Source: Obrimoposthia wandeli (lineage: Eukaryota). Taken from it: 64,000 nucleotides of DNA. Shown here in pieces: positions 1-64,000 of this stretch; within the stretch, counting starts at the first letter, position 1; each line of letters begins with the position of its first letter. Under the pieces are notes generated by a model that ran no database searches, was not told the DNA's origin, and worked only from the letters and a program-made list of their open reading frames with translations. A program made the translations under genes and the position numbers. The stretch spans positions 186,001 to 250,000 of the forward strand of contig CDROCS010003840.1 of assembly GCA_977020255.1 (NCBI GenBank), written 5' to 3'.

Positions 1-2
1 GT

Positions 3-2075
3 TTACTGGGGTTAGAAGCGGCAAATGCACTGAAGCACCTAGGCGTTGAAACCCATGTTGTTGAGTTTGCTCCGCGCTTGATGGCGGTGCAATTAGATGA
101 TGGTGGCGCACGATTACTGCAACGAAAAATTGAGCAGCTTGATGTTCAGGTACATACCGAAAAAGCGACCACAGAAATCGTGGCAGGTGAAACGTGTCGT
201 TACCGCATGAACTTTGCTGATGGCAGCTTTCTTGAAACCGATATGATCGTATTTTCGGCAGGTATACGCCCTCAAGATGAATTAGCGCGTCAATATGATT
301 TAGAGGTGGGTGAACGTGGCGGAATTGTGATTAACGATAACTGCCAAACGAGTGTCGACAATGTTTACGCCGTTGGTGAGTGTGCCCTTTGGCAAGGACG
401 AATCTTTGGTTTAGTCGCACCAGGTTACAGCATGGCTAAAGCTGCGGTTTCACATATCTGTGGTGGTTCGGGGTCATTTATCGGTGCAGATATGAGCACC
501 AAGTTGAAGCTGCTAGGCGTCGATGTTGCCAGTATCGGTGATGCACATGGGCAAACAGAAGGGGCGCAATCTTACACCTTTAACGATGAAGTTGAGCAAA
601 TATACAAACGTCTTATTATATCAAAAGACGGTAACAAGATATTAGGCGCAGTATTAGTTGGCGATGTTGATGCCTACGGCACGTTACTGCAAATTATGCT
701 CAACGATATGGAATTACCAGACAACCCTGCCGCATTAATATTACCAACGGTTGATGGCGAAGCAAGTATCGGCTTTGGTGTTGATGCCTTGCCCGATTCA
801 GCCCAAGTCTGTTCATGTTTTGATGTAACCAAAGGGCAGATTAAAGAGGCTGTCGCTAATGGCTGTACTGATATGGCAAGCATCAAAGGCACAACCAAAG
901 CGTCGTCAGGTTGTGGCGGCTGTACTGGGTTGGCAAAGCAAGTGCTAGAGGCGGAATTAGCGAGCCTTGGTTTTGAGGTGAAAAATGATATTTGTGAGCA
1001 CTTTGCTTATTCGCGAAAAGAACTGGCCGACATTATTCGCATTAAGGAAATAAAGACGTTTGATGAATTGCTAGCAAGCCACGGCGAAGGGCTTGGTTGT
1101 GAAGTCTGTAAGCCGACTGTAGGGTCAATATTAGCTTCATTTTGGAATGATTATGTATTAGATAATCAACATATTGGGCTGCAAGACACTAACGATATAT
1201 TTCTTGGCAACATGCAAAAAGATGGTACGTATTCGGTGGTTCCGCGTATTGCTGGTGGAGAAATAACGCCAGAGAAATTAATTGTACTAGGGCAGGTAGC
1301 GCAAGAGTTTAATCTTTATACCAAAATAACGGGCGGGCAACGCATTGACTTATTTGGTGCACAATTGCATGAACTGCCGAGTATTTGGAAAAAACTCATT
1401 GATGTGGGTTTTGAAACCGGCCATGCCTATGGCAAATCACTGCGTACCGTGAAATCGTGTGTTGGTAGCACATGGTGTCGTTATGGTGTTAAAGACAGTG
1501 TGGGTTTTGCGATAGAAATTGAAAACCGTTACAAAGGATTACGTGCCCCGCATAAGATCAAGTTTGGTGTCTCTGGTTGTACCCGCGAATGCGCAGAAGC
1601 ACAGTCGAAAGATGTCGGTATTATCGCGACAGAAAATGGTTGGAATCTGTATGTGTGCGGCAATGGTGGTATGCGTCCGCGTCATGCTGACCTCTTTGCA
1701 TCAGATTTAGATGATAAAACCTTACAACAATATGTTGACCGATTCTTGATGTTTTATATTCGCACCGCTGATCGATTACAGCGAACATCGGTATGGCTAG
1801 AGAATGTAGACGGCGGGCTAGATTACCTTAAAGAAGTCATTATTGATGATAAATTAGGGCTAGCAGAAGAGCTTGAAAATGAAATGGCACGTAATATCCA
1901 AAACTATCAATGTGAATGGAAAACAACCATTGAGTCATCTGAAAAACTCAAACGTTTCCAGCATTTTATTAATAGTTCTGATCCTGATAATAAGCTTTCT
2001 TATATAACAGAGCGAGAGCAGCGTCGCCCAGCAACAAAATCTGAACGGATTGATATTGTAGAAGTGACTGATTAG
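3..2075 (+). CDS. nirB: NAD(P)H-dependent nitrite reductase large subunit (5' end outside window)
   Basis: Frame open from window start (LLGLEAANALKHLG...); two BFD-like Cys clusters (CSC...CGGC; CEH...CEVC); sirohaem/4Fe-4S motifs KSCVGSTWC and GCTRECAE; followed by nirD. Confidence 0.96.
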   Translation, partial: LLGLEAANALKHLGVETHVVEFAPRLMAVQLDDGGARLLQRKIEQLDVQVHTEKATTEIVAGETCRYRMNFADGSFLETDMIVFSAGIRPQDELARQYDLEVGERGGIVINDNCQTSVDNVYAVGECALWQGRIFGLVAPGYSMAKAAVSHICGGSGSFIGADMSTKLKLLGVDVASIGDAHGQTEGAQSYTFNDEVEQIYKRLIISKDGNKILGAVLVGDVDAYGTLLQIMLNDMELPDNPAALILPTVDGEASIGFGVDALPDSAQVCSCFDVTKGQIKEAVANGCTDMASIKGTTKASSGCGGCTGLAKQVLEAELASLGFEVKNDICEHFAYSRKELADIIRIKEIKTFDELLASHGEGLGCEVCKPTVGSILASFWNDYVLDNQHIGLQDTNDIFLGNMQKDGTYSVVPRIAGGEITPEKLIVLGQVAQEFNLYTKITGGQRIDLFGAQLHELPSIWKKLIDVGFETGHAYGKSLRTVKSCVGSTWCRYGVKDSVGFAIEIENRYKGLRAPHKIKFGVSGCTRECAEAQSKDVGIIATENGWNLYVCGNGGMRPRHADLFASDLDDKTLQQYVDRFLMFYIRTADRLQRTSVWLENVDGGLDYLKEVIIDDKLGLAEELENEMARNIQNYQCEWKTTIESSEKLKRFQHFINSSDPDNKLSYITEREQRRPATKSERIDIVEVTD

Positions 2076-2158
2076 GTCATTCATTCTGAATCTTGCCCCT
2101 CGAGGTAGAGGTCGCGAGGGTTTATATCTGCATTAATAGCTGAAAAGGAAAATATAAG

Positions 2159-2491
2159 ATGAGTGATTGGAAAACAATTTGTCACCAAGATGATTTAATT
2201 CCCGATACCGGATTGTGTGCATTGTTTGATGATGAACAAGTGGCTATTTTTTATTGTGGTGGTAATCAAAGCCTATATGCATTATCGAATTTTGACCCCA
2301 TTGGCGATGCGAATGTTTTATCGCGTGGTATTGTTGGCTCTATTGGCGATGAAGTTGTCGTAGCATCACCACTTTATAAACAACATTTCAACCTTAAGAC
2401 TGGAAAGTGCTTAGAAGCGCCTGAACATACATTAAAAACGTACCCTATACGGGTAAATGATGGTGAGATTCAGTTGCAGATGGTGTCGTAA
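2159..2491 (+). CDS. nirD: nitrite reductase small subunit (Rieske-like, NirD type)
   Basis: 110 aa; ANVLSRGIVG and VASPLYKQHF motifs; directly after nirB. Confidence 0.95.
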   Translation: MSDWKTICHQDDLIPDTGLCALFDDEQVAIFYCGGNQSLYALSNFDPIGDANVLSRGIVGSIGDEVVVASPLYKQHFNLKTGKCLEAPEHTLKTYPIRVNDGEIQLQMVS

Positions 2492-2737
2492 GATTGAAAT
2501 TATAATATTTTAGCTTTAATTTCAACGTGTTATTTATTAAAAGTAGAGACTTTTAGCCTTTGCTTTTTTGTTTGTTTTTTATGCTAAACGTAAATCATAA
2601 TCTTTATTTTTGCTTATATGTGTACTGTTAGTGCATATTTTTAGCTGGTTGCTCAACTAAAGGGAATTAGTTTTCTATAATTCATATATTTAAGTCTTAA
2701 CCTATTGTTTTAATGATGATATTTAAATTTATTAATG

Positions 2738-2753
2738 TGGCACGTAATGTGCA
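2738..2753 (+). promoter_or_regulatory. putative sigma-54 (-24/-12) promoter of the nitrate transporter gene
   Basis: TGGCACGTAATGTGCA: GG(2739-40)-N10-GC(2751-52), ~45 nt before the ATG; AT-rich upstream; fits nitrogen regulation. Confidence 0.6.
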
Positions 2754-2796
2754 TTGTTATAAGGAGCGATATTATTGATAAATAGAGGGATCTTGT

Positions 2797-4272
2797 ATGG
2801 GCAATAAGGATAAATTTAATCTGTTTTCATTTACTGGCAAGATGAAAATACTTCATCTTGGTTGGTTTGCTTTTTTCATTACGTTTCTGGTGTGGTTCAA
2901 CTTTGCACCATTTTTACAATCAGTTAAAGAGTCTCTTGGTTTAACAACGGCAGAAATTAAAACACTGCTTATTTTAAATGTGGCATTTACTATTCCTGCA
3001 CGTGTTGTTATTGGGATGCTGACCGACAAATATGGCCCTCGTATTGTTTATTCGACATTGCTCGCCATTTGTTCAATTCCTTGTTTTGCGTTCGCATTGT
3101 CTGAAACGTTTATTCAAGCGGCTATTTCCCGTTTTGCACTGGGTTTTATTGGTGCCGGTTTTGTGGTGGGTATTCGTTTGGTTTCTGAATGGTTTCCACA
3201 TAATGAATTAGGGACTGCAGAAGGGATTTATGGCGGTTGGGGTAATTTTGGTTCGGCTGCCGCGGCATTTACGCTACCCACAATTGCAGTGATGTTTGGC
3301 GGTGAAGATGGCTGGCGTTATGCCATGGCAATTACCGGTGCAATGAGCTTGCTGTTCTCTTTTGTATTTTATGCCAATGTTACCGATACCCCTAAGGGCT
3401 CGACGTATTTCCGCCCTAAAAATTTAGGTGCCATGGAAGTGACATCAACAGGAGACTTTTACTTATTATTGTTGATGAAAATTCCGATGTACGGCGCATT
3501 GGCGTTATTAGCTTGGAAGCTGTCACCTGCGGGTATTTCGATGTTGTCTGACATGGTAGTCAACAGCATTTATGCGGGGCTAGCAGCACTGTATTTATAT
3601 GAAGTATGGCAAGTGTGGAAGATGAATAAGTCGATCTTTTCTGAGCCTGTACCAAATATTCATCAATACAAATTTAAACAAGTTGCGGTACTGAGCATTC
3701 TTTATTTTGCTACTTTTGGTTCAGAGCTTGCCGTTATTTCAATGTTGCCTCTTTTCTTCTCTGAAACGTTTGAACTCACACCTGTTATGGCGGGAATGGT
3801 TGCCTCTGCATATGCGTTTATGAACCTTATGTCACGGCCTGGTGGTGGATGGCTATCAGATAAGTTTGGTCGTAAGCCAACATTATTGATTCTAACGGCG
3901 GGTTTAGCCGTAGGGTATTTCTTCATGGGGCAGGTTAACAGTGAGTGGCCGTTATGGTTAGCCGTAGTGGCAGCAATGGCATGTTCTTTCTTTGTTCAAT
4001 CAGGTGAAGGGGCGGTGTTTGCGACGGTTCCGTTAATCAAGCGCCGTATGACAGGGCAGATTGCAGGCATGACGGGGGCTTATGGCAATGTTGGTGCTGT
4101 GTGTTACCTCACGGTATTGTCGGTAGTTGATTACAGCACCTTCTTCTTCGTGATTGCAGGTACAGCGGTATTGGGCTTCATTACCTTATTGTTTATGGAA
4201 GAGCCATCAGGGCAGATTGCAGAAGTTAATGAGGATGGAAGCGTCACGTTAATTGATGTTGCCAATAATTGA
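2797..4272 (+). CDS. narK: NarK/NasA-family nitrate/nitrite MFS transporter
   Basis: Multi-TM MFS protein; nitrate signatures GIYGGWGNFG and AGMTGAYGNVG; RPGGGWLSDKFG loop. Confidence 0.92.
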   Translation: MGNKDKFNLFSFTGKMKILHLGWFAFFITFLVWFNFAPFLQSVKESLGLTTAEIKTLLILNVAFTIPARVVIGMLTDKYGPRIVYSTLLAICSIPCFAFALSETFIQAAISRFALGFIGAGFVVGIRLVSEWFPHNELGTAEGIYGGWGNFGSAAAAFTLPTIAVMFGGEDGWRYAMAITGAMSLLFSFVFYANVTDTPKGSTYFRPKNLGAMEVTSTGDFYLLLLMKIPMYGALALLAWKLSPAGISMLSDMVVNSIYAGLAALYLYEVWQVWKMNKSIFSEPVPNIHQYKFKQVAVLSILYFATFGSELAVISMLPLFFSETFELTPVMAGMVASAYAFMNLMSRPGGGWLSDKFGRKPTLLILTAGLAVGYFFMGQVNSEWPLWLAVVAAMACSFFVQSGEGAVFATVPLIKRRMTGQIAGMTGAYGNVGAVCYLTVLSVVDYSTFFFVIAGTAVLGFITLLFMEEPSGQIAEVNEDGSVTLIDVANN

Positions 4273-4393
4273 TACCACCCTTAGTAAGTCAATGCTCTGA
4301 TAGTTATCTAGATGGCGGTATCTTTAACCACTTCAGCCATTTCGTGACATTGACTACTTCATTAAATCCATCGCTTATGCAGATAACGGCTTC

Positions 4394-6304
4394 GTGAAGA
4401 TAATAGCCAGAAAGGGGGCGTGCATGACTCAAGCTTCATCAAATACACATTCAGCCAAAGAGAGCGTGAGCAGCAGTAAGTTGAATAGGGTTGAAGCAAT
4501 GGCCAACACACCGTTTAAACAACAAACGTCATCATTGTTTTCAGCAAATAAAAAAAATGAAAATAGATTTCAGGTTGCGATGGGCGGCTATTCCATTGCG
4601 GGTGTACGACCCGTTAATCAAGATGCATTTTCCGTTAAGCTGCCAAGCAGTAATAATGTCGTGAAATATAAAGGCATTGTTGCATGTATTGCTGATGGCG
4701 TTAGCTGCAGTGAAAATGCGCAACAAGCCAGCCAAACCAGCGTGACTCAATTTATTGATGAATATTACAGTACCCCAGATAGTTGGAATGTGAAGAAATC
4801 AGCATCTACCGTGTTAACGTCATTGAATCAGTGGCTGTATCAACATGGTCAGTACAGCGATTTACGACACAATGGATTGGTTACAACGTTTAGTGGTGTT
4901 GTTTTAAAATCGAATACTGCTCATCTTATTCATGTAGGTGATAGTCGAATTTATCGCTATCGGCAGGGTAAATTAACCCTGTTAACCCGCGATCATTGCC
5001 GTAAGCAGAGCGGGAGAAATAGCTTTCTGACGCGAGCATTAGGCATGGATAGTCATTTAGAAGTGGACTACCAACAAGAGTCTATTGAAAAAGGGGATAT
5101 CTTTTTTCTTTCAACAGATGGTGTACATGAATGGCTAACAGATAACGAAATAACAGCATTAATCTATGAAGGAACAAAAGAGAACAGAGACAGAGAGCAA
5201 CAAGCCAAAGCGATCATCGCGCAAGCGCAAGCCAATGGAAGTGATGACAATCTAAGTTGTTTATTGTTAGAGGTACTTTCAGTACCCAGCTTGAATATCG
5301 AAGAAGCTTATTCTCAACTCACTAAAAAAGTGATTCCACCTATCCTGAAAGTCGGTAATACCATTGATAACCTCAAGGTGGTTGATGTGATACACAGTGG
5401 TACGCGTAGTCATGTGTATTTAGTCAGGAATATTGAGGATAACGCAGAGGTTGCTCATTATATATTAAAAGCCCCTTCGCCTAATTTTGCTGAAGATCTA
5501 CTTTATCTTGAAGGGTTCAGCAGAGAGCACTGGGTGGGATGCCAGTTTAATAACACGAGTATTATGAAGATTTATGATCATAATACCAGCTCTCCATTTT
5601 TGTACCACTTGTGTGAATATGTTGAAGGACAAAGTTTACGGCAATGGATGCATGATAACCCTAAACCCAGTTTTGAAAATGTCCGTATTATTGCAAATGG
5701 AATAATAAAAGCTATTCGTGTGTTCCAACGAATCGGGATGGTACATCGCGATCTTAAACCTGAGAATATCATTCTGGCAAAAGATGGACGTATTGTGGTC
5801 ATTGATTTTGGTACGGTGCAGGTTGACGGTTTAGATGAAATTGCATCACCAGTTTCTGAAGATGTACCCATGGGCTCAGTTGATTATATTGCGCCGGAAT
5901 ACTTGGCTGGCGCACGGGCGCAACATCAATCAGACATCTTTTCTATTGGGGTGATTATATTTGAAATGCTAACGGGGAAATTACCGTATGTCACACGAGC
6001 CTCTCGGGTTGTACAGTCCACTCCTTACCAAGATTGGCATTATATCTCTGCGTGTCAGTATCGGGAGGATATTCCATTTTGGCTTGATATGACGTTAAAA
6101 AAAGCCTGCCAACCATCGCCAAAATTGCGCTATCAAGCAATGTCAGAATTGCAGCAAGACTTTACATCACCCAACCCTCAGGTTGTCGCTGAATATGAAA
6201 AATCACCATTAATACAACGTTATCCTATCTCATTTTGGAAAGTAGTCTCTTTAGTACTACTGGTTGTTGTTGTAGCTGAAGGGTATTTTATAATGATGTT
6301 ATGA
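4394..6304 (+). CDS. bifunctional PP2C-family phosphatase / Hanks-type Ser/Thr kinase with C-terminal TM anchor (true start may be ATG 4424 or later)
   Basis: PP2C motifs NQDA, IADGVS, HVGDSRIY, TRALG, STDGV, GSDDNLS; kinase motifs LKAP, HRDLKPEN, DFG, YIAPE, SDIFSIG; hydrophobic C-terminus. Confidence 0.9.
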   Translation: MKIIARKGACMTQASSNTHSAKESVSSSKLNRVEAMANTPFKQQTSSLFSANKKNENRFQVAMGGYSIAGVRPVNQDAFSVKLPSSNNVVKYKGIVACIADGVSCSENAQQASQTSVTQFIDEYYSTPDSWNVKKSASTVLTSLNQWLYQHGQYSDLRHNGLVTTFSGVVLKSNTAHLIHVGDSRIYRYRQGKLTLLTRDHCRKQSGRNSFLTRALGMDSHLEVDYQQESIEKGDIFFLSTDGVHEWLTDNEITALIYEGTKENRDREQQAKAIIAQAQANGSDDNLSCLLLEVLSVPSLNIEEAYSQLTKKVIPPILKVGNTIDNLKVVDVIHSGTRSHVYLVRNIEDNAEVAHYILKAPSPNFAEDLLYLEGFSREHWVGCQFNNTSIMKIYDHNTSSPFLYHLCEYVEGQSLRQWMHDNPKPSFENVRIIANGIIKAIRVFQRIGMVHRDLKPENIILAKDGRIVVIDFGTVQVDGLDEIASPVSEDVPMGSVDYIAPEYLAGARAQHQSDIFSIGVIIFEMLTGKLPYVTRASRVVQSTPYQDWHYISACQYREDIPFWLDMTLKKACQPSPKLRYQAMSELQQDFTSPNPQVVAEYEKSPLIQRYPISFWKVVSLVLLVVVVAEGYFIMML

Positions 6305-6340
6305 CGATATTCTAAAGACCGAAAATAAGATATTTAACCC

Positions 6341-6368
6341 AAGCACTAATAAACATTAGTGCTTTTTT
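6341..6368 (+). terminator. intrinsic terminator after kinase gene
   Basis: AAGCACTAAT-AAAC-ATTAGTGCTT followed by T tract. Confidence 0.8.
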
Positions 6369-6540
6369 ATGCTTGCAATAAATGCATTTAAGGCTGATTG
6401 AAATATACGTAAGAACAGGCTTTTGTTTACCCCTGGAAAGGCTATGTTTCCTGCTGTAAACGTTAACCTTATGATTTGGAAGGAATAAAGGTGATCGCCG
6501 TCATGATTTTTGTTTTGTTTTGAGCATGCTCGACCAGAAT

Positions 6541-6554
6541 TTGTTTAAGATCAA
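6541..6554. promoter_or_regulatory. possible FNR box upstream of alcohol dehydrogenase
   Basis: TTGTT-TAAG-ATCAA versus consensus TTGAT-N4-ATCAA (1 mismatch). Confidence 0.4.
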
Positions 6555-6717
6555 ATTGCGATACGGCAGCAAGGTGTTACAAAGAGAACAGACAGCAAGA
6601 GATTTACATCGCAATAAAATGAACGTACCAAGACTGATTACATTTAGTGGTGCTTTAGCGGCATAACGTTAGAGATCATTACCGTAATGAGTTTTTAAAA
6701 TATTATGGAGAATTATT

Positions 6718-7866
6718 ATGAGCAGTGCATTTTTTATCCCTTCGGTAAACTTAATGGGCGCTGGTTGTTTAACTGAGGCGGCTGATGCGGTTAAAGCACA
6801 TGGCTTCAAAAAAGCATTAATCGTGACAGATAAAGTATTGAACCAAATTGGTGTGGTTAAGCAAGTGGTTGATCTGCTAGCTGAACGTAACGTAGAAGCG
6901 GTTGTTTTTGATGGCACACAACCTAACCCAACAATGGGTAATGTTAAAGCGGGCTTAGCACTATTAAAAGCTAATGAGTGTGACTTTGTTATTTCATTAG
7001 GTGGTGGCTCGCCGCACGATTGTGCGAAAGGTGTTGCGCTTGTTGCTTCAAATGGCGGTTCAATCTCTGATTATGAAGGGGTTGATGTAAGTGCTAAACC
7101 TCAGTTACCACTTGTTGCGATTAATACCACTGCGGGTACTGCATCAGAGATGACACGTTTCTGTATTATTACTGATGAAGCTCGTCATATTAAGATGGCA
7201 ATTGTTGATAAAAATACAACACCATTAATGTCAGTTAATGATCCTGAATTGATGCTAGCAAAGCCAGCATCATTAACTGCAGCAACCGGTATGGATGCGC
7301 TAACACACGCTATTGAAGCATACGTTTCAACTGCAGCAACACCGATTACAGATGCTGTAGCAATTAAAGCGATGGAGCTTATTCAGGCACATTTACGTAC
7401 CGCTGTAAATGATGGTCAAAACCTTGAAGCGCGCGAGCAAATGGCCTACGCACAATTCATGGCTGGCATGGCATTTAACAATGCCTCTTTAGGTTACGTA
7501 CACGCAATGGCGCACCAGTTAGGTGGTTTTTACGACCTTCCACATGGTGTGTGTAATGCGGTTCTTTTACCTCATGTTCAGCGCTATAACGCTAAAGTAT
7601 GTCCTGAGCGTTTACGTGATGTGGCAAGAGCTATGGGTGTGAATGTTGAAGCGATGACGGCTGAACAAGGTGCAGATGCTGCATTAGAAGCTATTCAAGT
7701 ACTATCGAAAGATGTAGGTATTCCAGCGGGTCTTAAAGACCTTGGCGCAAAGAATGAAGATATCTCAATTCTTGCTGATAATGCGTTGAAAGATGCATGT
7801 GGTTTTACTAATCCAAAGCAAGCAACTCATGAAGAAATTTCTGAGATTTTTGCTGCTGCAATGTAA
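6718..7866 (+). CDS. yiaY: iron-containing alcohol dehydrogenase, YiaY / L-threonine dehydrogenase-like
   Basis: [50 protein letters not shown] motifs. Confidence 0.9.
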
Positions 7867-7894
7867 TGGTATAAACAGGCTATACAAATAATAG

Positions 7895-7923
7895 AAAGCG
7901 ATCATTTATGGTCGCTTTTTTTT
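7895..7923 (+). terminator. intrinsic terminator after yiaY
   Basis: AAAGCGATCA-TTTA-TGGTCGCTTT followed by T run. Confidence 0.8.
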
Positions 7924-8177
7924 ATAGGGTCAACAACCATATCAGATAACAGCCCTTTGAAGTGAGCGTGAAGGTTGATCTGTAGTGCTCGTTACCATTA
8001 ACACGTATCTGCCCCATTCCTTGCTAGGGATACAGCTAGCCAGTTAACCGCAGCATTGCTTTTCTTATTGAAGCTAGGATCCGACTCCATTCAATTCGCA
8101 CCCTGTTAATAAACGAAACGCTTGCGGATGAACGGCTAGGGATGCCAATTCGCCGATTTCAACTTACTGAATAATTT

Positions 8178-8621
8178 TCAGTCCATTCGGGTAATAAAGG
8201 TTTGCTCGTCATCCACAAAAGCAACAAAGCCGCCGTAATAGATAAACACCCGACCACGCCCCTCAACTAGGCAGGCAAGCTGTGGGTTCAAATCTTCTTC
8301 GTTATCCTGGCTTTGAAAAGTGCCGGTATCGGTGATTACGCCGCTGAGTGTAGGCAAATATCCATAAGTGCGCTTGGCTTGATCAATCAGGTTCAATTCG
8401 CTGGCGGTAGAGAAGCAAAAGGGGATCGCACCGGCTTCTTCGATAAATATAGTTTTCAGTTCTTCAAAAGCTGTAATCACCAGCCAGTCGATGCCGTTAA
8501 CATGATGGATAAACATAGAGTTTCTCGTTAATTCTGATGCGGAGATTTTATCACTATCAGGGGCAGAACGTAGTAGAGATTTAGTTGCTAAAGGCGGTAA
8601 TTCTGTGCAATTACCGGACAT
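8178..8621 (-). CDS. hypothetical cytoplasmic protein (start possibly at internal MFIHHVNG)
   Basis: 147-aa ORF with globular, acidic composition; no family recognised. Confidence 0.6.
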   Translation of the reverse strand: MSGNCTELPPLATKSLLRSAPDSDKISASELTRNSMFIHHVNGIDWLVITAFEELKTIFIEEAGAIPFCFSTASELNLIDQAKRTYGYLPTLSGVITDTGTFQSQDNEEDLNPQLACLVEGRGRVFIYYGGFVAFVDDEQTFITRMD

Positions 8622-8868
8622 TCACTAGGCCAACTTGAAACACGTTTTTGCCCCTTTTTTAGTTGTGATTGATAGTCTACTCACATTACAAAGTCGAAAT
8701 TTGACGTACTTTTACTAATGATAGCGGTGCCGTGATTGAATGGCTATTTTGACCGTCATTACATATCATTGATTTGTCGCTGGATTCTCCAAATTTCGTT
8801 GGATTACTCAAGAACAATGTTCGAGAAATGGTAATATGCATTTATATGTTTCAAGTAAGATGTTTACT

Positions 8869-9483
8869 ATGGATAAAATCACAGAAAAAGCGATAAATGA
8901 GGTTATTGATAAGTACGACCCGCACACGGTCATTGTATATGGTTCAAGAGCAAGAGGTGATGCAACAAATGAAAGCGATGTAGATATGGCTTGCTTTCTT
9001 GACGTTCCGCTTGTCTCTGAGGACTTCAGGTACTTTGATGGTATTTTTCTTGATGCATGGATATACCCTACTGAGTCTATGAAAAATCCAGAGAATTTTG
9101 TACAAATGGGCAAAGCATTTTGTGCTATCGATAAATTCGGGTATGGAGAACAGCTACTACAGAAAATTGAAGATAGGATCAAAGCTGGTCCAATCCCTTT
9201 AACGGAAAAACAAAAACGCAACATCATTGAGTTAAGAATTAAAAATCTAAAGCGAATTGGTAAGAATGATATCGAGGGGAATCATAGAAGGTCATATCTC
9301 CAGTTCGCCTTGCTCGAAACATACTTTATTTTGAGAGACAAGTGGTTCTTTGGAGCAAAGAACAGCCTATCTTGGCTACAAGAAAATGATCCGATTGCTT
9401 TTGCACTCTTTGAAAGAGTTTATCAAACCCCTGAAGATTATGAAGCTTTAAAAAAGCTAACATTGTATACAACTAGCATATAA
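8869..9483 (+). CDS. Pol-beta-superfamily nucleotidyltransferase (minimal NTase + helical C-terminal domain)
   Basis: YGSRARGDATNESDVD matches the GS-x-ARG...SDxD motif; start taken at MDKITEK within ORF 8836-9483. Confidence 0.82.
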   Translation: MDKITEKAINEVIDKYDPHTVIVYGSRARGDATNESDVDMACFLDVPLVSEDFRYFDGIFLDAWIYPTESMKNPENFVQMGKAFCAIDKFGYGEQLLQKIEDRIKAGPIPLTEKQKRNIIELRIKNLKRIGKNDIEGNHRRSYLQFALLETYFILRDKWFFGAKNSLSWLQENDPIAFALFERVYQTPEDYEALKKLTLYTTSI

Positions 9484-10033
9484 AGCATGCGCTCCATGAA
9501 TTGTAGTAGCCTAAATGATTCGGTTTGTAATTTGTCGATTATTCAGGCTATTTGGATTAGTAAGAAATATCCCAAAGTTAGTGTTTAGAAATCTTTGTCA
9601 TTTCAGTAGTATTTTAAAAAAGGAATGGCACATGGCTGATCAGCTCTATCAATACTGGACACTCATCTTAGCGGGTTTGCCATACTTCAGTTAATTCATT
9701 GCTTACTAAATTAGCAAAATCAATGACTCATTTATGTCCAAAAATGTGTTAACGGCTGACGGGTTAATGGCATCGTTGTTCATCGTGGCATTGCGGTACG
9801 TAAAAGATCGTTAGCAATGCCACTTTCCCTTCTTTATACCTATACCCCTCACGTTATCTCAAGATGCAGGATTCAGCGTGACCTCAACGTATTGACTTTT
9901 TGGCTAAGGCATTAGCAAGACAGCAGCTATTTTTTGTACCATTTAGTTTCTATTAAGCATGACTAAATCGTGTAGTATACAGCAGGTAACTTACTGACTA
10001 AGATTATATAAATTGTTATAGAAGGAAGACATA

Positions 10034-11923
10034 ATGGAAGCCGAACTACTCGAAATAAAGAACTTCCTTTCCCAATACCCGCCTTTTAGTGAGCTTCCTG
10101 ATGATGCTTTAATTTATGCCACTCAACATGTTGAAATTTCTTATTTTCGACAGAATATGCCCATTATTCATTTGGGCGATCATATTCAAGATCTTTACAT
10201 GGTGCGAAGTGGAGTTGTAGAAGTTTATCGTCGAAACGGTAAGTTATATAACCGCCTTACTCAAGGTGGCCTCTTTGGGCAGATGGGGCTATTAACCAAT
10301 AATCGTGTTCGCTTTCCTGTTACAGCCATTGACGACACCTTGGTTTATTGTCTTCCTGAGGCAGTTTTTCAAGAGCTGTATAATAATCATGATACGTTCG
10401 CAGATTTTGTTGAAGTAGAAGATAATGCTCGTCTAAGGCAAGCCATTTCCAATCAAGATGATCAAAACGATCTCACGACATCAAAAGTGAGAAGCTTACT
10501 GACTCGTGACGCGCCTTTTGTCTATAAATCAGAATCGATTCAGCAAGCTGCAATTAAGATGGCTGATGAAAGCATTTCTTCTTTGTTGATTGTCGACCCT
10601 GATATTTTAGACGACAACTATAACGACACTAGCTCTGTAATTGGCATTATTACTGACCGAGATTTATGTACGCGAGTGCTGGCTGTTGGTATTGATCCCA
10701 ACGATACTGTCGCAAGTGTTATGACAACTGAAGTCGTTTCTTTAGATCATAATGCTTACGTATATGAAGCGATGTTGATCATGCTTCGTTATAACGTGCA
10801 TCACCTTCCTATATTTAAAGATAAAAAACCGATAGGTATTATTGAAACGACAGATATTGTTCGTTATGAATCACAGAACTCATTATTATTAGTTAGTAAT
10901 CTTTTCCAGCAACAGAGCATTGACGATCTTGCCGTTGTATCTAGCGAAGTGAAAGATAGTTTTGTGCGTTTGGTTAATGAAGATGCAAACTCGCACATGG
11001 TGGGTACTGCAATGTCTGTAATTGGGCGTAGCTTCACACAACGTATTATTGAACTAGCTGAAGAAGAACTTGGTCCTGCACCTATTCGTTTTTGTTTTAT
11101 AGCATTAGGTTCAATGGGGCGAGATGAGCAATTAATCGTTACCGATCAGGATAATGCGATTATTTTAGACGATAGCTATGATGAAAAGAAGCATGGTCGT
11201 TATTTTGAAGCCCTGGCGAAAATAGTGTGTGATGGGCTCGATAAATGTGGCTATGATTATTGCACTGGCGATATTATGGCGACTAATCCCATGTGGCGTA
11301 TGACTCGTCATGAATGGGAAGCCTGCTTTGCTAATTGGATCGAAGATCCTAACCCGAAAGCCTTGTTAAATACCTCGATATTTTTTGACCTTGATGGTGT
11401 GTATGGCAACCTTAAATGGGCCGACCAACTCAATGCATTTATTGTTCGTCGAGCGCGTAAAAATAACCGTTTCCTTGCTTGTTTAGCCCGTAATTCATTA
11501 AACCGCACACCGCCTCTGGGCTTTTTCAAAGATTTTGTAATGGAAAAAGATGGTCGTCACAATAATTCCATTAACCTTAAGCGCCGGGGAACAGCACCTC
11601 TTGCTGATTTGATTCGTGTTCATGCTCTTGCGGTCGGATCGCGTTCTAAAAACTCTTTTGAACGTTTAGATGACATTATAGATGCAGGTATTTTACCTAA
11701 AGGGCGAGGGCGCGATTTACGTGACGCAATGGAGTTCATTTCGATGGTACGTATTCGTCACCAAGCCGTCGATGTAGAACAAGAGAATGAGCCTGATAAT
11801 AATATTGAGCCAGAAAACTTATCTGATTTTGAACGACGTAATTTAAAAGATGCGTTTCAGATCTTAAGTAACGCTCAGAACTTTCTAAAGTTCCGTTATA
11901 CCGCAAGCAATAATTTTAAGTAG
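10034..11923 (+). CDS. cNMP-binding / tandem CBS / DUF294 nucleotidyltransferase-like protein
   Basis: N-terminal cNMP fold (GVVEVY...GGLFGQMGLL...RFPVTA), CBS pair (GIITDRDL, HHLPI), NTase motif LGSMGRDEQ...TDQDN, helical C-domain. Confidence 0.9.
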   Translation: MEAELLEIKNFLSQYPPFSELPDDALIYATQHVEISYFRQNMPIIHLGDHIQDLYMVRSGVVEVYRRNGKLYNRLTQGGLFGQMGLLTNNRVRFPVTAIDDTLVYCLPEAVFQELYNNHDTFADFVEVEDNARLRQAISNQDDQNDLTTSKVRSLLTRDAPFVYKSESIQQAAIKMADESISSLLIVDPDILDDNYNDTSSVIGIITDRDLCTRVLAVGIDPNDTVASVMTTEVVSLDHNAYVYEAMLIMLRYNVHHLPIFKDKKPIGIIETTDIVRYESQNSLLLVSNLFQQQSIDDLAVVSSEVKDSFVRLVNEDANSHMVGTAMSVIGRSFTQRIIELAEEELGPAPIRFCFIALGSMGRDEQLIVTDQDNAIILDDSYDEKKHGRYFEALAKIVCDGLDKCGYDYCTGDIMATNPMWRMTRHEWEACFANWIEDPNPKALLNTSIFFDLDGVYGNLKWADQLNAFIVRRARKNNRFLACLARNSLNRTPPLGFFKDFVMEKDGRHNNSINLKRRGTAPLADLIRVHALAVGSRSKNSFERLDDIIDAGILPKGRGRDLRDAMEFISMVRIRHQAVDVEQENEPDNNIEPENLSDFERRNLKDAFQILSNAQNFLKFRYTASNNFK

Positions 11924-11924
11924 T

Positions 11925-12647
11925 ATGATGATGAAACGACTTTTTCAAACACCGAGTACAGATTGGACTACCCGGCATGCTAACAAGCAGGCTTCAGCCA
12001 GTCATCCTTTTCTTAAGGCGTTTTATTCTGCTCCGTTAGTCGCAGGGAATACACCTTTAGATGAAATAGAATTTGTGGCGATGGATTTTGAAACCACAGG
12101 TCTTAATGCTAAAAAAGATGGCATCATTACTATTGGCTTAGTGCCTTTTACCCTTAATCGTATATACATTAATCGGGCACAACATTGGATTGTTAGACCA
12201 CGTCAAAAGTTGAACGAACAGTCTGTCGTTATTCACAATATTACTCACAATGACATTCTGGATGCACCTGATTTATCTGAAGTCATTGAGCCCGTACTTG
12301 CAGCATTAGCTGGACGTATTGTCGTTGTGCATTATCGTCGAATAGAAAGAGAGTTTCTTGACCGAGCACTGAAAGCTCGAATCAAAGAGGGCATTGAGTT
12401 TCCCGTTATTGATACCTTGGATCTAGAAGTTCACATCCAGCAGCGACTTAATGGTGGTTTTTGGAACACGCTTAAAGGTAAAAAACCCCAGTCGGTACGT
12501 TTGGCGCAAGCGCGTAAGAGGTATGGGCTGCCTGCATATACTCCTCATCATGCTTTAACGGATGCCATTGCCACTGCTGAATTACTGCAAGCGCAAATTG
12601 CCTATCATTATGATGCCAAGCAACCCATTGAAGACTTTTGGTTGTAA
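11925..12647 (+). CDS. DEDDh 3'-5' exonuclease-family protein
   Basis: ExoI DFETTG, ExoII-like HYRRIE, ExoIII HHALTDA; starts 1 nt after the upstream stop. Confidence 0.9.
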   Translation: MMMKRLFQTPSTDWTTRHANKQASASHPFLKAFYSAPLVAGNTPLDEIEFVAMDFETTGLNAKKDGIITIGLVPFTLNRIYINRAQHWIVRPRQKLNEQSVVIHNITHNDILDAPDLSEVIEPVLAALAGRIVVVHYRRIEREFLDRALKARIKEGIEFPVIDTLDLEVHIQQRLNGGFWNTLKGKKPQSVRLAQARKRYGLPAYTPHHALTDAIATAELLQAQIAYHYDAKQPIEDFWL

Positions 12648-12673
12648 TATCGCTCTGCATCGAGCGATATTTT
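12647..12673 (+). terminator. probable terminator after exonuclease gene
   Basis: ATATCGCTC-TGCATC-GAGCGATAT plus short T tract. Confidence 0.55.
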
Positions 12674-13049
12674 CAAGTATCGTTATGTGTACAAGTCCGT
12701 TTATTGTAAGGGGATTAATCTATATCAAAAACGTCATTTGAAAAGCTTTGGTATGACTATTTCTACGTGTAATTAAACTCATCAATAAATTAATTAAGAG
12801 TAGAAAATATTAGAGTACTAAGGAATATTTCAAGCGCCCACATTAAAATCGTGCAAAAAGCGAGTTATTCAGTCGTTTTTTCTACACTTTTAATTGTTTT
12901 TGGTGTTTTAATTAAGTAACTGATAGAATTGTCGCAATATTTTGAATTAATATTGCTATGAGTACGAAGCTGTTTCTTAGTTTTGTTCGTTTGTTTGTTT
13001 CGTTCTCATAGTTATTTGACTCAACTAAAGCTACCTTTAGAGAGGGAAA

Positions 13050-14627
13050 ATGACAAAAGGTATTGATAAATACAGTATAGATAGTACCGATTATACTGTT
13101 GGGCAAGACAATGTACAAAAATGGGGATTTGATGTTCATAATCCGGTATTTGGTATTAGTGCAGGACTAATTGCATTATTCCTAATTGCAGCATTGGTTT
13201 TAGATCCAGTCCTAGCTAAAAGTACTTTAGATGGTATAAAGTTACAGATTATTAGCTCGTTCGATTGGCTATTTATCTGGGCTGGTAACATTTTTGTAAT
13301 ATTTTGCTTAGGTTTGATCGTTTCTCCTTATGGAAAAATTCGACTAGGCGGTGAAGATGCCGTTGCCGATTATTCTGTTATGTCGTGGCTGTCTATGTTG
13401 TTCGCTGCGGGTATGGGTATCGGCTTGATGTTCTGGAGTGTTGCTGAGCCTGTTGCTTACTTCACAGGATGGTATGAAACCCCACTCGGTGTTGAAGCCA
13501 ATACCCCTGAAGCCGCTAAGCTTGCTTTAGGCGCAACTATGTACCACTGGGGACTTCACCCATGGGCTATCTACGGTATTGTTGCTCTATCATTAGCATT
13601 CTTTTCTTACAACAAAGGTCTACCACTTTCCCTTCGTTCTATTTTTTATCCAATTTTAGGTGATCGAGCTTGGGGCTGGGCGGGGCACTGTATCGATATT
13701 CTCGCTGTTTTAGCGACATTATTTGGTTTGGCTACGTCATTAGGTTTAGGTGCACAGCAAGCTGCTAGTGGTATTCATCACGTATTTGGTATTGATGCTG
13801 GCATTGGATTGCAAATTGCCGTCATTTCTGTTGTTACGTTACTAGCTGCTGTATCTGTTGTTCGTGGTATTGATGGGGGAGTTAAAATTCTCAGTAATAT
13901 CAATATGATTATTGCATTTTTTTTGCTAGTTCTAGTCGCTGTCGTAGGGTACTCAGTATCATTCAGCTCTATTTCTACGACTTTTATGTCATATGTCGAG
14001 AACATTATTCCTTTAAGTAACCCACACGGTCGTAATGACGAAGCTTGGTTCCAAGGCTGGACTGTATTCTATTGGGCATGGTGGATTTCATGGTCTCCGT
14101 TTGTAGGTATGTTCATTGCGCGAGTATCTAGAGGTCGTACTATTCGCCAATTTATTACAGCAGTTCTTATTGTTCCAACAAGCGTTACATTAATTTGGAT
14201 GTCAGTGTTTGGTGGTTTAGCCATTGACCAAGTCATCAACAATGTAGGTGAACTTGGTACTAGAGGGTTAACAGACGTTTCACTGGCTATGTTCGAAATG
14301 TTTGATGTGATGCCATATGGTTCTGTTCTATCTATGATTGCTGTCGTGTTGGTGTTGGTGTTCTTTATAACATCTTCTGATTCTGGCTCTTTAGTTATCG
14401 ATAGTATTACGTCAGGCGGCAAAGTTGATGTGCCTATTCCACAGCGTATCTTCTGGGCTTCTATGCAAGGTTCGGTTGCTATTGCGCTTCTATGGATTGG
14501 TGGAACAGAGGCTGTTCAGGCACTGCAAGCCGCTGTTATATCAACAGCTCTACCATTCACGTTTATACTGTTATTAATGTGTGTGAGTTTGGTCTTGGGT
14601 ATGCGAACCGAGCCTTTTAAGCGTTAA
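13050..14627 (+). CDS. BCCT (betaine/carnitine/choline) family transporter
   Basis: SWLSMLFAAGMGIGLMFWSVAEP, HWGLHPWAIY, WTVFYWAWWISWSPFVGMFIARVSRGRTIR, TSSDSG. Confidence 0.95.
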   Translation: MTKGIDKYSIDSTDYTVGQDNVQKWGFDVHNPVFGISAGLIALFLIAALVLDPVLAKSTLDGIKLQIISSFDWLFIWAGNIFVIFCLGLIVSPYGKIRLGGEDAVADYSVMSWLSMLFAAGMGIGLMFWSVAEPVAYFTGWYETPLGVEANTPEAAKLALGATMYHWGLHPWAIYGIVALSLAFFSYNKGLPLSLRSIFYPILGDRAWGWAGHCIDILAVLATLFGLATSLGLGAQQAASGIHHVFGIDAGIGLQIAVISVVTLLAAVSVVRGIDGGVKILSNINMIIAFFLLVLVAVVGYSVSFSSISTTFMSYVENIIPLSNPHGRNDEAWFQGWTVFYWAWWISWSPFVGMFIARVSRGRTIRQFITAVLIVPTSVTLIWMSVFGGLAIDQVINNVGELGTRGLTDVSLAMFEMFDVMPYGSVLSMIAVVLVLVFFITSSDSGSLVIDSITSGGKVDVPIPQRIFWASMQGSVAIALLWIGGTEAVQALQAAVISTALPFTFILLLMCVSLVLGMRTEPFKR

Positions 14628-14674
14628 CTTAAAAGTAAAACAAGTAACATTGTCTAGTCCTAAAATGGGTTGAC

Positions 14675-14706
14675 AAAAAAAGGCTAGCCATAGGCTAGCC
14701 TTTTTA
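14675..14706. terminator. bidirectional intrinsic terminator
   Basis: A run-GGCTAGCC-ATA-GGCTAGCC-T6 between convergent genes. Confidence 0.85.
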
Positions 14707-14727
14707 TTTAAGAGCAAAAAAAGAGTA

Positions 14728-15903
14728 TTAACTGACGTTAGATAATGGGTTGTTTTTAATTGTTGCAACAGGGCATGGTTTGAAATATGCCGCTCTATTC
14801 TTTCCTTGTTGCTTTACTTCATACATCGCAAAATCAGCTTGTTTCAGCACTTCTGGGATATTTCTAGCAGATGTTGGAAATTGGCTAATCCCGATACTTG
14901 CCGAGATAGTCAGTGACTTACCTGCAATCATGGTTGCGCTATTTAGCAAACTAACAAGCTTTTCTGGTAATTGAGATGGCTCTGCACCTGATATATTTTG
15001 CTGAAATAATTCAATGACAGCAAATTCATCGCCCCCCATTCTTGCGCAAAAACAACGTGGGTGTTCTAACTGCTTAAGGCGGCTAGCGACACTGCGTAAG
15101 AACATATCTCCAGCATGATGCCCTTGCGTATCGTTTATTATTTTAAAACCGTCTAAATCAATTAGATAGAAATTGAATGCTTGGTTGTTTTTGGCGAGTT
15201 TTTCTAGTTTCTTATTTAACCACAGACGGTTTCTAATTCCTGTGAGTGAATCGTACATTGCAAGACGATGGTGGTAACGAGATTCGCGTAATAGAAGATA
15301 AGCGATAATCATGCTGGTTAATAATGTTGAAATTAATAGATACCGAAAAATCATTTCGAGTGTTGAAACTGCTTGAATTTTTTCACCTAAGTCAGAACTC
15401 GATAGGCGAAATTTATGGTTTAAATAGATCTGTAAATCATCATAATCATCTTTAACTAAGCTTAATAAAAGGGCTTCATTTTTTGTTATTGGTAGCTCAA
15501 GCAACTGATCTTCCATTGCTTTTATATTAGTGAAATGATGACTGATTTCGGTAATGCTACCCTCAAATTGGTCAAGGTGTTCGACGAGTGAATTATTCAC
15601 TATTGTATTGAAGCGACTCCATAATATTTCGTATTGGATCAGCATGTCGTTGTAATCACTTGTGCCAAGCTGGTAGCTTTGAAGTTGGTAAATGAATTCA
15701 GAATATTCTTTTGTTAGTTGCAAAACGAACCATATAGCTTCATTTTGACTTTTTGAGATCACTTCAGAGGTCTGTTTTAAATAGCTAACAGTCATCAATA
15801 TGCTAGCCACTAAAATTGGCGTAATGATATAAAGTGCTTTTTTTAATAAACGAACGGTCCATTTCATGAATGGAGAATGACCTTTTAGCTCCACTTTATT
15901 CAA
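14728..15903 (-). CDS. membrane-anchored GGDEF diguanylate cyclase
   Basis: Two TM segments flanking a sensor region; DSLTGIRNR, DLDGFKIINDTQGH, RMGGDEF, SASIG; no RxxD I-site. Confidence 0.9.
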   Translation of the reverse strand: MNKVELKGHSPFMKWTVRLLKKALYIITPILVASILMTVSYLKQTSEVISKSQNEAIWFVLQLTKEYSEFIYQLQSYQLGTSDYNDMLIQYEILWSRFNTIVNNSLVEHLDQFEGSITEISHHFTNIKAMEDQLLELPITKNEALLLSLVKDDYDDLQIYLNHKFRLSSSDLGEKIQAVSTLEMIFRYLLISTLLTSMIIAYLLLRESRYHHRLAMYDSLTGIRNRLWLNKKLEKLAKNNQAFNFYLIDLDGFKIINDTQGHHAGDMFLRSVASRLKQLEHPRCFCARMGGDEFAVIELFQQNISGAEPSQLPEKLVSLLNSATMIAGKSLTISASIGISQFPTSARNIPEVLKQADFAMYEVKQQGKNRAAYFKPCPVATIKNNPLSNVS

Positions 15904-16423
15904 CCTTTATACTTTCTAGTTGCCAAATCATCTTAGCCAGATAAGCCGTTTGCTGTAATTCGTCGTATTTGTCGAGAGGGAAAATTAACCAGAAAGGTCC
16001 ATAGTCTCGGATTTTTAAATATTGCTCATTCTTCTTTATTGCAATAATGGGCTCGTATTGCAGCATCTCTTGCCAAGTAACTTCTGTTGTATAGTCGTTT
16101 AAGGCTTTTAGCCTGATTAACGAAGGCTTGATGTTATGCATTTTTAGCAAGGTGCTAAGCTTCACCCCTTTGAATGCTGCTTGACTGTTAATCCAAGGAA
16201 GTTGGGTGGTAATTGTTGTTTGTGGCAGTTGTTCTATCTGATCGAGAGATAATACCTGTTCGACTTTTTTACCGTTAGTTTGATACCCAGTAAGAGAAAT
16301 ATCAGTACTGAGGGCGAAGGCAGAAGATGATAATGAAAATACAAGAAAACAACTTATTAATAAGGGGGTAAACGATAGCTTCATGGTCATCCATATACCT
16401 CTCATTCGAATTACAATATCCAA
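15896..16423 (-). CDS. secreted protein with molybdopterin-oxidoreductase-like (Oxidored_molyb) fold
   Basis: Signal peptide; TTQLPW, FKGVKLSTLL, ALNDY, RDYGPFWLIFP, KMIWQL pattern; overlaps GGDEF start by 8 nt. Confidence 0.7.
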   Translation of the reverse strand: MDIVIRMRGIWMTMKLSFTPLLISCFLVFSLSSSAFALSTDISLTGYQTNGKKVEQVLSLDQIEQLPQTTITTQLPWINSQAAFKGVKLSTLLKMHNIKPSLIRLKALNDYTTEVTWQEMLQYEPIIAIKKNEQYLKIRDYGPFWLIFPLDKYDELQQTAYLAKMIWQLESIKVE

Positions 16424-16580
16424 TGTTCGGTGGACTATTGCAGCAAAGCGACGAGTATCACTATACAGTGTAGACAGATCTCTACATTGAAAGTGGTATT
16501 TTTTTGACTATTTTACTGCTCACTGTTGAGTGGGTTTATCAATGAGCAGGGTGGTTTTACTTCAATCGGACATTTTTCGT

Positions 16581-18038
16581 TTAAAGTAATGGGCTAAACA
16601 TATAAAAGAATCGTTCACCCAATTTGTTTAACATTGGACGTTTTGTCCATTCATTATTATCAATACTCGTTGAATTTTTAATATATTCTTGCTGTAGCCA
16701 ACTCAGTTGCTGGGTAAATTCAAGGTTATCAACGGCCAAGGTGACTTCAAAGTTGAGCCATAAACTGCGCATATCAAGGTTAACAGTACCTATTAAGCAA
16801 TGGGTGTCATCAACAACAACTGATTTGGTGTGTAGTAACCCGCCATGAAAACGATGAATTTTCACACCTGCTTGCAATAATTCGCCAAAAAAAGATCGAC
16901 TTGCCCACTCAACCATTGTTGAATCATTCTTATCTGGCACCACAATATGGACGCTAACCCCCCGTTCAGCAGCGCCTTTTAGTGCATGCTGTAGATGCTC
17001 GCTTGGTACGAAGTAGGGCGTCGTAATAACAACACTTTCTTGTGCTTGGTAAATACTTAATAACAGTACTTGGTGAATAATTTCGTCAGGCATGCCTGGG
17101 CCTGACGGAATGACTTGAACGGTATCCATCGTATCGGGTGATACATCGATACTGCAGACTGGTAATTCAGGTAAGAAGCGTTGGCCTGTTTCGACTTCCC
17201 AATCCCATGCTTGAATGCAATTGAGAAGAGGAACGGTTGGTCCGGTTAAGCGCACCATAACGTCAACCCATTGCCCGACATCTGCATTTGTTTTGAAAAA
17301 CGCAGGATCAACCAAGTTCATTGAGCCTGTGTATGCGATGGTATTATCAATAACGATAATTTTACGATGCTGGCGTAAATCTAATCGACGAAAAAACATA
17401 CGTAACGGAGACACCGCCAGCGCTTCAGTGATCTCAACACCTGCTTGGCGCATAAGTTTTGGCCAATGCGAACGGAAGAATCGTAAGCTACCCGCAGAAT
17501 CAAGCAGTAATCTAACCGACACACCTCTTTTTGCTGCTTGAATTAATGCAACACCAACGGCGTCTGCTAATCCACCCGGGTGCCAAATATAAAATTCTAG
17601 ATGGACAGATTTTTTCGCGTGTAGAATATCTTCAATAATTGAATGCAGAATTTGCTGTGGGGAATCTTGTAACGATAGGGTATTTCCCGTTAAACCAGGT
17701 ACACCAAGACGATTTTCGCATAAGTCGCTAATAGGGCGCGCATTCTGGCTCATTAACTGCGGCTGATGACTGGGGCAATCATTGAGCTGTTGAAACCACT
17801 CTGCAAATGGGTGGAACATATCGCGTGCACGTTCTGCGCGTTTCTTGCCTAAATTCAATTCGCCAAATAGTAGGTAGGCGAACACGCCACCAATCGGAAT
17901 GATGTAAATGATCATTAACCAAGCAAGAGAAGCACCGACAATGCGACGTTGGAATACCACACGCATGGTTACACCAGCAATCATGAGCCAGTAAAGGAAA
18001 ACACCGACCCACGCTAAAACTTGATAAAACTGTTCCAT
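16581..18038 (-). CDS. clsA: cardiolipin synthase
   Basis: Two HKD motifs (HRKIIVID...TGSMN; HTKSVVVD...GTVN), N-terminal TMs. Confidence 0.95.
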   Translation of the reverse strand: MEQFYQVLAWVGVFLYWLMIAGVTMRVVFQRRIVGASLAWLMIIYIIPIGGVFAYLLFGELNLGKKRAERARDMFHPFAEWFQQLNDCPSHQPQLMSQNARPISDLCENRLGVPGLTGNTLSLQDSPQQILHSIIEDILHAKKSVHLEFYIWHPGGLADAVGVALIQAAKRGVSVRLLLDSAGSLRFFRSHWPKLMRQAGVEITEALAVSPLRMFFRRLDLRQHRKIIVIDNTIAYTGSMNLVDPAFFKTNADVGQWVDVMVRLTGPTVPLLNCIQAWDWEVETGQRFLPELPVCSIDVSPDTMDTVQVIPSGPGMPDEIIHQVLLLSIYQAQESVVITTPYFVPSEHLQHALKGAAERGVSVHIVVPDKNDSTMVEWASRSFFGELLQAGVKIHRFHGGLLHTKSVVVDDTHCLIGTVNLDMRSLWLNFEVTLAVDNLEFTQQLSWLQQEYIKNSTSIDNNEWTKRPMLNKLGERFFYMFSPLL

Positions 18039-18487
18039 ATAAATGAGTTATCAGACAGTTAATGAATAAATTATAAACCTATTCTGCATTCTTTCTTGGA
18101 TAAAACATAGCCTTTCCGATCAGCCTTTGTGAGCTATCAGGCTTTATATAAATTTTAGGCACATAAAAGAAGTGTATCTAAAAAATAATGCGCAAGGTTA
18201 TGTATATAGCACGAGAATAATACGGAGCGGTTTATATTGAGGAAGGGGTGATATAGCCAAATAAAAAAGCAATTAATGAACAAAATGTATGCAATATGTA
18301 CTAATCTGAAGTGAAATAACAGTGATTGATCAAGAAATAGAAAAGCAGGCTTCACATTCTATTCTTAAACTGTTCTACTTGCTACTAACAGTATGTAGAT
18401 GGATAAATTCATACTGTACATAATAGTTTACAGTGTTGGTTTTACGCTGTAGTAAAAATAACGAACACACATAATTAGAGATGTAAT

Positions 18488-19822
18488 ATGGCGAGTAGCT
18501 CAAGAGCGCAATTTAGTTCACGGATAGGGTTCATCTTGGCAGCGGCCGGCTCAGCGGTTGGTCTTGGCAATATTTGGGGTTTTCCCACTCAAGCAGCCAG
18601 CAATGGCGGTGCTGTTTTTCTTTTTGTTTATTTGATTATGGTATTTGCTCTAGCCTATCCACTGTTGGTTGCAGAGTTAACCATTGGTCGCTATGGCAGC
18701 GCCAATCCGATTAAATCATTACGGTCTATTTGGCCGCAGCAGCGTGGTATAGCCGCATTACTTGGTATCGCAGGTATGATTGCGGTATCGATGATTTTAA
18801 GCTTTTATGCCATTGTTGCGGGTTGGTTATTTGGCTTTTTAGTTGGACCCATCTTAGAAGCTATTGGTTTCACTACTGCTGCTAATTGGCTTGAATCATT
18901 CAGTACCAGCCGTAACCTTATTTTGATGATTGTGTTCATGATCATGACCATTATGGTAGTACGTAATGGTGTAGCAAATGGTATTGAGCGTTGGTCGACC
19001 CGTTTGATGCCGGTATTGCTGGTTCTTTTTGTGGTGATGGTGGGTTACATCTTAACGCAAGAAGGCGCAATGGATGGCTTGAAAATGTTCCTTGTGCCAG
19101 ATTTCTCCCATTTCAGTTCAGATCTCGTTGTGAGTGCGATGGGGCAGGCATTTTTCTCTTTATCATTGGGTGTATGTTCAATGATGGTATACGGTTCATA
19201 CCTGAGAAAAGATACGAATATTCCGAAGACAGCCGCCCAAGTTGCACTGCTTGATACGTCTGTTGCCTTTATTGCTGGTTTGTTGATTCTGCCTGCAATG
19301 TTTGTTGCACAGCATAACGGTGTCGAAATTTATAATGATGCTGGTGCTTTATTAGATTCTGATACGTTAGTGTTCAGTGTATTACCTGCCATGTTCGAGA
19401 CCATGGGGTCGGGCGGTGTATTCATTGGTATTCTGTTCTTTGTATTGATGGTTATCGCTGCACTAACATCGTCAATTTCAATGCTTGAAGTACCTGTTGC
19501 TTGTGCGACAGAAGAACTGCAACAAGATCGTAAAGTAGCCGTATGGTGGATTGGTGGTCTAATTACAATCTTCTCATCAATCATCGTATTTAACTTTGGT
19601 GATATGTTTGGACTGGTTATTTCATTAACCACTGAATACGCACAACCAATACTTGGCGTGTGTTTTGCGCTACTGGTGGGTTGGATTTGGAAGCGTGACC
19701 AAGTACTTCAAGAAATTAAAGAAGGCTACCCAGAATTAGAGCAAAGTTTATTCTGGAAGATCTGGCCTTGGTATGTACGTGTAGTGTGTCCAATTATGAT
19801 GTTGATGGTGTTCTTCGCTTAA
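18488..19822 (+). CDS. sodium-dependent SNF/NSS-family transporter
   Basis: GSAVGLGNIWGFP, AMGQAFFSLSLG, AALTSSISMLE. Confidence 0.93.
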   Translation: MASSSRAQFSSRIGFILAAAGSAVGLGNIWGFPTQAASNGGAVFLFVYLIMVFALAYPLLVAELTIGRYGSANPIKSLRSIWPQQRGIAALLGIAGMIAVSMILSFYAIVAGWLFGFLVGPILEAIGFTTAANWLESFSTSRNLILMIVFMIMTIMVVRNGVANGIERWSTRLMPVLLVLFVVMVGYILTQEGAMDGLKMFLVPDFSHFSSDLVVSAMGQAFFSLSLGVCSMMVYGSYLRKDTNIPKTAAQVALLDTSVAFIAGLLILPAMFVAQHNGVEIYNDAGALLDSDTLVFSVLPAMFETMGSGGVFIGILFFVLMVIAALTSSISMLEVPVACATEELQQDRKVAVWWIGGLITIFSSIIVFNFGDMFGLVISLTTEYAQPILGVCFALLVGWIWKRDQVLQEIKEGYPELEQSLFWKIWPWYVRVVCPIMMLMVFFA

Positions 19823-19862
19823 TTGCGTTTAAGTAGAGCACTGACTATACAATTTAATATTT

Positions 19863-19886
19863 AGCCGCTCACTTGAGCGGCTTTTT
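19863..19886 (+). terminator. intrinsic terminator
   Basis: AGCCGCTCA-CT-TGAGCGGCT followed by T tract. Confidence 0.8.
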
Positions 19887-20004
19887 TACATCAGAGCTAG
19901 CTTCATAACCTCAAGCGACCTAAAGAATATCTATCGCATCAAGCTGGCGCATCGGTATATACTGCGCGACTTCAATATTTTCTCTTTTTTTCTGGGTAAT
20001 AATT

Positions 20005-20691
20005 ATGTTCACTCTTGTTCATCAACATCCTGATTTTCTGGTTATCAATAAACACCCAGGGGTGAGCGTTCATAAAGATGATGGCGATCAGCCTTTACTT
20101 GCTGAAGTGGCAAAACAGACGGGTGATGAAAAACTCTATTTAATCCATCGCTTAGATAAAATGACATCGGGCTTATTGTTATTAGGTCGCAATCGTCAAG
20201 CGGCAGCAGAATTATCGGGTAACTTTGCAAAGCGTGATGTTGAAAAATTTTACCTTGCTATTGGTACGAAAAAGCCAAAGAAAAAACAAGGTGTTGTGAT
20301 TGGCGACATGAGTCGTTCTCGTCGTAGTAGCTGGAAATTAGAATCGACCAAGGAAAACCCAGCGATTACGCAATTTTTCTCTACAGCGGCAGGCAATGGA
20401 CGACGTTGTTTTTTATGTAAACCACATACCGGTAAAACGCACCAAATTCGAGTCGCGCTTAGAAGTGTCGGTTCGGGGATCACGGGTGATGAAATCTACG
20501 GAAATGAAGAAGCCGATCGTGGTTATCTTCATGCTTATGCTTTGTCTTTCCCGTACCAAGGTGAAAATCAGCAGTTTATTTGTGTTCCCGATAATGGTGA
20601 ACTTTGGCTGGCTGAAGAGGTTAAACAAGCATTAGCTGAATGGGCGACCCCTTGGCTGCTAGTCTGGCCTAAATTACCAGGAAAAAGCTAA
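20005..20691 (+). CDS. RluA-family RNA pseudouridine synthase
   Basis: INKHPG, catalytic HRLDKMTSGLLL, TGKTHQIRV, YLHA. Confidence 0.92.
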   Translation: MFTLVHQHPDFLVINKHPGVSVHKDDGDQPLLAEVAKQTGDEKLYLIHRLDKMTSGLLLLGRNRQAAAELSGNFAKRDVEKFYLAIGTKKPKKKQGVVIGDMSRSRRSSWKLESTKENPAITQFFSTAAGNGRRCFLCKPHTGKTHQIRVALRSVGSGITGDEIYGNEEADRGYLHAYALSFPYQGENQQFICVPDNGELWLAEEVKQALAEWATPWLLVWPKLPGKS

Positions 20692-20960
20692 AGCGGTGTT
20701 ATGTTTTCAGCCGAACCAAATGATGGGTTAAAATAAGCTGGTTAAGAAAAGACCAGCTGAATAACTGAAAGAGTGCAAAGTAAACGAATTGTTAAAGGTT
20801 TATTGGTAAAAATAAGCGTTTGGATCAACATATCGAGTTAAAACGATAAAAAAGAATGTCTATTTTTACTGGTTGATTATAATTTGAGCAAGTGCAAATA
20901 TCTTTTTGATGAAGATCACATATAATACCCGCCTAGGATTTACCTAGTTTGAGGATTAAA

Positions 20961-21167
20961 ATGCGCCTTACTCGTTCTGTCTCGCTTCGCATGCGTCTTA
21001 AAAAGAAAGCGAATCAATCTCGTTTCTGGAACTTAGCGTCAACTCGCCGTAATGGCCAAAAGATTAAGACTCGTATTCAACGTCAAAGACAAGTTCGCAT
21101 CACTGCTGAATATGTTGTTCTCGCCAATAGTCGCCTTCCTGAAGAAAACCTCAAATTGGTCGCATAA
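20961..21167 (+). CDS. small, very basic hypothetical protein (68 aa)
   Basis: GAGG SD before ATG 20961; upstream TATAAT with GC-rich discriminator; R/K-rich. Confidence 0.55.
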   Translation: MRLTRSVSLRMRLKKKANQSRFWNLASTRRNGQKIKTRIQRQRQVRITAEYVVLANSRLPEENLKLVA

Positions 21168-21221
21168 AGACAGATATTTGGATTAGAATAGCGCCCTTAT
21201 TTCAATAAACCCAGTAGAGTT

Positions 21222-22160
21222 ATGGAAATCAGTGCGCTACCAATCTTAGAACAACGTCTGATCAATGAGTTATCGACACCACCCAATGAAGTACGTCGTT
21301 TATTTCATGGCCGTGGCCGTTGCTGGTCAGGTTTAGAACAAATTACTGTAGATTGGTTGCAAGGCCAAGTTCTGGTTTCTTTATTTAAAGAGCCTACAGA
21401 AGCATTTCTTGATGAATTGAATACCTTACTTATACGATTAGTTGAATCAGATGTTTGGAAAAACACTGAGGCTACATCCCTATTATTACAGCACCGTGAT
21501 CGCCAAGGTTCACCAACAGAAGTGCTATGGGGAGAAAGTTCTGATTCACAAAACGTCATCGAAAATGGATTAACGTTTAAACTCGATCTTGGTCGTAATC
21601 AGAATAACGGCTTATTCCTTGATATGCGTTACGGTCGCCGTTGGGTTCAAGAACATGCACAAGGTAAGCGAGTGCTTAATTTGTTTGCCTATACCTGTGG
21701 ATTTTCAATCGCTGCGATTGAAGGTGGGGCAGAACATGTTGTTAATCTTGATATGGCAAAGTCGGCATTAACTCGCGGTCGTGAAAATCATCATTTGAAT
21801 AATCATGATTTAAAGAAAGTGAGCTTTCTTGGTCACGAGTTATTTAAGTCATGGGGCAAAGTCAGAAAGTTTGGACCGTATGATTTAATCATTATTGACC
21901 CGCCTTCTTTCCAAAAAGGCAGTTTTGCATTAACGAAAGATTATCAAAAAATCTTACGCCGTTTGCCTGAGCTATTAACAGAAGAGGGCAGCGTACTTGC
22001 ATGCGTGAATGATCCTTCTATTTCTTCTCAGTTCTTGATTGATGGTATGGCAGAAGAAGCACCAAGCTTAGTCTTTGAACAACGTTTGGATAACCCACCT
22101 GAATTCAAAGAAATTGAAGCCGAAGGTGGATTGAAAGCGTTGGTATTTAAGCGTAAATAG
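21222..22160 (+). CDS. class I SAM-dependent methyltransferase, RlmI/RlmK-like
   Basis: NGLFLDMR, VLNLFAYTCGFS, DLIIIDPPSF. Confidence 0.88.
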   Translation: MEISALPILEQRLINELSTPPNEVRRLFHGRGRCWSGLEQITVDWLQGQVLVSLFKEPTEAFLDELNTLLIRLVESDVWKNTEATSLLLQHRDRQGSPTEVLWGESSDSQNVIENGLTFKLDLGRNQNNGLFLDMRYGRRWVQEHAQGKRVLNLFAYTCGFSIAAIEGGAEHVVNLDMAKSALTRGRENHHLNNHDLKKVSFLGHELFKSWGKVRKFGPYDLIIIDPPSFQKGSFALTKDYQKILRRLPELLTEEGSVLACVNDPSISSQFLIDGMAEEAPSLVFEQRLDNPPEFKEIEAEGGLKALVFKRK

Positions 22161-22189
22161 CCGAAAGTAGACGTAAGTATCTATTACTA

Positions 22190-22242
22190 AAAAGCCCCTT
22201 CAATGCAGAACTTAGTTCAAGTAACGCATTGAAGGGGCTTTT
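22190..22242. terminator. long bidirectional terminator hairpin
   Basis: 17-bp perfect stem AAAAGCCCCTTCAATGC / GCATTGAAGGGGCTTTT between convergent genes. Confidence 0.85.
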
Positions 22243-22266
22243 ATTGTTTATATACATCGAATAGAT

Positions 22267-22653
22267 TTATTGTGATAGTTCAGCGCAATACTCTGCGTAT
22301 ACCGGTTGTTCTACGATTTTTCGACCACGCATATCCATGATGATAATGTTATAACCCATACCTTCATTAAACAGTGGACTTAATTCGTTACTAGAGCAGT
22401 AACTTTTAGCTGCATGGGCAGCAGCTTGGGTTGGGGCGATTTTACTTCCACCACCATATAAAATGGTAATTTCTACGATTTTATTACGGGCCTGAGCTCT
22501 CATGATTTGGTATTGATCTACCTTGTCATAAGGGGCTTTATTGTTGATTGTCGCCGCTCGGCTTTTCGCCAAAGCGATTACTGCGTCATCTTCGGTTGAT
22601 GCGCAGCCCCCAAGAATTAGCAGCGTACTAAGTGCGAGTATTTTTTTAAGCAT
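22267..22653 (-). CDS. gspS: GspS/AspS-type type II secretion pilotin lipoprotein
   Basis: Lipobox LGGC, 128 aa, paired Cys (YCS...YC); position next to yciI as in Vibrionaceae. Confidence 0.72.
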   Translation of the reverse strand: MLKKILALSTLLILGGCASTEDDAVIALAKSRAATINNKAPYDKVDQYQIMRAQARNKIVEITILYGGGSKIAPTQAAAHAAKSYCSSNELSPLFNEGMGYNIIIMDMRGRKIVEQPVYAEYCAELSQ

Positions 22654-22952
22654 TAAGGCAGTACTTTTTTGAATGGTTTTACAATCACATTAGTGTAAAC
22701 ACCAGCTGCAATGTATGGGTCTGCATCTGCCCATGTTTTTGCTTCTTCTAATGAATTGAATTCAGCGATAACGGTTGAACCTGTAAAGCCCGCTTCACCA
22801 GGGTTCTCGCTATCAATGGCTGGCATTGGGCCTGCAACAAGAAGACGTCCTTCAGCTTGTAGTGCTTGTAGGCGCGCAAGATGTTTTTCACGCACACTTA
22901 GACGGCGCTCTAAACTGTTTTCTACATCCTGAGAAAAAATCACATACCACAT
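22653..22952 (-). CDS. yciI: YciI family protein
   Basis: [20 protein letters not shown] motifs. Confidence 0.93.
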
Positions 22953-23112
22953 TCGCTTATTACTCCCTTATTATCGTTGGCTGTTTTACTTTGCCTATAC
23001 TACCCAATAAAAAAAGCCTGAACTAGACGTTAAGGCTTTTTTGCAGAACAGGTACTATTTTTTCGTATAATTAAGAGCACTCTTATATAAACAGAACGTG
23101 CTTTTAATACTG

Positions 23113-23511
23113 TTAGGCTTTTTTGATCGGACGAGGACGACCTTCACTGTTAATCGCTACATAGTTAAAGGTAGCTTCACAGACTCTGTAGCGATCGCCT
23201 ACACTTTCGTGAGCAACAGGTTTAACCCATACTTCTAAAGCGACGCTCATTGATGTGTTACCAATGCGTTTGCACTCACCGTAACAGCACACAACGTCAC
23301 CCACTTTAACTGGGGCTTTGAATGCAATGCTGTCGACAGAAACGGTAACGACACGGCCACCAGAAATTTCTTTCGCTAAAATTGCACCCGCAAGATCAAG
23401 CTGAGACATTATCCAACCACCAAAAATGTCACCATTGGCGTTAGTATCTGCAGGCATTGCAAGCGTACGAAGCAGTAGCTGTCCGCGTGGAATATTATTT
23501 TCTGTATTCAT
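23113..23511 (-). CDS. yciA: acyl-CoA thioesterase
   Basis: MPADTNANGDIFGGWIMSQLD hot-dog motif. Confidence 0.95.
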   Translation of the reverse strand: MNTENNIPRGQLLLRTLAMPADTNANGDIFGGWIMSQLDLAGAILAKEISGGRVVTVSVDSIAFKAPVKVGDVVCCYGECKRIGNTSMSVALEVWVKPVAHESVGDRYRVCEATFNYVAINSEGRPRPIKKA

Positions 23512-23533
23512 TATTTAACCTGAACTCTATAAC

Positions 23534-24073
23534 TTATTCTGAATCGGTTTCTTTCGGCATATGGTGGTAAATATATCCACCTGTGACAAGGGTGAAAATC
23601 AAAGTTAAGGCTAATAAGCCGAATACTTTAAAATTAACCCATACATCGAGTGGTAAAGTAAACGCCACATAGATGTTTACGACTGCGCAGACGGCAAAAA
23701 AGCTGGCCCATGCCATGTTAATGCGTGTCCATACTGTATCGGGTAGCGTAATTTCTTTACCCAACATACTTTTAATGAGTGGTTTGCCCATGATTTGGCT
23801 TACCGCTAATCCAATCGAGAAAATGGCATAGATAATGGTGACTTTCCATTTTATGAAATTCTCGTCATGAAGAAACAGTGTTAATCCACCAAATACAGTG
23901 ACCATTGCGAAGGTCACTAACTGCATTTTTTCCACTTTCTTATATAAGAACCACGTTATAGCAACCTGAACGGCAGTTGCGATTATCAATGCCCCTGTCG
24001 CAACGAAAATATCATTGGTTTTGTATAAGACAAAAAAGATGATTAAAGGAATAAAATCGAGCAGTTGTTTCAT
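23534..24073 (-). CDS. yciB: inner membrane septation protein A (YciB/IspZ)
   Basis: [25 protein letters not shown]. Confidence 0.95.
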
Positions 24074-24124
24074 TAAGTGGCAACCTCTACATTATATATC
24101 TTGTAAGTATACCCTGAGACAAAC

Positions 24125-24156
24125 AAAAAGGCTGCAGCTAGTCAGGCTGCAGCCTT
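24125..24156 (-). terminator. intrinsic terminator of DAACS gene
   Basis: AAGGCTGCAGC-N7-GCTGCAGCCTT with A run on the + strand. Confidence 0.75.
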
Positions 24157-24209
24157 AATACCAAGTTATTATCTGGTATTAGCGTTGTTCTAAGGGGATA
24201 ACTTTCGTG

Positions 24210-25451
24210 TTAAACCTTTACCGCTTCTTCTTCATTATCGCCAATATAGCTATCAACAATAACAGCACAAGCAGCATCACCCGTGATATTCAATGCAGTA
24301 CGCACCATGTCGAAGATACGGTCTAGAGCAAAGAGTAACGGTAGACCTTCAATCGGTATACCTGCTGAAAGTAATACAGCAACCACCAAAAATGAAGGGC
24401 CAGGAACACCTGCTTGACCGACTGCACCTAATGTTGAAGTAACGATAATCGCGATATAAGCACTCATACCAAGATCAATGTTAAACATTTGTGCAAAGAA
24501 GATGGCAACCAAACCGTAGTAAATAGCATTACCACTCATATTGATTGTTGCACCTAATGGCAGAACAAATGAAGCGGTAGAATTGCGAACACCGAGTTCT
24601 TCTTCACAGGTTTCCATCGTAACAGGCAGTGTTGCCATTGAAGAGGCTGTCGATAATGCTACAGCTTGTGGCTTCTTCATTGCCGACAAAAATTTAATTG
24701 GTGAGGTCTTACTAAACAGCTTGATCATAATTGGGTAGAAAATGAAGCCGTAGATAAGAATTGCAGCAATGTAAACAACGAATAGCTTAAAGACGACCAT
24801 TAGGGCACTAAAGCCGAATGTGCCCACAGCATCAGCCATTAGACCGAACACGCCTAGTGGTGCAATTTTCATTACAACGTTGATCATCCAAACCATTGCA
24901 TCAACGATAGCATTCACACCGTTAATCAATGGATCGCGACGTTCTTTTTCTAGCTTCGATACAGCTACGCCAAAAAAGAGGCAGAAAACAAGAATTTGGA
25001 GGATGTTAGCTTCATTAAGAGACTGAAAAACGTTTGTCGGGATCATACCCAAAAGGGTTGCCCAAAATGAAGGTAAATCACCTTGTTCAGCGTATGCATT
25101 AGAAAACATACCTTCGACGCCAGTAAGATCGATGCCAACGCCAGGTTGGAATACTTCACCCATCACTAATGCCAATGCTACGGCCACCGCTGATGTAAAA
25201 GCAAAGAAACCTAATGTTGTGATCCCTACTTTACCTGCTGAATGACTGCTTCCCAAACCAGCCGCACCAGAGATAATAGCAACCGCAACCAATGGAATAA
25301 CAAGCATCTTAATCAGATGAATGAAGATACTACCAAGCGGTGCAAACATGCTGGCAGAATGTCCCATCATCGCGCCAACGATTGTACCGACAATCATCGC
25401 AATAACGACCTGAACGCCGATGTTGCCCAATAATCCTTTTTCTTTTAACAC
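24210..25451 (-). CDS. dicarboxylate/amino acid:cation symporter (DAACS)
   Basis: STASSMATLP, LPLGATINMSG, DRIFDMVRTALN; GTG start. Confidence 0.93.
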   Translation of the reverse strand: MLKEKGLLGNIGVQVVIAMIVGTIVGAMMGHSASMFAPLGSIFIHLIKMLVIPLVAVAIISGAAGLGSSHSAGKVGITTLGFFAFTSAVAVALALVMGEVFQPGVGIDLTGVEGMFSNAYAEQGDLPSFWATLLGMIPTNVFQSLNEANILQILVFCLFFGVAVSKLEKERRDPLINGVNAIVDAMVWMINVVMKIAPLGVFGLMADAVGTFGFSALMVVFKLFVVYIAAILIYGFIFYPIMIKLFSKTSPIKFLSAMKKPQAVALSTASSMATLPVTMETCEEELGVRNSTASFVLPLGATINMSGNAIYYGLVAIFFAQMFNIDLGMSAYIAIIVTSTLGAVGQAGVPGPSFLVVAVLLSAGIPIEGLPLLFALDRIFDMVRTALNITGDAACAVIVDSYIGDNEEEAVKV

Positions 25452-25760
25452 TTTCGATACCCTCTGTCGTGTTTGTTAATACTGTTGTGTTTTGTTGGTA
25501 TTTACCGAGTTAAGTTTTTTCAATGTTATAAATGTTAACTCAATATTTTGCGAGTGTGTTTTTACACGCAATTTTAGCGCTAATCAATCATTCTTTTCGA
25601 TATTTTGCTCTATTGATATAGGTCAAGGTTATGTAAATTTGGTGTGATTGATGGGTTTTTATACTGGGTTAGGGTGATATGTCGGAAAGATGACTTTTTA
25701 TGTTATGAATTCTGAGGTGTGAGTATAGGGCAGAAGATTTGACTAAAAAGAAGGTGAAAT

Positions 25761-25787
25761 AAAAAAACCGCACAGAGTGCGGTTTTT
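25761..25787. terminator. trp operon terminator
   Basis: A7-CCGCAC-AGA-GTGCGG-T5. Confidence 0.85.
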
Positions 25788-25810
25788 AAGTTGATATGGA
25801 TATGAGCGTA

Positions 25811-26620
25811 TTAGTTAAGCTTACTTGCCGCTTTCATCGCGCTAATAAACTGCCCTAAATTATCAAGCATAGCAGTATTATCGTTTAGGTTATGCTCGAT
25901 GATTTTGACCACTGCAGAACCAGAAATTGCGCCAGCAGCCCCTGCTTCAATCGCTTCCTTTACTTGTGCTGGTTCAGATATACCAAATCCAAGTAGGGCG
26001 GGTGGCGCATTATGCTTAGTAAGGCTTTCGACTAAGTGACGAATTGGCTTACCTGCTTTTGTTTCAGCGCCTGTAACACCAGCACGAGACAGTAGATACG
26101 TGTAACCACCGCCTAATTCAGATACCGATTTTAATGTTTCATCAGTCGCATTGGGTGGTGCAATAAAGATAGGGTGAATGCCGTATTTTCCAGCGGCCAC
26201 TCGAAATTCTTCCGACTCTTTTATTGGTACATCTGCAATCAATACTGAGTCGACACCCGCATCGGCACATTTTTTATAGAAGGTTTCGATACCCGCGGTG
26301 AACACCAAATTTGCATACATTAACAAGCCTATTGGCATGTCTGGATATTTTGCGCGAATTTGAGTTAATAGCTCAAAACACACAACGGGTGTTGTACCAG
26401 ATTCAAGGGCACGAACGGTTGCCCCCTGAATGGTTGGGCCATCAGCCAATGGGTCTGAGAACGGGATACCTAATTCAAGCGCATCTGCACCCGATTCAAC
26501 TAACGTATCAATGATCTTCATTGATTGCTCAGGAGTAGGGTCGCCAATCGTTACGAAAGGAACAAATGCGCCTTCATTTTTTGCTGCTAGGCGATTAAAT
26601 AATTCTTGATAACGATCCAT
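25811..26620 (-). CDS. trpA: tryptophan synthase alpha chain
   Basis: [32 protein letters not shown]. Confidence 0.98.
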
Positions 26621-27810
26621 TACAGTACTCCCTTTGCGTCCAAAATATCGTGTACGGTGAAAATGTCTTTGTCGCCACGGCCTGAAAGATTAACAACCAA
26701 AAGTTGCTCTTTTTCTGGTTCAGCTTCAATCATTTTTAATGCATAAGCTAATGCGTGGGCAGACTCTAACGCCGGAATAATGCCTTCTTTACGCGCGAGT
26801 AATTGGAATGCATCGAGTGCTTCATCATCGGTTACTGAGCCGTATTCAGCACGACCTGTTGCATTAAGGTGCGCGTGTTGAGGGCCCACAGATGGGAAGT
26901 CTAGTCCTGCTGATACTGAGTAAGACTCTTCAACCTGACCATGTTCATCTTGCATTAGTGGTGCTTTCATACCGAAGAAAATACCCAGTTTACCGTGTTT
27001 AAGCGGTGCACCGTGCATTTTTGTATCCAAGCCTTTACCCGCTGGTTCTACACCAATTAAGCCAACGTCTTTTTCATCGATGAAATCTGCAAACATACCA
27101 ATAGCGTTTGAACCACCACCCACACATGCAATAACAGCATCGGGTAGGCGACCTTCTTTTTCTAAGATTTGTGCTTTGGTTTCTTCACCAATGATGTGTT
27201 GGAATTCACGAACAATTGTTGGGAATGGATGTGGACCGGCAGCAGTACCCAGTAGGTAGTGTGCTTCTTCATATGTCGCAGACCAGTCGCGCATCGCTTC
27301 GTTACAGGCATCTTTTAGAGTGGAAGATCCTGAATGCACAGGAATAACCGTGGCACCCATCAACTTCATGCGAAATACATTCGGGCTTTGACGTTCAATA
27401 TCTTTTGCGCCCATGTAAACGCGACATTTAAGGCCTAATAAGGCACATGCTAATGCTGCTGCAACACCGTGTTGGCCTGCGCCAGTTTCAGCAATGATTT
27501 CTTTTTTACCCATGCGCTTAGCAAGTAATGCCTGACCTAATACTTGGTTGGTTTTATGAGCGCCACCGTGCAGTAAATCTTCACGCTTTAGGTATAACTT
27601 TGTTTTTGTACCTTTCGTCAGGTTCTGACATAACGTTAAGGCTGTTGGGCGACCAGCATAATCTTTTAATAGATCGATAAACTCTTTTTGAAAGGCTGGA
27701 TCTTGTTGTGCTTCAATAAAAGCATCTTCCAGTTGATCTAACGCTGGTACTAAAATTTGCGGTACATACTGACCACCAAACTCACCGAAATAGGCATCTA
27801 ATTTGCTCAT
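26620..27810 (-). CDS. trpB: tryptophan synthase beta chain
   Basis: [41 protein letters not shown]. Confidence 0.98.
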
Positions 27811-27825
27811 AATCGTCTCTAATCC

Positions 27826-29196
27826 TTAATACTTTCTGATTGCTGCAAATGCCGCATTCAATTTTGTTTGATCTTTTTTACCCGGTGCGCTTTCTACACC
27901 AGAATTTAAATCTAATCCACGGCAACCAAGCTTGACTGCTTCACTGATATTATCTGGGGTAAGTCCGCCAGCTAATAAAATATTTTCTTTCGCTGTTTCA
28001 CTCAATAACGACCAATCAAATGTTTTGCCTGTGCCGCCACTTTGTTGACCCACTTTACTATCGAGTAGGTGCTTATCGGCTTGCCAACGGGAAAAGTCGG
28101 GTAATACCGCTTCTACCCCGTGTGCTTTCCAAATTTCACAATCAATGGGAAGCTGTGCTTTTAAATTCGTGACATATTCCGGCGTTTCATCACCGTGCAA
28201 TTGCACGGCAGACAGGAATAATGACTCAGCTGCTTTTTTAATTGCTTGCGGATCGGCATTACGGAAAACGCCGACATATTTAAGGGGTGCGCCACTCATT
28301 ACCATACGGGCTTGTTCGATATCGACTTGACGAGGTGACGAAGAAACAAAAATCAAACCGCCGTACACAGCACCGCTTTGATAGGCCGCTGATGCATCGT
28401 CAGCATGGGTTAAACCACAGACTTTATTTTCACCAAGCAGAACACGTCGAACAGCCAGCTCTAGATTGTCTTCAGACATGAGCGAACTTCCAATTAAGAA
28501 GCCATTCGCATACGCCGATAAATCACGGATTTGTTGGTTAGTACTAATACCCGATTCAGAGATGACAATCGTACCTTCAGGTAAACGGGGTGCGAGTTCT
28601 TTTGTACGATTTAAATCGATGCTTAAATCGCGCAAGTTACGGTTATTGATCCCAACCACTTTGGCTTGTAATGCGATTGCACGCTCAAGTTCTTCTTCGT
28701 TACTGATTTCTGTTAACACGCCTAAATTTAACGAGTGCGCCAGTGTTGACAGTTCGCGGTATTCTTCGTCACTCAGCACAGATAGCATTAAGAGAATGGC
28801 ATCAGCTTGATAATGGCGTGCAAGGTAAACCTGATAAGCATCGATCATGAAATCTTTACAGAGAACAGGTTGGCGAACTTGGGTACGCACTTGCGGCAGA
28901 AAATCAAAGTTACCTTGAAAATACTTTTCGTCGGTTAATACTGAAATAACATTGGCATGGTTGTTGTAGACACCAGCAATGTAATCAAGGTCGAAGTTCT
29001 CACGAATTTGACCTTTAGACGGCGATGCCTTTTTACATTCTAAAATGAAAGCGGCGGTATCACTGGTCAGTGCATCGTAAAAGCTACGATCACTGGGTGT
29101 GATCGTATCAACAAAGCTTTCAAGAGGCTGGCTTTGTTTACGCGCTTCAACCCAAATGCGTTTATCTGCAACGATTCTTGCTAGTACTGTTTCCAT
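27826..29196 (-). CDS. trpC: bifunctional indole-3-glycerol-phosphate synthase / PRA isomerase
   Basis: ECKKASPSKG, GINNRNL, then KVCGL, VQLHG, LDLNSGVE (TrpCF fusion). Confidence 0.97.
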   Translation of the reverse strand: METVLARIVADKRIWVEARKQSQPLESFVDTITPSDRSFYDALTSDTAAFILECKKASPSKGQIRENFDLDYIAGVYNNHANVISVLTDEKYFQGNFDFLPQVRTQVRQPVLCKDFMIDAYQVYLARHYQADAILLMLSVLSDEEYRELSTLAHSLNLGVLTEISNEEELERAIALQAKVVGINNRNLRDLSIDLNRTKELAPRLPEGTIVISESGISTNQQIRDLSAYANGFLIGSSLMSEDNLELAVRRVLLGENKVCGLTHADDASAAYQSGAVYGGLIFVSSSPRQVDIEQARMVMSGAPLKYVGVFRNADPQAIKKAAESLFLSAVQLHGDETPEYVTNLKAQLPIDCEIWKAHGVEAVLPDFSRWQADKHLLDSKVGQQSGGTGKTFDWSLLSETAKENILLAGGLTPDNISEAVKLGCRGLDLNSGVESAPGKKDQTKLNAAFAAIRKY

Positions 29197-29198
29197 GA

Positions 29199-30218
29199 TT
29201 AACCTCGTGCCGCTAATTTGCCAACTAACTCATACGCCTTACCAGATTGCATGGCTGCAATCGCTTGCTGTGTGTTCGCTTTTAAATCTTCTTCACCAAA
29301 CAGACGTAATAATAAAGCAACATTGACCGCGACAGCACCTTGCTGAGCATCAGTGCCTTTTCCGGTCAGAATATCAGTGATGATTGCACGGTTTTCTTCC
29401 GGTTCACCACCTTTAATTGCTTCTAATGGGTATGTTTCAAGTCCAAAATCAGCCGGTGTTAAGGTGTATTCTTTAATTTCACCATTAATGATTTCAGCTA
29501 CAAGTGTTTCGCCATGAATCGCTACTTCATCAAGCCCCGAACCATGAACGACCGCTGCGCGTTTCATGCCCATCGCAACCATCGTTTCAGCAATAGGGCG
29601 AACCAAGGATCGATCGTACACACCCATCAATTCAATTTTAGGCCGTGCAGGGTTAATGAGTGGACCTAATACATTAAAAATCGTACGTGTTTTTAACGTT
29701 TGGCGTACAGGCATCGCGTGTCGGACACCACTGTGATATTCAGGGGCAAATAAGAAACAAACGCCAAGTTCGTCGAGTGCACCACGGGCATTTTCGGGTG
29801 TCATTGCGAGATTGATACCGAATTTATCCAGTAAATCAGATGAGCCCGATTTGCTTGATACGCCACGGTTACCGTGTTTTGCTACTTTTACACCACAGGC
29901 TGCTGCAACAAACGCAGCAGTGGTTGAGATATTGATGGTGTTCGCACCGTCGCCACCTGTACCGACGATGTCGGCAAAATCGTATTCAGGGCTAGGGAAT
30001 GCCTTAGCGTTGGCGAGTAAAGCACTGGCTGCCCCTGCGATTTCCGCGGGAGTTTCGCCTTTGATTTTAAGTGCAGTAAGGACTGCAGAAAGTAAAATTG
30101 GGTCTACGTCACCTTTGATGATGGCATCAAACAGTACATGGCTTTCATCTTGCGTTAGTGCTTGCTGGGCGTAAAGTTTGTCTGCAATCTCGAAAATTTT
30201 AGCGTCCATAACCATCAT
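29199..30218 (-). CDS. trpD: anthranilate phosphoribosyltransferase
   Basis: DIVGTGGDG, NISTT, KHGNR, GLDE. Confidence 0.97.
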   Translation of the reverse strand: MMVMDAKIFEIADKLYAQQALTQDESHVLFDAIIKGDVDPILLSAVLTALKIKGETPAEIAGAASALLANAKAFPSPEYDFADIVGTGGDGANTINISTTAAFVAAACGVKVAKHGNRGVSSKSGSSDLLDKFGINLAMTPENARGALDELGVCFLFAPEYHSGVRHAMPVRQTLKTRTIFNVLGPLINPARPKIELMGVYDRSLVRPIAETMVAMGMKRAAVVHGSGLDEVAIHGETLVAEIINGEIKEYTLTPADFGLETYPLEAIKGGEPEENRAIITDILTGKGTDAQQGAVAVNVALLLRLFGEEDLKANTQQAIAAMQSGKAYELVGKLAARG

Positions 30219-30220
30219 CC

Positions 30221-30856
30221 TTAATCTTTATCGTTTGTCTGAGTTGTTTTTGTTTCTATGTCGCTTTCTACTTTCGACATTACCCAGTTCAATGTATTCG
30301 TGAGAAGTTGTGCACCTTGTGTCGTTAGAATCGACTCTGGGTGAAATTGGAACCCACACACGCGATCAGCATCATTGATTACAGCCATAACAAGACCATC
30401 TACATCGGCAACAATATCCAATGTTTCTGGCACTTCGGTCGCAACCAAAGAGTGATAGCGCGCAATCGATAGTGGGTTGGGTAAATCACCAAATACCTTG
30501 TGTTTGGTGTGGCTCATCATGGCAGATTTACCGTGAACGATTTCCCCTGCGCCTTCTACTTTACCACCGTAAGCTTCAACAATGGCTTGATGACCAAGGC
30601 AGATACCAATAATAGGTACTTCACCTTTAATACGTTTGATTAGGGCGGGCATACAACCAGCGTCTGCTGGCGCACCAGGCCCCGGTGATAGTACTAGCAC
30701 CGGGTTCACTTTATCTGCTAACGCTTGTTCCATTTGTTCGACGCTAAGGCTGTTGCGGTAAATGGTTACCGGGTGGCCTAAGGAACGGAACTGATCAACC
30801 AAGTTGTACGTAAAGGAGTCAAAGTTATCCAATAGAACGATATGTGTTTGTGCCAT
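30221..30856 (-). CDS. trpG: anthranilate synthase component II (glutamine amidotransferase)
   Basis: LDNFDSFTYNL, SPGPG, GICLGHQ, QFHPES. Confidence 0.97.
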   Translation of the reverse strand: MAQTHIVLLDNFDSFTYNLVDQFRSLGHPVTIYRNSLSVEQMEQALADKVNPVLVLSPGPGAPADAGCMPALIKRIKGEVPIIGICLGHQAIVEAYGGKVEGAGEIVHGKSAMMSHTKHKVFGDLPNPLSIARYHSLVATEVPETLDIVADVDGLVMAVINDADRVCGFQFHPESILTTQGAQLLTNTLNWVMSKVESDIETKTTQTNDKD

Positions 30857-30868
30857 TGTTTTAGCTCC

Positions 30869-32467
30869 TTATTGGCTGCTTAGGTTAGTCATTTGTTGTT
30901 CATTTAAGCTGTGTGCTTTACGAATTGCGGCAATAACAGCTTGTGCTTTACCACGCGTTTCGTCAGCTTCAGCTTGGGGAATCGAGTCGTACACGACACC
31001 AGCACCAGCTTGAACACTTGCAATTCCGTTTTCAACATAAGCTGAACGAATCACGATACAGGTGTCCATATCGCCATGACCCGTCAAGTAACCCACTGCG
31101 CCACCATAGCTACCACGACGACGTTGCTCTACATCACGAATAAGCTGCATGGCACGAATCTTTGGTGCACCTGTTAAAGTGCCCATATTCATACATGCTT
31201 GGTAAGCATGTAATGCATCGAGATCACTGCGTAGTTGTCCTACAACACGAGAAACTAAATGCATCACGTGGCTGTAACGGTCTACTTTTAGTAGATCGGC
31301 TACATAGCGGCTACCCGGTTCACTGATACGTGCAACATCGTTACGCGCTAAATCAACCAGCATCATGTGTTCTGCGTTTTCTTTCAAGTCGCTGCGCAAT
31401 TCAAGTTCAATACGCGCATCTAAATCCAGATTAATCGAACCATCTACATTCTTTCCGCGATGGCGTGTGCCTGCGATAGGGTAAATCTCGACTTGGTTGC
31501 TTTCTGTACAGTATTTCAGTGCGCTTTCTGGCGAAGCACCAAATAAGGTGAATTCTGAATCTTGTAAGAAGAACATATACGGGCTTGGGTTACCGATTTT
31601 AAGCTCTTTATAAGCAACAAGCGGTGAAGGGCAAGGCAACGTGAATTGACGAGAAGGCACCACTTGGAATACATCACCACGAATGACGTATTGCTTCAAA
31701 TCTGTCACTGTTTGGCAGAAGTCTTTATCACTGATGCTAGCTACTGGCTCACAACGTTCAAGAAGCTCTGCTGCTGGAACAGGTTTAGGATCTAGGCAGG
31801 CTTCTTTAATATGCTGTAAACGGCGGCTTAATTCAAAGTAGCTAGCGGTGTATTGCTCACCACCAAACAAGGTGGCTTGAAGTTTACCCTTACGGCGCTG
31901 GTGGTCGATAACCAATAACGTTTCAGCAATATAGAACAGGTAATCAGGGCAGTTATTGTCTTGTGTTACATCGGGCAGTGGCTCAAAGCCTGCGACTAAG
32001 TCGTAAGCGAACAAACCCCCTAAAAATAATGCATCACGAGGGTGAGCCGATGTATCGAAGGCATGTTGAATCATGCGTAGCGCATCAAAAGACGACGTTT
32101 GACGTAAACGGCTGTCTTCATCGAGTGTGCGTTCATCGGTTGGGAAGTGTAAAACTAAACAACGCGCTTCACGCTTAACGGTAATATCGTTGGTAACGAC
32201 GTTTTCGATAGTTTGAAGTACGCATAAGCCATTATCGGTTAATGCTTCAAGACGTACCTCTTTACCTCTGCATACAATGCGTACCGCAGCATCAACTAAC
32301 ATTAAACTTTGAAGATCTTTCTTAGAATCGACTTCTGCCGACTCTAACAATAGGTTATGTGGGCGATTACCACATACGGAGTAATATAATTCCGTTGGAT
32401 CTGCTACATAAGGTACATCAAGGCTAAGGACTTCTAATTCACCAGCACCTAATGGGGTAGTATTCAC
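30869..32467 (-). CDS. trpE: anthranilate synthase component I
   Basis: LLESAE, NPSPYMF, YPIAGTR, AEHMMLVDLARND, GTLTGAPK; GTG start overlaps upstream TGA. Confidence 0.97.
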   Translation of the reverse strand: MNTTPLGAGELEVLSLDVPYVADPTELYYSVCGNRPHNLLLESAEVDSKKDLQSLMLVDAAVRIVCRGKEVRLEALTDNGLCVLQTIENVVTNDITVKREARCLVLHFPTDERTLDEDSRLRQTSSFDALRMIQHAFDTSAHPRDALFLGGLFAYDLVAGFEPLPDVTQDNNCPDYLFYIAETLLVIDHQRRKGKLQATLFGGEQYTASYFELSRRLQHIKEACLDPKPVPAAELLERCEPVASISDKDFCQTVTDLKQYVIRGDVFQVVPSRQFTLPCPSPLVAYKELKIGNPSPYMFFLQDSEFTLFGASPESALKYCTESNQVEIYPIAGTRHRGKNVDGSINLDLDARIELELRSDLKENAEHMMLVDLARNDVARISEPGSRYVADLLKVDRYSHVMHLVSRVVGQLRSDLDALHAYQACMNMGTLTGAPKIRAMQLIRDVEQRRRGSYGGAVGYLTGHGDMDTCIVIRSAYVENGIASVQAGAGVVYDSIPQAEADETRGKAQAVIAAIRKAHSLNEQQMTNLSSQ

Positions 32468-33477
32468 AGCGTTCTCCCTGCCGCTTCTACAAACGGTTTT
32501 AGTTCTTGCATTAACTGCTCAAACATTGGTCCTGTAAGCGCTTGGTGCCCATCAGATAATGCTTCACACGGGTTAAGGTGCGATTCTACGATGATGCCAT
32601 CAGCGCCAACTGCAGCAGCTGCACGAGAAAGTGGGATAACCAATTCACGTACACCAGTTCCATGGCTTGGATCAACGACTACCGGAAGGTGAGTACGTTG
32701 CTTCAAATAAGCCACTGCATTTAAATCCAATGTATTACGTGTTGCAGTTTCAAAAGTACGAATACCACGTTCACACAAGATAATATTGGGATTACCTGCA
32801 TCGTAAATGTATTCCGCAGCCAGCAACAACTCCTCGATAGTGGCTGAAAGTCCGCGTTTGAGCAAGACCGGTTTTTTACTTTCGCCCACCGCTTTTAATA
32901 ATGCGTAGTTTTGCATATTTCGCGCGCCAATCTGTAGGCAGTCAACATATTCACACAGTGATTCAACTTGGCTCACTTCCATGACTTCAGAAACAGTGGG
33001 AATGTTGAATTCTTTATTGGCTTTTTGTAATAATTTCAAGCCTTCAATACCCATACCTTGGAAATCATATGGGCTGGTGCGCGGCTTATAAGCACCGCCA
33101 CGTAAAGCAACTGCACCGTGCTTTTTAACCACTTCAGCAACAGCCATTAACTGTGCTTCAGATTCAACCGAACAAGGGCCAGCGATAACCGCGAATTTGT
33201 TGCCACCGACAGAAGCATTACCAAAGCGAACAACGGTATCGTGTGCTTGTACTTCACGGCTAACCATTTTGTATTTGGTTAAAATAGGTTTCACTGTTTC
33301 AACGCATGGGTAAGCATCTAGATTCAATTGTTGTAAAACACGTTCATCGCCTAATGCGCCTAATACGATACGTTCAACACCCGGCATATATAAAGGCTTT
33401 AGGCCTGATGCTTCAATGCGGCTTAAGATTTCTTTAGCTTGTGCTTCTGTTGCTTTAGGCTTTAGTACGATAATCAT
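32464..33477 (-). CDS. aroF: 3-deoxy-7-phosphoheptulonate (DAHP) synthase, type I-beta, with N-terminal regulatory domain
   Basis: [56 protein letters not shown]; ~70-aa N-terminal ACT/ferredoxin-like extension. Confidence 0.93.
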
Positions 33478-33558
33478 GTCTCGATCCTTTGGAATTTGAT
33501 GCTTTTACTCTTGAGTAATTCTGGCATCACACTGATAACTTATTTGAAATTTTGGTAT

Positions 33559-33583
33559 AAAAAAGCCCGCATCTGGCGGGCTT
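33559..33583 (-). terminator. trp attenuator terminator
   Basis: Minus strand AAGCCCGC-CAGAT-GCGGGCTT-TTTT; leader segment CGGGTT (33620-33625) can pair with AGCCCG as antiterminator. Confidence 0.9.
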
Positions 33584-33613
33584 ATGTCTATTCTGTCCGT
33601 TAGGAACAGCAAA

Positions 33614-33691
33614 TCACACAACCCGTATAGAGAAGTGCCACCACCATGAGATGAAGAAAGCGCGAAGCTGTCGGTTAATTTGCTGTAACAT
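33614..33691 (-). CDS. trpL: trp operon leader peptide MLQQINRQLRAFFISWWWHFSIRVV
   Basis: Hand-translated 25-aa ORF with three consecutive TGG codons, between promoter and attenuator. Confidence 0.92.
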   Translation of the reverse strand: MLQQINRQLRAFFISWWWHFSIRVV

Positions 33692-33730
33692 GTAAAAGTC
33701 CTGTTCTGTAGAGTCTTACAACGGGTAATT

Positions 33731-33766
33731 GCGTACTAGTAAACTAGTTCGCCAATGTAAAGTCAA
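33731..33766 (-). promoter_or_regulatory. trp promoter with overlapping TrpR operator
   Basis: Minus strand TTGACT-17 nt-TTTACT; operator CGAACTAGTTTACTAGTACG nearly identical to E. coli trpO. Confidence 0.9.
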
Positions 33767-33788
33767 GAGATAAGTCAGAAATAAAATT

Positions 33789-34682
33789 ATGTTATTTGAT
33801 TTACACAGCCACACCACAGCATCTGATGGGTGCTTATCGCCAGAAGAATTGTTGAAACGAGCCGTTGAACGTAGAGTTGATGCGCTTGCGATAACCGATC
33901 ACGATACGGTGGAAGCGCTATTGCCTGCTCAACGCATCATTGATGAACAAGAGTTACCTATAACTCTGATCAAAGGCATTGAAATATCTACGCTTTGGAG
34001 TAACTTTGATATTCACATCGTGGGGTTGAATATTGATTCTGAGCACCCTGCATTAACCACGCTTATTCAAGAGCAAGCCGATCGTCGTACCGCAAGGGCG
34101 CTAGAGATGGCAGAGCGATTGGCGAGAAATAATATGCCTGGCGCTTATGAAGGCGCAATGGCATTGGCGAATGGCGCAACGATCACGCGAGCTCATTTTG
34201 CGCGTTGGATTGTTGGGCAAGGTTATGCCAAAAACATGCAGGCAGTATTTAAAAAATTCTTAACACGGGGAAATCCGGGTTATGTGCCGCCAGCTTGGTG
34301 CTCGATTGCAGATGCAGTCGCTGTTATTCATGCCGCTGGTGGTCAAGCTGTCCTTGCGCATCCTGGTCGCTATAAAATGACGGCAAAATGGTTAAAGCGA
34401 CTTTTAGCTACTTTTGTTGAAGCGAAAGGTGATGCAATGGAAGTTGCTCAGCCACAGCAAGGACAACAAGAACGTCGCACCTTAGGGGATTATGCGATCA
34501 CTTATAATTTACTTGCTTCTCAAGGCTCTGATTTCCATTACCCGTCTCCTTGGACGGAATTAGGTCGTAATTTGTGGTTACCTAAAGGCGTAACAGAAGT
34601 GTGGCTTGATTGGGATGTTGAAAAGAAGCGAGTTGATGAGGCGGTATCGGCAGATCCGACATCGCCATCGGAGGATAAATGA
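33789..34682 (+). CDS. yciV: PHP-domain protein (YciV/TrpH, RNase AM-like)
   Basis: [27 protein letters not shown]; conserved position divergent from trp. Confidence 0.92.
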
Positions 34683-35299
34683 GCCAGTTTTTTTATGTTC
34701 ACCCTGAAACGCCGCAAGCCCGTTTAATGACGCAGGCGGTTGCGATTATTCGTAATGGTGGCGTAGTCGTGTATCCAACCGATTCAGGGTATGCATTGGG
34801 TTGTCAGCTTGAAAACAAACAAGCACTTGAGCGTATTTGTCAGATCCGCCGACTAAACGATAAGCACAATTTCACATTGTTGTGCCGTGATCTGTCTGAA
34901 ATTGCTAACTATGCACGTGTTGATAATACAGCATTCCGTTTGTTACGTAGCAATACACCAGGTGCATACACGTTTATTTTCAAAGGTACGAAAGAAGTAC
35001 CACGCCGTTTAATGAACCCGAAACGTAAAACTATTGGTATCCGTATTCCTGATAATGCTATTGCTTTAGCCTTGCTGGAAGAACTGGGTGAGCCATTAAT
35101 GTCGACCAGTTTGATTTTACCGAACAGCGATGTTGCTGAATCTGACCCTGAAGATATCCGTGATAAGTTAGAGCATGCGGTTGATTTAATCATGAATGGT
35201 GGTTATTTAGGCGAGCAACCTACCACGGTGATTGATTTTAGTAATGATGAAATGGAAGTACTACGAGTGGGTGCGGGCGATCCTGCACCTTTTAGTTAA
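34679..35299 (+). CDS. yciO: Sua5/YciO/YrdC family protein
   Basis: [28 protein letters not shown]. Confidence 0.94.
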
Positions 35300-35473
35300 T
35301 ACCTCTATTATTTTCTGTTTGAATACGTATCTGTAAATTGATAGTCAGCTAGACTATCTTTCAGATAGCGTATGAGTGAATACTTTGGCATAATATGCGG
35401 CTATCTTTAAGATGGCTTAAAGTGTTCTGATGAGTATTTCGACGCCTGTGAAGGCGACAAAGGTTTGTCTATA

Positions 35474-36601
35474 ATGAGTGAAAAGTTACAGAAGGTGCTA
35501 GCGCGTGCTGGCCAAGGGTCTCGTCGTGAGATCGAATTAATGATTCAAAGCGGTCGTGTGAGCATTGACGGCGTAGTCGCGAAACTGGGTGATCGTCTAG
35601 ACGATTTATCTGTTCTCGTACGTCTTGATGGTCACAAGGTTGAACTGGTTTCACCTGCTGATGAAGTGTGTCGTGTTCTTGCTTATAACAAACCTGAAGG
35701 TGAGTTATGTACGCGCCACGATCCGGAAGGTCGCCGAACTGTATTTGATCGTTTACCTCGCCTAACAAGTGGCCGTTGGGTCTCTGTTGGTCGATTGGAT
35801 GCAAATACCTCAGGTCTATTGCTATTTACCACTGATGGTGAATTAGCTAACCGCCTGATGCACCCAAGCCGAAGCGTTGAACGTGAATACATGGTTCGCG
35901 TTTTCGGTGAAATTAACGAAAAGATGGTTAAGAACCTAGTTCAAGGTGTTGAACTAGAAGATGGTATGGCACGTTTCGAAGACGTTATGTATTCTGGCGG
36001 TGAAGGTATGAACCATACTTTCTACGTTGTAATTACAGAAGGCCGTAACCGTGAAGTTCGTCGTTTGTGGGATTCACAAGGCGTAACAGTCAGTCGTCTA
36101 AAGCGTGTACGTTATGGTGATATCTATCTAACGAAAGACATGCCTCGTGGCGGTTGGATGGAGCTCGAGCTGAAAGAAGTTAACTATCTTCGTGAAGTGG
36201 TAGAGCTTGAAGCTGAAGAAAACACAATGTTGACGGTCGAAGGCCTGAAACGTAAACGTGGTGTTCGTCAGATTCGTCGTGCTGTACGTCGTCACGAAGA
36301 GCGTGTTACTGAAACACCTCGCGGTCGTCGTGGTCGTACGAGTAACCCTGATGAGCGTCGTTCTTCAACGCGCAACAGTGAAGCTGAAGGTACCAATGCA
36401 CCTGCTGCTGGGAAGCGTAAGCCGTCAGGTAAACCTTCAACGGCTAAGCCGACACGTGGCAAGCCGTCTGCTGGTAAGCCTGCGCAAGGCAATCGTCGTA
36501 AAACAGACGAAAGCAATGAGCCTGCAGGAAAGCGTAAACCTTCGGGTAATGGTGCTCAACGCCGCAACCCGTTAGTGGCTAAACCACGTACGCGCCAATA
36601 A
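35474..36601 (+). CDS. rluB: 23S rRNA pseudouridine synthase B with long basic C-terminal tail
   Basis: [14 protein letters not shown]4 domain, [21 protein letters not shown]. Confidence 0.95.
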
Positions 36602-36634
36602 GCTTCGTCTTAGTAAACAGACATCATAAAGCCG

Positions 36635-36646
36635 ACGTTAATACGT
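36635..36646. repeat. left target-site duplication ACGTTAATACGT
   Basis: Identical to 37936-37947. Confidence 0.92.
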
Positions 36647-37935
36647 TAATACTGATCGTTTAAGTGGACTTCAACGATCCTGTTGATTCATAATCGGTCT
36701 CAACTTTGTTTGAGGCCGATTTTTATGTCTGAGTTTTCTAACTACAGTTACTGCTGAACCCTTTGATAAAAATATACCAAGTGAATGGATAGAAGAAGCG
36801 GTACAGCAGACTGGCAGAGCTATTCGAAAACGTTTCCTGGTAGAGCAAGCAGTATGGCTTGTACTTTTGGGCTTATGAGAGATCGTTCAATTAGTGACGT
36901 ATGTGATAAGTTGAGCTTTTGGCGAACTCGACCCAGACAACGTATAGCGGAACCGTTACGTCATCTATTCCGCGACAGCGGCAGAATGGGAAAAAGAAGA
37001 TACCTCAGATACAGCATGCGGCTTAAAGTTATTGAGTGTTGATGGTACGCAGTTTAAAGCCCCGAAACGTCAAGTAATCAACAACTTGGTTATGCACAAA
37101 AAACAGGCGTCATTCACTTTAATGTCTACAAAAACACATTTAATTTCTGATGCCGCTTTTGGTCCCATTTCAAATAGTGAAATTTCTTATGCGCAACAAC
37201 TGGTTGGCTCAGCCCAAGATAATACACTAACGTTATTTGACCGTGGTTTTATGTCAGCAGAGCTATTTACTGCCTCGTGGTGCTGGAAAAAACACTCATT
37301 GGTTAATCCCAATAAAAGCCAAACTCAGGTATGAAGTTGTTGAGGAATACGCCGCATGACAAACTAATTAAAATGCCAGTATCCCCACAGGCCAAGAAAA
37401 ACACCCTTATCTGGATGATTTCTGGAATGCTGATTGGTCTTAATTCCAGATCCAAAAGGTGAAATAAAGGGCTTCATTACTTCTCTTGAAGATCCTCAGA
37501 AGTATCCCTAAAGGATATTGTTGATGTGTACTGGGATCGCTGGGAAATAGAGCAAAGCTACGGTGAGTTAAAGCAAGGTCAACTCAATAACAAAGCAATG
37601 TAGCCAAAGGTTGAAGGAGTCTATCAAGAGTTATTGGCCTAACTTCATACAACTTAGTCCGCCTTGATGAGTCGTATGGCACAATATCATAAAGTTGAGC
37701 CACTAAGAATCAGCTTTATCAATGCGTTAAGGTTAATACAGGACGAGTTTTTATGGTGCTCAGGAAGAACGCCGGGGAGGGACGGTACGAAAGCTTCAAA
37801 ATTTAAGAGAAAATGGAAAGCGATTAATACTGCCAAAGAAACGAAAACGAACATCTCCACCAAGGTGTGTGATTTATAAACCATCTCGTTATCCGTATAA
37901 AAAAAGAGCCGCTCGCTGTTAAGCGAGCGGCATTA
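36647..37935 (+). mobile_element. IS4-family insertion sequence (IS4 subgroup), degenerate, 1289 bp
   Basis: Imperfect terminal IRs TAATACTGATCGTTTAA / (rc) TAATGCCGCTCGCTTAA; flanked by a 12-bp direct repeat. Confidence 0.92.
36726..37900 (+). pseudogene. IS4 transposase pseudogene with multiple frameshifts and stops
   Basis: Fragments IPSEWIEEAV, SVDGTQF, LFDRGF, and YREK signature YWDRWEIEQSYGELK (37529-37573). Confidence 0.9.
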
Positions 37936-37947
37936 ACGTTAATACGT
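37936..37947. repeat. right target-site duplication ACGTTAATACGT
   Basis: Identical to 36635-36646. Confidence 0.92.
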
Positions 37948-37988
37948 CGGCTTTTTGTTGTCTTGTTCTATTTTAAATAGCGTTTAAT

Positions 37989-38732
37989 TTAGGCTTTTGG
38001 TTGTGCATCAATGCACTGACCATTCACATCTTTGCTTTCTGGACCCATTAAATAGAGGTACAGCGGCATAATGTATTTTGGTGTTTTTAATAAGCCTGAA
38101 TCTTCAGCTGGGAACGCTTTTGCGCGCATGCCTGTGCGTGTACCGCCTGGATTAATCGCATTGACGCGAACCGTTGTATTACACATCTCATTGGCTAAAA
38201 TTTCCATCATGCCTTCAGTCGCAAACTTTGACATAGAGTAGGCGCCCCAAAAAGCACGACCTTCATGACCGACTGTCGAAGAGGTGAAAATAATACGGCC
38301 ATCTTCAGATTTTTTGATCAGTGGCATGATCGCTTGAGTCATCAAAAACTGTGCTTTAACGTTAACGTGCATCACATCATCAAACGTATCTTCACCGAGT
38401 TGGTCGAATGGGCTTAATACGCCAAGTAAACTAGCATTGTGTAATACGCCATCTAAGCGTCCAAACTGCTCTGAAATGGTTTCAACCATATCAACATAGT
38501 GTTGCTTCGTTGCACCGCGTAAGTCGAGAGGGATAATCGCTGGTTGGTTGTAGCCTAGCGTTTCAATTTCATCATAAACAGCTTCAAGTTTCGCAACGGT
38601 ACGACCAAGCAAAATAACAGTTGCACCGTGTGCTGCATAACTAATGGCTGCTTGACGACCAATGCCATCACCCGCACCAGTGACCAGAATGACGCGATCT
38701 TTTAGAGAATCCACAGCGATTTGATATTCCAC
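37989..38732 (-). CDS. yciK: YciK-family short-chain dehydrogenase
   Basis: TGAGDGIG, HNAS, YSMSK, NPGGTRT; GTG start at 38732 chosen from SD (GGAAG). Confidence 0.92.
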   Translation of the reverse strand: MEYQIAVDSLKDRVILVTGAGDGIGRQAAISYAAHGATVILLGRTVAKLEAVYDEIETLGYNQPAIIPLDLRGATKQHYVDMVETISEQFGRLDGVLHNASLLGVLSPFDQLGEDTFDDVMHVNVKAQFLMTQAIMPLIKKSEDGRIIFTSSTVGHEGRAFWGAYSMSKFATEGMMEILANEMCNTTVRVNAINPGGTRTGMRAKAFPAEDSGLLKTPKYIMPLYLYLMGPESKDVNGQCIDAQPKA

Positions 38733-38949
38733 GTGTAACTTCCTTATTGGTTTGTCATTTTTATACCCAAGGCACTTCAACGGTTTATTCAATTGAAGGC
38801 TGAATTGCGCATCACTTAAAGTGGCTTGGAAACATTACTTTTTGTTTTTCTATTGTATTGCCATAGCGGTACAGGTGGCAACTTGGTTACAATGGGAAAA
38901 GACCATCATTCTGTGATTGGTATCAATTTATTAAAGCGAGGACTTAAGA

Positions 38950-40011
38950 TTGGAATTTTTGTTTGATTATGGGCTGTTCTTAGCCAAGATTGCGACAGTC
39001 GTTATTGCACTTGTCGGTATCCTTGTTTTAGCGAAAGGTTTAAACGGACGCCACGGTTCACAAAAGGGTGAATTAGAAGTCACAGACTTAACTGAGCAGT
39101 ATAAAGATACGGTTCATCAATTAGAAGAGCACTTATTTGATAAACCGTTATTGAAAGCACGTGATAAAGCGACAAAAAAAGCAGATAAAGAAAAAGATAA
39201 AGCACGTCAGAACGAAATTAAAAAAGCCGCTAAAGAAGGCGATTTGTCTCATGTTCGTGAAGCGCGTTTATTTGTCATCGATTTTCACGGCAGTATTGAT
39301 GCGCGTGAAGTCTCTTCTTTGCGTGAAGAAATCAGTGCAATTATTGCTGTTGCGATCGACGGTGATGAAGTATTGCTTCGCTTAGAAACGGGTGGCGGTA
39401 TGGTACATGGCTATGGTTTAGCGTCTTCACAACTTGATCGCTTGAAATCTGCGGGTATCAAGCTGACGATCTCTGTCGATAAAGTAGCAGCCAGTGGCGG
39501 TTACATGATGGCATGTGTGGCAGATAAAATCATTTCAGCGCCGTTTGCAATTGTGGGTTCTATTGGTGTTATTGCCCAGCTACCAAACTTTAGCAAAGTA
39601 CTGAAAAAGAATGATATTGAGTTTGAACAAATCACCGCAGGTGAGTTCAAGCGTACATTAACAATGTTTGGCGAAAATACTGATAAAGCCCGTGACAAAT
39701 TCCAAGTTGAAATTGAAGAAACTCACGGTTTATTTAAAGATTTTATTGCCATTCACCGCCCAGAGTTGGATCTTGAAAAAGTGGCAACCGGTGAGCATTG
39801 GTTTGGTAATCAAGCATTGAATCTAGGGCTTGTTGATCAAATTGGCACAAGTGATGATTTCATTACACATGCGTGTAAAGATCGTGAAGTATTAAATGTA
39901 CGTTTTGTTCAGCGCAAGAAACTGGCAGAAAAATTAGCGGGTGCAACGGGTGAAGCGGCAGATAACTTGTTATTGAAATGGGTGAGCCGCGGTCAACGTC
40001 CATTCATGTAA
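38950..40011 (+). CDS. sohB: S49 family protease SohB
   Basis: LETGGG, VAASGGYMMAC, GSIGV, TAGEFKRT, ATGEHW. Confidence 0.96.
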   Translation: MEFLFDYGLFLAKIATVVIALVGILVLAKGLNGRHGSQKGELEVTDLTEQYKDTVHQLEEHLFDKPLLKARDKATKKADKEKDKARQNEIKKAAKEGDLSHVREARLFVIDFHGSIDAREVSSLREEISAIIAVAIDGDEVLLRLETGGGMVHGYGLASSQLDRLKSAGIKLTISVDKVAASGGYMMACVADKIISAPFAIVGSIGVIAQLPNFSKVLKKNDIEFEQITAGEFKRTLTMFGENTDKARDKFQVEIEETHGLFKDFIAIHRPELDLEKVATGEHWFGNQALNLGLVDQIGTSDDFITHACKDREVLNVRFVQRKKLAEKLAGATGEAADNLLLKWVSRGQRPFM

Positions 40012-40104
40012 TATCTGATAGTGTATTGAGGGTTGGCATGCGTCTGACCCCCTGCATATCTTAAATAGTATTAGTTAAATAATTGTAGTTAATAAGGTTT
40101 TTCG

Positions 40105-40506
40105 ATGGATCAAAAGTGGGCGCTGTTTTCTTTTAAAGGTCGATTAAGACGGCGTGATTACTGGTTATATAGCTTGCCTGTTCTCTTGGTTACAATGCCA
40201 GTATTTTGGTATACGAACCCGAGTAATATGGGGAACAACCAAGCGCTGAATATACTGGCGATGATGATTTTATTTTTTGTATTTTGGGCATCATTGGCGC
40301 TGAATATTAAGCGGCTGCATGATCGTAATAAAAGCGCTTGGTGGGCGTTGTTGACCTTTGTACCTTTAATTGGTCCGGCCTTTGTTATTGTTGAGCTTGG
40401 TATGCTCGACGGTATAAAAGGAGACAACCAATACGGTCCGGATCCAAAAGGTCGTTTTACCCCAACGAAAGATGATAAAAAAGAGACAATAACCATCGAC
40501 ATGTAA
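40105..40506 (+). CDS. DUF805 membrane protein
   Basis: FSFKGRLRRRDYW, KRLHDRNKSAWW, NQYGPDP. Confidence 0.9.
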   Translation: MDQKWALFSFKGRLRRRDYWLYSLPVLLVTMPVFWYTNPSNMGNNQALNILAMMILFFVFWASLALNIKRLHDRNKSAWWALLTFVPLIGPAFVIVELGMLDGIKGDNQYGPDPKGRFTPTKDDKKETITIDM

Positions 40507-40529
40507 ATCGTTTAAACACTTTTTTATTG

Positions 40530-40562
40530 AAAAATAACCCGCTTATTGGCGGGTTATTTTTT
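40530..40562. terminator. bidirectional terminator
   Basis: AAAAATAACCCGC-TTATTG-GCGGGTTATTTTT. Confidence 0.85.
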
Positions 40563-40659
40563 GATTTTTAAGGTAAAAATCCGCAAAAAGAAACGTTGTT
40601 TTTTATTGTATAACAACGTTTTTTTTTATAATCCCTTGCGTCAACAAACAATTTACGGC

Positions 40660-40908
40660 TTAATCTTGCAAAGTAAACTCGGGTGACAACTTATGCGCTA
40701 GGTATTTAAACATGTTAAATACTGCTGTTGTATTGATGGTTGGAAGACCATTGTCATCGAGGAAATATTCACCTTTAAATACCAGCACATCAGCTTTTTC
40801 TTCAACGGATGTTGCTCGCATGCCTGAAATGTAGGCATCGTGATCTTGAATCAGTTGATTGGCGATCAGTAAAAGGCTGTCTTGGGGAATTGATTTTTTA
40901 TCGCTCAT
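40660..40908 (-). CDS. yciN: YciN family protein
   Basis: LVFKGEYFLD...TAVFNMFKYLAH; divergent from topA. Confidence 0.88.
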   Translation of the reverse strand: MSDKKSIPQDSLLLIANQLIQDHDAYISGMRATSVEEKADVLVFKGEYFLDDNGLPTINTTAVFNMFKYLAHKLSPEFTLQD

Positions 40909-41379
40909 GATGAATGACGTCTCTGGAAGAAATACGTCATTAGTTTATTCATCTTGTTTGGATAAAACAAATCCTTAATAACGCTGGGTATATTTTCATT
41001 CAAATGTTGAATAGCGATTAAACAAAAAGCAATTACGGGTAAATTCTGTGAGCTATGACTAAAAATCACCGTTGTGAATAGTCAAAGGCTGTTGTGAGGT
41101 GGTAATGATTAGCGCCTTTAATTACTTCATCTACTCTCTATATAGTGAAGTTTTAAACAGAATTTTTACTAATTAAAAGTGGGTTTTTGATTTTTAACGT
41201 ATCATTAACAACTGTAGAAGGGGCGAGCAAACAGTTCGTTTTTCTTAAAAACCAGTTGACCTTCTTGAATAGTAGCCCAATATTGTAATAGTGTTGACGT
41301 GCCAATTTTCTTTTTTTTAGCATGCAACTTTTTGTTTTTATTTAAAATTTAGCGAGCACGAGGACGTAATAGAGTCATT

Positions 41380-44031
41380 ATGGGTAAATCTCTCGTTATT
41401 GTGGAGTCCCCTGCTAAAGCCAAGACTATTAATAAGTACTTGGGCAAGGACTTCATTGTAAAGTCAAGCGTTGGTCACGTACGTGATTTGCCAACGGGTG
41501 CACGTAATGCCGGAAAAAAAGCGGCAGCACAATCAACCGCAGGGTTGAGCGTTGAAGAAAAAGCGCGTCTTAAGAAAATTAAAGACCGCAAGTCTCTAAT
41601 CGGGAAAATGGGTGTTGATCCCTATAACGATTGGGACGCGCATTACGAAGTGCTTCCGGGCAAAGAAAAAGTCGTTAATGAACTGCAAAAACTTGCTGCC
41701 GATGCTGACTTTATTTACCTAGCTACCGATTTGGATCGCGAAGGAGAAGCTATTGCGTGGCACCTTCGTGAGATCATCGGTGGTGATGATGCACGTTATA
41801 AGCGAGTGGTATTTAATGAGATCACTAAAAATGCAATTCAACAGGCGTTTGAAGAGCCTGGAGAACTGAACATTGATGGTGTTAATGCTCAGCAAGCTCG
41901 ACGTTTTCTTGATCGCGTAGTGGGTTTCATGGTGTCACCTCTTCTTTGGAAGAAGGTTGCCCGTGGTCTATCTGCTGGTCGTGTTCAGTCTGTAGCGGTA
42001 AAGTTGATTGTTGAACGTGAACGTGAAATTAAAGCGTTTACACCAGAAGAGTTCTGGGACATTAATGCCAATACATTGACTGTTGGTGAAGATGCACTGC
42101 GTTTGATGGTTTCTCAGCAGGCGGGTAAAGCTTTCCGTCCGGTTAATGAAGCCCAAACCATGGCGGCTAAATCTGTACTTGATAGTGCAGAATATAAAGT
42201 AGTCGATCGTGAAGATCGCCCAACGAGTAGCAAGCCTTCAGCACCTTATATCACATCAACACTACAACAAGCGGCAAGTACCCGTCTTGGTTACGGTGTA
42301 AAACGTACAATGGGTTTGGCTCAGCGTCTATATGAAGCGGGTTATATTACCTACATGCGTACCGATTCGACTAATTTGTCGAATGATGCTGTTGTAGCTG
42401 CACGTGAATTTATCGGTAGCGAGTACGGTGAGAATTATCTCCCGAAAGAAGCGATAAAGTACGGTAGCAAGAAAAATGCACAAGAAGCGCACGAAGCGAT
42501 TCGTCCTTCAAGTGTTGAAGTGCAAGCTGAAAACCTTGAAGGCATGGATGCAGATGCAGTTAAGTTATACGACTTAATTTGGCGTCAGTTTGTATCTTGT
42601 CAGATGGTGCCAGCAAAATACGATTCAAGCACAATTACGGTTCAAGCTGATGAGTTTACGCTTAAAGCGAAAGGACGTATTTTGCGCTTTGCAGGTTGGA
42701 CTCTAGTACAACGTCCATCTGGTAAGAATGAAGATACGACATTGCCTATCGTTCACGTTGGCGATGTTCTGAAGTTAGAAGGCGTTGAGCCTAAACAACA
42801 CTTCACTAAGCCTCCAGCGCGCTTTACAGAAGCTGCATTGGTTAAAGAATTAGAGAAGCGTGGTATTGGTCGACCTTCTACATACGCATCAATCATTTCT
42901 ACGATTCAAGATCGTGGTTATGTACGTGTAGATCAGCGCCGTTTCTATGCAGAGAAAATGGGTGAAATCATCTCAGATCGTTTGGATGGAAGTTTCCCAG
43001 ATCTGATGGACTTTGATTTCACTGCTCGCATGGAAGGCAACCTTGATAAAATCGCTGTAGGCGAAAAGAACTGGAAATCCGTTCTTGATAACTTCTTTAG
43101 CGACTTCACGACTGAGCTTGAAAGAGCAGAGTTAGATGAAGATGAAGGTGGCATGAAGCCAAACAATATCGTTGTGACCGATATTGAATGTCCGACATGT
43201 TCACGTCCAATGGGTATTCGTACAGCATCAACTGGCGTATTCCTAGGGTGTTCTGGTTATGCACTTCCGCCTAAAGAACGTTGTAAAAAGACGATTAACT
43301 TAGGTGATGAAGACGGCATTGTTAACGTGCTTGAAGAAGACGTTGAAACTGCTGCATTGCGTGCTAAAAAGCGTTGTCCGAAATGTGACACCGCAATGGA
43401 TGCATACCTGATTGACCAAGATCGTAAATTGCATGTTTGTGGTAATAACCCAAGCTGTGATGGTTACATTGTAGAGAAAGGTGAATTCAAGCTGAAAGGC
43501 TATGAAGGACCATTGATTGAATGTGACAAGTGCGGTTCAGATATGGAACTGAAAACGGGTCGTTTTGGTAAGTACATGGGTTGTACGAGTGAAGATTGTA
43601 AAAATACTCGTAAGATTCTGAAGAATGGTGAAATTGCACCACCTAAAGAAGATCCTGTACATTTACCTGAGGTTCCATGTACTCAAGATTCTAATGCGTA
43701 TTTCGTTTTACGTGACGGTGCTTCAGGCTTGTTTATGGCTGCAAGTACTTTCCCTAAATCGCGTGAAACACGTGCGCCGCTTGTGTCTGAACTCGTGCGC
43801 TTTAAAGATCGATTATCGCCTAAGTTCTTTTACTTAGCAGATGCACCAACAGAAGATCCGGATGGTCGAGAGGCTGTTGTTCGCTTTAGCCGTAAGAGCA
43901 AAGAGAATTACGTCCGTACCGAAGTCGACGGTAAGCCATCTGGCTGGACCGGTCTTTACGTTGACGGTAAGTGGGAAATTACCGATAAACGTAAAAAACC
44001 GAAGAAAGAAAAAGACACAGACGAGAAATAA
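41380..44031 (+). CDS. topA: DNA topoisomerase I
   Basis: [26 protein letters not shown], catalytic [11 protein letters not shown]-terminal Zn ribbons. Confidence 0.98.
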
Positions 44032-44032
44032 T

Positions 44033-44060
44033 AAAAAAACCGCCGAAAGGCGGTTTTTTT
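44033..44060 (+). terminator. topA terminator
   Basis: A run-CCGCC-GAAA-GGCGG-T run. Confidence 0.9.
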
Positions 44061-44353
44061 TGCGTTTTTATTATACCCAAGTCTCTGTTGTTCAAATAAT
44101 GCTGAGATCTACCAATATCTAGGAATTATTCTTAGTTGCTATTTTTCATGGGGAGTATGTCACTAACATCGTGTGTTTGTTTAATCGCATCCGTCAGTTG
44201 TATTTTGTTATGAGCATTAAATGTTAACAATGCGTTTGTTTGTTCAATTTAAAATAAGTTATAACTTTTTGGAATAATGTAATAAGCGTTACATCACAAT
44301 GTGAATTAATATCCACAAATATAATCCGGCTTAATTAAAGAGAGGGATTAATT

Positions 44354-45181
44354 ATGACAAAAAAATTAGATCTTATACCCGTTATAAAAACGACACTCAT
44401 TGTTATGGCGGTTATTTTTGTTTCGCAGGTGTTAATAGGTAAGCAAGTTATTTCATTTGGTTCAGTAGCCATTCCAATTCTACCCATGTTGTTTGCGGTA
44501 ATGATTGGTATGGCTATTTCATTAGTAATAGTTCGAGACAAAATAAAGTTATGGGGCAAAGTATTTACTGATAAAGAAGAATCATTTGCATCTAATATGG
44601 TCGGCTTTTCCCTTCTAATTCTAGGTACTCAGTATGCTGGAATGATTATCCCTAATATTGATAATATTTTAGAAGCCGGTGTGCCATTAATTTTCCAAGA
44701 ACTCGGTAATTTATTACCAATATTCATTGCGATTCCTCTTGCTGTTAAATTTGGTTTAGGTCGCGAAGCCATTGGTGCGTGTTCATCTATTAGCCGTGAG
44801 CCATCAATTGCCGTAATCCAAGGGAAATATGGAACGGGTACGCCTGAATATATTGGTGTTCTTGCTATTTATCTTTGTGGTTCGGTGATTGGTACACTTT
44901 GGTTCAGCGTATTGGGTAGCCTTGGGTCACTGACCGGTCTTCATCCATTAGCATTAGCCGCAGGTAGTGGCGTTGGCAGTGGTTCGATGTTGAGTGCAGC
45001 ATCTGGTGCTTTAGTGAGTACGCTAAGCCCTGATATGGCCGCTCAAGCATTAAGTATTGCGGCTGCATCTAACTTACTTTCATCTGTGATTGGAGCCTTG
45101 TCTCTTACATTTATCGGCTTACCACTTGCTGAATTCATGTATAAAATTTGCAACAAAAAAGAGGTAGCGACTAATGCTTAA
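44354..45181 (+). CDS. polytopic membrane protein, DUF3100-like
   Basis: Hydrophobic 275 aa; QELGNLL, GLGREAIGACSSISREP, LAAGSGVGSGSML pattern. Confidence 0.72.
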   Translation: MTKKLDLIPVIKTTLIVMAVIFVSQVLIGKQVISFGSVAIPILPMLFAVMIGMAISLVIVRDKIKLWGKVFTDKEESFASNMVGFSLLILGTQYAGMIIPNIDNILEAGVPLIFQELGNLLPIFIAIPLAVKFGLGREAIGACSSISREPSIAVIQGKYGTGTPEYIGVLAIYLCGSVIGTLWFSVLGSLGSLTGLHPLALAAGSGVGSGSMLSAASGALVSTLSPDMAAQALSIAAASNLLSSVIGALSLTFIGLPLAEFMYKICNKKEVATNA

Positions 45182-45623
45182 ATCTATTCATGATATGAAA
45201 TTTGTGTTCCTTGCTTTAGCTCTGGCTATTTTCACTGAAACATTAACGACGGGAACACCTCTATTCAGTATGTGGGATAGTGCCGTTGCCATGTCGGTAA
45301 TTGTATTCTTAGCATTAGTGACAAAGCATTATATTAATTCACCGTTACCCGCATTTGCATATGCAACACTTATTGGTATCGCAATTTGTTTACCTGACAC
45401 TGTTATTCGAACTTTCTTCTTAGATTCAATTGGGAAAGTCGGTTTCTTATCTTGTTGTGTTCCGCTACTTGCTTTCGCTGGCTTATCAGTTGGTGGCAAA
45501 ATGGAAGAGCTTAAAAAGTTATCGTGGAAAATTGTTGTTTTATTCTTGCTTGTATCGACTAGCTGTTTCTTTGGGGCATCAATTATCGCGCAAATCGGCT
45601 TTACAATGAAAGGTATTATTTAA
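45174..45623 (+). CDS. small membrane protein, probable partner of the DUF3100-like protein
   Basis: 4-5 TM segments, PLLAFAGLSVG; overlaps both neighbours. Confidence 0.7.
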   Translation: MLKSIHDMKFVFLALALAIFTETLTTGTPLFSMWDSAVAMSVIVFLALVTKHYINSPLPAFAYATLIGIAICLPDTVIRTFFLDSIGKVGFLSCCVPLLAFAGLSVGGKMEELKKLSWKIVVLFLLVSTSCFFGASIIAQIGFTMKGII

Positions 45624-46804
45624 TGACGTTAGGTAAATTCAAATTAAATGCAAACGTATTAGAACTACGAGATTTTAGTATTAATACCCGTCGTCACCTT
45701 CATATGATTCCTGAATTATCAGGAGAAGAAGTTGAAACAGCAACATATTGTAAATCACTGATGGTTGATTATGGTTATCAAGTAACGTCTTATGATGGGT
45801 ATACTGGTTTTATAGCTGATCTGGTTATTGATGCTTCATTAAAGACGGTTGCATTTCGTGCCGATATGGATGCACTTGAAATGGATGACTTAACGTGTAA
45901 TGAGCATTCATCGACGAATAAAGGCCGTGCGCATAACTGTGGTCATGATACACACATGACGATTGCGTTAACTGCTGCAAATTATCTGGCAAATAACCAA
46001 GAAGAACTACGTCACAATGTTCGATTTATCTTCCAAATGGCTGAAGAAGATATGCGTGTTGATGGCGCCAATAAAATGGTTGAACTTGGTTGCATGGATG
46101 GTGTTAATGAAGTTTATGCCCTTCATAATGACGCTGCACAAGAATGTGGCACCGTATTAGTTAATAACGGCATTATGTCTTCATATGGCTGTGCATGGAC
46201 ACTTGATATTCAAGGTGTATCGGCGCATGGTTCAACACCGCATAAAGGTCTTGATGCTATTCGTGAAGGTGCGCGTATCGTTGAAGATATGGACTACGTT
46301 GTAGCCAAGAAAACGAATCCATTTTCTCCTGCTGTTTTCGTCTGTGGGATGTTTAATGGCGGTACGATTCCAAATGCTGTCGCTGCAAATGTTCAGGCTC
46401 GTGGCACTATCCGCTCAATGGATCCTGAAACCGATCAGGTGCTGAAAAATAGCTTTTCATCCATTGTTGCTCAAAGTGAGCTGCGTGGTTATACAACGTC
46501 GATCACTCATTGCGGTTACCCTGCCATTATTAATCATCAGGTTGCTTACGACCGTGTTGTTCAGGCTGCGAATAAAACGGTTCCATCTGAATTACTGAAT
46601 GCTAACTGCACACCAATGACTGGCAGTGAAGATTTTAGCTTGATGATTGAAGCGACAGAAGATAAGCGTGGCGCTATGTTCTTTATTGGTTCTGGTAATA
46701 AAGAAAAGGGAATTTGTAATTATTTACATTCAAACCCTTACTTTGTCGATGAAGATTTTTTACTAGTCGGCGCTCAGATCTTTATTCACTTGGCGACTGA
46801 TTAA
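45623..46804 (+). CDS. M20D-family amidohydrolase
   Basis: RRHLHMIPELS, RADMDAL, HNCGHD, FQMAEE, HGSTPH, GSEDFS, LHSNPYF. Confidence 0.9.
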   Translation: MTLGKFKLNANVLELRDFSINTRRHLHMIPELSGEEVETATYCKSLMVDYGYQVTSYDGYTGFIADLVIDASLKTVAFRADMDALEMDDLTCNEHSSTNKGRAHNCGHDTHMTIALTAANYLANNQEELRHNVRFIFQMAEEDMRVDGANKMVELGCMDGVNEVYALHNDAAQECGTVLVNNGIMSSYGCAWTLDIQGVSAHGSTPHKGLDAIREGARIVEDMDYVVAKKTNPFSPAVFVCGMFNGGTIPNAVAANVQARGTIRSMDPETDQVLKNSFSSIVAQSELRGYTTSITHCGYPAIINHQVAYDRVVQAANKTVPSELLNANCTPMTGSEDFSLMIEATEDKRGAMFFIGSGNKEKGICNYLHSNPYFVDEDFLLVGAQIFIHLATD

Positions 46805-46889
46805 TTGGGCTATTTGCTCATACCTTTAATCTAATTGAATGAAATCCTACTCAGAGACTAGTTGCTACTATGTACCTGAGTGGGATTTT

Positions 46890-47861
46890 TTAGTAAAGCG
46901 GTAATTCAAAATCTTGAGACATCTTAATTATTTCATTGTTCGTTGAGTGCGCAACCACTTCCATTACTTCTTGCTTCAAGTGTGGGGCAAAGCTTTCAAT
47001 GAAGTCGTACATGTGCTTCTGCAAGAAGACATTTCTGCTATAGCAAATCCAAGCGTCACAATCAGGTATGATTCCTTTAAGAGGAATTGCAACGATTTCA
47101 CCATCACAAATCTGCTTAGCTGCAATTGTCGCGATTATACCAATACCTAGATCCATGCTTACGTATTGTTTTATTACGTCAACATCCATCGCGGTCATGA
47201 AATAGGTCGGATTTATGCCTTGTTCTGCAAACGCTTTCTCTTGCGCTATTTTCCCTGTAGAACCAGATTCATAACTAATCAGGTTGTATTTACTGATCAT
47301 TTCGAGGGTTATGTCTTTTTCTTTTCTTAATGGGTGATTCGATGGGAGTATAAGGCTTAGTGACCATTTATAGGCAGGAAGGACGATAAGATCTTTATCT
47401 CGTTCTACGTCTTGCGCAACAATAGAAAAGTCAGAATGCCCTTTTTTGATAATAGCGCCATTTTCATCGGGGTGTGCAGCGCCAATATGAAAGGTAATCT
47501 CAGGATGCTTCTTTACAAATTTGTTGACGGTCTTAGGCAATAAGAAGCGTGCAATCGTATTGGTTGTATAGATGTTCAAGCATCCACCTTCAGGATTGAG
47601 ATAGTCTCTGGAGATAGCGTATATCCGCTCTTCCACAGCTAGAATCTTCATCCCTTCATCAATTATCTGTTTACCAATACTGGTAATAGCGTTTAGATTT
47701 TTACCTTTACGTTCGAAGATTTTAACACCAAGCTCTGCTTCAAGTAGCCCTATTTGCTTACTTACACCTGGCTGTGTGGTATAGATACTTTTTGATGCCG
47801 CAGAGATATTTAGATCATGGTTTACTATCGCTCTAAGATAGCGTAGCTGTTGTAGTTTCAT
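46890..47861 (-). CDS. CysB-like LysR transcriptional regulator (divergent paralog)
   Basis: MKLQQLRYL...TTQPGVSKQIGLLEAELG, DVDVIKQYV, YDFIESFAPHL; collinear with cysB at 50362. Confidence 0.88.
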   Translation of the reverse strand: MKLQQLRYLRAIVNHDLNISAASKSIYTTQPGVSKQIGLLEAELGVKIFERKGKNLNAITSIGKQIIDEGMKILAVEERIYAISRDYLNPEGGCLNIYTTNTIARFLLPKTVNKFVKKHPEITFHIGAAHPDENGAIIKKGHSDFSIVAQDVERDKDLIVLPAYKWSLSLILPSNHPLRKEKDITLEMISKYNLISYESGSTGKIAQEKAFAEQGINPTYFMTAMDVDVIKQYVSMDLGIGIIATIAAKQICDGEIVAIPLKGIIPDCDAWICYSRNVFLQKHMYDFIESFAPHLKQEVMEVVAHSTNNEIIKMSQDFELPLY

Positions 47862-47886
47862 TTAAACGTACCTGAGAATAAGTATT

Positions 47887-47912
47887 AAAAACCCCGCTCG
47901 ATAGCAGGGCTT
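47887..47912 (-). terminator. terminator-like hairpin between small ORF and CysB paralog
   Basis: Minus strand AAGCCCTGCT-ATCG-AGCGGGGTTT-TT. Confidence 0.7.
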
Positions 47913-47922
47913 AGGTATTTGG

Positions 47923-48066
47923 TTACTTACTACACTCTATCGCTATACTGCTAATGGCAAATAATGTTCCATTATGAGTCTTATGGCGATCCTTGGTCAT
48001 AAGTTTCAAAAAGCTATAAGAAGTAATAATGCGGTCGATAATTCCATTATCAACAAGAATTGGCAT
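47923..48066 (-). CDS. unannotated 47-aa ORF MPILVDNGIIDRIITSYSFLKLMTKDRHKTHNGTLFAISSIAIECSK
   Basis: GGAG SD 8 nt before ATG; followed by a terminator hairpin; below the ORF-track cutoff. Confidence 0.5.
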   Translation of the reverse strand: MPILVDNGIIDRIITSYSFLKLMTKDRHKTHNGTLFAISSIAIECSK

Positions 48067-48314
48067 ATTCACTACTCCTTGTTATCTCATTGTATTTATG
48101 CGGAAAAAAAGCGAGCAAATCAAAAATCAATGTGAGATTGTTTGTCTATTTCTAACCCTAAAATCAGTGTAATCGTTCATGATGTCATAATCAATGACAA
48201 TCAAATACCAAGCCTAGTTAACCATAACGGAACGGATAAGAGTGTCGCTTAACAGTTCCATGGTTAGAGGGTAGTAGACTGTTGTACTTATACCGCCGTA
48301 CTATGTAATCATAC

Positions 48315-49103
48315 TTACACAGATATTGCAGCAGGTATGCCGCTATGAAATCGGAACATATCGTCTTCAGAGTTAATTAACACCGCTTCTTTTTCACCAA
48401 TGATACGAATACGGTCTGAAATGTTGTGCCCTGCAATTTGTTCTGCGAGTTGTAAATAATCTTGATAGTGGCGGGCTTCTGAGCGTAATAATGAAATATA
48501 GAATTTCTGTAGTTCGTCGTCTAAAAATGGGGCTAATTTAGCAAAACGCTCACAAGAGCGAGCTTCGATGAATGCGGCAGCAATCAGCTTATCAATTAAC
48601 GTTGCAGGTTCGTGTGTACGCACTGCCTTCATTAATCCTTTCGCATAACGACCCGCACTTAAATTACTGTAAGGGATGTTACGGCTTACCATAATGTCTA
48701 GCACTTGTTCGAAGTGATGAAACTCTTCTTTGATTAAGCGAACCATTTTTTCAATAAGTTCAGGGCCATGTGCAAACCCTTCTTTGGCAACGAGTGGGGC
48801 TGATAAACCATTTTTTTTGCCATGAAAGGCGTCTGTATTTCGCACTCTGCCATAGACAAAATCTTCATAAGGTTTTGCCCATTCGAGCAATGCATTCCCG
48901 CTATCAACATCTACCGCGTATTTACGGATCAGCCACATGGCTGTTTGGCTTGCTTTTAGTTCGCAGTTACAGTGATCGACCAGTAAGCCTGTTAAGTTTT
49001 CAGGCTTAACGGCTTCATCTATCCAAGCGTCTGGGGTTTCACAGTGTAGAAATTGTTTGATGGGCGAGAGTAACTCGTCAATCATCTGTTGAGTTTTATT
49101 CAT
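48315..49103 (-). CDS. miaE: tRNA-(ms2io6A)-hydroxylase
   Basis: DHCNCELKAS, EEFHHFEQV, FIEARSCERF, SEARHY di-iron motifs. Confidence 0.94.
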   Translation of the reverse strand: MNKTQQMIDELLSPIKQFLHCETPDAWIDEAVKPENLTGLLVDHCNCELKASQTAMWLIRKYAVDVDSGNALLEWAKPYEDFVYGRVRNTDAFHGKKNGLSAPLVAKEGFAHGPELIEKMVRLIKEEFHHFEQVLDIMVSRNIPYSNLSAGRYAKGLMKAVRTHEPATLIDKLIAAAFIEARSCERFAKLAPFLDDELQKFYISLLRSEARHYQDYLQLAEQIAGHNISDRIRIIGEKEAVLINSEDDMFRFHSGIPAAISV

Positions 49104-49260
49104 TATCGGTTCTATCTAGTGTTATGTTTCTGCGTAAATAATAAATGATTACTCGACTATTGGTGGCTAATATGAAAATAGCACAGTCGTAAAAAAGGTC
49201 GCATCGGCGACCTCTCAATAATTATTCGATGTTAGATATCTGCCTTATGCTGTCTGGTGT

Positions 49261-50022
49261 TTACCATTTGCGTTTTGGCTGGAACAATACATCCAATTCA
49301 TCATGTTCTTTATCAATGATTTGCTGGCGTTCTTGCTCGTGGTTTTGTGATTGACTATTATCTATTTCACTTAGCATTACTTGCAGCTTTTCACGGGCTT
49401 TATTCGCGTAGCTATCATTCTTGCTAGACAGAACATCAATGCCTTTTTTCAATAATTGTTTGGCTGTACCCAGTTGACGTTTCAGACGAGCATCGTTAGC
49501 CCGCTTAACGACATTTTCAATGTTAATACGTAGCTGAATACTTTCAAGACGGGCATTTTCTGTTACAAAAGCTTGAGTCGCAAGACGCCCTTTACTGTGT
49601 TCATTTTTAATGACTGTTTTAAGGCGCTTAACCAGCTGCAACATGCCGATGGCTTGCTTGTCAGTACTTGGTGTTTTGAAGCTTGCCACATCCGCATTAG
49701 AGTAATTAGCTTGCAAGTGCTTAATTTGTTCAGCAACATTTCTAATACGTGCCGGTAGATTCTTTTCCGTAGGATCTGTATCGCTCATAGATTGTAAGGC
49801 GAATAAGATACGCTGATTTAGGCAGACCAATAATTCTTTGCTGTAAGGTAAGTGATGCGCATTACCAATTAGCTCTTCGGTCGCATCTATAACGGCGATA
49901 TGCTTTGCCAGTTCTTGTTGTTTCTCACTTTCTAAACGTTGGCGGTACTGAATAATAACGTTATAGCCAACGATCAATATCAGCAACAAGGCAAATAGGC
50001 CTATTACTAAAGGTATACTCAT
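49261..50022 (-). CDS. conserved hypothetical protein with N-terminal TM anchor and helical body
   Basis: N-terminal hydrophobic helix, predicted coiled/TPR-like helices, C-terminal LFQPKRKW. Confidence 0.75.
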   Translation of the reverse strand: MSIPLVIGLFALLLILIVGYNVIIQYRQRLESEKQQELAKHIAVIDATEELIGNAHHLPYSKELLVCLNQRILFALQSMSDTDPTEKNLPARIRNVAEQIKHLQANYSNADVASFKTPSTDKQAIGMLQLVKRLKTVIKNEHSKGRLATQAFVTENARLESIQLRINIENVVKRANDARLKRQLGTAKQLLKKGIDVLSSKNDSYANKAREKLQVMLSEIDNSQSQNHEQERQQIIDKEHDELDVLFQPKRKW

Positions 50023-50349
50023 AAGATAGGTTTATCTTCCATGCGATTTTTTAGCCGAACTTGTAAGATACACCATCTGCCTTTTAGGCGATAGCGAGAT
50101 CCCTCAAAGTTAATAGGAATTGTGTTTATTTGAGTTATATGCCGGTGAAGAGAGATAAATTAATAAAAATTTAAAGGCAAATAAGTAGACAGCCTTGGTG
50201 TTAATGCGAAAAAGAGCAAACAAACACGATCAAAACCCGTACAATTGCTATGAATTATGTGGTTGCAGGCTGATGTTAATCTCGTTGAATAGTTACCCCT
50301 AAATATTCAATGCTTACTTGTAATTGGTATAAAATGTAACGGACTATAG

Positions 50350-51336
<987 letters not shown>

Positions 51337-51514
51337 CGGTTTTATTGTGGTTTCATATCTGTTCATCTACTTATCCAGACTCGTATTACTCTTCTTGAAC
51401 AATCGATGAGAAGCAGCTTGTCTAAATGGGTGCAACATAATTATTCTCAGTACTATGGGGAAATTAGTATAAAATACCGCCCAATAAAACCATTCAGTAT
51501 TTGAGAACGATTAC

Positions 51515-52711
51515 ATGGCTGGGTATGCCCAACAATTTAGACAACTTGATGATGTATTGTCGAAAAATAAAGTATTTTGGCAATTTATGCCTTTTGCTGA
51601 AAAAGACTGTGTATGGTTGCAAACACACCCCGAGATGTGTGAATGGCTGAACAGCTTAACTGAGCGACAACTTGAAGAATTAAATGCAGATAGTGATAAA
51701 TTGGCCGCCGCTTTATCCTATTGGATTCCAGATGCTGCTGTGTTGCACCAATTGTCATTATGCCAACCATTCGCATCAAGCGAGATCGATGTTCCCTATG
51801 GTTTAAACACGGGTATTCCTGGGCGAAAGTGGACCCAAATAAATGCGTTTAATGCGGCATTACCGCGTTTGCAACTGCCTTGGCTAGAGTGGTGTGCTGG
51901 TAAAGGGCATCTTGGCCGTATTTTAGCGGCAACGCATGATATGCCAGTCACGAGTTTAGAGTGGCAGCAACAGCTTTGTATTGATGGTGAAGCATCTGCT
52001 AAGCAGCTTAAGTTACCGATTCATTTTGTACAAGCTGATGCATTTGATGAGAGTAGTGATACTCATATTCAATCCAAACAACATGCTGTTGCACTACACG
52101 CATGTGGTGATCTACATGTATCGTTATTACAGCGAGTGGTAGAGCGACAAGGTGCGGCGGTAAGTGTGTCTCCGTGTTGTTATCATTTAATTCGGTCTGA
52201 AATATACCAACCGCTTTCGCATGCAGCGAAGCAAAGTACGATTTCCTTAAATAAACACGATTTACGCTTACCATTACAAGAAACGGTTATTGCCGGGCAG
52301 CGTATTCGACGCCAACGTTTTTTAGAAGTCAGTTTTCGTTTAGGCTTTGATTCATTGCAACGGCACCTGCTAGATAACGACGAATATTTACCCGTTCCCA
52401 ATGTACATAAAGCTTTATTAAATGAAGGTTTTGCTGCATTTTGTCGATGGGCTGCTGAAAAGAAAAATATTGAGTTAATACCCGATATTGATTTTGAATA
52501 TTGGCAGCAAGAAGGTGAAAGACGACATGGCATTATTGAACGAATGGAATTAGTTCGTCAGTTATTTCGACGCCCTTTAGAAATGTGGCTAGTACTTGAT
52601 CGTGTTTGCTATTTAGAGCAGTCAAATTATGACGTATCCCTAGGAACATTCTGCGATAAACCGGTAACACCACGCAATATACTTATTCATGCTGAGCGTA
52701 AAGATAGCTAG
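51515..52711 (+). CDS. SAM-dependent methyltransferase-like protein
   Basis: EWCAGKGHLG, ALHACGDLH, PCCYH, TPRN. Confidence 0.85.
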   Translation: MAGYAQQFRQLDDVLSKNKVFWQFMPFAEKDCVWLQTHPEMCEWLNSLTERQLEELNADSDKLAAALSYWIPDAAVLHQLSLCQPFASSEIDVPYGLNTGIPGRKWTQINAFNAALPRLQLPWLEWCAGKGHLGRILAATHDMPVTSLEWQQQLCIDGEASAKQLKLPIHFVQADAFDESSDTHIQSKQHAVALHACGDLHVSLLQRVVERQGAAVSVSPCCYHLIRSEIYQPLSHAAKQSTISLNKHDLRLPLQETVIAGQRIRRQRFLEVSFRLGFDSLQRHLLDNDEYLPVPNVHKALLNEGFAAFCRWAAEKKNIELIPDIDFEYWQQEGERRHGIIERMELVRQLFRRPLEMWLVLDRVCYLEQSNYDVSLGTFCDKPVTPRNILIHAERKDS

Positions 52712-52738
52712 CAACTACAGACAAGGGCTAAACAAAAG

Positions 52739-53467
52739 ATGGACACAACAACACTTATTTATTGTGCTCTCGCATTGGCTGCGGGTTGTTTTGTTCAAAG
52801 TACTGTCGGTTTTGGAATGGCAATTGTTGCTGCTCCAATTATATATTTCTTTGAACCTAAATTTGTGCCGGGTGTAATTACGCTAGTGGGCTTTTTTCTC
52901 GCGTTGTTTAACATGTGGCAGTATCGCCACATGTTATCGTTTAAAGGCTTAACCGCTGCATTTGTTGGTCGTGTACCTGGCACTATCGTTGCCGGTGTTT
53001 TACTGATGTATATTACGTCGGAATCGTTGGCGTTAGTGCTGGGTATTGGTGTGTTATTAGCCGTTGTTATCAGTTTAACAAAAGTGCGTATACGACCTAC
53101 GCCGAAAGCGCTTTTTTGGGCGGGGTTTGTATCTGGTGTTATGGGAACAACTACCAGCATAGGCGGACCACCAATGGCGTTAGTATTACAGCATGCAGAA
53201 GCGGGTAAATTACGCGCAAACCTTGCGGGGTATTTTGTGTTTAGCAGTTTGTTATCGTTAGTTGCCTTGTCTGCAACTGGGCATTTTAGCTGGTGGCATT
53301 TTAAGTACGGAATAATGTTATTACCTGCACCCTTAATTAGCACGTGGTTCGCATACCGAGTTCAGCATTTAATTAAGGCTGAATGGCTGCGTTATGCACT
53401 TTTGATTTTATGCTCTGTGTCTGGTGTGCTGGCTATGTGGCAAGGGCTGAGCCCTTTAATGGCATAA
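52739..53467 (+). CDS. sulfite exporter TauE/SafE family protein
   Basis: VQSTVGFG, TSIGGPP, ~8 TMs. Confidence 0.88.
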   Translation: MDTTTLIYCALALAAGCFVQSTVGFGMAIVAAPIIYFFEPKFVPGVITLVGFFLALFNMWQYRHMLSFKGLTAAFVGRVPGTIVAGVLLMYITSESLALVLGIGVLLAVVISLTKVRIRPTPKALFWAGFVSGVMGTTTSIGGPPMALVLQHAEAGKLRANLAGYFVFSSLLSLVALSATGHFSWWHFKYGIMLLPAPLISTWFAYRVQHLIKAEWLRYALLILCSVSGVLAMWQGLSPLMA

Positions 53468-53493
53468 AAAAGGTCTAGTTAGAGACCTTTTTT
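53466..53493. terminator. bidirectional terminator
   Basis: A6-GGTCT-AGTTAG-AGACC-T6. Confidence 0.8.
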
Positions 53494-53503
53494 ATATCGC
53501 TAG

Positions 53504-55495
53504 TTATGGTGTATCACAAAGAATATGGCTAGGTAATTCGGGGACTTCATTGAGCAGCGCAAACCCAGATGCCTCCAGTTGATGAGCAGGCATGGGCTTT
53601 GCCAAATAATAGCCTTGGCAATAATCAAAGTTACACATCTGCAAATATTGTAATTGTTCGATTGTCTCCACGCCTTCAGCAACGACTTTTAAATCCAATT
53701 TTTCACAAATCGCTTTAGTGGCTTCGATAATTGCGCGGCTTCCCTTGTGGTTTCCTTGCACAAAGCTTTGATCGAGTTTTACTGTGCTAATCGGCAGATC
53801 TTGAAGTTGTGATAAAGACGAGTAACCAGTGCCAAAATCATCCAGATACAATTCGATTCCCAATGCAGCAAGGTCTTCTAAGCATTGTTTTGCATCATCA
53901 TATTCCTGCAACATGGTTGACTCTGTTAACTCAAGCGCTAATTGTGCAGGGTTGATGTTATAACGTTGAATCATCGCTTCAATGGTGGGAGCCAAACTTG
54001 CTTGTAATTGTGCCCTTGATAAATTAACACTCATCATGAATGCTTGATCATACTTTTTTTGCCATGCCGCCAGCTGTAAAAAAGCCGTTTTTAGTATCCA
54101 TTTACCCAGCGGGACTATTTGACCGGTTTCTTCGGCTAATGGAATAAATTCAGCGGGTGATACTTGACCTAATTCTTCATCATACCAACGAATTAACGCT
54201 TCAAATCCTTTCAATTTTCGCGTTTTTAAATTAATGATCGGTTGGTAATACAGTTCGAACGCTTCAGTTTCTAACGCGAGTGTTAAGTGATGGCGCAATA
54301 TCATTTTTCGATACAGTGCTTCCGCCATATCAGGTGAAAAGTGATGGCTACAGTTTCTTCCTCGCAGCTTAGCGCGGTGCATGGCCATATCTGCTTGAGA
54401 GACTAATGTTTCAATATTATCAGCATCAGCAGGGTAGCTAGCGGTACCAATACTGCAACCAATCGATAATTCTCCCACTTCTTTTAAATGAAAGGGCTTA
54501 TTCAGTTTGGCAATAATGTCTTTAGCAAATGAAAGTGTATTTTGAACATTACGATGTTCAACTTGAATAATGAATTCATCGCCACCGAAACGCGCTAAGA
54601 GTCCTTTATGTTGTAGGGTCTCTCTTAATCGTATTGCTATTGCCTTCAGTAATTTATCACCAATGGCATGACCATAAGTATCATTGATCAGTTTAAAACC
54701 GTCGATATCGAGGAATAATAAGCTATAGGGTTTCTGCTTATAGCTAGATTCGTTTATAGCGTTTGAAATACCACGACGGTTTAATAAATCCGTTAAGAAA
54801 TCATGTTCTGCATTGTATTTTGCTTTTCTTAATTTCTCTTTTTCTGGGCTGATATTAGTCAGATGTAAGAGTAGCTGTTGTTTGTCTTGTAACCACTTTC
54901 CTTCTATATCAAACCAAAGGTGACTTTGACCGGTCCAGCATAATTTTTTGTAGTGAATGGTACCGTTTATTTTTGCTTTATTGAGCCATGAGTCTGCACT
55001 GCTGATATCGCCAAGAAAATTTGCAAGATCATACAGGTACTTTCCGAAAGAAAGGATAAAGGCATTGTTAGCACTGATTAATATTCCTTCCTGACTAAAA
55101 AGTAAGGCGAGGTTTGAACAATAAGAAAAGGCGAGGTCACGTTGTAATGTCGATTCTTCAGCGATGACTTCGACTAACATCGCTGTACGACCATCGGGTA
55201 ACTTAATACCGGAGAATACACATAATGCTTTCTTTAAAATTTGTTTTGGTGTGAAATTCCACCAAGTTTTAATTATTTCATCTTTATTAAAACGTAAGCG
55301 GTAACCATTTAATGTGGCTTCTACTGCTTCAGACATATCATGAGCAAGATCACGAGAGGTTAACTCATTTAAGGAATCGGCTTCCCAAAGCGGTAAAGCG
55401 CTTAAATTAGCCCAAATGATTGTCTTATTATCAATATCAAAAACCCAAATAGGGCTCTGAAGATGATTAAAGGGGGAAAAAGTCTGATTTAACAA
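53504..55495 (-). CDS. GGDEF-EAL c-di-GMP enzyme with cytoplasmic PAS-like N-terminus
   Basis: RFGGDEF; EALIRW, ELTES, DDFGTGYSSL, AEGVE, QGY all intact. Confidence 0.93.
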   Translation of the reverse strand: MLNQTFSPFNHLQSPIWVFDIDNKTIIWANLSALPLWEADSLNELTSRDLAHDMSEAVEATLNGYRLRFNKDEIIKTWWNFTPKQILKKALCVFSGIKLPDGRTAMLVEVIAEESTLQRDLAFSYCSNLALLFSQEGILISANNAFILSFGKYLYDLANFLGDISSADSWLNKAKINGTIHYKKLCWTGQSHLWFDIEGKWLQDKQQLLLHLTNISPEKEKLRKAKYNAEHDFLTDLLNRRGISNAINESSYKQKPYSLLFLDIDGFKLINDTYGHAIGDKLLKAIAIRLRETLQHKGLLARFGGDEFIIQVEHRNVQNTLSFAKDIIAKLNKPFHLKEVGELSIGCSIGTASYPADADNIETLVSQADMAMHRAKLRGRNCSHHFSPDMAEALYRKMILRHHLTLALETEAFELYYQPIINLKTRKLKGFEALIRWYDEELGQVSPAEFIPLAEETGQIVPLGKWILKTAFLQLAAWQKKYDQAFMMSVNLSRAQLQASLAPTIEAMIQRYNINPAQLALELTESTMLQEYDDAKQCLEDLAALGIELYLDDFGTGYSSLSQLQDLPISTVKLDQSFVQGNHKGSRAIIEATKAICEKLDLKVVAEGVETIEQLQYLQMCNFDYCQGYYLAKPMPAHQLEASGFALLNEVPELPSHILCDTP

Positions 55496-55680
55496 CGGTA
55501 CAATGACATTGAATTGCTCAAATGATATCGGCAGGATAGCTTAAAAACTATGTTTTAAATATGGATTTAACAAAAAATCGTGAGGTTACTTCATTTCTAT
55601 GGTTTTTGAAAAATTAAGAGCTTGATAAGTGGAAATAAAATAAATGTAAACTGTTTTATTTCCACGTTATACAATGCTTT

Positions 55681-56670
55681 TTAGTTTAAAGCGAGTTTTA
55701 CTTGGAAACCGAAAAATTGTCGATCATAAGATGCGCCCGCATTAAGCGCAAAATTAGCTGCATTAGTATCGCCAAACCATGGTGTGTAACTGAAGCTAAC
55801 GTCGGCATCACCCTTCCACATATCTGTTATCCAATAGTGGATATGACCGACAGGGTTTAAGAAGAATAAGGTGACATCACCGACAGCCTTTGAGCCCATG
55901 ACCTCACCGCCGCGAGCCGTAATTTCGAGCTCCTTTTGGAACATCAACTCACCGACCGCTGCACCAAATAATGGTGTAACGATAATGTCTTGAATAGAGG
56001 GTACTTCAGCAAACGCTTCTACACCATACTCCCAGAAGAAAGTAGACATGGTTGCGGAGTATAAAAATGACTCCCATTCGTCAAAACCCGAATGACGTGC
56101 CGCAGTATAATAAACACCACCAAAGTAAGGGTGCATAACATAATTTAAAACGTGGTCATCTTGGTCCCAAACCGGCCCTTGGCTTACGTTATCCCACCAC
56201 TTACTACCGAGGTTGCTCAGGTTACGATCTTCTTCATCCCAATTGGTGACACTTTCAGGCAGTAATGTCATCGCTGCGACGGTAGCAAGGCTTAAACCAA
56301 AGATAGTGTAAGACTGCCCAAGCAGGTAGTCCCAATCTTTTTCTGATGAAACCGACAGGTGCATTGGAATTGTATTTACCGCATTTTCTGAAAATAAAGG
56401 GGCTTGCTCTGCACTATTTTTATTATCAGATGAAGACAAACGGTATGAAGGCTGTGTTCCATATTCTAAAAATAGACCTTGATTATCATAACCTTGATTT
56501 TGGAATGACTTATCCATTGTTATGCCATTACGAGTTGTATCGCGCCCGGTAAGAGGGTTGACGTAATTCTGAGTGTCATAACTAAAATTGTTTTTTGCAT
56601 CATCCCAAGCAAAAACGGGTGAACTGAATGTACAACCAAGGATAAGTGAAGATAAAAGTGTATTGCGCAA
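55681..56670 (-). CDS. DUF3943-like exported/outer membrane protein
   Basis: Signal peptide; GPVWDQD, NYVMHPYFGGVYY, FWEYGVEAFAEVPSIQD. Confidence 0.8.
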   Translation of the reverse strand: MRNTLLSSLILGCTFSSPVFAWDDAKNNFSYDTQNYVNPLTGRDTTRNGITMDKSFQNQGYDNQGLFLEYGTQPSYRLSSSDNKNSAEQAPLFSENAVNTIPMHLSVSSEKDWDYLLGQSYTIFGLSLATVAAMTLLPESVTNWDEEDRNLSNLGSKWWDNVSQGPVWDQDDHVLNYVMHPYFGGVYYTAARHSGFDEWESFLYSATMSTFFWEYGVEAFAEVPSIQDIIVTPLFGAAVGELMFQKELEITARGGEVMGSKAVGDVTLFFLNPVGHIHYWITDMWKGDADVSFSYTPWFGDTNAANFALNAGASYDRQFFGFQVKLALN

Positions 56671-56983
56671 TTGATGCCCCAGATTTTAAAATATTTGTCC
56701 GTTTACTACTGATTTTTTCTTGTTGGACCAGTGGTTTTATTTACATCAAAACAGTTGCTTACACATAAAGGGTAAATGCTATTTGTTAAATATACCGTCA
56801 ATCCAATGAGCTATGCACAAATGTGTAGTGCAACGTGTTGTGTTTGAGCGAATTATTACTGAAAACAGGTAAAATTTCTAGTAATAAATATAAAGGGGAG
56901 TGTGTACAAGCTCTGGGGCTAAGAGCTTGTACAAGAAGAGATTTATAATTAATTCAGTGGCTTATTGCATGGTGTTCAAATGG

Positions 56984-58237
56984 TTATCCGACGGAAGGGA
57001 TGATTCCAATCATTTGTAATAATTGTGCAGAGATGATGAGTATACCGATACTTGTGACGGTAATTAATGCAGGTGTGCCTCCACGAACTTGGTAAGTCGC
57101 TGTTTTTATGCCTTTATCTACTGGCGTATGTATTTCTTTACCTACTGGCAGATTGTTTATTTGCTTACGCTGAGCTCGCACCATCGCAACAGGCAGAAAA
57201 ATAGCCAAAATAACCAGTGCTATCGCCGCATAGCCCAAGGCCATAATAAAGCCTTGTGGGTAGAATAGGGCAAAGCAAAGAGGTGGAACAAAGGTTACCA
57301 GCGCTGTTTGCATACGACCTTTTACTTGATTATCACGATTTAAAATATCAGAGATAAAATCAAATAAGCCTAAACTCACCCCCAAGAAAGAGGTTGCCAA
57401 GGCTAGGTCAGCAAATACTGATACAGATTGGCTAACGAGCGGGTTATGTAAAATATTGCTCAGTGTTGCTATAAACGAACCCAGTGTTGTACTTGCCATT
57501 AAATCGGGCTGACCAAGCACACCTTGACTTGCTACTTGCCATAATATGTAGACCATCAGTGGTGTTGCAGAGCCAATGACCATTATTTTTCGCAGTGCTT
57601 TAATATCCAAACCAACGTAACGAACAATGGAGGGAATGCTACCGTGAAAGCCAAAAGAGGTAAAAATGACGGGCAGTGCTGAAATGATTAATCCTTTTTG
57701 AATCGGCATCTCAACCAAATTAACAGCTTGAACATGTGGCATTAATAGAACAAACATAACGGCCAATGCAATAACTTTTAGCGTGAACAATACGCGATTA
57801 ACCATATCGACGGAATGTGTACCTATCGATACAACGGTTGCGATAATAACGGTAAATCCAACTGTACCCACTTGAGGTGCAAGACTTAGCCCCATCCAAT
57901 TCGTTAACTTGTCATTAAGTTGGCTGCCGCCACCGGCAATGTATGCCGCACATAATGCGTAAAATAGAAACATCATTGCGAAGCTGGCAATCACTTGACC
58001 TTTGCGACCTAATAATTGATGTGCCAGTGTGTGCAATGTTGCATTTTTATCGGCATGTTGGTGTACCTCTAGCATTAATAGAGCGGTATAAATCATTAAT
58101 GCCCAAATACCCACCATCGTTAATGTTGCTGCTGTGAACCCCAACCCTGCTGATGCGAGAGGGAGAGCTAGCATTCCTGCCCCAATTGTTGTGCCTGCGA
58201 TGATCAGCGTACTGCCGAAAGTTTTACTCATGCTCAT
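56984..58237 (-). CDS. tyrP: tyrosine-specific aromatic amino acid permease (HAAAP)
   Basis: GTTIGAGMLALP, TSFGFHGSIPS, ATSFLGV; TyrR boxes upstream. Confidence 0.9.
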   Translation of the reverse strand: MSMSKTFGSTLIIAGTTIGAGMLALPLASAGLGFTAATLTMVGIWALMIYTALLMLEVHQHADKNATLHTLAHQLLGRKGQVIASFAMMFLFYALCAAYIAGGGSQLNDKLTNWMGLSLAPQVGTVGFTVIIATVVSIGTHSVDMVNRVLFTLKVIALAVMFVLLMPHVQAVNLVEMPIQKGLIISALPVIFTSFGFHGSIPSIVRYVGLDIKALRKIMVIGSATPLMVYILWQVASQGVLGQPDLMASTTLGSFIATLSNILHNPLVSQSVSVFADLALATSFLGVSLGLFDFISDILNRDNQVKGRMQTALVTFVPPLCFALFYPQGFIMALGYAAIALVILAIFLPVAMVRAQRKQINNLPVGKEIHTPVDKGIKTATYQVRGGTPALITVTSIGILIISAQLLQMIGIIPSVG

Positions 58238-58263
58238 TGAAGTTATTGTTCCCAGTTATATTG

Positions 58264-58281
58264 TGTTCATAAAACTTTACA
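58264..58281. promoter_or_regulatory. weak TyrR box near tyrP start
   Basis: TGTTCA-N6-TTTACA versus TGTAAA-N6-TTTACA. Confidence 0.55.
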
Positions 58282-58451
58282 CTTAATCACGCGGTTGTGG
58301 CTATCGATAGTCAGTGTCGTAATGAAAGGTATTCACGTTTTTTACTCGTTTTTCAGTAGTAATGTGTAGGTATAAGGCAATTGACCTAACCTATATGCTG
58401 GGTAGTACCTTAATGCTAGTTTTCTTTACTGTCAACTTCTGATGGCTTGGC

Positions 58452-58469
58452 TGTAAATTTATATTTACA
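58452..58469. promoter_or_regulatory. strong TyrR box
   Basis: Perfect TGTAAA-TTTATA-TTTACA upstream of tyrP. Confidence 0.88.
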
Positions 58470-58618
58470 CTTTGATGGGGCGATATTTCCGATAAGAAAG
58501 ACTGAATTGATGGAGAAGAGTAACGCATTGATCTCTACTGCTTTAGTCAGAGAACAAATTCTCGCTGAAACGTGCATCTTAAGGTAACTTGGGTATATAA
58601 ATCGGATGACATACAAAG

Positions 58619-59854
58619 ATGAGGGAAGCCATGTTACACGTTGCGATGATTAGTACCGGAGAAGAAGTGCTGCACGGAGATATTGTGGATACTAATGCTG
58701 CGTGGTTATCGCGTCTATTTTTTGAACGTGGTTTCGCGTTATCTAGACGTACGACTGTCGGCGATCAACTTGAAGGTTTAGCGGCGGAAATTGAGCATTG
58801 TAGCCTAACCTCTGATGTGGTTATCGTAAATGGTGGGCTTGGGCCAACAAGTGACGACTTAACGGCTCAAGCTGCGGCTATTGCGGCTGATGTGGGTTTA
58901 GAGCAATCTGATTACTGGGTTGAACAGATGCGTGAAAAGTATCAAAAACTCAATCTCGTTATGCCACAGTCTAACTTGAAGCAGGCAATGCTACCCGAAG
59001 GTGCTGAGTTACTTGAAAATCCGATAGGTACAGCTTGTGGATTTGCGATGAAATTAAACCGCGCTTGGATCTTTTTTACGCCTGGTGTGCCAAGTGAATT
59101 TAAAAAAATGGCGCAAGAGCAAATATTAACGCGCTTAAAAGCCACATATACTGAAACGGAAAAGTTGGATTGCCATCGTTTCTATACCTTTGGTTTGTCA
59201 GAGTCAGGTATTGGCGATACTTTAGCGTCTGTTTCGCTGCCGAAAGGGTATGAGTTGGGTTATCGTTCGTCGTTGCCGTTTATTGAAGTGAAGCTGTTTG
59301 CACCAGCTGCCGATACCAATGCACTTGCTTTCCAGCAACAGATGATTGATTTACTGGGTGAGAATGTAGTGAGTATAGGTCAAACGCTTCCTGAGCATGT
59401 AGGTGCGCAATTGGTAGCGAAACAACTGACACTCGCTTTGGCGGAGCAATGCTCTGGGGGATGGCTGACTAATTGGTTGCAAGATTATCCCGATGCGAAA
59501 GCGCAATTACGCCAAGGGTGGGTGTTAGGGGCGGTAGAAACGGCAGAGTTAGCCGCTTCAGATCAATTGACGTCGACATTGGCGATGGCGACCGCATCGC
59601 GCGAAAAAACGATTTCAGATATCGCGCTGGTTTCAGGGCCGCTTTATGATGGAAAAGTGGCGGTGGCTATGGCGACCCCTAACGGTGATTGGGCACAAGT
59701 TATTTCGACCAAACGACAATATGGCTCACGAGATATGCGTAGTTTGATCGCAACGGTGATGTTGGACATGCTACGCCGTTGGTTGGTTGGACAACCTGTG
59801 ATGGGGCAATTTAGCTCGCTGAATCGCGAAAGTGAGATATTCTTAACGAGCTGA
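58619..59854 (+). CDS. CinA/YfaY-family protein (MoCF-like N-domain + degenerate PncC domain)
   Basis: GEEVLHGDIVDTNA, GGLGPTSDDLT, NPIGTACG, PGVPSE; C-terminal AEQCSGG. Confidence 0.88.
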   Translation: MREAMLHVAMISTGEEVLHGDIVDTNAAWLSRLFFERGFALSRRTTVGDQLEGLAAEIEHCSLTSDVVIVNGGLGPTSDDLTAQAAAIAADVGLEQSDYWVEQMREKYQKLNLVMPQSNLKQAMLPEGAELLENPIGTACGFAMKLNRAWIFFTPGVPSEFKKMAQEQILTRLKATYTETEKLDCHRFYTFGLSESGIGDTLASVSLPKGYELGYRSSLPFIEVKLFAPAADTNALAFQQQMIDLLGENVVSIGQTLPEHVGAQLVAKQLTLALAEQCSGGWLTNWLQDYPDAKAQLRQGWVLGAVETAELAASDQLTSTLAMATASREKTISDIALVSGPLYDGKVAVAMATPNGDWAQVISTKRQYGSRDMRSLIATVMLDMLRRWLVGQPVMGQFSSLNRESEIFLTS

Positions 59855-59896
59855 TTTCACGAAGGGAGCAGCACCTGCATATTAATGAGATAGCGA

Positions 59897-59927
59897 AAGA
59901 AAGTGCAGTTAGTCTGCACTTTCTTTT
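59897..59927 (+). terminator. intrinsic terminator
   Basis: AAAGAAAGTGCAG-TTAGT-CTGCACTTTCTTT. Confidence 0.8.
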
Positions 59928-60490
59928 AGTGCTCAGTGTCTATGCTAGTTTAACGTGCATATTCATCTTCTGCTAAATATAGAGTCATTACCTTCGATGG
60001 GTTTTTTAACAAAGAATAAATTAAAGTGCGCGGTAAATATACGTGGTCATTAATAAGTGTATTTATTAAAATAATCACTTGTACAAATAAAAGCGTAGAG
60101 TTAATAGCTGATTTCGTTTTCGTTGGTATATGTGAAATAATTATAGCCTTGATGTAATTAAAGGAGGTTGTATTAGGGTTAAATAAAAGTATTCAATATT
60201 AATTATTAAAAAGGAATATTAATTTCAGATTTCAAGTAAATGGTAAGATATTTCAATTAGCCTAAAATATAAAATAAAAGCGTAGGTGTTGTCATACTAT
60301 TGTCAAATTATGAGTATTTCATTACAGACATTGTAAACAGTGTTTTTTTGGTACAAAGTTAATGTTTACAGGATCTCACACTACTGTGTTGATTGTGGAG
60401 GTTGGTTGTATATAGCCACATGCTATTGTTACTCCATAATGCTTGTCTAATAAAAAGCACCCAGCCGATTGATGATAAAGGAAAGACTTT

Positions 60491-61345
60491 ATGACATTCA
60501 AAATGAAAAAGATTGCCCTTGCAACGTCAGTAGTAGTGTCAGTATTGATGCTGCAAGCGTGTAACGATGCACCAGAGTCTACGCAGGTGTCATCAGATGC
60601 CCTTCTTGTTGAAGCACCAGCCACTGAAGCTGAAATGAAATCACTAGATGTTAATGTTATCTACCTTGATCGCCGCATGCTGCCGCCAGGGGCTGTGCTA
60701 GAAGTGACCCTTGAAGATGTATCAAAAGCCGATGCGCCGTCAGAGCTGATTGTTAGCCAGTCAATGGAGCCTGCGTCTGCGCCTCCATACGCGATGGTAT
60801 TGGATTACGATACGACCAAAATTGTAGATAAGCACCGTTATAGCCTACGTGCCACGGTTAAAGTACAAGATCAGTTGGTGATGACATCAACCACCAGTAT
60901 TGACCCATTTGCTGAAGGGGCGATTGTACCCGTTGAAATTAAATTGGATCGGGTTGCACAAACCGAAATTCAAGCCACAGATACAACACATAATGCCGCT
61001 TTCACAGATACTTACTGGACGTTAATGCAGCTAGGCGGTCAAGAAGCCAAATTGGGTGCAGCAGAAAAAGAAGTGTTTATCCAGTTTGCATCTGACGGTA
61101 ATGCAGCGCACGGTTTCTCGGGATGTAATACGTTTAAAGGTGGCTTTGAAATAGACCAAGGCAAACTAAGTATGGGTCCTGTTGCGGCAACACAGATGAT
61201 GTGTGCAGGCGGTATGGATCAAGAACACGCATTCTTGAGTGCGATGGGGCAATTTGCTAGCTACAGTGTGCAAGGTGAAGCGCTGACGGTGAAAAATAAC
61301 CAAGGTGAAGTGGTTGCCACGTTCGAGTCTCGTGACATGAACTAA
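60491..61345 (+). CDS. lipoprotein with YbaY-like and META (HslJ) domains
   Basis: Lipobox LQAC; YLDRRMLPPGAVLEVTLEDVS; GFSGCNTFKG...ATQMMC. Confidence 0.85.
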   Translation: MTFKMKKIALATSVVVSVLMLQACNDAPESTQVSSDALLVEAPATEAEMKSLDVNVIYLDRRMLPPGAVLEVTLEDVSKADAPSELIVSQSMEPASAPPYAMVLDYDTTKIVDKHRYSLRATVKVQDQLVMTSTTSIDPFAEGAIVPVEIKLDRVAQTEIQATDTTHNAAFTDTYWTLMQLGGQEAKLGAAEKEVFIQFASDGNAAHGFSGCNTFKGGFEIDQGKLSMGPVAATQMMCAGGMDQEHAFLSAMGQFASYSVQGEALTVKNNQGEVVATFESRDMN

Positions 61346-61476
61346 TATCAATCTAGACAAGTATCTGATAGCAACACGGTTATGAGGATCGTGAGGTTGT
61401 CAGATTTTTGCTTATATAGAAAGGTATAAGTACAGAAGTACGGTAATGCTGGTGGTGTGAACGAATAGGGTGGCGG

Positions 61477-61764
61477 TTACATTGCTTCTTTGGCTGCGAT
61501 GTATGTTAATTGGTAATCAAATTCGATGTCGATATTAGCCTTGGGGATTGAACGACAGGCTAGAATTTCGTTTGAACCGACAAAAGCCATCGCATCTTGT
61601 TGGTCAACTGCCCCTGACTTTAATTTACAGCGACACGCACCGCACATGCCGTTACGGCATTGATACTCAGGTTGAATACCGGCACTTTCTAATTGGGTAA
61701 GCAAAGATTCACGGCTATTGCCGTGAACCTCTTGACCGTTAACCTTTATGGTTAGTCGGCTCAT
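61477..61764 (-). CDS. yfaE: class I RNR maintenance 2Fe-2S ferredoxin
   Basis: [11 protein letters not shown]...EILAC; ATG overlaps the nrdB stop. Confidence 0.88.
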
Positions 61765-62306
61765 AGCTCGAAGTCACCGAGATCGTCTGCACTTACATCG
61801 TTGTCGATTTGACCAACAAGGTAAGAGCTGATTTCAGCTTCTTGTGGAGCAACCTGTACATTATCAGAAGATAACCATGAGTTAATCCATGGAATTGGGT
61901 TCTGATTAGCACCAAGATAAGCATGATCAAGACCTACCGCTTTCATACGTAGGTTTGTGATGTATTCAACGTACTGGCAAAGACTTTCTTTGTTAAGGCC
62001 GATCATTGAACCATCTTTGAATAGGTATTTTGCCCATTCTTTTTCTTGTTCTGCGGCTTCTTTGAAAATGTCAAAGCAATCTTGTTGGCATTCTTGCGCA
62101 ATGTCAGCCATTTCAGGATCATCGTGTCGACCACGAAGAAGGTTCAGAATGTGTTGAGTACCCGTTAGATGAAGGGCTTCATCACGGGCAATTAGCTTGA
62201 TGATTTTCGCATTACCTTCCATTAATTCACGCTCGGCAAATGCAAATGAACATGCAAAGCTGACGTAGAAACGGATAGCCTCAAGTGCATTAACTGACAT
62301 CATACA
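61761..62306 (-). pseudogene. nrdB: 3' half (181 codons) of class Ia ribonucleotide reductase beta subunit; 5' half absent
   Basis: [37 protein letters not shown]; NrdB similarity stops at 62306. Confidence 0.92.
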
Positions 62307-62774
62307 TGTGGGTTTATCGTAGGAATGAATATATGGTAAAGCCGGTTGTAATCTACGATTACCAACCAAGCCGAGCACGTAGCTGTCCAAAAACATTTTA
62401 ACCGGGTACGCAGGTTACTTACAGAGTGATGGTTACAGTGCTTATGAAAATGTCGACAATATAATTCCTGTTGGTTGCTGGGCACATGCAAGGCGTAAGT
62501 TTCACTATGCCTTAACCGCACAGCCAAAAAAACGGGTACGGGTAAAGCCACGGTCGCCATCAATCACATCCAATCACTTTATGCGATAGAGAAAAAAGCC
62601 AAATCATTAACGCCTGAAGAACGGCAACAATGACGCGTTAAAAAAGCAGAACCCGTCTTGCTCCAATTTCATGAATGGTTGGTTAAAAGTGCAGAAACAG
62701 TCACGCCAAAAAGTAAAATAGGCGTGGCGATTTTATATACCTTAAATCAATGGGAAAAGCTGAGGCGCTATCTT
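62300..62774 (+). mobile_element. internal fragment of IS66-family transposase (TnpC), with frameshifts and a stop, no terminal IR seen
   Basis: Hand translation: SYMWVY...[49 protein letters not shown]. Confidence 0.9.
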
Positions 62775-63186
62775 TATTGGCAGATGCAAAAACCGGAGCC
62801 CTCATTATTACAGCAGGTCTCAATTTACTGACAAACAAAGGTATTTATCAATGCTGAAGTTTAGAGTTGCCCCTCAACAAAGTCATTTAGGTTCACTATT
62901 AGATAGTATTCGTTGGCAAGAGTAATTAAAGTTAGACAAGTCTTTGGTGCCTGTTGTTGATGGAGAAGTAGATTCAGTAAAAAAATCGGAGCCATTTAGA
63001 CTCAGTTTACGCGCTAACTCGAACTATAGCAGGCTCAACGTTCCGTCACTAAGGTAAAGAAGGCTATCTATTTGTTGGGGAAACGACCGTTGAGTTACAT
63101 CGGAGATCTGAAAAGCTTGCTTCAGCACCCACTTGTCGCTTTGTTATGAGCTTAGTCACGGATGACAAAGACAAATAGTTAGCAGG

Positions 63187-64000
63187 ATGGTGTTACTTAT
63201 TAATAACGGATTAATTACCATGCAAACAATTACCAGACCTATTGTTAGTGATGCATTATTAACGTCACTAAAGTCTATTTGGTCAATAGATGAAGAGCAG
63301 ATATACACAAAACTAAAAGAATTGGATTTAGAGCTAAAAATAAGTGATAAAATAATATGTGTTGATGAGGGTGATACAAATAAAAAAATGATCTTCTTTT
63401 TTTTTGGGATAGAACTCTGAATTTTATAGATTGGTGTACTTACAATCATATAGAGCATTATTATGATTTTTTTGAAGGTAGAGTATTCCATGAAAAAGAG
63501 CAGGATTATATTGAATACATTCTCGTATCAAAATACATGTTGTATAAACTACTCCGTAGTCACCCTGCGAGCATAGATGACATACTAAGGTGGAATAAAA
63601 AATCATCTGTTAATGATTTTATTATTAATGAAACAATAAAATTGTTTGTTAAAAATCCCCCATCAGAAAATGTAGCATTGTCATTACCGACGAGAAAATA
63701 TCAAGGGTATTGTAATCAGGCCTTCATTGCATTTATTGTTGGGTACGATGAATCTCATCTCTGTTGTAGTGGATGGCAAGCATCGAAAAGTATAGGTAAC
63801 CCTTCAAAGGAACCTTTGAAGGAGATATGGAATAGCGAGCAGGCGAAAGCATTTAGAAAGTCTATCATTGACGGCTCTTATCGGTACTGTTTAGATGATA
63901 CTTGCCCATTCTTAAGCTCAGATAATAATAACTTCCCTAGATTAGAACAATATCCGACCTCTATTCAAAATGATATCATTCGTGGTGACGGTGTCATGTC
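63187..64000 (+). CDS. SPASM-like Fe-S domain protein (probably radical SAM-associated), apparently frameshifted at 63382-63405 and truncated by window end
   Basis: Frame 63187-63420 plus a second frame open from 63384 to the end: YCNQAF...HLCCSGW...IGN...LKEIWNSEQAKAFRKSIIDGSYRYCLDDTCP. Confidence 0.68.

What the first reader, a model, noticed from the sequence alone, without database searches (positions are those of the whole stretch)
62290..62320. Half of nrdB welded to the middle of an IS66 transposase through a 7-bp microhomology
Seen: minus-strand NrdB similarity ends at TGT-ATG-ATG-TCA (CMMS). On the plus strand the same bases read TCA-TAC-ATG-TGG (SYMW, an IS66 TnpC motif), so both share TCATACA (62300-62306). 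Both genes lack their 5' halves and no IS end is present. Established: NrdB is needed for aerobic dNTP synthesis; the fragment keeps E204, E238/H241 and Y356 but lacks D84, E115, H118 and Y122 (E. coli numbering). The yfaE/CinA/tyrP neighbours resemble the native Vibrionaceae nrdAB locus. Inference: this is an illegitimate-recombination scar, not a transposition. Either the native RNR operon was broken and the cell relies on a relocated or island-borne copy or another RNR class, or this is an assembly chimera.
Basis: partly seen in the sequence, partly recalled or inferred. Interest (0 to 1): 0.75.

Follow-up and report, generated by a model that had tools for sequence, protein, structure and literature searches.

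The report
Leftover nrdB half beside inserted island
The half nrdB gene joined to a dead IS66 fragment is real, but it is only a spare partial copy left at one edge of a 13-kb inserted gene island, and the bacterium's working ribonucleotide reductase operon sits intact at the island's other edge, so this is an ordinary insertion scar.

Summary
NrdB similarity on the minus strand ends at window 62306. IS66 TnpC similarity on the plus strand starts at 62299/62300. Both genes are internal fragments and no IS end is present.

The main inference does not hold. The window is part of a 373-kb Photobacterium contig (P. profundum/indicum clade) inside a 1.35-Gb mixed assembly. On that contig, 13 kb to the right, lies an intact nrdA-nrdB-yfaE' operon with every NrdB metal ligand and Y122.

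The fragment, together with a full yfaE, is the left arm (61510-62306) of a 797-bp direct repeat. The repeat is 94.6% identical with no gaps. The arms differ mostly by synonymous changes (dS 0.24, dN/dS 0.08). They flank a 13,008-bp island that carries IS debris and a microcin-like maturation and export cluster, and no integrase domain was found in it. 66 of 67 other Photobacterium species carry the 797 bp once (one gave no match) and none twice; in the closest, P. indicum, both arms map to one uninterrupted interval.

The layout is what a single-crossover (Campbell-type) integration of a circularised foreign DNA carrying a partial nrdB-yfaE segment produces. On that reading the 62306 joint is the circle's illegitimate closure. 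Only 4 bp of microhomology (TACA) are certain; 7 bp is possible.

No laid contig was shown to bridge 62306, so read support is incomplete. An earlier scan note (s1-208661) had flagged the two nrdB halves.

The parts
56984..61345 (.). Native downstream flank of the nrdAB-yfaE locus: Trp/Tyr permease (56984-58237, minus), CinA-like gene (58619-59854, plus), META/YscW-domain lipoprotein gene (60491-61345, plus)
   Evidence: Pfam domains. Collinear with the region downstream of yfaE in P. indicum at 79-93% nt identity.
61477..61764 (-). Full-length yfaE (95 aa, 2Fe-2S ferredoxin), left copy with the native C-terminus
   Evidence: Pfam Fer2, E 5e-13. Its last 11 codons and downstream DNA match P. 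indicum.
61510..62306 (.). Left arm of a 797-bp direct repeat. The right arm is contig C3840:261315-262111 (L011:4315-5111), 13,805 bp further on.
   Evidence: blastn gives 94.6% identity, 43 mismatches and no gaps. Both arms map to one interval in P. indicum. 66 of 67 other Photobacterium species hold it once, one gave no match, and none holds it twice.
61761..62306 (-). nrdB' fragment: the 3' 181 codons of class Ia NrdB (from Cys196, E. coli numbering) with no stop or frameshift. It lies inside a 211-codon ORF that starts at an ATG at 62396, antisense to the IS66 remnant.
   Evidence: Pfam PF00268 positions 150-281 only. Against the intact copy: 23 synonymous and 8 non-synonymous differences, dN/dS 0.08.
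62300..62306 (.). Illegitimate joint with 4-7 bp of overlap (TACA certain, TCATACA possible)
   Evidence: nrdB homology ends at 62306. IS66 homology begins at 62299/62300. Intact IS66 relatives read TCC/TCT-TACATGTGGG.
62300..62778 (+). Internal remnant of an IS66-family tnpC transposase gene, truncated at both ends, with frameshifts and one stop
   Evidence: Pfam PF03050 positions 90-248 of 284, spread over three frames. A related intact copy in run X23 continues past 62778 as ...GELGIDNNV. The remnant is unique in the assembly.
62307..64000 (.). Start of the 13,008-bp island. It runs on to contig C3840:261314, which corresponds to window position 75314.
   Evidence: Island genes by Pfam: radical-SAM/SPASM protein, IS1595 transposase, second IS66 fragment, C39-peptidase ABC exporter, HlyD, GT2 glycosyltransferase, a 460-aa protein with no Pfam match, HlyC-like acyltransferase, an HTH protein, and a truncated IS630-like transposase. 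No integrase domain. GC is 41.1%, the same as the flanks.

Best explanation
The junction at 62300-62306 is the left edge of a 13-kb island inserted into the nrdB-yfaE end of the native class Ia RNR operon of a Photobacterium. The island sits between two diverged direct copies of a 797-bp nrdB'-yfaE' segment.

In operon direction, the upstream copy completes an intact nrdA-nrdB and ends 12 codons short of the yfaE stop. The downstream copy starts at nrdB codon 196 and runs through a complete yfaE into the native downstream genes.

This is the product expected when a circular DNA carrying an internal piece of nrdB-yfaE from a related lineage integrates by one homologous crossover (Campbell-type). 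One repeat copy ends up cut at its 3' end and the other at its 5' end, and the operon stays functional.

On this reading the IS66'|nrdB' joint is the illegitimate, microhomology-assisted closure of that circle, not a transposition and not a break in the resident gene.

Shown: the repeat, the intact operon, the island content, the divergence pattern and the single-copy state in relatives. Inferred: the circular intermediate, the direction of transfer and which arm is foreign.
For: - Repeat: 797 bp at 94.6% identity with no gaps, ending exactly at 62306 and at 61510-61513.
- Intact operon: nrdB has D84, E115, H118, Y122, E204, E238 and H241 and matches solved NrdB chains end to end. NrdA is complete.
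- Native genes lie on both outer flanks, and both arms map to a single uninterrupted interval in P. indicum. 66 of 67 other Photobacterium species and 148 of 149 matching sampled Vibrionaceae genomes give one match; the one double is a different, tandem duplication.
- The arms diverged under purifying selection: nrdB half dS 0.24, dN/dS 0.08; yfaE part 11 synonymous and 0 non-synonymous changes; no indel or stop in the fragment. The two copies therefore evolved as working genes in separate lineages and the truncation is recent.
- Differences reach to 11 bp from the nrdB end of the arm, too close for that end to have been overwritten later by homologous exchange.
- No integrase or recombinase domain in the island.
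- Experimental precedent, PMC3240628: homology-facilitated illegitimate recombination generally gives an insertion coupled with a deletion. Duplications of 109-950 bp of the homologous segment arose from a single crossover of a recircularised, partly degraded molecule.
- Arm-specific changes are unevenly spread between the yfaE and nrdB parts (Fisher p 0.024). This fits a crossover inside the arm, but weakly.
- The island core occurs in three other Photobacterium species at 71-76% nt identity, away from nrdB, so it is mobile cargo.
Against: - No circular form, donor genome or sister strain without the island was found, so the direction of transfer and which arm is foreign are unknown.
- P. indicum and three other clade species are equally distant (about 94%) from both arms.
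- No listed Logan contig bridges 62306.
- The junction 37-mer is absent from JGI metagenome contigs.
- The evidence for a crossover inside the arm is weak: a simple runs count by hand on the site list was not significant (about 12 runs against 14.5 expected).
- A one-ended homologous event with an illegitimate join made in the recipient could give the same map.
Confidence: 0.6

Rival explanations
1. Homology-facilitated illegitimate recombination of linear DNA. The donor's nrdB-yfaE end recombined homologously, and the far IS66 end was joined through the TACA/TCATACA microhomology directly to the recipient's nrdB. The join fell upstream of the anchor, so a duplication arose instead of the usual deletion.
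For: One homologous side and one joint with 4-7 bp of microhomology, within the 3-10 bp range reported for HFIR.
Against: In the literature read, HFIR products generally carry a deletion of recipient DNA. Duplications were attributed to single crossover of circles (PMC3240628). The uneven spread of arm-specific changes fits a crossover inside the arm slightly better than a wholly recipient left arm.
Confidence: 0.17
2. In-situ origin. The structure first formed with identical arms inside one genome. Later, a homologous import from a related species overwrote the right arm together with nrdB and nrdA, producing the 5.4% divergence.
For: Recombination imports are common in Vibrionaceae (general knowledge, not tested here). 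The first certain difference at the yfaE end of the arm lies 45 bp inside it, enough room for a crossover there.
Against: It needs two events, and an import ending within 45 bp of the arm boundary. It still needs the same illegitimate joint. No discontinuity in divergence is seen between the right arm and the adjoining nrdB 5' half or nrdA.
Confidence: 0.08
3. Site-specific integrative island that targets nrdB and brings a replacement 3' half plus yfaE, in the way prophage e14 does at icd. Its integrase has been lost or acts in trans. This is the reading of scan note s1-208661.
For: The essential gene is kept intact by an island-side 3' half, and the displaced native 3' half remains as a fragment.
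Against: No integrase or recombinase domain in any island ORF. The island edge at the joint is the middle of a decayed transposase gene, not an att-like site. No second case was found: none of the 66 other Photobacterium species that matched holds the 797 bp twice, and the sample of 151 Vibrionaceae genomes gave no flanked partial copy. The island core lies elsewhere in the three species that have it. 797 bp is far longer than known att duplications (general knowledge).
Confidence: 0.06
4. Assembly chimera joining different strains or loci of a mixed sample.
For: The assembly is a 1.35-Gb mixture with many bacteria. Run X23 holds a second, about 97.6% identical strain over 59800-60769. No listed contig bridges 62306, and only 82% of the sampled words of window 61400-63400 are held by X23.
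Against: The joint shares only 4-7 bp, and neither side is repeated elsewhere in the assembly. The right-hand junction and the continuation of the intact nrdB are reproduced as loose ends by X23 contigs, although X23 is likely the window's own sample. A left-arm-specific contig (61866-62145) has 0 differences. No alternative continuation is reported at 62306/62307.
Confidence: 0.05
5. One reading: the native RNR operon was destroyed and the cell depends on another copy or another RNR class.
For: Within the 64-kb window only the half gene is visible.
Against: Intact nrdA-nrdB-yfaE' lies 13 kb beyond on the same contig, in native context.
Confidence: 0.02

Closest known systems
Single-crossover (Campbell-type) integration of a circular molecule carrying an internal gene fragment, as in suicide-plasmid integrants and the lacZ-end duplications of 109-950 bp described in PMC3240628
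   Same: A direct duplication of the homology segment flanks the insert. One copy is cut at its 3' end and the other at its 5' end. The duplication size (797 bp) lies within the reported range. The illegitimate closure joint sits at one inner boundary.
   Different: This is a natural event in a marine Photobacterium. The arms are 5.4% diverged, so the homology came from another lineage. The insert is a 13-kb IS-littered microcin-like island, not a plasmid. No circular form has been seen.
Homology-facilitated illegitimate recombination (HFIR) in Acinetobacter baylyi, Streptococcus pneumoniae and Pseudomonas stutzeri
   Same: Foreign DNA is anchored by one homologous stretch, and the other end is joined at a short microhomology (3-10 bp reported; 4-7 bp here).
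   Different: HFIR generally deletes recipient DNA. Here 797 bp are duplicated and nothing is missing from the locus.
Prophage e14 at icd and other islands that integrate into a gene's 3' end and supply a replacement end
   Same: The target gene stays intact and a displaced 3' fragment is left at the far edge of the island.
   Different: No integrase was found. The joint lies in the middle of a dead IS66 transposase gene. The duplication is about 800 bp. The event is not recurrent in the relatives searched.
IS66-family insertion
   Same: The DNA next to the joint derives from an IS66 tnpC gene.
   Different: No IS66 end, no tnpA or tnpB and no target-site duplication. The fragment is internal and decayed, so the joint is not a transposition product.

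Membership tests
Class Ia ribonucleotide reductase beta subunit (NrdB), functional gene: left fragment 61761-62306 | Full ferritin-like domain (Pfam PF00268, positions about 1-281) | tested here: not met
   Only profile positions 150-281 are matched.
Class Ia ribonucleotide reductase beta subunit (NrdB), functional gene: left fragment 61761-62306 | Six di-iron ligands (D84, E115, H118, E204, E238, H241) and radical tyrosine Y122 | tested here: not met
   The fragment starts at C196. It keeps E204, E238 and H241 and lacks D84, E115, H118 and Y122.
Class Ia NrdB: right copy (L011:4566-5702, minus strand) | Full length, all ligands and Y122, C-terminal tail, adjacent nrdA | tested here: met
   378 aa. 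Matches solved NrdB chains over their whole length, E about 1e-210. All seven residues are present. NrdA (761 aa) has ATP-cone, lgN and lgC domains.
IS66-family insertion sequence | Complete TnpC DDE transposase in one frame | tested here: not met
   PF03050 positions 90-248 of 284, in three frames with one stop.
IS66-family insertion sequence | tnpA and tnpB accessory genes upstream, terminal inverted repeats and a target duplication | tested here: not met
   nrdB' lies directly upstream. Intact relatives have two accessory genes (both annotated tnpB in one record; one tnpB and one hypothetical in the other) before the transposase. The remnant breaks again at 62778. Inverted repeats were scanned only around the IS630-like end of the island; the IS66 remnant was not scanned.
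Campbell-type single-crossover integrant | Direct repeat of the homology segment flanking the insert, with complementary truncations of the two copies | tested here: met
   797-bp arms. The right arm is joined to the nrdB 5' half and nrdA and lacks the last 12 yfaE codons. The left arm lacks nrdB codons 1-195 and has the full yfaE.
Campbell-type single-crossover integrant | Circular intermediate carrying the fragment | not testable with these tools
   The one read-laying run returned only short Logan contigs.
HFIR product | Short microhomology at the illegitimate joint | tested here: met
   4 bp certain, up to 7 bp. Chance of at least 4 bp is about 0.016.
HFIR product | Insertion coupled with deletion of recipient DNA | tested here: not met
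   Nothing is missing relative to P. indicum; 797 bp are duplicated.
Integrase-driven genomic island with a replacement gene end | Tyrosine or serine recombinase gene in the island | tested here: not met
   Pfam scans of the island ORFs show transposases only.
Integrase-driven genomic island with a replacement gene end | Recurrent use of the same site in related genomes | tested here: not met
   None of the 66 other Photobacterium species that matched holds the 797 bp twice. 148 of the 149 sampled Vibrionaceae genomes with a match have one; the single double is a tandem full-length duplication.

The most novel reading that the evidence does not exclude
The 211-codon ORF (62396 to 61761, minus strand) is expressed as a truncated NrdB that keeps the C-terminal tail by which the beta subunit binds NrdA. 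It would then act as a competitor or modulator of RNR assembly, or drive expression of the full-length yfaE copy, so that the scar has a physiological effect and is not inert. Peptides copying the beta subunit's C-terminus are known RNR inhibitors (general knowledge, not tested here).
Probability: 0.03. Interest if true: 0.55.

Novelty: new member of a known kind. Interest (0 to 1): 0.2.

Why it matters
The result removes a false alarm: an essential operon that looks broken within the window is intact just outside it. It also documents a clean natural footprint of foreign DNA entering a chromosome through a short diverged homology plus one illegitimate joint. That route is well studied in the laboratory but rarely resolved to the base in environmental genomes. 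The arms share identical runs of up to 80 bp, so the island could in principle be lost again by recombination between them. It delivered a microcin-like maturation and export cluster next to an essential operon.

Tried and rejected
- Exact-protein look-ups of the intact NrdB and of the left YfaE found no record, so no sister strain was available.
- The closest species representatives (P. indicum and three others) are all about 94% identical to both arms. Site-by-site polarisation could not tell which arm is resident. The unique-change rates of the single-copy flanks (1.4-2.5%) fall between those of the arms.
- The IS66 remnant, the IS630-like fragment, the 110 bp at the right inner boundary and 62779-63180 each occur only once in the 1.35-Gb assembly. 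No parental IS66 copy was available to fix the microhomology length. The best public relatives are only 64-70% identical.
- Two exact-match scans of JGI metagenome contigs, one for the junction 37-mer and one for a left-arm-specific 36-mer, found nothing.
It supports the right-hand junction and left-arm alleles but lists no contig bridging 62306.
- Promoter and terminator scans around both arms gave no more sites than shuffled sequence. By eye, no Shine-Dalgarno motif precedes the ATG at 62396.
- NrdD genes exist on many other contigs of the mixed assembly but none on this contig. They cannot be assigned to this organism, and the question is moot because nrdAB is intact.

Full report
**What is at the coordinates**

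The window is G000:C3840:186001-250000, part of a 372,849-bp contig inside a 1.35-Gb, 6,912-contig assembly that holds many different bacteria besides its host.

- On the minus strand, an ORF at 61761-62396 matches Pfam Ribonuc_red_sm over profile positions 150-281 only.
- A 95-aa 2Fe-2S ferredoxin gene (yfaE, 61477-61764) follows it.
- On the plus strand, pieces from 62300 to about 62778 match the IS66 transposase domain PF03050 at positions 90-248 of 284. They are spread over three reading frames and contain one in-frame stop.
- blastn against plasmid-borne IS66 elements begins at query base 30/31, which is window 62299/62300.

A family search of the whole assembly found a second, complete NrdB on the same contig at 261701-262603, 13 kb beyond the fragment. 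I fetched the DNA past the window's end. It shows, on the minus strand:

- yfaE' (95 aa, last 12 residues different from the left copy);
- nrdB (378 aa);
- nrdA (761 aa);
- a HAD-family hydrolase gene and a UbiG-like methyltransferase gene.

The 378-aa NrdB aligns end to end with solved E. coli-type NrdB structures (E about 1e-210). It carries D84, E115, H118, Y122, E204, E238 and H241. NrdA has the ATP-cone, all-alpha and barrel domains. The class Ia RNR operon is intact.

**The repeat**

- blastn of 61001-62600 against the extended contig gives a second match: 61510-62306 against contig 261315-262111. It is 797 bp, 94.6% identical, with 43 mismatches and no gap.
- The base-by-base comparison shows that homology ends exactly after 62306. 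Both copies read ...GACATCATACA, then the window continues TGTGGG and the intact gene continues AACGTA.
- At the other end, homology stops at 61510-61513, twelve codons before the yfaE stop.
- The half nrdB is thus the left arm of a direct repeat flanking a 13,008-bp insert. The insert has 41.1% GC, the same as both flanks.
- In operon direction, the upstream arm is continuous with the nrdB 5' half and nrdA but lacks the yfaE end. The downstream arm lacks nrdB codons 1-195 but has the full yfaE and the native downstream genes: a META-domain lipoprotein, CinA and a Trp/Tyr permease.

**Relatives**

- The closest public genome is Photobacterium indicum ATCC 19614 (NrdB 98% aa).
- Both arms map to the same single interval of that genome at 94.4% and 94.7%. 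Both outer flanks are collinear with it, so the site there is uninterrupted.
- Among 67 Photobacterium species representatives, 66 hold the 797 bp once, one gave no match, and none holds it twice. Four species of the profundum/indicum clade are about 94% identical and the rest are 82% or less.
- In a sample of 151 Vibrionaceae genomes, 148 of the 149 with a match have one. The exception (G161) has two full-length nrdB genes in tandem, which is a different phenomenon.

**How the arms differ**

- In the nrdB half there are 23 synonymous and 8 non-synonymous differences (dS 0.24, dN 0.019, dN/dS 0.08).
- In the shared yfaE part there are 11 synonymous and no non-synonymous differences.
- The fragment has no indel or stop.
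- Such divergence accumulates in working genes of separate lineages, not in a pseudogene drifting in place. One arm therefore came from another lineage about as distant as P. indicum, and the truncation is recent.
- The left arm carries five amino-acid states not seen in its closest relatives, against one for the right arm. This hints at slight relaxation but is not significant.
- Which arm is resident could not be decided. Both are equally far from the four clade species, and the unique-change rates of the single-copy flanks lie between those of the arms.
- Arm-specific changes are unevenly spread. The right arm is the more divergent in the yfaE part and the left arm in the nrdB part (Fisher p 0.024). 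This fits a crossover near the nrdB/yfaE boundary, but weakly.

**The island**

From left to right the island holds:

- the IS66 tnpC remnant;
- a radical-SAM/SPASM gene;
- an apparently intact IS1595-type transposase gene;
- a second IS66 fragment;
- a C39-peptidase ABC exporter;
- a HlyD-type protein;
- a 47-codon ORF;
- a GT2 glycosyltransferase;
- a 460-aa protein with no Pfam match;
- a HlyC-like acyltransferase;
- a small HTH protein;
- an IS630-like transposase gene cut after its HTH part, followed by about 100 bp of unassigned DNA up to the right arm.

No integrase or recombinase domain was found. The exporter-to-acyltransferase core is collinear at 71-76% nt identity in three other Photobacterium species, where it is not next to nrdB. 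Earlier notes of this scan treat this core as a microcin-like system (s1-208395, s1-208414, s1-208489). I confirmed only the Pfam domains.

**Mechanism**

A direct duplication of an internal gene segment flanking an insert, with one copy cut at its 3' end and the other at its 5' end, is the textbook product of a single homologous crossover between the chromosome and a circle carrying that segment.

The paper PMC3240628 gives a direct experimental parallel:

- Homology-facilitated illegitimate recombination generally gave insertions coupled with deletions and 3-10 bp microhomologies.
- Duplications of 109-950 bp of the homologous segment arose from single crossover of a recircularised, partly degraded molecule.

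By analogy, the IS66'|nrdB' joint at 62300-62306 is the closure joint of such a circle.

On the size of the microhomology:

- Two intact IS66 relatives read TCC-TAC-ATG-TGG and TCT-TAC-ATG-TGG at this point.
- Only TACA (4 bp) is certainly shared. 7 bp requires a TCA codon in the unknown parent.
- At least 4 bp has a chance probability of about 0.016.

Differences between the arms reach to 11 bp from the nrdB end. This argues against later overwriting of the left arm. Overwriting of the right arm remains possible, because the first certain difference at its yfaE end lies 45 bp inside.

**Is it an assembly artefact?**

One run pair of one sample (X23 and X24) holds the stretch. It is probably the source sample, so it is not independent material. 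Its Logan contigs give the following:

- a left-arm-specific piece, 61866-62145, with no difference;
- loose ends that reproduce the 30 bases left of the right arm and the continuation of the intact nrdB beyond 62306;
- no alternative continuation at 62306/62307;
- no listed contig bridging 62306.

The junction 37-mer is absent from JGI metagenome contigs. Neither side of the joint is repeated in the assembly, and assemblers do not join on 4-7 bp. I rate a chimera at about 5%.

**Verdict**

The reading as an illegitimate joint is supported. The inference of a broken RNR operon is refuted. The feature is a new instance of a known kind of event and is of modest interest.

Noticed in passing
L118:1520-6516 (G161:C4:1579019-1584015): One Vibrionaceae species representative carries nrdA followed by two full-length nrdB genes in tandem (375 and 377 aa, about 75-78% nt identity, spacing 1216 bp) and then yfaE. 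This is a diverged tandem duplication of the RNR beta subunit.
   Followed up: partly
window 62779-63190 and L011:2928-3107: Two short non-coding stretches of the island are multi-copy in other Photobacterium genomes. The first has at least 3 copies at 80-83% identity in G039. The second has up to 4 copies per genome at 88-89% in G039, G043 and G013. They look like ends of unidentified IS elements or MITEs. The first begins exactly where the IS66 remnant breaks (62778).
   Followed up: no
window 59800-60769: Run X23 contains a contig with 23 differences and one 1-base deletion over this stretch. A second, about 97.6% identical Photobacterium strain therefore coexists in the sample.
   Followed up: no
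whole assembly G000: The assembly holds about 29 NrdB and 15 NrdD matches on many contigs. Several have in-frame TGA codons only, which suggests bacteria that read TGA as a sense codon. It is a host plus a rich bacterial community, not one genome.
   Followed up: no
L011:853-2232 (minus strand), contig C3840:257853-259232: A 460-aa island protein has no Pfam match. It is conserved with its neighbours in three other Photobacterium species. An earlier scan note calls it SelO-like.
   Followed up: no
window 63187-64000, continuing to L009:3736: The radical-SAM/SPASM gene seems split near an A/T homopolymer tract around 63390-63402: a 77-codon ORF is followed by a 399-codon ORF in another frame. 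Only the 399-aa part matched Pfam (SPASM, with a weak Radical_SAM hit).
   Followed up: partly
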